This document shows, piece after piece, positions 1 to 64,000 of a stretch of DNA of 64,000 bases. The position numbers were made by a program, and so were the translations under genes. Within the stretch, counting starts at the first letter, position 1; each line of letters opens with the position of its first letter. The DNA comes from Leucoraja erinacea (lineage: Eukaryota): positions 186,001 to 250,000 of the forward strand of contig NC_073379.1 of the NCBI RefSeq assembly GCF_028641065.1. Direction: 5' to 3'. A model generated the notes under the pieces. That model searched no databases and was not told the origin of the DNA. It saw only the letters and a list, made by a program, of their open reading frames with translations.

Positions 1-231
1 AAGAATTTTGTAAGTTTCTATGAGATCCCCCGTCAATCTTCTAAATTATAGCGTGTATAAACCAAGTCTATCCAGTCTTTCTTCATATGAAAGTCCTGAC
101 ATCCCAGGAATCAGTCTGGTGAACCTTCTCTGTACTCCCTCTATGGCACGAATGTCTTTCCTCAGATTAAGAGACCAAAACTTTACTCAATACTCCTGGT
201 GTAGTCTCACCAAGACCCTGTACAACTGCAA
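1..231 (-). mobile_element. CR1 LINE ORF2 3' fragment
   Basis: Minus strand reads LQLYRVLVRLHQEY..., matching other CR1 copies in the window. Confidence 0.85.
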
Positions 232-239
232 GCTGGATC

Positions 240-1886
240 CAGGAGCAAAGCTGGATCCAGAGCAAAGGCAGTGGATGCTTTCTCCCTCAATGTTTATGTA
301 TGCTTTCCGCAAATTTGTCTCACAAACCGATGCTTGACCAAAATCAAGCAAGACTAAGCCACAAGCATATTGGTAGTGCCAGATTGGCCTACTCAAGCCT
401 GGTTCCCAAAAAGTTTGGGAATTATAGTACAGCCAGTTATGGCTGTACCCAAGAGCAGCGACCTCCTAGTGAACGCAGTTATAGGGAGTAATCATCCACT
501 ACACGAACGTATTAACTTGTTGGTCTGCAGATTCTGAGGAGGCCATTTCAAGGCATAGGACTAGCCGAACAAATACAACACAGTTCGAATAACAGATGTC
601 TTGGAGTTCCTATCAACTCTGTACTATAACTATAAACTAAGTTATAGTGCAATCTATAGTGCCAGAGGTGCACTCACCTCCTATCTGATGCTGGAAGCAG
701 GGCACGGGTCGATAGGAATGCACCCCTTTACAACAAAATTCATGAAGGGAATTTACAATTTAATACCTCTAAGGCCAAGGTACACGGACACATGGGATGT
801 GAGCGTGGTACTAACCCTACTTTGACAGTGGGGACCGCCTATAATTAACCCTGAAAGTGGTATGCTGACAAAGAGTCCTGAAACTGCAAAAATTATGGTT
901 GGATCACATGACCACCAATATGAACAAAATAACATTCGTAATCAGGAACCTGATAAAAACAGAGCAGGCCAGGAATGCCAGGGATGGAGATCCAGTTCTT
1001 GGCATATCCAGAGGACTTACGGTTGTGTGTGTGGTAACATACTAACACCACTATCTGAGAGTTACGGAGAACCTCAGAGGCTCAGAACAATCGATCCTCA
1101 TCAGCCATAAAAAAACCACACCAGAAGGTGTCAACTCAAACCATCTCCAGATGGTCAAAGGGGGTAATGGCGGTAACAGAGCGAACATTTATATGGTTAA
1201 ATCTCACTCCACCAGGGCTGCATCTACGTCGGCAGCAAGAGCTATGGACGTGCCCCTTGACGACATCCTAGTGACTGCAGGATGGATGAATGAAATAACG
1301 GTCCACCAATTTTATAACATACCCATAACTGGACTGGGGGTGTTTGCACGTTCAATTTTAAGTTCTGTCCCTTAGTTTACCCCCAAGGTTGGGAGGGGTA
1401 ACTAGTTTTTTTTTAACTTTTCTTTTATTTAAAGCATCAGTGTCTTTACTTAACTACATAATGTCTGAATGCTTTAATGATTACACGCATCCATGGTCAA
1501 TCCATTCAGTGTGTGACGCCTGGATTCATAACCGACGTAAAATCACAGAGCTTTGAAATCTTCACGTAGTCACTCACGTGACTCCGAAGTAAAATAGTAA
1601 GATTAAACGAGAACTTACCGGTTTGAAGTTTGATCTTGATTTTATGAGGAGTTACGATGAGAGATTACGTGCCCACCCTCGTACTATCAAGGTCATATGG
1701 AAGTTCTAGTTTCTTCACAATCTTACTATTCTCAGGTCTTCTTTTTATCTGTGATTTAACACCGCTGCTTTGAAGATTGACGCGCACGCATACGGACGGC
1801 CTTTCTTCACGTAATCGCTCATCGTAACTCCTCATAAAATCAAGATCAAACTACAAACTGATAAGTTCTCGTTTAATCTTACTATT
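240..1886 (+). mobile_element. DIRS-like tyrosine-recombinase retrotransposon, 3' part (degenerate)
   Basis: YR-type fragments (LSYSAIYSARGAL, PRYTDTWDV, KSHSTRAASTS, AGW). ICR/terminal inverted pair at about 1592-1670 and 1808-1886; ends in ATT. Confidence 0.85.
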
Positions 1887-3290
1887 ATAGACCAGTTAGC
1901 CTGACATCGATGGTGGGGAAGATGCAGGAGTTAATTATAAAAGATAAGATAGTCGCACATTTTGATAGCAGTAACAGGATCGGTCCGAGTCAGCATGGAT
2001 TTACGAAGGGGAAATCATGCTTGACTAATCTTCTGGAATTTTTTGAAGATGTAACTAGGAAAATGGACATGGGAGAACCAGTGGATGTAGTGTACCTGGA
2101 CTTCCAGAAAGCATTTGATAAGGTCCCACATAGGAGATTAGTGGGCAAAATTAGGGCACATGGTATTGGGGGTCGAGTGCTGACATGAATAGAGAAGTGG
2201 TTGGCAGTCAGGAAACAAAGAGTAGGGATTAACGGGTCCTTTTCAAAATGGCAGGCAGTGACTAGTGGGGTACCGCAAGGCTCGGTGCTGAGACCACTGC
2301 TATTTACACTGTACATCAATGATTTGGATGAAGGGATTCAAAGTAACTTTAGCAAATTTGCAAATGACACAAAGTTGGGTGGCAATGTGAACTGTGAGGA
2401 GGATGCTATGAGAATGCAGGGTGACTTGGACAGATTGGGGGTGTGGGCAGGTGCATGGCAAATGAAATTTAATGCAGATAAATATGAGGTTAGCCACTTT
2501 GGTAGCAAAAACAGGAAGGCAGATTACTATCTAAAAGGAGTCAAGCTGGGAAAAGGGGAAGTACAACGGGATCTGGGGGTCCTTGTACATCAGTCTATGA
2601 ATGTAAGCATGCAGGTACAGCCGGCAGTGAAGAAAGTGAATGGCATGTTGGCCTTTATAATAAGAGGAATCTAATATATGAGCAAAGAGGTCCTTCTGCA
2701 GTTGTACAGAGCCCTAGTGAGACCACACCTGGAGTATTGTGTGCTGTTTTGGTCACCTAATTTGAGGAAGGACATTCTTGCTATTGAGGGAGTGCAGAGT
2801 AGGTTAATTAACACGGTTCATTTCCAGGATGGCGGGATTGTCATATGCTGAGAGAATAGAGCGGCTGGGCTTGTACACTCTGGAGTTTAGAAGGATGAGA
2901 GGAGATCTCATTGAGACATATAAGATTGTTAAGGGCTTGGACACACTAGAGGCAGTAAACATGTTCTCGATGTTGGGGGAGGCCAGAACGAGGGGCCACA
3001 GTTTAAGAATAAGGAGTAAGCCATTTAGAACGGAGATGAGAAAACACTTTTTCTCACAGAGAGTGGTGAGTGTGGAATTCTCTGCCTCAGAGGGCGGTGG
3101 AGGCAGGTTCTCTGGATGCTTTCAAGTGAGAGCTAGATAGGGCTCTTAAAAATAGCGGAGTCAAGGGATATGGGCAGAAGGCAGGAACAGGGTACTGATT
3201 GTGGATAATCAGCCATGATCATATTGAATGGTGGTGCTGGCTCGAAGGGCCAAATGACCTATTCCTGCACCTATTATCTATTTTCTATTG
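1887..3290 (+). mobile_element. CR1 LINE (RT to 3' UTR, degenerate)
   Basis: [35 protein letters not shown] motifs and CR1 3' UTR. Confidence 0.93.
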
Positions 3291-3296
3291 ATTTTG

Positions 3297-4850
3297 TGGG
3301 AGGGAGGAACTGAAGGGAACCGAAGTTAGCCAGGAAATTATGTTAGGTAAACTGTTGGGGCTGAAGACAGATAAATCCCCAGGGCCTGATGGTCTGCATC
3401 CCAGAGTACTCAAGGAGGCGGCCCTAGAAATCATGGATGCATTGGTGATCATTTTCCAATGTTCTCTCAACTGGATCCGTTCCTGTGGACTGGAGGGTAG
3501 CCAATGTAACTCCACTTTTTAAGAAAGGAGGGAGAGAGAAATCGGGGAATTATAGACCAGTTAGCCTGACATCGGTAGTGGGGAAGATGCTTGTCAATTA
3601 TTAAAGATGTTACTGCGGTGCATTTGGAAAGCAGTGACAAGTCAAAGTTAGCATGGATTTATGAAGGGGAAATCATGCTTGACTAATCTTCTGAAATTTT
3701 TTGAGGATGTAACAAGTAGCTAGTGGATGTAAGGGAGAGCTAGTGGATGTGGTGTATCTGGACTTTCAAAAAGCCTTTGATAAGGTCCCACACAAGAAAT
3801 TAGTGTGCAAAATTAGATCACATGGTATTGGGGGAAGGGTATTGATATGGATAGAGAACTGGTTGGTAGACAAGAAGCAAAGAGTAGGCATTAACTGGTC
3901 CTTTTCAGAATGCCAGGCAGTGACAAATGATGTGCGGCAAGGCTCGGTGCTGGGACCCCAGTTATTTACAATATTTATTAACGATTTAGATGAGGGAATT
4001 AAAAGTGTCATTTCCAAGTTAAGTTTACGGATGACACAAAGTTGGGCTGCAGTGGGAGCTGCGATGAGGATGCTATGAGGCTGCAAGGTGACTTAAAATA
4101 AGACAGATGCATGCAGTATAATGTGGATACATGTGAGGTTACCCACTTTGGTAGCAAAAACAGGAAGGCAGTTTATTATCTGAATGGTGTCAGGTTTGGA
4201 AAAGGAGAGGTGCAACGAGACCTGGGTGTGCTTGTACATCAGTCACCGAAAGTAAGCATGCAGGTAGGGTAGGCAGTGAAGAAATCTAATGGCATGTTGG
4301 CCTTCATTGTGAGAGGATTTGAGTTTCGGAGCAAGGAGGTCCTTCTGGCAGTTGTACAGGGCCCAGGTGAGACCACACCTGGAGTATTGTGTGCAATTTT
4401 TGTCTCCAGATTTCAGGAAATACATTATTGCTATTGAGGGAGTGCAGCATAGGTTCACCAGGTTAATTCCCAAGATGGCGGGACTGAGAGGCTAGATGCA
4501 GGAAAAATGTTCCCGACGTTGGGGGAGTCCAGAACCAGGGGTCACGGTTTAAGAAGAAGGGATAGGCCATGTAGGACTGAGATGAGGATTAAAAAATTCA
4601 CCGAGAGAGTTGTGAATCTCTGGAATTCTGCCACAGAAGGCAGCGAGGCCAATTATCTGGATCTTGGCAAGAGAGTTAGATTTAGCTCTTAGGACTAATG
4701 GAATCAAGGGATATGGGGAAAAAGCAGGAACGGGATACTGAATTTAGATGATCCGCCATGATTATGTTGAATGGTGGTTCCTGTTCAAAGGGCTGAATGG
4801 CCTACTCCAGCACATATGTTTCTATGTTTCTATGTTTCCTCTATGTTTCT
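3297..4850 (+). mobile_element. CR1 LINE (degenerate) with (TTTCTATG)n tail
   Basis: KSPGPDGLHPRVLKE and [13 protein letters not shown] motifs; 8-bp tandem tail at about 4817-4850. Confidence 0.93.
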
Positions 4851-6499
4851 AACACATGACGCGTCAAGTATCAAGAATGTATAATTTTCATAAGTGCCGA
4901 GAGCGGTACAATTAAATTCTTACTTGGGCCTGGACGTACATGGCAGTGGATCGTGCTTGNNNNNNNNNNNNNNNNNNNNNNNNNNNNNNNNNNNNNNNNN
5001 NNNNNNNNNNNNNNNNNNNNNNNNNNNNNNNNNNNNNNNNNNNNNNNNNNNNNNNNNNNNNNNNNNNNNNNNNNNNNNNNNNNNNNNNNNNNNNNNNNNN
5101 NNNNNNNNNNNNNNNNNNNNNNNNNNNNNNNNNNNNNNNNNNNNNNNNNNNNNNNNNNNNNNNNNNNNNNNNNNNNNNNNNNNNNNNNNNNNNNNNNNNN
5201 NNNNNNGTGTTAATAATGAAAAGCCTACAGTGGAGGTGTGGAAAGCATTCGATTCCTCCATTGACCTCGCGTACTTAGATATTTCTTCAAGTGGAGATTC
5301 AAGTGAACAGCAAAATAATATTCTGAAGTGAATCTGTAATATAAATCACATCATTTTATTTGAACAAGATATGATAAAATAGACTCCCTCGGAGAATCCA
5401 GTTGATTCGCGCCAACTGCCAATATTGTTAAAACATATAATCGCCGTCGAGAATGATATCTTCATTGCCTTGTTTGTGTTGATCTAAAAATGGCTGGAAA
5501 CAGAGATGAGCTGATTTAAATAAACAGTGATTTCAACAGCCCCAGACCCAGGTTCGTTTACTGAAGGACAGAAACAGAAGCAATGTTTCCCCAGAGGCGG
5601 AAAACAGATAAAGTGAGAAAGAAATGCAAATCTCTGAACAGATTACACCAGAGACATTTATTTTAAATTGTCAATGTTCTCTCCTGTAAAAATAAAGTTG
5701 AAGTGCATATGGATGATGTTAGTCAATAATATTTCTACAAAGCTAGGTTTACTGAGAACATGTATCATATCCCTTTATTTACCAACAATGGCTGGGATCA
5801 ATAACATTCTCTGCATACATATGAATGTCACACGTGACAAATTCACAGATGCATAGAAAATACAATGATAAATTAAAATTCAAGTCATAGAAGAATACTA
5901 TGTTGGAGCGCAGGAAACTTTAATTGCCCGTATGCACCTTAAATTTTCGACACTCCTCGTGTTTTCCTCACAAATCGGTGAACTACTGTTTCTATTTATC
6001 TCCTCAGATAACTCTAGTGGATTCTTCTTCAGATATCTCTATTAGATTTTTCGACACCATCCGCCCTACCAGTGCAGTTTGAATCATTGAAATACTATCC
6101 AACAAATATGCTCATTGGTTGATTGGTTAGAACGTGCCTTCATTCAACTTTGATCTTTGGAAGCAGCATCTGAAAATCAACACCACATGAATCATCCCTA
6201 ATGCCGATCATTTCTCCAATCACTCCACAGATCTACAATTCCCCTCCTGCAATATGCCATCCATTAATTTCCTTCCAATCTCTTAATGACATTTTAATAG
6301 AATTTTGTGTTTGCTTTGTATCAATTTCCTCTACTGCCTTTTATGTAACCAATCTCGATATTGACATTTTATCTGTATGGCTGTATGGTGACCACACATT
6401 TCACTGTATCAACTGGGACATGTGACAAATAAATGTGTCTTGATATTGGAATGGACAGTCCCAATAATGTTCGAACGGCTCATATTGATAACAACGTAT

Positions 6500-6955
6500 G
6501 TGTAGGAAAGAACTGCAGATGCTGCTTTAAATGAAGGTAGACACAAAATGTTGGAGTAGCTCAGCGGGACAGGTAGCATCTCTGGAGATCTGAAACATAG
6601 AAACATAGAAACATAGAAAATAAGTGCAGGAGTAGGCCATTCGGCCCTTCGAGCCTGCACCCCCATTCAATATGATCATGGCTGATCATCCAACTCAGTA
6701 TCCTATACCTGCCTTCTCTCCATACCCCCTGATCCCTTTAGCCACAAGGGCCACATCTAACTTCCTCTTAAATATAGCCAATGAACTGGCCTCAACTACC
6801 TTCTGTGGCAGAGAATTCCAGAGATTCACCACACTCTGTGTGAAAATATTTTTCCTCGTCTGGGTCAGAGAAGGGTCTCGATCCAAAACGTCACACATTC
6901 TTTCTCTCCAGAGATGCTGCCTGTCCCACTGGGTTTCTCCATTTTGTGTCTACCT
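6500..6955. mobile_element. Palindromic Penelope-derived repeat interrupted by a CR1 3' fragment (about 6593-6857, minus strand)
   Basis: Arms gtagacacaaaatg...catctctggaga and tctccagagatgc...cattttgtgtctac are reverse complements; (CATAGAAA)n CR1 tail lies between them. Confidence 0.7.
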
Positions 6956-6968
6956 AACAATGAAGACA

Positions 6969-6969
6969 G

Positions 6970-7011
<42 letters not shown>

Positions 7012-7082
7012 TTTCTGTCTGTCTGTCTGTCTGCCTGTCTGTCTGTATGTCTGCCTGTCTGTCTATCTGCCTGTCTGTCTAT
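6969..7082. repeat. (TCTG)n microsatellite
   Basis: Direct reading. Confidence 0.97.
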
Positions 7083-7436
7083 CTTGCTCAAATATTTTTT
7101 CTCACCTCTCCTCTTTCTCCCTCTCACACACGCAAACACACGCACACCACGAAGCATTTCAATATACATTTGAGGAATTCCGATCATATTTTGCGAAAAT
7201 AACTGCACTATGAAACCAATCTTTAAACCATCTTATTTACAACGATACCATGAGTTTATATTGTGTAAGGGGCGGAAAAGCACGCTGATTTATTAACCTC
7301 GTGTGCATCTGTATCAGTTAATAGATGTGAAAGCGTGAGTCCATCTTGCTGTTGAGTTGGGAGCCGTGTCTCAGCTCCGCCCGCTGCACCACTCGGTTTA
7401 CAGGCCCCACCCACAGCCGCACCCTCTTTTGCCGGG

Positions 7437-7443
7437 TATTTAA
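7437..7443 (+). promoter_or_regulatory. Candidate TATA-like box of the VH promoter
   Basis: TATTTAA about 100 bp upstream of the leader ATG, preceded by GC-rich boxes; no octamer nearby. Confidence 0.45.
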
Positions 7444-7535
7444 TTCTCTCTAAGATGGTCTGAAATCCAACTTCCTTGCAGTTGGTTCGTTGCGAGGTTC
7501 TGTACAGAAACAACCGGGTCACACTTCCCAGCGGG

Positions 7536-7581
7536 ATGATGTCGGCGGTTTCACTCAGTCTGTTCCTGGCGTTAATAGTCC
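7536..7581 (+). CDS. IGHV: IgH leader exon (MMSAVSLSLFLALIV)
   Basis: ATG, hydrophobic signal peptide, phase-1 donor C|GTGAGT. Confidence 0.92.
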
Positions 7582-7748
7582 GTGAGTAATGAGGATGGAC
7601 AAATTCCTCACGCGAGTTTCTACACCATTCCCCTCCCCTCCTACCCACTCTAGAACCCTCCCAATTTATTTCCTATTGATAATTATAGTGGGGGATTAAT
7701 GGTCAATATTTTAACCTCGCCATTCATGCCTTTTTTTTTAACTTGCAG

Positions 7749-8052
7749 GTGTCCATTCCGATATCGTTCTCACTCAGCCCAAGACAGAGGCCGCCACTCC
7801 TGGAGGCTCCATCACACTGACCTGTGAAGTCACCGGGTTCGCTCTTAGCACCTACGCGATGGCTTTGGTCCGTCAGGCCCCCGGGCAGGGGCTGGAGTGG
7901 CTGCTTCGCTACTTCAGTTCTTCTAACAAGCAATTCGCTCCGGGGATAGAAAGCCGATTTACTCCGTCCACAGACCATTCGACTAACATATTCACCGTGA
8001 TCGCCAGGAACCTGAAGATCGAAGACACCGCTGTCTATTACTGTGCGAGAGA
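7749..8052 (+). CDS. IGHV: IgM VH segment (unrearranged)
   Basis: Acceptor ttgcag; open frame VHS-DIVLTQPKTEAATPGGSITLTC...LVRQAPGQGLEWL...EDTAVYYCAR. Confidence 0.97.
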
Positions 8053-8091
8053 CACAGTGTGAGGATTCAGTGTCAGGTCCGTACAAGAACG
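8053..8091 (+). other. VH recombination signal sequence, 23-bp spacer
   Basis: CACAGTG (8053-8059), 23 nt, ACAAGAACG (8083-8091). Confidence 0.95.
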
Positions 8092-8434
8092 GCACGTTGG
8101 GAAGTCCAGCTTTTACCATCAAAGGCTAGAGGTGAGCAATTATTTCAACAGCTATAATAGCAGTTGGGAAATGGAGGCAAAGCACCATTCGCAAATCCAA
8201 CACGATATTAAAAAATGTAACCAAATGTATGAGGTTTTTTTATTCGCTTCACACATACCCATAGCGTTGTGCAAAATCATAGACCACGAAAATATGCTCA
8301 TTCCATTAGGCAAGTGAGATGCAGGGAGATTGTTGGTGTTATGTATATTTACTGTGTTCTTTGTGAACTGCTGGGCCATTTAAAATCGTGTGGAAGGCCG
8401 TTTCAAATGAAACCTGAGTGTGAACTGCATGGGA

Positions 8435-8513
8435 GGTTTTTGTGCGGGTCTGTCTCACTGTGTACAACAGTGGGTCACGGTGCTGCAAACAGCGACTTCC
8501 CCGTACAAAAACC
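8435..8513 (+). other. IGHD: DH (D1) segment TACAACAGTGGGT (8463-8475) with 5' 12-RSS and 3' 22-RSS
   Basis: GGTTTTTGT-12-CACTGTG, 13-nt coding end, CACGGTG-22-ACAAAAACC; open in all three frames. Confidence 0.96.
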
Positions 8514-8745
8514 CGGACACCTAGTTTTCTCCTGCTCCAACCTACAAGCACCGTAGGAGAGGCCGTGTGAAGCAAATTCAAATGAAAGTTCACCGCTTAA
8601 AGTTGCATGGATTGTTTTGAGAAATGTCCAGCTGTCTTATTTTATATGAGTTTTAGAAGAACAGCGTTTAGCTTTATAAGTGACAGCGAAGAGTGTCCTG
8701 GGACATCCTCAGTTAGCAGTACATGCATCAGTTCTTGAAGAACGA

Positions 8746-8773
8746 AGTATTTGACATGGCATGTTTCACTGTG
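8746..8773 (-). other. 12-bp-spacer RSS in front of the joined D-J
   Basis: AGTATTTGA (6/9 nonamer), 12 nt, CACTGTG; no nonamer match at 22 or 23 spacing. Confidence 0.8.
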
Positions 8774-8816
8774 TATACTTACTGGGGAGAAGGCACCATG
8801 GTGACGGTAACCAGCG
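8774..8816 (+). CDS. IGHJ: JH segment, apparently germline-joined to D2 (YTYWGEGTMVTVTS)
   Basis: WGxG motif; phase-1 donor G|GTAAG; starts TATACT directly after a 12-RSS. Confidence 0.93.
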
Positions 8817-10059
8817 GTAAGAAACTTCATCCTATTCAGTATCTAGATGTATTCAGTTGTAATTTTATTCTATATTTCCAATGATTATATTAAATTGTTC
8901 TTCTACATTAATTACCCATTCATTGCAATGTTGGATCGATGTTGCTTTAGAATGTAATGTGATTCCGCTGCAGTGAGATTTAAACTTGCCTTATGTGCTA
9001 TGACTTTCGATCCTTTGACTATGAAACAGATGTGATTTAGTTCCAAATTAGTGGGGAAATGTGCATCAACTTGCTTTCACTATGCTTTCTAATTGTTTGA
9101 GATTGTTGTGGTCCTTGATCTGCGATGCGTCGAACTGTAGTTTCTGATAAACAGCAGGTACTTTGTCTCAGTTTGTTTCTTCTCAGCGCATATGAAACAA
9201 ACGACAGAAACGGATAAATCCTGGGTGTAAAATGTTCAAGTTTTTAAAGTGTATGTATTAATTGGTGGAATCGCCTTGATACCTTTAACCCAATCGCTAA
9301 CACAACTTGCATGGAAGAAGTAAAAATATCTTGCAGCAAAACACAGAAGTGCAAGGTTCAGCGTCAGGGTTAATTGCGCAGTTATATATCTTGAAGTATA
9401 ATGAATAGGAAGGAATAGTGGATGCTGATTTATGCGGACGATTGACACAAAGCTGGAGTAACTCTGCCTGTCCCGCGGAGTTACTCCAACTTGTTTTGTC
9501 TATCTTGAAGTACAATGAGTAGGCCATGTGAACCAATGTTACAGCAAAGCTAAGAAAGCAAAGTCCGTGAAACGCGATCTATAGAATGACAATGTACCGG
9601 GTGTACTAGGGACAGAGGAACTAGGGTAATGGAGGAACTGAAGGAAATTCACATTATATGGAAATGGTATCTATGTAATCCACTTGTATTGTGTTATTCG
9701 TCGTTATTTCAACAATGATTGGCTCTGTGGTTATGAATGCATTCTGGTGGTCTTTGGACAGAGATATTTGGATTTTTGCGAAGAGTTTCAGCAAATTTGT
9801 GTTATGCGATTCATCCCATCGGCGGTATGATTCAGCCGGTCATTGCGGGAGACGATATTGTTGCACAATTTGACATGTTTGTCCGTTCAATTCGAGTGGC
9901 AGCGACCGGGTATTGTTGGTGTATGAAGTGTCCGATTATGTTATTTCAATAAACGTAAAGAAGATATATGTTTAAAAATAAAAATAAGAATTTATTACTA
10001 GGAACAGTAAATGGTGCAAACGCCTAGAGGCTCACGCAGCCTGTGGCGAAAGACAAATC

Positions 10060-10330
10060 CCATAGAGGGGAGCCAAATGACAACTGGTAGCGACAGAGAC
10101 CCGACTTCGTTCCCGAAATCAGGTGCAGACTGTGAGAACTGTGCGTTCTCCCTGTGGTTTCTTACTGGTGCTCCGCTTTCCTCCCACAACCCAAAGAGTG
10201 CAGGTTTGCAGGCTTATTGACCTGGGTGATTGACCCTGGTGGGTCGATGGTGGATGCGATAGTGCGATAACGTGGAACTTGTGTCGCCGTGGATTTGGTT
10301 GGCAGAAGGATCTATTTCTATGCTATATCT
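10060..10330 (+). mobile_element. Degenerate tRNA-derived SINE (V-SINE/HE1-like)
   Basis: Core ttctccc...ggtgctccgctttcctcccaca...ccaaaga shared with the SINE at 62537. Confidence 0.65.
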
Positions 10331-10661
10331 CTACTGAATTCGCCATGGTTTAGTCTCCCAACGATGGTCGACCTGGAAAATGCTTGGTTTTCTTTTTCCA
10401 CAAATGCTGCCTAACCCAATGTGTTTTTATGCCAAAAGATCACGAGTTTTCCAATTTGGAACATGCGTTGAATGTAAAATGGGGAGATTTTGGAACAGCT
10501 GTAGTTATGGAATAATTTTTAATACATGGATTTATTAGAAAGATAATTTGAATTAATGTTTGTCTATGTCTCCCAATGTCATTTAAACATAAAATGTTCC
10601 TCTATTTATTAAGTTGCAAATGAAAAATGTCAGTTTTACGAATAGTTACGGTTAAAAAAAA

Positions 10662-12069
10662 GAAATTGGGAAATGAAATAGAATGTTGGAAACGAAATTT
10701 GTTCTGCTATTTTAGACAATAGACAAAAGGTGCAGGAGTTGGCCATTCGGTCTTCGAGCCAGCACCGCCATTCAATGTGATCAAGGCTGATCTTCCCCAA
10801 TCAGTACCCCGTTCCTGCCTTCTCCCCATATCCCCTGACTCCGCTATCTTAATTTTAAAATATAAAACAGTGTATCCCACTAATCCTTGAACAGAGTGGG
10901 AATTGAAATCGATGGCTTAAAAGAGGGTTTAAGTGAGGTTCAAATTTACATTTGCATTTATTTCATTAAAACATTGATTTAGCAACCTTGTGCATTTTCA
11001 CTATTAAAAGTAGACTACTATATGAATTAAAGCCTTCTCCTGTAAAAGTCACGAAGCAAACTAGATATTTTTTTAATAGATTGCAGGTTGTAATTTATAA
11101 TTGGTATATTTTTTATTCGTTTCCTATCGGACAGAGATACAATGTTAATCATTCGTTCTTCAGTGCCGATGACATTGTAAACGTAAACTCGTTTTAAAGA
11201 TGCTGGAAACGGAACTGAGCGTCATTGTATAAACATTAATTTTAATGGATTATTATTGAATTCATTAAGGCAATGGTGCACACAGACAAACATTGAAACC
11301 TGTGCCAACTTATTTAATTACGAAGTATTAACATGTTCTTATAATTTATATGCTACATTTAGTTTCCAGAAGTTGTGGTACATAGCCTTTATTAATTCAG
11401 ATATTATATTGAGAGTTTTTTTAAATCCTTACCAATGCAATCTCACACGTTTTTAATCTGGTATGAATGTAATGTTCTTGTCGGCTGGTTTGCTTTTCGG
11501 AATTTACTTGCAATTACTGTCGGCACACAAATGATCGGTATATTTTCGTGAGTGATGGGACAACAAAATACAGTTTTTTAAAAAGTGACATTTTAAGTGT
11601 GTTATATGTCATTAAATAACAGAGCTACCATTTCAATCCCATCCACCCCCTTAGTTGGTTTCGTTCGATGGACGCATGTAAGGCCAAATTTCACAAACAA
11701 GATTGTGATTGTTTATTTTTGTCTTCTCCCATATTATGTACGGGAGCCCGATATGGGAAAACCCGCTATCCTTCCATTTTCTGTGATTTTGTCAGATAAT
11801 CTTTGAACCATTTATAAAACAAAAACTCCTCCCTCTCCCTCCAAATCAAAAGTTTAGCCATGGGCACTCTCAGTGGCCCAAGCGAAACTTACCTAAATTA
11901 TTTTATTTTAATTAAATAAATGCAAATGTAATTTTGAACGTCAGTCAAACCCTCTTTTGAACCATTGATTTGAATTCCCACTGTTCACGGATTAGTGGGA
12001 TACCTGTTCTATAATTCAAATAGTGGAGAGAATGTCGTTTCCAACATTGCACATCGTTTCACCAATTTC
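10662..12069. repeat. Diverged inverted repeat in the J-C intron; arms about 10662-10983 (split by a CR1 3' fragment at about 10713-10850) and 11893-12069
   Basis: gtatcccactaatcc...gtgggaatt...aagagggttt...tacATTTGCATttattt mirrored by aaataaATGCAAATgta...aaaccctcttt...aattcccac...ggattagtgggatac. Confidence 0.85.
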
Positions 12070-12074
12070 CATTT

Positions 12075-24864: not shown

Positions 24865-26220
24865 CACAGAAAATAGGTGCAGGAGGAGGCCCTTCGGCCT
24901 ATCGAGCACGCACCACCATTCAATATGATCATCCAAAATCATTACCCCGTTCTTGCTTTCTCCCCATATCCCTTGATTCCGTTAGCCCCAAGTGGTATTT
25001 CTAGCTCTCTCTTGGAAATATCCAGTGAATTGGCCTCCACTGCCTTCTGAGGCAGAGAATTCCACAAATTCACAACTCTCTTGCTTAAAAAAAAAAAAGT
25101 TTTTCCTCATCTCGGTACTAAATGGCCTAACCCTTATTCTTAAACCGTGACCCATAGGTCTGAACTCCCCCAATATCAGGAACATTTTTCCTGCATCCAG
25201 CCTGTCCAAACCCTTAAGAATGATATATCTTTCTGTAAGATCTCCTCTCATCCTTCTTAATCCCTTCATTTAAGCCCAGTCGATCCATTCTTTCATCATA
25301 TGTCAGTCCAGACATCCCAGGAATTAACCCTGTGAACCTATGCTGTGCTCATTCATTGACACGAATGTCCTTCCGCAAATTAGGAGACCAAATTTGCACC
25401 AGATGCTCAGGTGTGTTCTCACCAGAGCCCTGTACAACCCACTACAGATGTCAGGCTAACTGGTCTAAAATTCCCTGTTTTCTCTTTCCCCTCTTTCTTA
25501 AAAGGTGGGGTTACATTAGGTACCCTCCAGTTCACAGGAACTAATCAAATGTCTATAGAACATTGGAAAATGATTACCAATACATCCACGATTTCAAGGG
25601 TCACCTCCTTGTGTTGTTTCGGATGCAGACCATCAGGCCCTGGGGATTTACAAGTCTTCTGTCCTAACAGTTTACCTAACAACATTTCCTGAATCATGTG
25701 GATTCCCTTCACTTCCTCCCTCCCACCAGATACTCCGTCCCCTTGTATTTCAGGAAGATTGTTTGTGTCTTCCTTAGTGAAGACAGAACCAAAGTATTTG
25801 TTTAACTGGTCTGCCAATTTCTTGTTTCCCAGTATAAATTAACCTGTTTCTGACTGTAAGGGGCCTATATTTGTCTTCACTAATATTTTGCCCGCAAGTT
25901 TCCTTTCATGCTCTATTTACCCCACTTAATTAATCCCTTTATCCTCCTGTTAAATTTTAAATTTCTCCCAGTCCACCGGTTTGTTGCTTTATCTGGCCAA
26001 TTTATATGCCTGGATTTAACATTCCCTAATTTCCATCATTTGCCACGGTTGAGCCGCCTTCCCTGTTTTATTTTTACACCTGACAGAGGTGAACAATTGG
26101 TGCAATTCATCCATACGATCTTTAAATATTTGCCATTGCATATCTACCGTCAAGCCTTTAAGTATCATTTGCCAGTTAATCCTAGCCAATTCCCGTATCA
26201 TGCCATCAAAAGCCAATACG
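24865..26220 (-). mobile_element. CR1 LINE fragments
   Basis: NKYFGSVFTKEDT, KSPGPDGLHP motifs and 3' UTR on the minus strand. Confidence 0.88.
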
Positions 26221-26319
26221 CGTCTCACACCATCAAAACCTGATTCAGTTTGAGCACAGTTATGAATAGTTATAGCACTAGATTCAGACTGCCAATCTCG
26301 AGAGAAGAGGTTTGCATAG

Positions 26320-27931
26320 CCTTTATAACATGAAGAGTTGAATATAGGAACAAAGAGGTCCTTCTGCAGTTGTACAGGGCCCTAGTCAGACCACACCTGG
26401 ACTATTGTGTACAGTTTTGGTCCCCTAATTTGAGGAAGGATATTCTTGCTATTCAGAGAGTGCAGCATTATGAGGGAGTGCAGCGCTAATGTTATCCCAC
26501 TTTTCAAGAGAGAGAAATCGGGGAATTACAGCCCAGTTAGCCTGACTTCGGTGATGGGAAAGATGTTGAAGTCAATTATTAAAGAGGTAATAATGGGGCA
26601 TTTGGATAGCAGTAAAAGGATTAGTCCAAATCAACATGGATTTATGAAAGGGAAATCATGCTTGACTAATCTTCTGGAATTTTTTGAGGATGTGACAAGT
26701 AAAATGGATGAAGGGGTGCCAGTGGATGTAGTGTATCTAGACTTTAAGAAAGCCTTTGATAAGGTCCCGCACGGGAGACTGGTGACTAAAATTAGAGCAC
26801 ATGGTATTGGGGGTAAGGTGTTGACATGGATAGAATATTGGTTGGTAGACCGGAAGCAAAGGGTAGGAGGGAACAGGTCCTTTTCAGAATGGCAGGCAGT
26901 GGCGAGTGGAGTGCTGCAAGGTTCGGTGTTGGGGCCGCAACTGTTTACCATATATATTGATGATTTGGAAGAGGGAATCAGGAGCAACATTAGCAAGTTT
27001 GCGGATGACACAAAGCTGGGTGGCAGTGTGAACTGTGAAGTGGATGTTAGGAGGTTGCAGGGTGACCTGGACAGGTTGAGGGAGTAGGCAGATTCGTGGC
27101 AGATACAGTATAATATAGATAAATATGAGGTTATCCACTTTGGCGGAAAAAACAAGGGGGCAAATTATTATCTCAATGGGATTAGGTTAGGGGGAGGTGA
27201 AGCGAGACCTGGGCATCCTTGTACACCGGTCACTGAAAGTTGGCTTACAGGTACAGCAGGCAGTGAAGAAAGCTAATGGAATGATAGCCTTCATAACAAG
27301 AGGATTTCAGTATAGGAGTAAAGAGGTTCTTCTGCAGTTGTAAAGGGCTCTGGTGAGACCACATATGGAGTATTGTGCACAGTTTTGGTCTCCTAATTTG
27401 AGGAAGGACATCCTTGTGATTGAGGCAGTGCAGCGTAGGTTCATGAGATTGATCCCTGGGATGGCGGAACTGTCATATGAGGAAAGATTGAAAAGACTAG
27501 GCTTGTATTCACTGGAGTTTAGAAGGATGAAGGAGGATGTTATGGAAACATATAAAATTATAAAAGGACTGGACAAGCTAGATGCAGGAAAAATTATCCC
27601 AATGTTGGGCGAGTCCAGAACCAGGGGCCATAGTCTTAGAATAAAGGGGCGGCCATTTAAGACTGAGATGAGAAGAATCTTTTTCACCCAGAGAGTTGTG
27701 AATTTATGGAATTCCCTGCCACAGAGGGCCGTGGAGGCCAAGTCACTGGATGGATTTAAGAGAGAGTTAGATAGAGCTCTCGGGGCTAGTGGAGTCAAGG
27801 GATATGGGGAGAAGGCAGGCACGGGTTATTGATAAGGGATGATCAGCCATGATCACAATGAATGGCGGTGCTGGCTCGAAGGGCTGAATGGCCTCCTCCT
27901 GCATCTATTTTCTATGTTTCTATGTTTCTAT
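26320..27931 (+). mobile_element. CR1 LINE (RT plus 3' tail)
   Basis: ORFs 26446-27087 (FADD) and 27353-27832; (TTTCTATG)n tail. Confidence 0.93.
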
Positions 27932-30390
27932 AGCACCTTGTTGCAGGATGTGGGGGGGGGGGGTGTTCTTCCTCACCACCACGTCGTTCTGTGCTTCAAA
28001 CCGGGCGTAGAACACGTTCAGTGCATCAGGCAGAGAGTCATCGCTGTCACAGGCTGGTGTTGATGTCCTGACGTTGGTGATGGCTTGGATGCCTTGCCTT
28101 AGCTGAAAAAGGCTAAAGGTGCAAAAGTCAAAAGTCAAAGTTTATGTACAAAAAGCGGAATTGAAAGATTCAGTCATGAACCAATTCGTATACAATTTTT
28201 TCACCAGAGAAAAGAAGGATGGGGGGTACCACATCATCTTGGATTTGCCCTAACTTAACACCTTTGCGCAGTCCAAACATTTCAAAATGGAAAGCTTTGT
28301 TACTGCCAAACAATTGATTTCCAGGGGATGTTACATGGCACGCATTGATCTTAAAGATGTTTATTACTCAGTACCTGTTCACAAGGATCACAGGATGTAC
28401 CTGAAATTTAACTGGATGGGGCAGCAATGGCAGTTTAAAGCGTTGCCTGATGGTTTAACCTCAGCTCCCAGGTTATTCACTAAAATACTGAAACCTGCTC
28501 TTGCTCTATTTACGAGCGCAGGAACACATAGTAATGGCTTATTTGGATGATATCCTCATTATAGGAAAAACATTGGAATTGGCTATTTCAGCGGTCTCGG
28601 CCACCAAACTTTTATTTGAGCAGTTAGGGTTCCTAATTCACCCAGTAAAATCCAGGTTGACACCATCCAGAGTCATGGACTATTTGGGAGTTACTATGAA
28701 CTCCAATCACCTGTCTGTGACTTTGCCCCAGGGCAAAAGATTGAAGTTAATAGAAGCCTGCAATCATCTTATCACACAGCAGCTGCCTTCAATTCGGCAA
28801 GTGGCCAGCTTAATTGGGAAATTGGTGGCCACATTTCCAGCAGCTAAATATGGACCTTTGCACTATCAGCAATTACAAAGAGCAAAGGTGCAGGCACTCA
28901 AACATAATTCGGGCCACTTTGACAGGGCTATGCGATTATCGGCTGAAGCTATTGCCGAGTTGCAGTGGTGGAAAGCCAATATTGTGCATTGTCCTGGCAA
29001 TATTTCAATTGAAAGTCCATCTGTTGTTTTACAGACTGATGCCAGTGCTCTGGGGTGGGGCACCACTGATACTGTTTCTAGCTGCGGTATGGAATGTGCA
29101 TGAACTATCTTTTCTAGATGGAATGTGCATGAACTATCTTTTTTACAGGTGCACGGTGTTAACTATTTGGAGTTGCTCACAGACCTGTATGGTGTGAAAG
29201 CTTATTGTGGCCACATGCACTACCTGCATGTTCAGCTACAGATAGATAACACCACAGCGGTGGCATACATAAATCACATGGGTGGTATCAAGTCAGTATC
29301 CTGTGACAAATTGGCTAACATTATTTGACAATGGTGCATCATTCAAAATATTTGCGTTTCAGCTATCTACCTTCCAGGTAGGTTCAACACAGTGGCGGAC
29401 ACCAGGTCACGTAAATTCAATAACAACACATAATGGGTGTTGATTCATAGAGTATTTAATGACATTGTTTCTAGGTATGGAACACCGGATATGGATTTGT
29501 TCGCTTCAAGAAAATCATCAGTTACCAAAGTATGTTGCATGGGAACCAGACCCAGGGGCAGTAGCAGTAGACTCATTCGCGCTACATAGAGGTGAAATGT
29601 TTTTCTACACGTTCCCCCCATTCTGCCTTGTCAGTCGATGGCTGCAAAAGATTCAGCAGGATTCTACCTCTGGCAGTCTGGTAGTCCCTGACCCGCCCAC
29701 TCAGCCATGGTATCCTCTTATCCTGGGCATGGTTGTAGAACCTGTTATGAAGGTTCCTAAAAGCAGGTCTCTGTTAATTAATCCCATTTCTGGTGAAGTG
29801 CATCCTCTACATGATTGGCTGGACTTATTAATTTGCAGGTTTTGAGAAGACTTTTCCTTGGACTGGGACTAGCTGAACGTATGGTGGATGTTCTAACTAC
29901 GGCCTGGAGAAGTAGTACTCAGAAACAATATGTCTCGTACATTAGCAAGTGGGAAGTATTCTGTGCACAGTCCGATATATTGTATGATGCAGCGCACATT
30001 ACAGATGTTCTGGAAACATAGCATAGAAAATAGGTGCAGGAGTAGGCCATTCGGCCCTTTGAGCCTGCACCGCCATTCAATATGATCATGGCTGATCATC
30101 CAAATCAATATCTGATACATGCCTTCTCTCCATACCCCCTGATCCCTTTAGCCACAAGGACCACATCTAACTCCCTCTTAAATCCAGCCAATGAACTGGC
30201 CTCAACTACCTTCTGTGGCAGAGAATTCCACAGATTCACCACTCTCTGTGTGAAAAATGTTTTTCTCATCTCGGTCCTAAAAGATTTCCCCCTTATCTTA
30301 AACTGTGACCCCTTGTTCTGGACTTCCTCAACATCGGGAATAATCTGCCTGCATCTAGCATGTCCAACTCCTTAAGAATTTTGAAAGTTT

Positions 30391-33300
30391 AATTTACAAA
30401 ATTAGAACAGACAAGAGAGAAACACTAACACTGCTTAAATATATTAATGATAGATTTTTACAATACTATCAAAAATTGTATTCATCTAAAATGACAGAAC
30501 AATCAGCAGGAATGGAAACATTTCAACAGATGGTCCTGATGGTCTTTAAATCTTTAAAAAAGTTCTGAATTTTAAAAAAAATTATGATCTGGTTTCTCCA
30601 CGCCTACAGACACTGTACAAATACGCTTACACTCAACAGAAACTCCCAGAAACTCTAAATGAATCTACAATCAGACTCATACCAAAAATGGATAAGGTTC
30701 TTGAAGACCCAGATTCATATAGAGTAATAGCCCTTTTAAATACTGATCAGAAAATATTAACTAAAATTCTATCTCATAGATTGAGCTTAGTGATTAACAA
30801 ATTAATACACCCCGACCAAACAGGTTTTATTCCAAAACGTTATTCATTTTATAATCTGAGAAGACTATTCAATATTATATACTCCAATAGAATTCCTAAT
30901 GCAGATCTAGCAATTATTTCGTTAGATGCTGAAAAAGCATTTGACCAGGTAGAATGGACATATTTATTTTCGGTGATGGAAACATTTCAATTGGGAGAGA
31001 AGTACTGTACATGGGTTAAATTGTTATACTCTAATCCAACAGCTAGAATATTAACAAACCAAATGTTATCAACTAAATTTAATCTCTCTAGAGGTTGTAG
31101 ACAAGGATGTTCACTATCCCAACTATTATTTGCTCTTGCAATCGAACCCTTAGCAGAAAGTGTTAGAACCCATACAGGAATATACGGATATAACACTAGA
31201 GAAACAAGGAATAAAATTTCCTTATATGCAGATGATGTACTAATATATATTACAAAGTTAGAAACTAGTATTCCAAATCTATTAAATTTAATAACTCAAT
31301 TTGGTCAGTTCTCAGGATATAGAATTAATTGGAATAAAAGTGAAATCATGCCAATAACAAAACTCAATCTACATACATTACAACAATCCCCTTTTAAAAT
31401 AGTTAAAGATAAATTTAAATACTTAGGAATCTATGTAACTAAGACATATACTTCTTTATTTAAACTACATTTTCCACCCTTACTGAATAAACTACACAAG
31501 AATATTCAATACTGGAAAACACTTCCCATTTCAATGCTTGGTAGAATTAATGCTATAAAAATGATCTTCTTACCGCAACTACTGTACCTATTTCAATTAA
31601 TCCCGATATATATCCCAAAAACTGTTTTCAAAAAAGTCGACTCCATTGTTACAAGTTTTATCTGGGATTATAAGAATCATAGAATAAGTAAAAAACATTT
31701 ATGTAAGTCAAAGATAAATGGAGGTTTGGCTTTGCCAAATTTCTTGTTTTATTTTTGGGCAGTCCATATTAAAAACATGAATTTCTGGCTGGAAGAAATG
31801 GATCAACAACCAGATTGGTTAAGGATGGAAAAGGAAGACTGTTTACCTTTTGAAATTGGACCGATCATATTTGCTACCACAAAACTGCACAAAAAAAACT
31901 ATAAGGAAAACCCCATAATACATAGTGGAATACGAATTTGGAAACAATTAAAAAAAGTTTTAAAATTGAATAATATACCACTATGCCTCCCCATTGTAAA
32001 TAATCCTTTATTCAAACCATCCTTTTTGGATAAGGGTTTCACACAATGGAAAAATTATGGAATTAAAAAGATTGGACATCTTTATGGGAAAGGCACTTTT
32101 CTTTCATTTCAGGAGTTACAACAGAATCATGGACTGCACTCAAATAATTTCTTCAGATATCTACAAATTAGAGATTATGTTAAATCTAACACACAAGTCT
32201 ACAGGACTAGGGAACCAGAAATCCTTGATGAATGTTTGAACAAGCATCCTAACACTGAAAAATTAATAGCTTATATTTATAACACCCTCCTAAACAACGA
32301 GGTACCACCGACGGAACCATATAGACACACATGGGAAAATGAATTAGGTCATCCTATAACAAAAGATTTGTGGGACGAAAGTTTACAACATATACATCAA
32401 TGTTCGTTAAATGCCAGACATGCTTTAATACAATTTAAAGTCTTACATAGATTACACTACTCTAAAATAAAACTAAATAGAATCTTCCCACAAATCTCTC
32501 CTATTTGTGATAAATGTCTACATCTAGATGCTAATTTAACACATACGTTTGCAAATTGTATAAAAATTAAACATTTCTGGACTGATATTTTTGAAATAAT
32601 TTCAGAAGTTATTAATACAAAACTGGATCCAAACTCAAAATTAATAATACTTGGAATATCAGAGCAAAGTTTAACACTCACAACAAGCCAAAGAAATTTC
32701 CTCGACTACAGTATAATAACCGGGAAAAAATTAATATTAAAATTTTGGAAAGGCCCTACGACCCCCACAATTAAAATGTGGATTGTGGAAATGTCGGAGA
32801 CCCTATATCTAGAAAGAATTAGACTTGTCTTAATGGACAAACAAGAACTTTTTGATAAAATATGGGCTCCATTCATTAATAGTAAGATTAAACGAGTACT
32901 TACCAGTATGAAGTTTGATCTGTATTTTATGAGGAGTTATGATGAGTGATTACGTGAAGAACTCGCCCAGTGCGCTGTTGCGGCATACTTCGAAGCAGAG
33001 GTGTGGAATCACAGGATAGACACAATATTTGAAGTAACATAGTAAAGATCAGTGAGACATCAGTTTATTAGTTTGATCTATATATTGAGGGTGGGAGCGG
33101 AGGGCACGTAATCCCTCATCATAACTCCTCATAAAATACAGATCAAACTTCATACTGGTAAGTACTCGTTTAATCTTACTATTTTACTTCGGAGTCACGT
33201 GAGCGATTCCGTGAAGATTTCAAAGGTCTGTGATTTCAAACCGTGTAACAGTTTTTATTTCACTCACTGCCGAAGTTTTTGAGGGAGGAAGTGTTATCGT

Positions 33301-36300
33301 AATCAACCAATGGATCTGCTTTCACAAGAAACAGAAAGGTATTTGTTAACAATAACAACATAAATAGCTCCCCTGAGCTTAAATTAATATTGCAGTTTGT
33401 AATATTCTTTCTGCAATTAAATCAGGCTTATCAACGGTTTACAATAAAAAATGTTCTGAACGTCGTTTCCCTTGACCATCCTGCCGTATTGAGAATGTGG
33501 TCAACCGGGATGTCCATTCGTTCAGCCGCTGATATCAATGCTGCCCTAGTGGAATGGGATTTAAATGTATTATTATCTATTCCGGCAGCTTTCAGTACCT
33601 GTTTGAGCCACCTTGAAGTGGTTTGGCTCGTTACCCCGTCTTGGGGTTTCTGTGGTTGACCCATAGGCTTTCCTCTCCCTCTAAGATTGTGGGTTGTGTC
33701 TATATATTGTTGTAGATGGGTCACCACACTCAACCTGGACTCTGGTGGGTAGGCCCGGAATCCCACCAGTGAATTGGGCGTTCCTGGTCCATATAACCAT
33801 ATAACAATTGCAGCACGGAAAAACAGGCCATCTCGACCCTTCTAGTCCGTGCCGAAGTCATAATCTCGCCTAGTCCCATATACCTGCGAGTTAGGTTTTT
33901 ACCAGACCTAGAATGATGAACGTGATCCGTCTGAGGTAATCACCATGTTATCCAGTCTAGTTTTATGGAGTGACTGGACTCTGTGAGCGTAACGAGAGCC
34001 ATAAGCATGAGCGTTTTTAACATAGATTGAGCAAGACTGAGGGATCTGGCTGGTGCCATTCTCTGAGATATGTCAATATCACACCGATATCCCATGCATG
34101 GGTATACCTGGGTTTTTGGGGCTTATTATTATAATTGCCCTTCATAAGTTTATCTTCAGTGGATGGGATCCCATGCTCTGTTGTGCTGCTGTTTTTAGAT
34201 AAGCAGACAAGGCGCTTCATGCTGTATTTACGGCACTGTAACTCACCTTTTAATCATGGTGTAGATGGTCCAGGAACTCCAATACGTCAGTGGTTGAATA
34301 GTTTGGTATGTTGTCCCTGCGTCGTGGCAGTATTTTTGCCATGTTTGCTCTTGGTGACTGTTCGCAGGGATGCCGACATGGTGGTAATGGTTCATTTGGA
34401 TAATCCCAGTCCCTGGTAAGGTCTATTCAAAACCTACACCCAGGAGTTTGATGTTTTTATGGCATGGGTGGCTTATGCCTGATACTGGGTTGAGTCAGCA
34501 ACCATGGTCCACTAGGGAAATCCATAGGTGACTTCCCACCATGTCGTGATGAACTGGGAACCATGGCTGTGTAGGCCGGTCGGGCACGTTCAATATCTCG
34601 GAGACAGATTCCATCTGTATTGCGAAGTGCCCGACTGATGAGGCAGAAGGGAGGAAGGCAAAGCAGAAATTCCCCCTTCCAGCGTGTAGGTATCTATCGC
34701 TGCTGCCTCTGATCTGGTTCCTAAGTCACATACATAGGTTACTGGTGATTCCGTCTTGTGCAACCAAATTGATATCTGGCGTTCAAACTGCTTAATACCT
34801 TTAGCTACATTCACCATCTTTTGTAGTTTTGGTGAATATATTCGATACAAATTCCAATGGTTCATGTTTACTCCCATGATCCGTATAGTAATGAGCCTTT
34901 CTAGTTCAGCTTGACCTTCTCGCTTCTCTTTCTTAGAGGGAGAAAATGCCGTTTGGGTGCATTGCTGAACTGGCGGTAATATGCCCAATTTGAATTCAAG
35001 TTTGTATCCACTAATACTGTTGAGTGTATATTAGTTATTTGTGACAGCACCCCATGCTTTTATCAACAAGTGTAAATGCCCCCCCCCCCCCCCCCCCGCA
35101 GTTAGTAGAACACTCCTTATTTTGTGTAAACTGGGAGGAACCAGACTACCTACCTCCATGTTCATTGTTTTTTCATGAAGGCTGTTTTGCTGGTATGCTG
35201 GTGCTGTCGGTGGGGCGGCGCATTTTCCCACGGCCACTCTGGGCCCCTGTCTAAAAAGAACTTTGGGGGTAATGTGAGGCGGTCGCCAGGCTTTCACCAG
35301 TCCTTGTTCGATATTTGCTGGTGGATCCGAGGGGTGCTGCCAGCTGGGTGTTGGATGCGATGTCCTGCTCGTTCCATGGCCTGCCCTCATGAGGCGCACG
35401 GGTTTAGCTGCCTCTCTCCCGCAGCAGCGGTTTGCATAGCCCCGTATATTTGGGGTTGAGGGCAGGTCTTATATGCACAAATGTCAGTCGAGTATCCCAA
35501 ATTTGGGAACATCTTAGGCGTCAGCACACTCGTAGTGCAACGGGATAGTCTCATCCTGGGAGAACCACCTTGGTCATCATGGCGTCTCGCCTGCTAGGTG
35601 AGTATGATCCGTGGAAAAAACGAGCAAAGGCGGTGACATCTTGACCCTTCTGTTAGGAGCTTCAGAATTCGCTGCTTTTAGCTCTTGTCTGCGAGTCTGC
35701 TGACCCAGCTGCCTGCAGATTTACCTCTAGAAAGGCCTACTCCTGCAGGGCTTTGTTTGGGAAGATGGTCGCGTGGAGGAGCCATGTAGTGGCCCACGAC
35801 ACCCAGCAGCTCTTCCTGATCCTGCTCCCCTGGCATACTCCTATTCTCGTCCGCCTGCCCAGCGTTTAAGCCAGCCCAGCCCTGGCCTCCTTAGCTAGCC
35901 TCAAAAGAGGGAGCAAAAGGGTGTGCTATAAATTGGAGGAGGCATAGCTCAAACTCCGTTGTTGCATCAATCCCTCGACAAGGGAGATGGCTAGTGCAAT
36001 AGCACTGGGGTAGGAGTGTCAGCTCCCTTGGCATTCAGCCAGTGACCCCTCGTTTTCCTGGAGGTTTTGTAACTCCATGACCTCCTCTGGCTTGGGGAGA
36101 CAGACATACTTGTTTTTGCTGTCTCCAGCCTGTTCCAGTATTGGAGGAAGTTGGTTCCTGTTAGACCTAAATTTTTGGTAAGGTTTTGTCTTACCTGTAG
36201 TTAGAGGCTGCCTGCCGTTTTTCAGGCGGCATTGTAGCGGTTCCCGGGCGGCGATTCTCCTTGTCAGGAGTCTGCAGGGCTGCCGGTCGGGTTTTTTAAA

Positions 36301-36963
36301 TTTCCCTCCGGTCCGCTGCTGTTAACCAAACAGCTGTTCAGCGGACCGGCATCAGCGCAGCTCCCTGTCAGCGATCCGCAGCGTGTGCGGTCCCGTTTGC
36401 TCCTATCCCCCTCCACTGTCGGCTCCTTCGCTGGAGTCGAACGGGGGCCGCTTCCTCTGCTGCTTTGCTCCCCCTGGAGCAAAAAACCACAAGGCCCGAT
36501 TAAGGTAGGTACTTACCTCACGTTCCTTGGTTTGCGGGAGCGCCTGACTCCCGCTGGCCGCGTGTGCACAGCTGTGCGATAATGCCGCAACAGCGCACTG
36601 GGCGGGTTCTTCACGGAATCACTCACGTGACTCCGAAGTAAAATTATCTGACGGGATAGATTGGCCCAACTGAAACTTAAACTCAGGATTAGATGAAAAG
36701 TCATACTTTACAATCTACGAACCTATCTCCAATGATGTATTATAAGTAATCCATTCCACCTTTTTTGTATTTTTGATATATGTAACTCTTTTTTCTCTCT
36801 TTCTCTCTTTTTCTATATAAAAAAACACTAGAAGCAGAAGTAATCGACAATTGAAAATTTTAGTAATGTATGACTGATGTATATGAAAAGTTTTTTTACT
36901 ATAATATGTAACTATACTTTATAATATGACTACTAATAAAAATATTATTAAAAAAAAAAAAAA
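30391..36963 (+). mobile_element. 5'-truncated L1/Tx1-like LINE; ORF2 open over 30688-32880, resuming 36645-36659; poly(A) at about 36950-36963
   Basis: IHPDQTGFI, SLDAEKAFD, RGCRQGCSLS, LYADD and C-terminal Cys/His motifs; target duplication AAG(G)AATTTTG(A/T)AAGTTT at 30374-30390 and 36965-36982. Confidence 0.92.
32878..36644 (-). mobile_element. End-to-end DIRS-like element (inner) with intact termini and ICR but decayed ORFs
   Basis: AAT at both ends; ICR at about 33105-33216; YR remnant 33431-33766 (FKSHSTRAA, AGWSRETTF). Confidence 0.88.
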
Positions 36964-37775
36964 TAAGGAATTTTGTAAGTTTCTATAAGATCCCCCCTCA
37001 ATCTTCTAAATTCTAGCGAGTACAAGCCGAGTCTATCCAGTCTTTCTTCTTATGAAAATCATGACATCCCAGGAATCAGTCTTCAGTTGCTCTCGGTTGC
37101 ATTTCGATGAGAAAATAAGCTACAGTGCTCTAAATTGTGCCAGAAGTGCGCTGTCGTCATACTTGCTGCTTAGTTCAGAACACCAGGCTGTGGGATCTCA
37201 TCCTTTAGTTTCAAGGTTCATGAGGGGAGTCTTTAATTTGAACCTTCCTAGACCCAAATATACTGAAATTTGGGATGTTGGGGTGGTCCTAAATTTACTT
37301 TGCTCATGGTCTCCAGCATCTTCCCTGTCTCTACTCCGGCTTAGGCACAAGGTGGCCATGCTCATGGCTTTAGTGTCAGCTCACCGGGTCCAGTCCTTGA
37401 GGAAGCTACGTCTGGACAAGATGCTCACCTCTGCCAGTGGGTTCATCTTTTTTGTGTACGACCCTATCAAACAGAGTACACCAGGTACCTTGCGACTTAA
37501 ATTAGAATTCATGGCATACCCTTTGGATCCAAAATTATGTTTAGTTGCTCACCTCCAGCAATACATCAAGGTCACCAAGGGGCTAAGGGGGTCTGAGAGC
37601 ATTATTGGTCAGCCACATGAAACCACATAAGAGGGTCTCAACTCAGACCATTTCCAGGTGGCTGAAACAGGTTCTGGCGGATGCTGGGGATGATACTAAA
37701 ATATTTAAATCTCATTCCACCAGGGCTGCAGCAACGTCCGCAGTGAGGGTCATGGACGTCCCGCTAGACCAGATT

Positions 37776-39318
37776 TAAAAAAGAAAATTAAATATATTTT
37801 TATTTATTAGAAGTACAGTAAATTACAGTAGTACAAGCCAGATATATCTTATTACATTTAATGTACCCCTTCATTTGTTAAGCTTTAAGGAAAAATAAAA
37901 ATAAAGAAAGTGAGAAAGTGAGAGAGCGACAGTTGTGTTCGTGCAAAAGAGTGATCAATAAAAATTAAAAAAAATTTAAACCCATTAGTTAGAGAAAAGA
38001 ATTAAGAAATAGACCCTAGAAAAGAACGAAGGAAAAAAGAAAAAAAAACAAAAGATCTATTATAAAAACCACGCAAAAGGGATATACCAACTTCATATTT
38101 TTCCTCCCCCCTTACCAGATCCTGACACCATTTATTTTTTGAAGTACTGATGCACCTTATTCTTGTAGTAAGTCGATAAATGCAGGTCACGTCTTTTGTA
38201 AGTGGTCTGATTTACCTGCAAGGAGGAGTCTCATATCTTTCAGGTGTAATGTTTCAAACATATTTGAAATCCACATATTTATTGTTGGGTTACGAGCGTT
38301 CTTCCAAAATTTAAGTATAAGCTTTTTTCCCATTATTAGCCCATAATTAAATAGATTATTTTGAAACACATTTAGTTCAGGGCTACCTTCCATTGTTCCA
38401 AAGATAATCCACTCAGGTTTTGGTATCAGTTTTATTTTGAATAATTTTGTGAAGTTTTCAAAAATTTCAGTCCAGAATTTTAGAATTTTTATACAAAAAG
38501 CAAATGAGTGTGTACGCCTGAGATCAGCATTTATCACAAACAGGTGAGATGTTAGGAAAAAGTTTACTTATTTTGGTTTTTGAATAGTATAATCTGTGTA
38601 AGATTTTGAATTGATTTTGGGTGTGTCTAACATTAATCGAGCATTTATGCACATATTGTAAATGTTTATCCCACCTCTCTTTTGAAATTTTTATAGCTAG
38701 TTCTTGTTCCCAGTCTCTTCTAATACCGGCAGTTGATGGTATTTCTATATTTAAAATAATGTTATACAAGTATGATATTAAGTTTGATGATTCGGCCTTT
38801 GGCTTCATTGCTTCATCCAGTAAATCTGGTGGCATATTATAATAATCTTGTGTATATTTTTTCAGGTAGTCAGATATTTGAAAATATTTAAAGTAATGGT
38901 TATTTCTCAAATTATATTTTATTTGTAATTGTTGGAATGATAATAATTTTCCATTTTCGTACAAGTCTCCGAGTGTTTTAATTTCTATTCTGTCCCATTG
39001 TGTAAATGATTTATCTATAATAGAGGGTTTACACGATAGGTTATTAACTATTGGAGATAACAGATAGATTTCTTAATTTTAGGTTATGTTTCAATTGTTT
39101 CCAGGTTCTAATTGTACTGTGTATAATTGGATTTATATTATAATTTGTGTTATTCAAGTTCATTGGTGAGAGGAGGATCGCTCCAATATTACAAGGGGAG
39201 CAGTCCTCTCTCTCCATTATAATCCAATCCACATGCTGGGCAGAATTGTGGAGAATTTAGTGATTTCCATTCCCAAATATTTAAATTTTTCTGTGACTAT
39301 TTTAAAAGGGAATTTTGA
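37776..39318 (-). mobile_element. L1/Tx1-like LINE 3' part (degenerate)
   Basis: KCSINVRHTQNQFKILHRLYYS, GKKLILKFWK; homologous to the L1 at 30.4-32.9 kb. Confidence 0.88.
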
Positions 39319-39759
39319 GAGCTGGAGGAACTTGGTGGGTCAGGCAGCATCTGTGGAGCAAATGGATAGATGTATCTGTTTGGAATCCTTCAGACTGGAG
39401 TGGGGAAAGCTGGGAAAGTGAGGTGAGGTGAGGTAATGCTTAGCAAGTGATGGGTGGGTAAGGTGAGGAGTTGAGTGTGGAGTAAGTGACAAAGGCTGGA
39501 GATGGAAAGGTAAGAATGTTTCAGAAGGCGAGGAGAATGTTTCAGAAGGTGAAATGTAAAGCTTGTGGGAGGTATAGGGGAGTAATGGGACAGGGTGGGG
39601 GTGAAGGGGGTAAAAGGGAAATGTGGCACTTTGAGAGGGAGAAGAGGATACTGATGGAAACTCCCATCTTACCCTGCACCCCCACCCTGGTGCCCACACT
39701 TCCCCAACACCTCAGTCACTGCTCCTACCCCTCTGTAAGCTAATTTCTCATTCCTGAGT

Positions 39760-40070
39760 CTTATATTTTCCTCCTTCCCCTTGCACCTTTATCCATCCCT
39801 CTGGCTTTGCATTTCAATGCTCTCATCTTCTTATCTGACAACCTTTGTGTCCTTTTCACCTCCAGCCTCTGTCACTTACTTCATTCATCTGCCAACCACC
39901 CCCTCACCTGTATCCACCTATCACTCGCCAGGCTTTGTCCTGCTCCCATCTCTCTGCCCACTTTCTCTGACATATTCCACAGTCTGAAGAAGGTTCATGA
40001 CCCAAAATGTCTGTCCATTCACTTTGTGTCAGCAAGATAGTGCCTGACCCACTGAGGACCTCCAGCACTG
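39760..40070 (+). mobile_element. Penelope-type terminal repeat with degenerate hammerhead core
   Basis: cctgtatccacctatcact...agtCTGAAGAaggttcatgacccAAAAtgtc. Confidence 0.55.
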
Positions 40071-40429
40071 TTTAGACCTAGTTATATTCCCTGGTTAAAT
40101 TAGCGCTAACGTTATAGTTTAATATTCATGGCCTTAATTTTAAGCCAATTATAATTTATTAATCCAGCCCATTCAGTGGTTTCTACTTTGGAGAAATAGC
40201 ATGGAAATTGGCCCTTCGGACCATTGAGTTTATTATCTTTTTTTCTTTCCCCCCTACATGTTGGGTCTGAGTGCTTCCCTTCTCTGCCTCCTGCCTCACA
40301 CACTGTCTACTAGCTGTCTCTATTTAAGTCCCTCCCCCCAAACCATTCTGGTTTAAAGTCTCCCCAGTAGCCTTTGCAAATCCCCCCGCCAGGATATTGG
40401 TCCCCCTCGGGGTCAACTGATTACTTAAA

Positions 40430-40799
40430 GGGGTTTTGTGTAATTTTGAGGGGTTCCGAGGGGATTAGTGGGATTTAGTGGGTTTTTGGGGTGTTTAGAG
40501 TGGATAGGATGGGGTTTAGAAGGGTTTAGATTGGATTTCAGTTGGGCTTTGGGTAGGTTCGATGGGTTTAGAGGTGTTTAGAGAGGTTCATATGGTTTCA
40601 GAGGGGTTTAGAGTGGTTTTGAAGCGTTTCGAGTGGTTCATAGAGGTTCAGAGGAGTCAGAGGGATTTAGAGGGGTTTGGAGGGAGTTACGGGTGTTCAG
40701 ATGGGTTCAGAGGGGTTTAAAACTGATTTGAGAGGGGTTTTTTTTTTAAGATTTCAGAGGGTTTTTTTTTTCGAGAGGGTTTAGAGAGGTTTTTTTGGG

Positions 40800-40830
<31 letters not shown>

Positions 40831-42560
40831 TTAGTTGGGTTTTAGAGTGGTTTCAGAGGGGTTTAGAGGGGTTTAGATGGGGTTGTTAGATTTTTAGAGG
40901 GGTTTAGAGAGGAGGGGTTTGGAGGGAGTTACGGTTTTTGTTCAGGGTTGTTCAGAGGGGTTTTAGGGGTGTTTTAGGGGGGTTTAGGGGGGTTTAGAGG
41001 GTTTAGTTTTGGGTTCAGTTGGGTTAGGTTCCGGAGGTTTCAGAGGGGTTTAGATGTTTTAGGGGGGGTTTAGATGATTTAGAGGGGTTCAGAGGGGTTC
41101 AGAGGTGTTTAGAGGGGATTTTTTAGAGGGGTTTTAGGTTAGGGTTCCGGTCGGTTTAGAGGGTTTTAGAGGAGGTTAAGTGGGATTAGAGGTTGGTGTT
41201 TTCAGAGGGGGTTTAGAGGGGGTTTAGAGGGGTTTTTTTGAGGGGTTCAGAGAGGTTCACCATTTCGAGGGTTTTAGGGTTTAGTAGGGGGGTTTTTAGG
41301 GGGGTTTAGAGGGGGTTCACAGGGGGTTCAGAGGAGTTTAGAGGGTTGGGTTTAGGCAGGTTGAGATCTGAAGGGCATTAGATGGGGTTCAGAGGGGGTT
41401 TAGAGGGGTTTCAAAGTTAGGTGTCAGAGGGGTTTAGAGGGGTTTAGAGGGGTTTAGGAGGGGTTAGAGGGGTTCAGTGGAGATCGGAGGGATTTAGATG
41501 GGTTGAGAGGAGGTTAGAGGGGTTCAGAGTGGTTTAAAGGTATCAAAGGTATTTTATTGGTCACATTCACATACACCTAGGTGTAGTGAAGTGAAATGCT
41601 TCTTGCCATTTTGCAGCACATAAAGAAGGAATACAGACATAACATTAATAAGAGTTTTAAACATAAAGAACATCCCCCACAATGGTTCCCATTGTGAGGG
41701 AAGGCACAAAGTCCAGTCCCCAACCCCAGTTCACCTATAGTTGGGCCTATTGAGGCCTCCACAGTTGCCTCTACAGAGGCCCGATGTTCCTGGCCGTTCT
41801 CACCGGGTGATGTTGCTCCGGCGTCGGGAGAATCCTCTCAGCGGCCTGGGAACCCTGGAACAGCCGCTTCCATACTGGAGGCTGCGGCTTCCAAAGCCAA
41901 CAAGGCCACGCCGGTTGGAGCTCCACAACTGGCGATCTCATCTAGAGATCCCAGGCTCCCGGTGCAAAGTCAGCACCGCCACCCGCAGCTGATCGCTCCA
42001 CAGTCCCGCAGCTCCGTGATGTTTTCCTCAGCGATCTTCAGCTCACCGGAGCTCCAGCGCGGCGACCCGGGCAAGGCATCGCCCGCTCCGCTTCGTGATA
42101 GCGCTCCAACGCTGTGCCGCCGCCGAAGCCGAGTTCTGGGCGGTCCCCGACAGGAAACGACGCTCCAAGCCCGCCGGTAGAGAAAAGCTGCCTCTCCGAC
42201 CAGGTAGGGACCCTGAAATATAGTTTCCCCCTCACCCACCCCCACATAAAAAAGTCTAGACCTCCAAACAAAACACTTAACTAACTAAAATAAAAAATAA
42301 AAGAGGGGTTTAGAGGAGTTCAGAGGGGTTTAGAGGAGTTTAGAGGGGTTCAGAGGAGATCGGAGGGATTTAGTTGGGTTGAGAGGGGGTTAGAGGGGTT
42401 CAGAGTGGTTTAGAGGACTTCAGGGGGGTTTCTGGGTTGTTTAGATGGCTTTCGATTTGTATAGAGGGGTTTAGATCTGTTCAGAGGGGTTCATATGTGT
42501 TTAGACGGGTTCAGAGGGGTATAGTCATTTAGAGGGTTCAGAGAGTTTCAGAGAGTGGTG
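40430..42560. repeat. G-rich 10-bp satellite (TTTAGAGGGG)n, degenerate, with a non-coding insertion at about 41537-42301
   Basis: Direct reading. Confidence 0.9.
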
Positions 42561-42569
42561 CAAAAAGTG

Positions 42570-43900
42570 CGAGGCGCCTTCGAAAAATAGGAGACTTGTG
42601 AGAAAAGCACGAGCCTGCTACGAAAAGAGCGAGCCTGGTACAAACAGTGCGATCCTGGTGCGAAAACTGCGATCCTGGTGCGAAAACTGCGAGCGTGGCG
42701 CAAAAAAGTGCGAGCTGTCTGCGAATAATGCCAGCCTGGTGCTAAAAGTGCGAGCCTGGTGCTAAAAATGCGAGCTGGTGCGAAAGGTGTGAGCCCGGTG
42801 CTAAAAGTGCGAGCCCGGTGCTAAAAGTGCGAGCTGTCTGCGAATAATGCCAGCCTGGTGCTAAAAGTGCGAGCCCGGTGCTAAAAGTGCGAGCCCGGTG
42901 CTAAAAGTGCGAACCCGGTGCTAAAAGTGCGAGCCCGGTGCTAAAAGTGCGAGCTGCTAAAGTGCGAGCCCGGTGCTAAAAATGCGAGCCCGGTGCTAAA
43001 AATGCGAGCCCGGTGCTAAAAGTGCGAGCCCGGTGCTAAAAGTGCGAGCCCGGTGCTAAAAGTGCGAGCCTGGTGCTAAAAGTGCGAGCCTGGTGCTAAA
43101 AGTGCGAGCCTGGTGCTAAAAGTGCGAGCCCGGTGCAAAAAGTGCGAGCCCGGTGCTAGAAGTGCGAGCCCGGTGCGAAAAGTGCGAGCCCGGTGCTAAA
43201 AGTGCGAGCCCGGTGCTAAAAGTGCGAGCCCGGTGTGAAAAGTGCGAGCCCGGTGCTAAAAGAGCGAGCCCGCTGCTAAAAGTGCGAGCCCGCTGCGAAA
43301 AGTGCGAGCTCGGTGCGAAAAGTGCGAGCTCGGGGGGAAAAGTGCGAGCTCGGTGCTAAAAGTGCGAGCCCGGTGCCAAAAGTGCGAGCGCGGTGAGAAA
43401 AGTGCGAGCTCGGTGCTAAAAGTGCGAGCCCGGTGCGAAAAGTGCGAGCCCGGTGCGAAAAGTGCGAGCTCGGTGCTAAAAGTGCGAGCCCGGTGCTAAA
43501 AGTGCGAGCCCGGTGTGAAAAGTGCGAGCCCGGTGTGAAAAGTGCGAGCCCGGTGCTAAAAGTGCGAGCCCGGTGCGAAAAGTGCGAGCCCGGTGTGAAA
43601 AGTGCGAGCCCGGTGCTAAAAGTGCGAGCCCGGTGCTAAAAGTGCGAGCTCGGTGCTAAAAGTGCGAGCCCGGTGCTAAAAGTGCGAGCCCGGTGTGAAA
43701 AGTGCGAGCCCGGTGCTAAAAGTGCGAGCCCGGTGCTAAAAGTGCGAGCCCGGTGTGAAAAGTGCGAGCCCGGTGCTAAAAGTGCGAGCCCGGTGCTAAA
43801 AGTGCGAGCCCGGTGCTAAAAGTGCGAGCCCGGTGTGAAAAGTGCGAGCTCGGTGCGAAAGCTGCAAACCTCGTCTGCAAACTACGATCCGGGCGCACAA
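42570..43900. repeat. 20-bp tandem satellite (AAAAGTGCGAGCCCGGTGCT)n
   Basis: Highly homogeneous units at about 42860-43860. Confidence 0.97.
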
Positions 43901-45197
43901 GCTCCAAGCCTGGTGCGAAACGAGCAAGCCTCAGTAAACGGGGAATTAGGGGAGGGCACTAATACATGGGGCATTAGGGCAGCGCAATATTAAATGGTGA
44001 ATTAGAGGAGGACACCAGTAAATGGGGATTTCGGGGATAGCACCAGCAAATGGGAATTTAGTGGAGGGCTCCAGTAAACAACGGCGCAGCGGTAGTTCCT
44101 GCCTCACAGGTTCAGAGACCCTTGTTAGATTCCGACCACGGCCGCCGTCTGCACGGTTTGTACGTTCCACCCGTGACCGCGTGGATTTTCTCCAGAGATG
44201 CAGCCAGCCCTGCAGTTACTCCAGCTTTTTGTGACCGCATATGTTGTTTCTGTGTTTCTCAGCTCAAGCTATCCAGCACGGCGACACAGCGGTAGTGTTG
44301 CTGCCTTACAGCGCCAGAGACCCGGGATCAATCCCGAACAAGGTTGCTGTCCACATCTTCATTTTCCTCCCAACTCCAAAGATGCACAGATTTGTAGATA
44401 TACGGGTTTAAATGTAAATAGTCCCCAGTGTGTACGAGCCTGCTACGAAAAGAGCGAGCCTGGTACGAACAGTGCGATTCAGGTGGGAAAAGTGCGACAT
44501 AGGCGCAAAAAGTGCCAGCCTGGTCCGAAATGTGCGGGCCTGGTGCGAAAGCTGCGAACCTCGCTGGAAAATGAGAGCAGGGCGCACAAGCTGCGAGCCC
44601 TGGTGCAAAAACAGCAAGCCTCAGTAAATGGGGAATTAGGGAAGCGCACTCTTAAATGTGGAATTAGGGAGCGCAGCGTTAATTGGTGAATCAGAGGAGG
44701 ACACCAATAAATGGGGATTTAGGGGACCCGGGTTCGATTCCGACCACGGCCGCCGTCCGCACGGTTTGTACCTCCTCCCCGTGACCGCGTGGATTTTCTC
44801 CAGAGATGCTGCCTGCCCCGCTGTTACTCCAGCTTTTTGGGACCACGTATGTTATATCTGTGTTTCTCAGCTAAAGCTATCCAGCACGGTGGCACAGCGG
44901 TGGAGTTGCTGCCTTACAGCGCCGGGGACGCGGGTTCAATCCCGACCAAGGGTGCTGTGTGTATGGAGTTCGTACGTTCTCTGCCTGACCGCGTCGTTTT
45001 CTCCGACATCTTCGGTTTCCTCCCAAACTCCAAAGACGCATAGGTTTGTAGGTATACAGGTTTAAATGTAAGTTGGCCCCAGTGCGTGTAGGACATTCGA
45101 GACCCTTTTCTCCAGAGATGTTGTCTGTCACGCTGGGTTACTCTAGCATGTTGTGTCATTCTTCGGTTGAAACCTGCATCTGCAGCTCCTTCCTGTG

Positions 45198-45742
45198 CGA
45201 GGGGTTTAGAGGTGCTTCAAGGGGTTTAGAGAGGTGTAGAGGGGCCTAGATGGGTTTAAATGTGTTTACAGGGGGTATAGAGGGGTTTAGAGGTGTCTGG
45301 AAAGATTTGGGTTTAGAGGGACTTGGAGAGGTTTACAGGGTTTTAGAGCGGCTGAGAGATGTTTGGAGGGGTTTCTAGAGGTTTCGATGTGTTTAGAGGG
45401 TTGTGTTTGGAGGGGTTTAGGGGTCTATAGAGGGGGGTTTAAATTGGTTTGAAGAGGGGTTCGAGAGGTTTAGAGGGGTTGAGAGGTTATTGGAGGGGTT
45501 TAGAGCCGTTTAGAGGGCTTTAGTGGGGCTTCGGGGGGTTTAGAGGTGTTTTGATGGGTTTCGATGGGTTTAGAGGTGTTTCTAGGGGGTTTAGAAGGGT
45601 TCATAGTAGTTTACATGGATGTAGATGGGGCTTGGAGTAGCCCCTGGAGGTGTTTAGAGGGGATTAGAAGGGTTTAGAGGTGTTTAGCGGTGCTTAGAGC
45701 TTAGGGATCTCGACGGGTTTAGAGGGTTTTCGACGGCTTTAA
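45198..45742. repeat. Second block of (TTTAGAGGGG)n satellite
   Basis: Direct reading. Confidence 0.88.
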
Positions 45743-45745
45743 AAG

Positions 45746-47105
45746 GGCAAATGCAGTCAGCTGTTTGGCTTGGCCTGTCCTGTCCTTGAAACTGCAATGG
45801 CAATGGGAGTGAAATGCAAATGCAGTCAGCTGTTTGGCTTGGCCTGCCCTGTCCTTCGAACTGCAATAACAGTGGGAGTAAAATGCAAACGCAGTCAGCA
45901 GTTTGGTGTGGCCTGCCCAGACCTTGAAACTGCAATGGCATTGGGAGTGAAATGCCAATGCAGTCAGCTTTTTGGCTTAGCATGTCCTGTCCTTGAAACT
46001 GCAATGACATTGGGAGCGAAATGCAAAGGCAGTCAGCTGTTTGGCTTGGCCTGCCCAGTGCTTGAAACTGCAATGGCAGTGGGAGTGAAATGCAAATGCA
46101 GTCACCTGTTTGGCTTGGCCTGCGCTGTCCTTCAAACTGCAATGGCAGTGGGAGTGAAATGCAAATGCAGTCAGCTGTTAGGTTTGGCCTGACTGTTCTT
46201 GACACTGCAATTGCACTGGGAGAGAAACGCAAATGTAGTCAGCTGTTTGGCTTGGCCTGCCCTGTCCTGCCCTGTACTTGAAACTGTAATGGTATTGGAA
46301 GTAAAATGCAATGCAGTCAACTGCTTGGCTTGGCCTGCCCTGTCCTTGAAACTGCAATGGCGGTGGGAGTGAAATGCAAAGGCAGTCAGCTCTTTGACCT
46401 GGCCTACCATATACTGCCCTGTCCTTCAATTTGCAATGGCAATGGGAATTAAATGAAAATGCAGTCAGCTGTTTGGCTTGGCCTGCCCTGTCCTTGAAAC
46501 TGCAATTGCAATGGGGGTGAAATGCAAATGCAGTCAGCTGTTTGGCTTCACCTGCCCTGTCCTTGAAACTGCAATGGCAGTGGGAGTGTAATGCAAATGC
46601 AGTCAGCACTTTGGCTTAGCCTGCCTTGTCCTTGAAACTGCAATAGCAGTGGGAGCGAAATGCCAATGCTGTCAGCTGTTTGGTTTGGCCTGCCCAGTGC
46701 TTGAAACTGCAATGGCAGTGGGAGTGAAATGCAAATGCAGTTAGCTCTTTGACATGGCCTGCCATATACTGCCCTGTCCTTCAACTTGCAATCGCAATGG
46801 GAATGAAATGCTTGAATCTGCAGTGGGAGTGAAATGCAAATGCAGTCAATTCAATGGCTTGGCCTGCCCAGTCCTACCCAGTCCTACCCTGTCCTTGAAA
46901 CTGCAATGGCATTGGGAGTGAAATGCAAATACAGTCAGCTGTTTGGGTTGGCCTGTCCTGTCCTTGTAATTGCAACGGCACGGGAGTGAAATGCAAATGC
47001 AGTCAGCTGTTTGGCTTGGACGGCCCAGTGCTTGAAACTGCAATGGCAGTGGGAGTGAAGTGCAAATGCAGTCAGCTCATTGGTTTGGCCTGCCCTGTCC
47101 TGCAC
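45746..47105. repeat. 69-bp tandem array (about 19 units) carrying octamer and E-box motifs
   Basis: Unit gggagtgaaATGCAAATgcagtCAGCTGtttggcttggcctgccctgtccttgaaactgcaatggcagt; octamers at 46090 and 46159 are 69 bp apart. Confidence 0.95.
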
Positions 47106-47109
47106 TGCT

Positions 47110-47430
47110 TCACTCCATCAGTACTATTCCACAGTGTCATTCCAGCAGTGCTACCATACAGGGTCACTTCAATCAGTACTACCCACATAATGTCAGTCCA
47201 TCTGTACCACCACAATGTGTCCTTCCATCAGTACTGCTCCACAGTGTTTCACTCCACCAGTACCACCACAGTATGTCACTCCATCAGTACCACCACAGTG
47301 TGCCCCTGAGTCACTCTACCAGTACCACCACAGTTTGCCTCTCCACCAGTACCACCATAGTGAGTCACTGCATAAGCACCACCACATTGTGCCCCTCCAA
47401 CAGTACCACCACAGTATGTCACTCCATCAG
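47110..47430. repeat. Degenerate minisatellite (CAGTACCACCACAGT-based, about 28 bp)
   Basis: Direct reading. Confidence 0.8.
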
Positions 47431-48325
47431 TGGACGGAGAGAAGACAGCCAGAGAGGGGAAATAGAGAGCGTAAGAGAGAGAGAGTAACCGTTCAGAGAG
47501 AGTGACAACAGTAAGGATGGAGGGAGAAAAAGAGAGGAGGGAGAGGTGCTGCATCATTCGCCATTTTATTTAGGCTTAGGACAATTCTGAGGCGGCAATG
47601 TTTCTGTTTGAATGTCGTGAGTCTTTGGGTCGTTCCTCCCCAGAGGTGATGAAGGAAGGCAGAGAATGTTATTGCCCCGTGATATAGTCAGATCTATTCC
47701 AGGCAAGCAGGGAGTGAATGGTTTACCGGGGTCCGTCAGCGGGAATGTGGGGTTGAGGTTACAGTTAGTGAAGCCGCGATCACATTGAGTAGTGAAGCAG
47801 AGTGGAAAGGACATTTTAGTCCGGGGTAATCTGTTGAACTAATTCCTCAACCTGTGGACAAAGTTGCCCAATCCAGGCCACCTTCAAACTGGGCACCAGA
47901 AGCCCTGAGAGGGTCCCTGGAATTTGGCATTGCCTTGCTGAGTGAAACGGATTGAAGGAAATCAGACAAACAACATGAGGTGGAGAGGTAGATCTGATGG
48001 AGTTTGAAACAATATCCCCTTTGCCTGAACAATGCCGCCGTCACAATTTCCACCCCTCAGTATCTATCGCCACAATTCCCAGTCCTTAGCGTTTCTCAAT
48101 CAATTCCCTGAATAAATCACAACCTATCTCAGCAGGGATTTCAATCGGCTGGCTGATGTCATCGGTTTGCGAATCATTCTAAATCTCTATTTTTAAACTC
48201 TGTTGAAACTCCACTGCCCCGGCGGAGACGGAAAATTGTATAAAATCTCAAGGAATGTTCTGCCCCAGCATTTAATTGCGAGAGATTACAGGAAACTCAC
48301 GGGGAACCGTCGCTGGGCAGAGAAA

Positions 48326-48401
48326 ATGGGGGAAAAGCTGAGGGAATATTACGGCGTGCAGAAAATCCTGTACGTGATCATTGCTGCCGTTGGAGTCCCT
48401 G
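48326..48401 (+). CDS. GPR139/GPR142-like GPCR exon 1
   Basis: ATG...QKILYVIIAAVGVP G|GTAAG, phase 1 inside TM1. Confidence 0.85.
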
Positions 48402-49426
48402 GTAAGTGAGTGAGTGAGCAGAACAATTCAAGTTTTATAACTCCATCCGTGTGAGTGTTAACTGGTGTTCACCTGATTCTGATCATGTTACAAGTTCCCA
48501 ACAGGTGATCGTTATGCAAGAATATGTGAGCACTCCTCTCAGTGAAATATTTTTGAATTAACGCTGTGATGTTTCTTATTTTTCAAACAGGTGAAAATAA
48601 CCCTATTTTTCTCTCACTGATCAGAGTGAACAGCCGCTCTTGTGGACACTGTCTCACTGTGGAGTCTGTCTGCCACAGTCGGATTCCACCCACAGCCTGT
48701 TGGTCAATAATTGGATCNNNNNNNNNNNNNNNNNNNNNNNNNNNNNNNNNNNNNNNNNNNNNNNNNNNNNNNNNNNNNNNNNNNNNNNNNNNNNNNNNNN
48801 NNNNNNNNNNNNNNNNNNNNNNNNNNNNNNNNNNNNNNNNNNNNNNNNNNNNNNNNNNNNNNNNNNNNNNNNNNNNNNNNNNNNNNNNNNNNNNNNNNNN
48901 NNNNNNNNNNNNNNNNNNNNNNNNNNNNNNNNNNNNNNNNNNNNNNNNNNNNNNNNNNNNNNNNNNNNNNNNNNNNNNNNNGGAATGAATCCATTAACGG
49001 AGCCTCTCTGCGGCCAGATTCGAAGTTGTACCTGCTTTCCCTCTGGAACCCTCCTCGTCCCCATCAGATGTCGAGTTCCCAGAGCCCTGGGTAAACGCGA
49101 CAGGTCACGGTTAAGCCTGTGAAACCGGCCCCATCAGAGACGGCGAGCAGCAGGGTTAACTATAGGAAGGACCATTGCGCCTACTGTAGTGGGTGGCTGC
49201 TCGTTCCCTTCCCGCCCTTTACCCCGTCCGCCCGTCGCCTTATCTCTTATCCCCGAAGCAGGCAGGCAGGTCGGGCACAGTCGGAGCCGGCTCTCACATT
49301 GTTAAACTTGCAGCCGCCGCGCACCGACTCCAACACTCCTGATCTTGAGCTGGAAGTCGAGCCGGTGTTCAGCCCCGGAGATCGTGTTCATTAATGCCCA
49401 GTGTCCGTTTCCTTCCCTTTCCGTAG

Positions 49427-50333
49427 TGAATTTAGTGGCGATTGTGATCCTGTCCCGGGGAAAGTGCGGCCTCTCCACCTGCACCACTCGCTACCTGGTG
49501 GCCATGGCAGCGGCCGATCTACTGGCCGTCATCACCGAGGTCATTTTGTATTGGATCAAATATCATTACTTTTATTGGAGTTTCCTGTCCATCACCCCTG
49601 TGTGCAGTGTTAACGCTGTACTGAAGTTTGCAGCTACAGACTGCTCTGTCTGGTTCACCGTCACTTTCACCTTTGATCGGTTTGTCGCCATTTGTTGCCA
49701 GAAGCTGAAAACAAAATATTGCACCGGGAAAACTGCGGCTGCGGTTCTGCAACAGCCGGCGTTCTGCTCTGTCTGAAAAACGTTCCCCGCTACTTCACAC
49801 GGGAACCCTGGAGAATCATCGACAATGTCCCGTGGGGCTGTGCCATTGTGGACAAGGTTTTTACTGACCCCGGGTGGGTGGCATTTGATTGGGTCGACAC
49901 GATTTTAACTCCGTTCGTCCCTTTCGCTGTAATCCTGCTGCTCAACGCTCTGACAGTCCGCCACATTTTAGTGGCCAGTCGGGTCCGTAAGGGGCTGAGG
50001 GGAGAGAGCAAGGGGGAGAACCGCAGTGACCCGGAGATGGAGAGCAGGAGGAGGTCTGTGGTTTTACTCTTCACCATCTCCGTCAGCTTCATTCTCCTGT
50101 GGCTGACGCTGGTTGTAAACGTCGTCTATTATCAGATGGCAGGAATTGGAGTTGATATGAATGATTTTCAATATATCTTTAACAACGTCGGGTATTTGCT
50201 GAGGAATCTCAGCTGCTGCACCAACACATTTATTTACGCGGTTACCCAGTCCAAGTTCAGGGAGCAGGTGAAGTGCGCGGTGAAATATCCGCTCACCTCA
50301 ATGCTTCGGCTCATTAATAAATCCGAGCCCTGA
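49427..50333 (+). pseudogene. GPR139/GPR142-like rhodopsin-family GPCR exon 2 with a 1-nt deletion at about 49749
   Basis: ccgtag acceptor; NLVAIVILSRGKCGLS..YLVAMAAADL, SVWFTVTFTFDRFVAIC, LLLNALTVRHI, SCCTNTFIYAVTQSKFREQ; split over two ORF frames. Confidence 0.85.
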
Positions 50334-50334
50334 G

Positions 50335-50964
50335 CGCATGCATGGAAAGATACCCTAGCAGGGATGAGAGAGAGATGAACAACAATGGCAGGTATTTCTG
50401 GGAATAATACAGAAGATGCAGGATCAGTTCATTCCAAAGAGGGAGGAAGATTCCAAGGGGAATATGGGGCGACCGTGGCTGACAAGGGAAGTCAGGGACA
50501 GTATAAAAATTAAAGAGATGAAGTACAACATAGCAAAGATGAGCAGGAAGCCAGAGGATTGGATAATGTTTAAAGAACAACTGAAGATAACTAAAAAGGC
50601 AATACGGGGAGTAATTATGAGGTACGAAGGTAAACTTGCCAAGAATATAAAGGAGGATAGTAAAAGCTTTTCTTAAGTATGTGAAGAGGAAAAAACATAG
50701 TTAAGACCAAAGTTGGACACCTGAAGTCTGAAAAGGGTGAATTTATTATGGGGAACAAAGAAATGGCAGATGAGTTGAACATGTATTTCGGATATGAGGA
50801 GGACACAGACAATCTCCCTGGTGTACTAGTGGCCAGAGGATCTGGGGTGACGGAGGAACTGAAGGAAATCCACCTTTAGTGGTGTTGGGTAGACTGATGG
50901 GGCTGAAGGCTGATAAATCCCCAGGGCCTGATGGTCTGCATATTATTTTTTTTGTCTTTGTCTT

Positions 50965-50999
<35 letters not shown>

Positions 51000-53900
51000 T
51001 CGTTCTCTCTCTTCTTTCAATTGTTTTAGATTTAATTTAATTTTTTGTGCGCCGAGCTCTGATTTTTTTTAAGCGTAGTTTTGGCCTGGCCTCCGTCGGA
51101 GCTGGGCGGAGAAAGGGGGGGGGTGAGAAAGGAGGAGGGGAGGAGGAGCAGAGATAAATAAAACTGGGACATGGTTAGTTTTACCATTGCAAAAATATAT
51201 ACACACACATACATACATACATACACGCATACGCGCGGAGCGGACCAGTCTTGTTCTTGACAAATTTCACACAGTTTCGACTAGAAAGGAGGCGGAAATT
51301 CGTGAGAAAAATAGAGGGCTGCTTCTTTCATCAATTAGCGTGTAAACGGCTTCAGAAATGTACAAACATTGAGAGAGAGACATGGAGAGAGACACGGTGA
51401 AAGGAGAGAGAGAGAGAGAGAGAGAGAACGAGAGAAACAAGGAGAATGAGAGAGGAAGAGAGAACGTGTGGGAGAGAGGGGGGAGAACGAGAGAGAGAGA
51501 GAATGTGGGAGAGAGAGGGAGAGAGAATGCGAGAGAGAGGGGAGAGATGGAAATGTAGTGAGAGGGAGAGGGATAGTGAGGGCGGTCGATCGCGCAGGGG
51601 GGACTTACTGAGAGACGGGGGGGGGGGGGGGGGGGGGGGGGGGGAGAGAGAGGGCGGTCTGCCCCCATCATAGGATCCCACTCATCCCTTCTGCTCACCC
51701 CACCACCCACCCATTCTCTCCCTGTCATCACATCTTTCTCTCTCTCTCCTCCCACCTCTGCCCCCAATACCATGTGCTCTAATTTTGCACACTAATCTCT
51801 TGTGTGGGACCTTTTCAAAGGCATTTTGAAACTCCAGATACACCACATCCACTGGCTCTCCCTTACCCATTCTACTTGTTACATCCTCAAAAAAATGCAA
51901 AAGATTAGTCAAGCATGATTTCCGTTCATAAATCCATGTTGAATTTGACCGATCCTGTCACTGCTTTCCAAATGCTGCTATTACATCTTTAATAATCGAC
52001 TCGAGCATCTTCCCCACTACCAATGTTAGTCGTGTTGTTACCAATTTAAAGAATATAAAGCAGGATATTAAAAGCTTCTTTAGGTTTGTGAAGAGGAAAA
52101 AATTAGTTAAGACCAAAGTTGGACCCTTGAAGATCGAAAAAGGTGAATTTATTATGGGGAACAGGAAAATGGCAGATGAGTTGAACAGGTACTTTGGATC
52201 TGTCTTCACTAAGGAGGACACAAACAATCTTCCTTATATAGTAGTGGCCACAGGATCTGGGGTGACAGAGGAACTGAAGGAAATCCACATGAGGCTGGAA
52301 ATGGTGTTGGATAGACTGATGGGACTGAAGGCTGATAAATCCCCAGGGCCTGATGGTCTGCATCCCAGGGTACTTAAGGAAGTGGCTCTAGAAATCGTGG
52401 ATGCATTGGTGATAATTTTCCAATGTTCTATAGATTCAGGATCAGTTCCCGTAGATTGGAGGGTAGCTAATGTTATCCCACTTTTTAAAAAGGTGGGAGA
52501 GAGAAAACGGGGAATTATAGTTAGCCTGACATCTGTGGTGGGGAAGATACTGGAGTCCATTATAAAATATGAAATAGTGCACATTTGGATAGAAGTAACA
52601 GGATCGGTCCGAGTCAGCATGGATTTACAAAGGGGAAATCATGATTGACTAATCTTTTGGAATCTTTTGAAAATGTAACTAGGTAAATGGACAAGGGAGA
52701 GCCAGTGGATGTAGTGTACCTGGACTTTCAGAAAGCATTTGATAAGGTTCCACATAGTGCGCAAAATTAGAACACATGGTATTGGGGGTAGAGTGCTGAC
52801 ATGGATAGAGAAGTGGTTGGCAGACAGGAACAAAGAATAGGGATTAATGGGTCCCTTTCAGAATGGCAGGCAGTGACTAGTGAATTACTGTAAGGCTCGG
52901 TGCTGGGACCGCAGCTATTGACAATATACATCAATGATTTGGATGAAGGGATTTAAAGTAACATTAACAAATTTGCAGAGACACAAATCTGGGTGGCAGT
53001 ATGAACTGTGAGGAGGATGCTACGAGAATGCAGGGTGAACTGGACAGGTTGGGGGAGTGGGCAGATGCATGGCAGATTAAGTTTAATGCGGATAAATATG
53101 AGGTTATCCACTTTGGCAGCAAAAACAGGAAGGCAGATTACTATCTAAATGGCGTCAAATTTGGAAAGGAGAAGTACAACGGGATCTGGGGGTCCTTGTA
53201 CATCAGTCTATGAAAGTAAGCATGCAGGTACAGAAGGCAGTGAAGAAATCGAATGGCATGTTGGCCTTTATAACAAGAGGAATTGAATATAGGAGCAAAG
53301 AGGTCCTTCTGCAGTTGTACAGAGCCCTAGTGAGACCACACCTGGAGTATTATGTGCAGTTTTGGTCCCCTAATTTGAGGAAGGACATTCTTGCTATTGT
53401 AGGTTTATAAGGTTAATTCCCGGGATGGCGGGACTGTTATATGCTGAGAGAATGGAGCAGCTGGGCTTGTACACTCTGGAGTTTAGAAGGATGAGAGGGT
53501 ATTTCATTAAAACATATAAGATTGTTAAGGGTTTTGACACACTAGAGGCAAGAAACGTGTTCCCAATGTTGGGGGAGTCCAGAACCAGGGGCCACAGTTT
53601 AAGAATAAGGAGTAAGCCATTTAGAGCGGAGACGAGGAAACACTTATTCTCACAGGGAGTGGTGAGTCTGTGGAATTCTCTGCCTCAGAGGGTGATGGAG
53701 GCAGGTTCTCTGGATGCTTTCAAGAGAGAGCTAGATAGGGCTCTTAAAATAGCGGAGTCAGGGGATATGGGGAGAAGGCAGGAACGTGGTACGTGAGGAT
53801 GATCAGTCATGATCACATTAAATGGAGGTGCTGGCTCGAAGGGCTGAATGGCCTTCTCCTGCACCTATTGTCTATTTCCCCCTCTTAATCCCTTTGTCCT

Positions 53901-54458
53901 CCTCTGTTGAATTCTAATTTTCTCCGTCCTCCGGTTTGCTGCTTCCACTGGCCAATTTTCTGCCTCTTTCTTGGATTTAACACTCTCCCTAATTTCCCTC
54001 GTTAGCCACGGATGAGCCGCCTTCACTATTTTATGTTTATGCCATACAGGGATGAAAAATTGATGTAATTCATCCATGCGATCTTTAACTCTTTACCATT
54101 GCATATCCACTGTCAACACTTTAAGTATAATTTGCCAGTCTTTCCTAGCTAATTCCTGTCTCATACTATCAAAGTTACCTTTCTTTAAGGTTAGGACCCT
54201 TGTCTCTGAATTAACTGTGTCATTTTCCATCTTAATGCAGAATTCTACCATATTATGGTCACTGTTGCCCAAGGGGCTTTGCACAACAAGTTTGCTAATT
54301 ATTCCTTCTTCATTACACCCATTCTAGGATGGCCTGCCCTCTCGTTGGTTCTTCTACATATTAGTTTAGAAAAGCATCCCGTATACACTCCAGGAAATCC
54401 TCAGTGTTGTTACCAATTTGGTTAGCCCAATCTATATGTAAATTAACGTCACCCATAA
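50335..54458. mobile_element. Cluster of CR1 LINE fragments (+ 50335-50940, - 51755-52030, + 52045-53875, - 53877-54458) with GA-rich tracts
   Basis: Repeated CR1 ORF2 motifs ([37 protein letters not shown]). Confidence 0.88.
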
Positions 54459-56566
54459 TCTATATTACTAAAACTAAGATCTCTGCTGCCCCCGCTGGCT
54501 TTCCGGACTATAAAACCCAGAAATGTCGTGCTTCACTCAGTCTCTGCAAGATGGAGGAAGCGAGAAGGTCACGGCTCTCTGAGCTGCGAATAACACTGAA
54601 CGCAAGTCTACTCCACGGTGAGTCCCCTCGATGTGGTTTTCAGAAAATGTGTTTGTTGGCTTGCAAAGTGTTTGCCCAATTGGCTTGGCTTTTTACAGGG
54701 CTTTCAGAAAATGTGTTTGGTGGCTTTCTAAGTGTTTCCCCAATTGGTTTGGCTTTTTAAAGGGCTTTCAGAAAATGTGTTTGTTGGCCTGCAAATTTTT
54801 TGCCCAATTGGCTTAGCTTTTTAAAGAGCTTTCAACCGTTTTCGGATGGATAAAGCGTGAATAAACATTTTATTAGATCAGGACTGTGTTTAATTGCAAA
54901 ATTGGCACTCATTCCATGACTTTCGCTTAGTGGAAAGATGGCGCCGATGACGTTATTTCTGTTTAGCGGCAAGATGGCGCTGTGCGTCATTTACGGTTCA
55001 AGGCAAGAAGCGCTGGCTGCAGAAGACAGAGTGAAGACGTGGTTGATTAATTCAAGAGAGCTATCTGCTCTGTCTATGGTGAGTGTGTTTGTTGGACGTT
55101 ATTTAAAGCACGTTTTTGCTTCATCAGCAGCCTCGACAGGCTTTAAATGTTTGAATCATTCGGTTTACACACTGTATGTTCACTACGTTCTGAAGTTACT
55201 TGGCATTTTAGTATTGGTTGTGTGAATCTGTGTGTTTGTGGCTATGAGTGAGTCTGTCTGTGTGTGTGTGTGTGTGTGTGAGTCTATGTGTGTGTGAGTC
55301 TATGTGTGAGTGAGTCTGTGTGTGAGTGTGTGTTTGTGTGTGTATAGGGGGGGTTGCACATAAGGTCTCCGGGTGAAAGGGCTTGATGAACGGAACTGTT
55401 CAATTCATCTGGAGGACATCACAGCTTCCGGTATATGTTGTTAATACATGAAACGCGTACTTTCCTACCTGTTAAAAAACGCCAAATGTTGAATTTTTGC
55501 ACTGTAAATAATTGTGGAAGTCGGGGTAACTGTGAGAGATCTATCCTACTTCAGAATTCCAAAAGTGAAGAGAAATGAAGGTAAAGAAAAGCTAGAGCTG
55601 AAGGGACAACAACAGCTAAAGTGCTTGGTGAACATTGGCCGTGCAGATATTGAGATTTCTATCATTATGGTATTGAGATGTATATTTTGGCAAATAATAA
55701 AATGTCCTGACAGCTTAAACACCCACTCCCTTTCAATCGGATATTGTCAATTTGCTAAGGTTGATTATGTCCAATTAACTACTAACAGTTATGCCATTCC
55801 TTGACTTGCATCTGAGTAAAATGTAATTCAAAACCCACGTACGGTATGCTATTTTTTTAAGGATACTGCCAGACCATCAGCTGTGAGTGAGTGAACTGCC
55901 AGCCCACCAGCCGTGAGTGACTGCACTGCCAGCCCACCAGCCATGAGTGACTGCACTGCCAGCCCACCAGCCGTAAGTGAACTGCCAGCCCAACAGCTGT
56001 AAGTGACTGAACTGCCAGCCCACCAGCCTTGACTAAGTGAACTGCCAGCCCACCAGCTGTAAGTGATTGAACTGCCAGCCCACCAGCCGCCCACCAGCCA
56101 TGAGTAAGTGAACTGCCAGCCCACCAGCCATGAGTAAGTGAACTGCCAGCCCACCAGCCATGAGTAAGTGAACTGCCAGCCCACCAGCCGTAAGTGACTG
56201 AAGTGCCAGCCCAATAATCCATTAGGTCCATCCTCTCCCCCTTCTCTCTCACAGAGTCTGTCATCTGTTTTGGGCAGAATTTCTGGCAGTTTCTCAACTG
56301 CCAGCCTGCCAGGTCCGGGTGAGTGTATTGCCAGGCCTCAGTGACTGAGCTGCCAGCCGAAGAATCCATTCGGCCCACAATGTCCATACTAGCCATCGGG
56401 AAACCAGTCCCTTCGGCCCACACCAATATTAGCGCAACAGAAATCCCCCCCCCCCCCCCCCCCCCACCAGTCAGCAATATTGGAATTGGTGGAGAGGTGG
56501 AATATTGCGTTGGGTGACCAACCCTCCCGTGTGATGCTGGGAGCTAATGGGTCCCACTTAGTTTAG
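54459..56566 (+). mobile_element. Non-autonomous Helitron
   Basis: 5' TCTATATTACTAAAA; subterminal hairpin gggagctaatgggtccc; 3' TTAG; inserted at A|T of a CR1 (acccataa|taactgc) without target duplication. Confidence 0.75.
55875..56213. repeat. Minisatellite of about 30 bp (GTGAGTGAACTGCCAGCCCACCAGCC) inside the Helitron
   Basis: Direct reading. Confidence 0.9.
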
Positions 56567-56654
56567 TAACTGCTATACCTTTGCTACACACATCTCTAAT
56601 TTCCTGTTTGATGCTATTTCCAACCTCACTACTGCTGTTTGGTGGTCTATATGG

Positions 56655-57314
56655 TGGTTCTTGGGAACCATCATCTCCAAGGACCTTAAGTGGGGGGCTA
56701 ACCATCTACTCCACAGTCAAAAAGGCACAACAGAGGTGTACTTCCTACGGCAGCCGAGTAAGCACAATCTGCCACAGATAATGATGGTCCAATTCTACAC
56801 GGCCATCGTAGAGTCTGTTCTCACCTTCTCCATCATGGTCTGGTTTGACTCAGCCACCAAGCACGACACCTGGAGGGTGCAGCGAATCGTCTGATCAGCT
56901 GAGAAGATTATTGGCTGCAACCTTCCCTCCATTGATGAACTGTACACTGCAAGGGCCAGGAAGTGAGCGGGTAATATCATCTCTGACCCCTCTCACCCTG
57001 GCCACAAACTCTTTGAATCACTTCCCTCTGGAAGGAAACTCTGGACTGTCAAAGCTGCCAGAAATAAAAAGTTTTTATCCACGAGTAGTTGCTCTACTCA
57101 TTAGCTAAAAATTGTAGTCTCCCTTTGATCTGGTATTTTGTTGGTTCACATGCTTGATCAATGGTGTTTTATCATTAATGTTTTATTATTATTAATGTTT
57201 AGTGTTTTCTGAGTCATTTTTAACTGTCATTGTATGTCATGTTGTTACTTGTGGGCGGAGTACCAAAGCAAATTCCTTGTATATGAATACTTGGCCAATA
57301 AACTTACTTACTTA
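56655..57314 (+). mobile_element. Rex1/Babar-like LINE 3' end with (TTAC)n tail
   Basis: LGTIISKDLKW, FYTAIVESVLTFSIMVWF; AATAAA followed by cttacttactta. Confidence 0.78.
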
Positions 57315-58426
57315 CTATACACAACTCCAACAAATGTTTTCTGCCCTTGGATATTTCGCAGTTCTAACCATCCGAATTCTACAAGCTGAACATGATGCCA
57401 AGTTAAACTAATCCCTGTCTGCATGTGATCCTTATCTGTCGGTACACGTAACAATAAACTAAACTGAACTAATGTGTAGGGATCGCAGGTTGGCGCGGAC
57501 ACGGTGGAGCGAAGGGCCTGTATCCACGCTGTATCTCTAAACAAAACGGAACTATCCAGTGGGTGAGAGCAACAGTCGGCTGGAGTGTAGAGTAAAACTT
57601 TAATGGGAGGTGAAAGAGTAAAAAATTGTACAATAAATATCCGCCGTAGGTGGCATGGATTCCAGCGCTCAACACAACATCGCAAGCAGTGGCATTCGGA
57701 TCTATCCTGGACCTAGTTCCAAGGGTCCCGATGGATTCCCACTCCAGAGCTGCTCCCCGATCTGCTTGAATTTGTTCAGCCGGCACAGAATTCTCACGAC
57801 TGTGCAGAGCCCAGCTCGTTGACATCGAGGCTCAGCGCTTGTGCAACTGGACTGTGCTGCTGCAGGGTGGGCAGAGGGTTCACAGGGTGTAGAGGGTTCA
57901 GAGGGCGTGGGGAGGGTTGGGGATAGAGAGGGAGACGGGGAGGGGAGGGGATGGGAGGAGGGGTTAGGGACGGGGATGAGGAGGGGTTGGAGGCAGGGAG
58001 GTGGTGTTTGGGACGGGTCAAGGGGGATTGGGGACAGAGATGGGGGGATTAGGGATGTGGAGGGGGTTGGAGGCAGGGAGGGGGGTTTGGGACGGGGTAA
58101 AAGGATTGAGGCGAAGGGGCTAGTGGATGTGGGGCTAAGGAGAGGCGGGGCCAGGGGGGTCGTGGACGGGATAACGAATCACACACACACTCACACACAC
58201 GGACCGCGCCACACATATACACACACACGCACACTGACTGGCCCACTCCCACATGCATTCACATAGTGTTTGTGAACATACACTGACACGCAGAGATCGC
58301 ACACACTCGTACGTATTTATACACACACTGTCCGGCATGTGTACATACACACATATTGACCGACGCGCACACAATTATGCACATGCACACACTCACAGTC
58401 ACATTATCCCTACGTTGGCCGACTCT

Positions 58427-58706
58427 GTCCCACGATGCGAGTTTACCCAAGAGCTCACCCGAGTTTAAAAAAAAAATCAAACTCGTGGTACTTCATCACG
58501 AGTATTTTTTTACTCTTGAACATTTTTCACTGTTGAAAAAACTTCATGAGTTACTGCGTTTCCCGAGTACCTGCCGTTAGCATTACGAGCCGCTATGAGT
58601 CATCCACGAGCTCCGACGTAGCCACTACGTACATTCTACGTACTTACCACGAGTTTGATTTTTTTTAAACTCGGGAGAGCTCTTGGGTAAACTCGCATGG
58701 TGGGAC
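58427..58706. mobile_element. MITE with terminal inverted repeats of about 65 bp
   Basis: gtcccac..tgcgagtttacccaagagctc.cccgagtttaaaaaaaa mirrored at 58640-58706. Confidence 0.85.
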
Positions 58707-58791
58707 CGGGGGAAGGCTGTTGTGTAGACAGGGCAGACTTCATTCGGTGCATCCAGGAGAGTTTCTTGAAACAACGTGCAGTGTGTTCAAT

Positions 58792-60120
58792 GGTACCTGG
58801 ATGTGGCGCTGACGGACAAGAAGCCAAAGCAAAGAAGTGGAAGCCAAATAAACTAATGGAAACAAAGCCGAAACGCCAATTAACCAAAAGGGCGGGATGC
58901 CTCAATGCAAACTAACCGAAAGGGTGGGACGCCTAACAGCCAACTAACCGAAAGGCTGCGTCGCCTAAAAGCCAATGGCCCGCTCACCCAAAACGCCACC
59001 GACCCGAAAAGGCGGCGTCGCCTACAAGCTAACGGGCCGAATGCCGCTCAACAGAAAAGACAAATAACGGACATGACGTTGCCGGGGGTCGGGACTTGTC
59101 AGCAGTTGGTCCAGAACCCCACATCCATCTTTAAACTGTTTTAACCGAAGATGGACACAAAATGCTGGAGTAACTCAGGCAGCATCTCTGGAGAGAAGGA
59201 ATGGGTGACGTTTCGTGTCGAGACCATTCTTCAGACCTGAAGACTGAGTCTAAAGAGTCTTGACCCGAAACGCCACCCATTCCTTCTCTCCAGTGATGCT
59301 GCCTGTCCCACTGAGTCACTCCATCATGTTGTGTCTATCTTTGCTGTCAGTGCCAGTGTTCTCAACTTCCAAAGCCGCTCTGCATAAGTGGCAGAGAGAG
59401 AGAAGGGGGGAGAGAGAGAGAGAGAAGGGAGAGAGAGAGATGGGGAGAGAGAGAAAAGGGGAGAGAAAGAGAGAAGGGGAGAGAAGGGAGAGAGAAGGGA
59501 GGGGAGAGAGTAGGGGGAGAGAGGAAAGAGAGGGGGAGAGAGAGGTGGGAGAAGAGGGGAGAGAAAGAGAGAAGGGGAGAGAGAGAGAGAGAGAGCGGGG
59601 AGAGAAGAGGGAAGAGAGAAGGGGGAAGAGAGAAGAGGAGACGATAGCGTGGGGGTCATTTTTCCACACAAGCCATAGGTGGCTGAGCAATCTGAACCCA
59701 AACACCAAGTTGTAAGCGGCCGAAGATGTGCATCCCTCGGGACAGCCCCCACTCTCCCACGGCCACCCTCCCACGGCTGCGGGTTGGGTGGAGCAGACGT
59801 TTGGGACAATGTTCATCCCTCCACAGTGATGTGATGGACGCGGAGGTCTGGACCAATCACTGACAAGTCCCGCCCCCCGGCAACGTCAAGCTTGGTCCTT
59901 TCCTTTGCCTTGTAGGCGACACCGCCTTTCGGGTAAGTGGCGTTTCGACAGAGCGGCCATTCGGTAAGTTTGTATTTAGGCAACGCAGCAATTCGGTTAG
60001 TTGGCTTTTAGGCGTCCTGCTCTTTCGGTTAGTTGGCGTTTCAACTTTGTTTCCATTCGGTTATTTGGCTCCCACTTCTTTGCTTCGGTTTCTCGTCCGT
60101 CTGACCCACGTCCGCACACG
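58792..60120. mobile_element. MULE-like non-autonomous element with long (about 300 bp) TIRs
   Basis: Arms 58792-59116 and about 59846-60120 are reverse complements; 9-bp flanks GTGTTCAAT and ATGTTCAAC. Confidence 0.7.
59204..59237 (-). ncRNA. Minimal type-I hammerhead ribozyme motif in a Penelope-derived hairpin repeat
   Basis: GGU-CUGAAGA-(stem II)-GAAACGUC-ACC; stem II imperfect. Confidence 0.5.
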
Positions 60121-60544
60121 ATGTTCAACAGTGGAGATAGAAACACAGTGCTGGAGTAACTCAGCGGGCCAGACATGCAGCATCTGTGGAGAACATGGTT
60201 AGGTGACGTTTCACAGAGTGCTGGAGTAACTCAGCAGGTCAGGTTGCATCTGTGGAGAACATGGATAGGTGACGTCTCACAAACACTACACACACACACA
60301 CACCACACACACACACCACATACCCTCACACACACCACACCCTCACACACACCACATACCTCGCACACACCACATACACCTTCACGCACACCCTCGCACA
60401 CACCACACATACACATGCACACTCACACACACCCTCACTCACACCACATACACCCTCGCACACACCACACATACACATGCACACACACTCACTCACACAC
60501 CACACACACACCCTCACACACACTCAGACACACAGATTACTCAC

Positions 60545-60715
60545 CCCCTGGCTGTTCCCCCTGGACGGCCCTGCGTGTGCGGTGAGGTCCTCATTGCCCT
60601 CTGGCTGCGAGGGGGATTGTGGGTGTTGGACGGCCCCACCATGCCGCTTAACATGTCGTTCATCAGGCTGAGGGCAGCTCGCTCCCGCTGCTGCCGGTTC
60701 TCAGCCAGGGTCACC
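60545..60715 (-). CDS. CPLANE1: CPLANE1-like exon (171 nt, phase 2-2)
   Basis: ctctctctatccccag acceptor and GTGAGT donor; VTLAENRQQRERAALSLMNDMLS resembles CPLANE1 [24 protein letters not shown] (recalled). Confidence 0.7.
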
Positions 60716-60849
60716 CTGGGGATAGAGAGAGCCATCAGTGGCCGGGGTCAAGCTGACGTGCAGTGAAGTCACGTCACCCAGTTACACTGACAACTTTTGG
60801 CTGGCAATGCTATCCAGCCAGATCAGATAATACTCTACATAAAGCCAGT

Positions 60850-62160
60850 CAGTTCAAACTCAGGTACAATAGCTAACATGTGGAGCGTTTGACGGCACTG
60901 GGCCTTTACTCGCTGGAGTTTAGAAGGATGAGGACACATTGTGGTTAGATAGAGTGGATGTGCAGAGGATGCTTCCACTAGTGATAGATACTAGGACCAG
61001 AGGTCATACCCTCAGAATCAAAGGACGTTCCTTTAGGAAGGAGATGAGAAGGAGTTTCTTTAGCTAGAGGATAGTTAATCTGTGGAATTCATTGCCCAGA
61101 AGGTTGTGGAAGTCGTCAATGGATATTATTAAGGCGGAAATTGACAAATTCTTGATTAGAACAGCTGTCAAGGGTTATGGGGAGAAGGCTGGAGAATGGT
61201 GATAGGTGGGAGAGATAGATAAGCCATGATTGAATGGTGGAGTAGACTTGATGGGCCGAATGGCCTCATTTTGCTCCTATCACTTATGAACATGAATGGA
61301 ACCAGTTCAAACTCAGGTGCGATAAGTTGAGGGAAGGGGAAGCTACAGTTCCCAGCATTGTAGCACAGTAGAGACAGAGACAGAGACAGAGTGTGATGCC
61401 TGCAATGGGAGAGGGAGGGAGAGGCGGGGAGGGGGACACTATGTGAACATCAGGCCGGGACAAGGTGTCCATGCTGGGGATCACCAGCCGGGATATCTCC
61501 CCACATCCCAGGGGAGAGGATCACTGGCAAGCATTCCCGGGGGCAGTTCTGGTGTACACACAGGGGCAAGGGGTGATCAGAAATAGTCAGCGTAGCATTG
61601 TTAGTGGGATATTAGGACCCAATTTGATTCAAGGTCTATTATCGTCACGTGTACTCAGCTACAGTGAAAAGCTGTTTTGGATGCTATCCAATCGCTTAGG
61701 TTTAGTTTATTGCCAGTAAAGTACGATCAAAGATAGTCCAAGGGTCATCAAAGAGGTAGATAGTAGTTCAGGATCGCTCTCGAATTGTTGATGGCATGGT
61801 TCAGTTGCCCGATAAACAGCTGGGAAGAAACTGTCCCTGAATGTGGAGGTGTGTGTTTTCACACTTCTGTACCTTTTGCGCGATGGGAGAGGGGAGAAGA
61901 GGGAGTGGCCAGGGTGCGACTGGTCCTTGATTATGCGGCTGGCCTTGCCGAGGCAGCGAGAGGTGTAGATGGAGTTGATGGAAGGGAGGTTGGTTTGTGT
62001 GTGATGGTCTGGGCTACTGGCCTTGCCGCGGCAGCGTGAGGTGTAGATGGAGTTGATGGAAGGGTGGTTGGTTTGTGTGATGGTCTGGGCTACTGGCCTT
62101 GCCGCGGCAGCGTGAGGTGTAGATGGAGTCGATGGAAGGGAGGTTGGAAGAGAAGCTGAT
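60850..62160. mobile_element. CR1/L2 3' fragment (+, about 60880-61295) and Rex1/Babar-like fragment (-, about 61690-62150)
   Basis: LYSLEFRRMR-type motif; FRDSFFPAV motif. Confidence 0.7.
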
Positions 62161-62536
62161 GGAAGTGGACACAATTATGCGGGGCGTGGATAGGGAAGAT
62201 GGTTAGAAACATTTCTCCAAAGCAGAGAAGTCTAACCCCGGGAGATGGTTAAAGAGTAAAAGGTGGAGAGGGGATCAGAGGAAGAATGTGTCCCAGAGGG
62301 TTGTTTGAACAGCATGGCCTGAGAGGGTGGTGGAGGCAGAGACTGGCAGTGTTGGCAGCGAAATGTCTATGTGAGACAGAGAATCAGCAGTCAGTGAGTG
62401 TTGGGGACCCAGTGATGGGATGGGATTAGTACAGAGACGAACACGATGGTTGGCACAGACACGGTGGGCTGAAGGGCCTGTAGCTGCTGGATCACGAGGT
62501 GACTCAGTGCCAACACTGTGAACCAGTAACACTTCT

Positions 62537-62810
62537 GGGCAGCACGGTGGCGCAGTGGTAGAATTGCTGCCTTATCCAGAGACCCGGGTTCCATCCTGAC
62601 TACGGGTGCTGTCTGTACGGAGTTTGTCCGTTCTCCCCGTGACCTGTGTGGATTTTTCCAGGGTGCTCTGGTTTCCTCCCACACACCAAAGACATACAGG
62701 TTTGTGGGTTAATTGGCTTTGGTAAAATAAATTGCAAAAATGGACCCTAGTGTGTGGGATAGTGCTCGTGTACAGGGATCGTTGGTCCAGCTGTATCTCT
62801 GAAGCAAAAC
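62537..62810 (+). mobile_element. tRNA-derived SINE (V-SINE/HE1-like)
   Basis: A box TGGCGCAGTGG, B box GGTTCCATCC, conserved core ggtttcctcccacacaccaaaga. Confidence 0.85.
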
Positions 62811-62817
62811 TACGTAC

Positions 62818-62876
62818 CTTTTCTTCACTGCTTTATTCTTCTGGCTTTCTTTAATGTCTCTGCTGGTGACCGTTTT
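62818..62876 (-). CDS. CPLANE1: CPLANE1-like exon (59 nt, phase 0-2)
   Basis: ccttccattacag acceptor and GTACGT donor; KTVTSRDIKESQKNKAVKKR resembles MTSREIRLRQKMKHEKDR (recalled). Confidence 0.68.
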
Positions 62877-62899
62877 CTGTAATGGAAGGACAGTGGAGT

Positions 62900-63478
62900 T
62901 GGCACAGTGGTGATGGGGCAGTGGGCAGTGAGAGGGTGAGGGGGCAGTGGGCAGAGATGGGGTGAGGGGGCAGGGATGGAGTGAGGGGGCAGGGATGGAG
63001 TGAGGGGGCAGGGATGGGGTGAGGGGGCAGGGATGGGGGGTGAGGGGGCAGGGATGGGGTGAGGGGGCAGGGGCAGGGATGGGGTGAGGGGGCAGGGATG
63101 GAGTGAGGGGGCAGGGATGGAGTGAGGGGGCAGGGATGGGGTGAGGGGGGCAGGGATGGTGTGAGGGGGTAGTGGGCAGGGATGGGTGATGGGGGCAGGG
63201 GCAGGGATGGGGTGAGGGGGCAGGGATGGGGTGAGGGTGCCATGGGCTGGGATGGGGGGGCAGGGTAAGGGAGTAGGTTGGGGGCAGTGGGCAGGGTGAG
63301 GGAGTAGTGGGTGTGTGGGCAGTGAACAGGGTGAGGGAGTAGTGGGTGGGGGCAGTGGGCAGGGGGACATGGGTAATGGACAGGGTGAGGGAGTAGAGGG
63401 TGGGGGGACAGTGGGCAGGTGGCAGTGATGGGGCAGTGAACAGGGTGAGGGAGTGGTGGGTGGGGGGCAGTGGGTAGG
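62900..63478. repeat. G-rich minisatellite (GGGGCAGGGATGGGGTGAG)n
   Basis: Direct reading. Confidence 0.92.
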
Positions 63479-63492
63479 TACAGGCCACTCAC

Positions 63493-63643
63493 TCTCTTGT
63501 CCTTGGCGTACGGCGTGCGCTCCCTTCCCTTCAGCTCAGCTCGACGTTGCAGGTACGCGTCCTGCCTCTGCCGCCTGCTGTCCCGCATCCACTCCTGCAG
63601 CTCCTTCCGCTCCTGCCCGCCTCTTTTGGATGGCCTTGGACAT
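63493..63643 (-). CDS. CPLANE1: CPLANE1-like exon (151 nt, phase 2-0)
   Basis: ccactgcag acceptor and GTGAGT donor; ERKELQEWMRDSRRQRQDAYLQRRAELKGRERTPY resembles [35 protein letters not shown] (recalled). Confidence 0.72.
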
Positions 63644-64000
63644 CTGCAGTGGCACGGGACACCAGATGTTGGTGCGGAAAGACAACAGCCGCTGGTTAGC
63701 GTTAAACGAGTTAGATAAAGCTCTAGGGGCTAGTGGTATCAAGGGATATGGGGACGATCAGCCATGATCACAATGAATGGCGGTGCTGGCTCGAAGGACC
63801 GAATGGCCTACTCCTGCATCTATTTTCTAGGTTTTTAAACTGTGCCGCAGCAAAGCAAGCGAGCTGCATGCCGAGCACTCGCCTCCACACTGTCCTGTTG
63901 CAAACCCCCAGCACCGTGCCCAGTGGTGGACCCGTCCCTCAATGCCCCGGACACTTGCCCCTGGGCCTGGCCATTCGTGGGCTAGTCTCTCAAAGAGTAG

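What the first reader, a model, noticed from the sequence alone, without database searches (positions are those of the whole stretch)
7749..8816. IgM cluster in a V-D-DJ configuration (germline-joined D2-J)
Seen: V with a 23-RSS, one free D with 12/22 RSS, then a 12-RSS directly followed by TATACT-TACTGGGGA (YTYWG...). There is no second free D and no 22/23-RSS before J. Established: elasmobranch IgM clusters are normally V(23)-(12)D1(22)-(12)D2(12)-(22)J, and germline-joined clusters exist. Inference: D2 and J were joined by RAG in the germ line, with trimming and no evident N bases. Only two junctions stay variable. A single 12/23-legal V-to-DJ event would also give a complete exon with a very short CDR3, i.e. 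a semi-fixed repertoire. The DJ nonamer is weak (6/9).
Basis: partly seen in the sequence, partly recalled or inferred. Interest (0 to 1): 0.75.

Follow-up and report, generated by a model that had tools for sequence, protein, structure and literature searches.

The report
Skate antibody gene with pre-fused D-J
In this skate-type IgM antibody gene the last two variable-region pieces (D2 and J) are already fused while V and D1 stay separate, likely an inherited cut-and-join made in an ancestor's germ cells; it is a small variant of a habit long known in sharks and skates, and a one-base insertion may have disabled this copy.

Summary
Observation confirmed. The window holds a whole IgM cluster: leader, V (23-RSS), D1 (12/22), then a 12-RSS followed by TATACT+J. 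Two unjoined paralogues in the same genome give germline D2 and J. The window's junction is D2 minus 6 nt plus J minus 11 nt, with no N bases and 411 bp deleted. No unjoined copy of this cluster was found in the assembly. Joined clusters are common here: 3 of 5 IgM clusters of this family are partly joined, a second-family cluster is fully VDJ, and an IgW cluster has an independent V-D-DJ join. A germline RAG coding joint is the best reading (about 0.85), but it was not tested on reads from another individual. Germline D2-J joints are in print for skates (VD-DJ). V-D-DJ was found in print only as a somatic intermediate. This scan noted the same layout before in shark genomes. The weak nonamer is a family trait. 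Cmu3 carries an extra A, which is either a real frameshift or an assembly error, so the proposed semi-fixed repertoire is unshown. Low interest.

The parts
7536..7581 (+). Leader exon (MMSAVSLSLFLALIV), GT donor
   Evidence: open frame, nearly identical in the 4 IgM paralogues
7749..8052 (+). VH exon, open, both cysteines; Leu in place of the FR2 Trp, as in all 4 paralogues of this family
8053..8091 (+). V 3' RSS, 23 spacer (heptamer 7/7, nonamer 7/9)
   Evidence: same nonamer in unjoined C590
8435..8462 (-). D1 5' RSS, 12 spacer, perfect consensus
8463..8475 (+). Free D1, 13 nt, identical to D1 of C590 and C50
8476..8513 (+). D1 3' RSS, 22 spacer (6/7, 9/9)
8746..8773 (-). D2 5' RSS, 12 spacer (7/7, 6/9), now serving the fused DJ
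   Evidence: identical to C1531, 2 differences from C590/C50
8774..8779 (+). Remnant of D2: first 6 of 12 nt
8780..8816 (+). J segment lacking its first 11 nt; GT donor at 8817
12851..13147 (+). Cmu1 exon, 297 nt, in frame, C1-set
14553..14870 (+). Cmu2 exon, 318 nt, in frame, C1-set
15938..16241 (+). Cmu3 exon, 304 nt, out of frame through a run of 6 A at 16212-16217 where 4 of 4 paralogues have 5
17546..17937 (+). Cmu4 plus secretory tail ending in CQ-stop; internal donor for the membrane form; AATAAA at 17965
   Evidence: (best named solved-structure hits are Ig mu)
21433..21560 (+). Transmembrane exon 1, open
21695..21703 (+). Transmembrane exon 2 (ends VK-stop)

Best explanation
This is an elasmobranch IgM heavy-chain cluster in which D2 and J are fused, likely by RAG cutting at the D2 3' 12-RSS and the J 23-RSS in an ancestor's germ cell, and likely inherited since. 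Shown: 411 bp, including both signals, are missing relative to unjoined paralogues; 6 nt are gone from D2 and 11 from J; nothing was added; V, D1 and their signals are intact. Inferred: RAG did it, without TdT, in the germ line, independently of the D2-J joint in C1531. Predicted: in a B cell the gene would need two joins (V-D1, D1-DJ) instead of three, would end CDR3 with a fixed (Y)TYW, and would be about 17 nt shorter before trimming. A direct V-to-DJ join is 12/23-legal but would need trimming or N bases to be in frame. Whether a protein is made is open (about even odds), because Cmu3 has a +1 A that gives a stop early in Cmu4 if it is real.
For: The junction parses fully as D2(6 nt)+J(-11 nt) with no leftover base. 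Both breakpoints lie in the coding ends next to the heptamers; a random deletion within the 730-bp span would do so with a rough chance of 0.0006. No unjoined version of this cluster was found: the J pattern gave 5 places, the other 4 being 90-93% identical to the window over 3.5 kb. Joined clusters are common in this genome: C1531 is VD-DJ, C532 is VDD-J, C31 is an in-frame VDJ, and IgW C909 is V-D-DJ with no N base. C532 and C1531 are sisters (98.5%), yet only C1531 has a D2-J joint, with a different junction, so the joins likely arose more than once. Germline joints of nurse shark NS4 show trimming and little TdT activity (PMC2193156, passages), whereas somatic IgH joints show trimming and N/P addition (PMC2435157, section 10). 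Rearranged bands were not detected in whole blood or heart DNA by Southern blot (same paper, passages). Germline VD-DJ clusters are reported for horned shark and little skate (PMC2193153; PMC5192425; passages).
Against: The junction was seen in one assembly only, in a single copy; no second individual and no duplicated copy of the same junction was seen. V-D-DJ does occur somatically in nurse shark spleen and thymus (PMC2435157), and the source tissue here is unknown. The assembly is noisy in these clusters: 4 of 5 carry an out-of-frame Cmu2 or Cmu3 exon, and C50 shows many 1-bp indels near its contig end. The simple parser did not resolve the C1531 DJ junction; by eye it is one unexplained C, then D2 TATA, a palindromic GT and an untrimmed J.
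Confidence: 0.85

Rival explanations
1. A somatic D2-J intermediate from a lymphocyte (probably a T cell) was captured in the assembly.
For: Somatic V-D-DJ exists in nurse shark lymphoid tissue, with many partial rearrangements in T cells (PMC2435157). Several paralogues sit on short contigs of 32-74 kb.
Against: Somatic joints are polyclonal and would not win a consensus (inference). The window lies in a 113.5-Mb sequence, no unjoined version of this cluster was found, and the joint has no N bases.
Confidence: 0.06
2. A RAG-independent deletion through the TACTGG word shared by D2 and J, followed by a 4-nt slippage duplication.
For: D2 and J share TACTGG, and the junction contains TACT twice.
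Against: The microhomology product would be 4 nt shorter than what is seen, so two events are needed where a coding joint needs one. The other D2-J joints in the genome (C1531, C909) do not use this word.
Confidence: 0.05
3. An assembly error removed 411 bp.
For: Small indel errors seem frequent in these clusters.
Against: The gap removes the D2 3' RSS to J RSS interval with both ends in coding ends, keeps J in frame, and parallels joints in other clusters. There is no long repeat at the breakpoints beyond a 6-nt word that was not used.
Confidence: 0.03
4. Not exclusive of the best reading: the cluster is a dead copy. The germline join is real but has no effect on the repertoire because Cmu3 is frameshifted.
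For: Cmu3 is 304 nt; spliced as it stands the chain stops early in Cmu4. 4 of 4 paralogues have 5 A at this place. Horned shark germline-joined H genes were not found expressed (PMC2193156, passage).
Against: The change is +1 in a homopolymer. Both unjoined paralogues also show Cmu3 frameshifts in short base runs (305 and 302 nt), which points to assembly error. All other exons, splice sites and signals examined are intact.
Confidence: 0.45

Closest known systems
Partially germline-joined IgH clusters of horned shark and little skate: VDD-J, VD-J, VD-DJ ('V D1-D2J//C') (PMC2193153, PMC5192425, PMC4279169, PMC3308330; passages read)
   Same: Single V-D1-D2-J-C cluster; part of the joining already in the genome; a D2-J coding joint keeping the D2 5' 12-RSS, as in VD-DJ; mixed with unjoined and fully joined clusters in one genome.
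   Different: V and D1 are still free, so two joins remain instead of one. This exact germline layout was not named in the papers I could search; the primary 1988-1990 papers could not be read.
Somatic V-D-DJ intermediate of nurse shark Group 2 IgM (PMC2435157; passages and section 10 read)
   Same: Identical configuration; it shows that RAG can make the D2-J join first.
   Different: There it is somatic, clone-unique, with N/P additions, and less frequent than V-D1 joins. Here it is a fixed N-less joint in an assembly consensus.
Germline-joined NS4 light chains of nurse shark (PMC2193156; passages read)
   Same: Joined genes derived from split ones by repeated independent events, with trimming and little TdT activity.
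   Different: Light chain, complete VJ, with expression in pups shown. Here the join is partial and expression is unknown.
IgM1gj of nurse shark (PMC4279169, PMC5192425; passages read)
   Same: Germline-joined IgM variable region.
   Different: IgM1gj is fully VDJ-joined, lacks Cmu2 and is neonatal. This cluster has all four Cmu exons and still needs RAG.

Membership tests
Elasmobranch IgM heavy-chain cluster | One V, D segments, one J, then four Cmu exons, secretory tail and TM exons in one minilocus | tested here: met
Elasmobranch IgM heavy-chain cluster | RSS grammar V23, 12-D1-22, 12-D2-12, 22/23-J in the unjoined state | tested here: met
   Shown in paralogues C590 and C50 (C50's V RSS is garbled); the window keeps the V, D1 and D2 5' signals
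Partially germline-joined IgH cluster | Two segments fused with loss of the facing RSS pair and the DNA between them | tested here: met
   411 bp with both signals absent
Partially germline-joined IgH cluster | Junction like a V(D)J coding joint (trimming, P or few N, no target-site duplication) | tested here: met
   D2 -6, J -11, no N
Partially germline-joined IgH cluster | Join present in non-lymphoid or germ-cell DNA, or in several individuals | tested here: inconclusive
   Indirect only: assembly consensus with no unjoined version found; no independent reads across the junction were examined
Functional (expressed) IgM gene | Open reading frame through all C exons | tested here: inconclusive
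   As assembled, not met (Cmu3 +1 A); assembly error not excluded
Functional (expressed) IgM gene | Rearranged transcripts with this J | not testable with these tools
   No repertoire data could be examined
IgM1gj | Fully joined VDJ and no Cmu2 | tested here: not met
   V and D1 are free; Cmu2 is present and in frame

The most novel reading that the evidence does not exclude
D2-J-first germline joining is a selected design, not drift. In this genome an IgM and an IgW cluster independently fused D2 to J without N bases, each leaving exactly 6 nt before the J's Tyr-Trp codons and reading D2's first codon as Tyr (YTYW, YDYW). Both would be expressed genes with a fixed short CDR3 end and TCR-beta-like V23-12D22-12J grammar, able to complete an exon in a single V-to-DJ cut and so to dominate the early-life repertoire.
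Probability: 0.1. Interest if true: 0.55.

Novelty: new variant of a known kind. Interest (0 to 1): 0.24.

Why it matters
Modestly. It adds the 'D2-J only' step to the known series of germline-joined layouts, and this one genome shows nearly the whole series (unjoined, V-D-DJ, VD-DJ, VDD-J, VDJ) with close paralogues. That makes it a usable set for asking how often RAG acts in germ cells and whether TdT is absent there. If the gene is intact and expressed, it would allow a test of whether partly joined clusters get an early expression advantage and whether D1 is skipped.

Tried and rejected
Laying public reads across the V-to-J stretch gave no result, so germline status rests on indirect evidence. 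The run search listed 20 runs, none holding half of the sampled words (best share 0.43) and no RNA holder listed; this says nothing on expression. Four runs laid on the Cmu3 region each had one contig lacking a base at 16212. The listed pieces that span the place carry other differing letters (11 in 314; 2 in about 52) and look like paralogues or relatives, so the frameshift question stays open. Rejected: the weak nonamer as a sign of decay (family trait); Leu for the FR2 Trp as a defect (4 of 4 paralogues share it); a shared origin of the window and C1531 D2-J joints (different junctions, and C1531's sister C532 has a free J); a reversed 23-RSS-like site at 8233-8271 as a real signal (weaker at the aligned place in C590 and C50); three further Cmu4 hits (two on C3, one on C607) as clusters (no V or J motif found in the fetched flanks). 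Synonymous/non-synonymous counts in C exons were mixed (Cmu4 mostly synonymous, Cmu2 mostly replacement) and were not used. Literature: eight searches; 'V-D-DJ' occurred in 2 papers, one on sharks, there as a somatic product. Harding 1990 (two papers) and Kokubu 1988 were not held. The junction figure of PMC2435157 is a supplement that could not be read, so I have no count of N bases in somatic DJ joints. PMC2192082 and PMC2191167 gave no usable passage; PMC12227049 passages did not bear on the join. The scan's index showed no look-alike window.

Full report
Observation. The stretch 7536-8816 holds a leader, an open VH exon with a 23-RSS, a 13-nt D flanked by 12- and 22-RSS, and then a 12-RSS that abuts TATACT followed by the J core, read YTYWGEGTMVTVTS with a GT donor. 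Downstream lie Cmu1-Cmu4, the secretory tail and two TM exons. The four C exons match the C1-set family, and the best named solved-structure hits of Cmu4 are Ig mu chains. It is an IgM cluster. Earlier scan notes call this genome a skate; I did not test that.

What the junction is. A search of the window's own genome gave paralogues. Two, C590 and C50, are unjoined, with D2 = TATACTGGATGG between two 12-RSS and a J beginning ACTATCTTGAC-TACTGG behind a 23-RSS. Against these, the window lacks 411 bp and its junction parses as the first 6 nt of D2 plus J less 11 nt, with nothing added. A random deletion in the 730-bp span would put both ends in these coding ends with a rough chance of 0.0006. 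A deletion through the shared word TACTGG would give a product 4 nt shorter than seen. The 12-RSS before the DJ is the old D2 5' signal. Its nonamer is 7/9 in the unjoined paralogues and the same 6/9 in C1531, and the IgW D2 signal is also 6/9, so its weakness is a family trait.

The genome's other clusters (lower bounds). The J pattern found 5 IgM clusters of this family: the window (V-D-DJ), C590 and C50 (unjoined), C532 (VDD-J) and C1531 (VD-DJ). A Cmu4 search gave 9 places: these 5, a divergent cluster on C31 with an in-frame joined VDJ, and 3 fragments with no V or J motif in the fetched flanks. Of 3 IgW clusters found, C10 is unjoined, C909 is V-D-DJ with 3 nt of D2 and no N base, and C944 has V run into the D1 3' signal. 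Over 3.5 kb the window is 90-93% identical to the other four, while C590/C50 are 97.9% and C532/C1531 98.5% alike. C1531 has a different D2-J junction and its sister has a free J, so the D2-J joints of the window, C1531 and C909 are likely three separate events (inference).

Germline or somatic. Not tested directly: no independent reads across the junction were examined. Indirect support: the join is the assembly consensus in a 113.5-Mb sequence; no unjoined version of this cluster was found; and the joint has no N bases. That fits germline joints in nurse shark NS4 genes (PMC2193156, passages) better than somatic IgH joints with N/P addition (PMC2435157, section 10). Against: V-D-DJ is a real somatic intermediate in shark spleen and thymus, the source tissue is unknown, and the junction is single-copy.

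How it would work. RAG likely cut at the D2 3' 12-RSS and the J 23-RSS in a germ cell, and the ends were trimmed and ligated without TdT. In a B cell, V23 would join 12-D1 and D1-22 would join 12-DJ. Untrimmed, this gives an in-frame CDR3 of 10 residues, ARDTTVGYTY. Direct V-to-DJ is legal, but the untrimmed product is out of frame; N-less trimmed joins give 2-5 residues. None of this was observed.

Is it alive? Cmu3 is 304 nt, with 6 A where 4 of 4 paralogues have 5. Spliced as it stands, the chain stops early in Cmu4. But 4 of the 5 clusters have an out-of-frame Cmu2 or Cmu3 in this assembly, 3 of them at short base runs, including both unjoined ones, which suggests polishing errors. Contigs of four public runs did not settle it. 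I put the odds at about even.

Comparison with what is known. Partial germline joining of IgH in horned shark and little skate, including 'V D1-D2J//C', is stated in PMC2193153 (passages) and PMC5192425 (passages); about half of the loci are said to be joined (PMC3308330, passage). An early expression advantage is proposed in PMC4279169 (passage), while horned shark joined H genes were not found expressed (PMC2193156). In eight searches I found V-D-DJ in sharks only as a somatic form. The primary skate and horned shark papers were not held, so an earlier report is not excluded. Unchecked notes of this scan describe the same layout in shark genomes.

Verdict. The feature is real and correctly read: a likely germline D2-J coding joint in an otherwise unrearranged IgM cluster. 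It is one more permutation of a known phenomenon, of uncertain function. Interest 0.24.

Noticed in passing
G000:C909:68177-68930 (L041): IgW cluster also in V-D-DJ form: 3 nt of D2 joined to J with no N base (YDYW); six C-domain exons found downstream.
   Followed up: partly
G000:C944 near 134529-135400 (L042): IgW cluster whose V runs directly into the last bases of the D1 3' heptamer (D1 lost), and whose J lacks its first 4 nt yet is still attached to its 23-RSS. This resembles an open-and-shut RAG joint, or a plain deletion.
   Followed up: partly
G000:C1531:33260-33630 (L004): VD-DJ IgM cluster. Both joints show possible palindromic (P) bases; the DJ has a TAG in the J frame and Cmu2 has a 4-nt insertion.
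   Followed up: partly
G000:C532:20850-21300 (L005): VDD-J IgM cluster, 98.5% like C1531 but joined differently; the only one of the five with Cmu2 and Cmu3 both in frame.
   Followed up: partly
G000:C31 near 192100-192500 (L039): Divergent IgM cluster with a fully joined, in-frame VDJ (CDR3 ARYDNPAGHYYLQD) and four C exons found.
   Followed up: partly
G000:C3:9823243, C3:9850888, C607:12391: Three near-identical frameshifted Cmu4 fragments with no V or J motif in the fetched flanks.
   Followed up: partly
window 8233-8271: Reversed 23-RSS-like site between V and D1 (heptamer 5/7, nonamer 8/9); weaker in paralogues, probably chance.
   Followed up: yes
window 7749-8052: The FR2 tryptophan is replaced by leucine in all five V genes of this family.
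   Followed up: partly
window 30550-32946 and 51932-52645: Long open frames that look like reverse-transcriptase remnants of LINE-type elements (likeness from recall, not searched).
   Followed up: no
window 32876-36644: Matches an insertion lying in the J-Cmu1 intron of C1531 at 81-92% identity, probably a shared mobile element.
   Followed up: no
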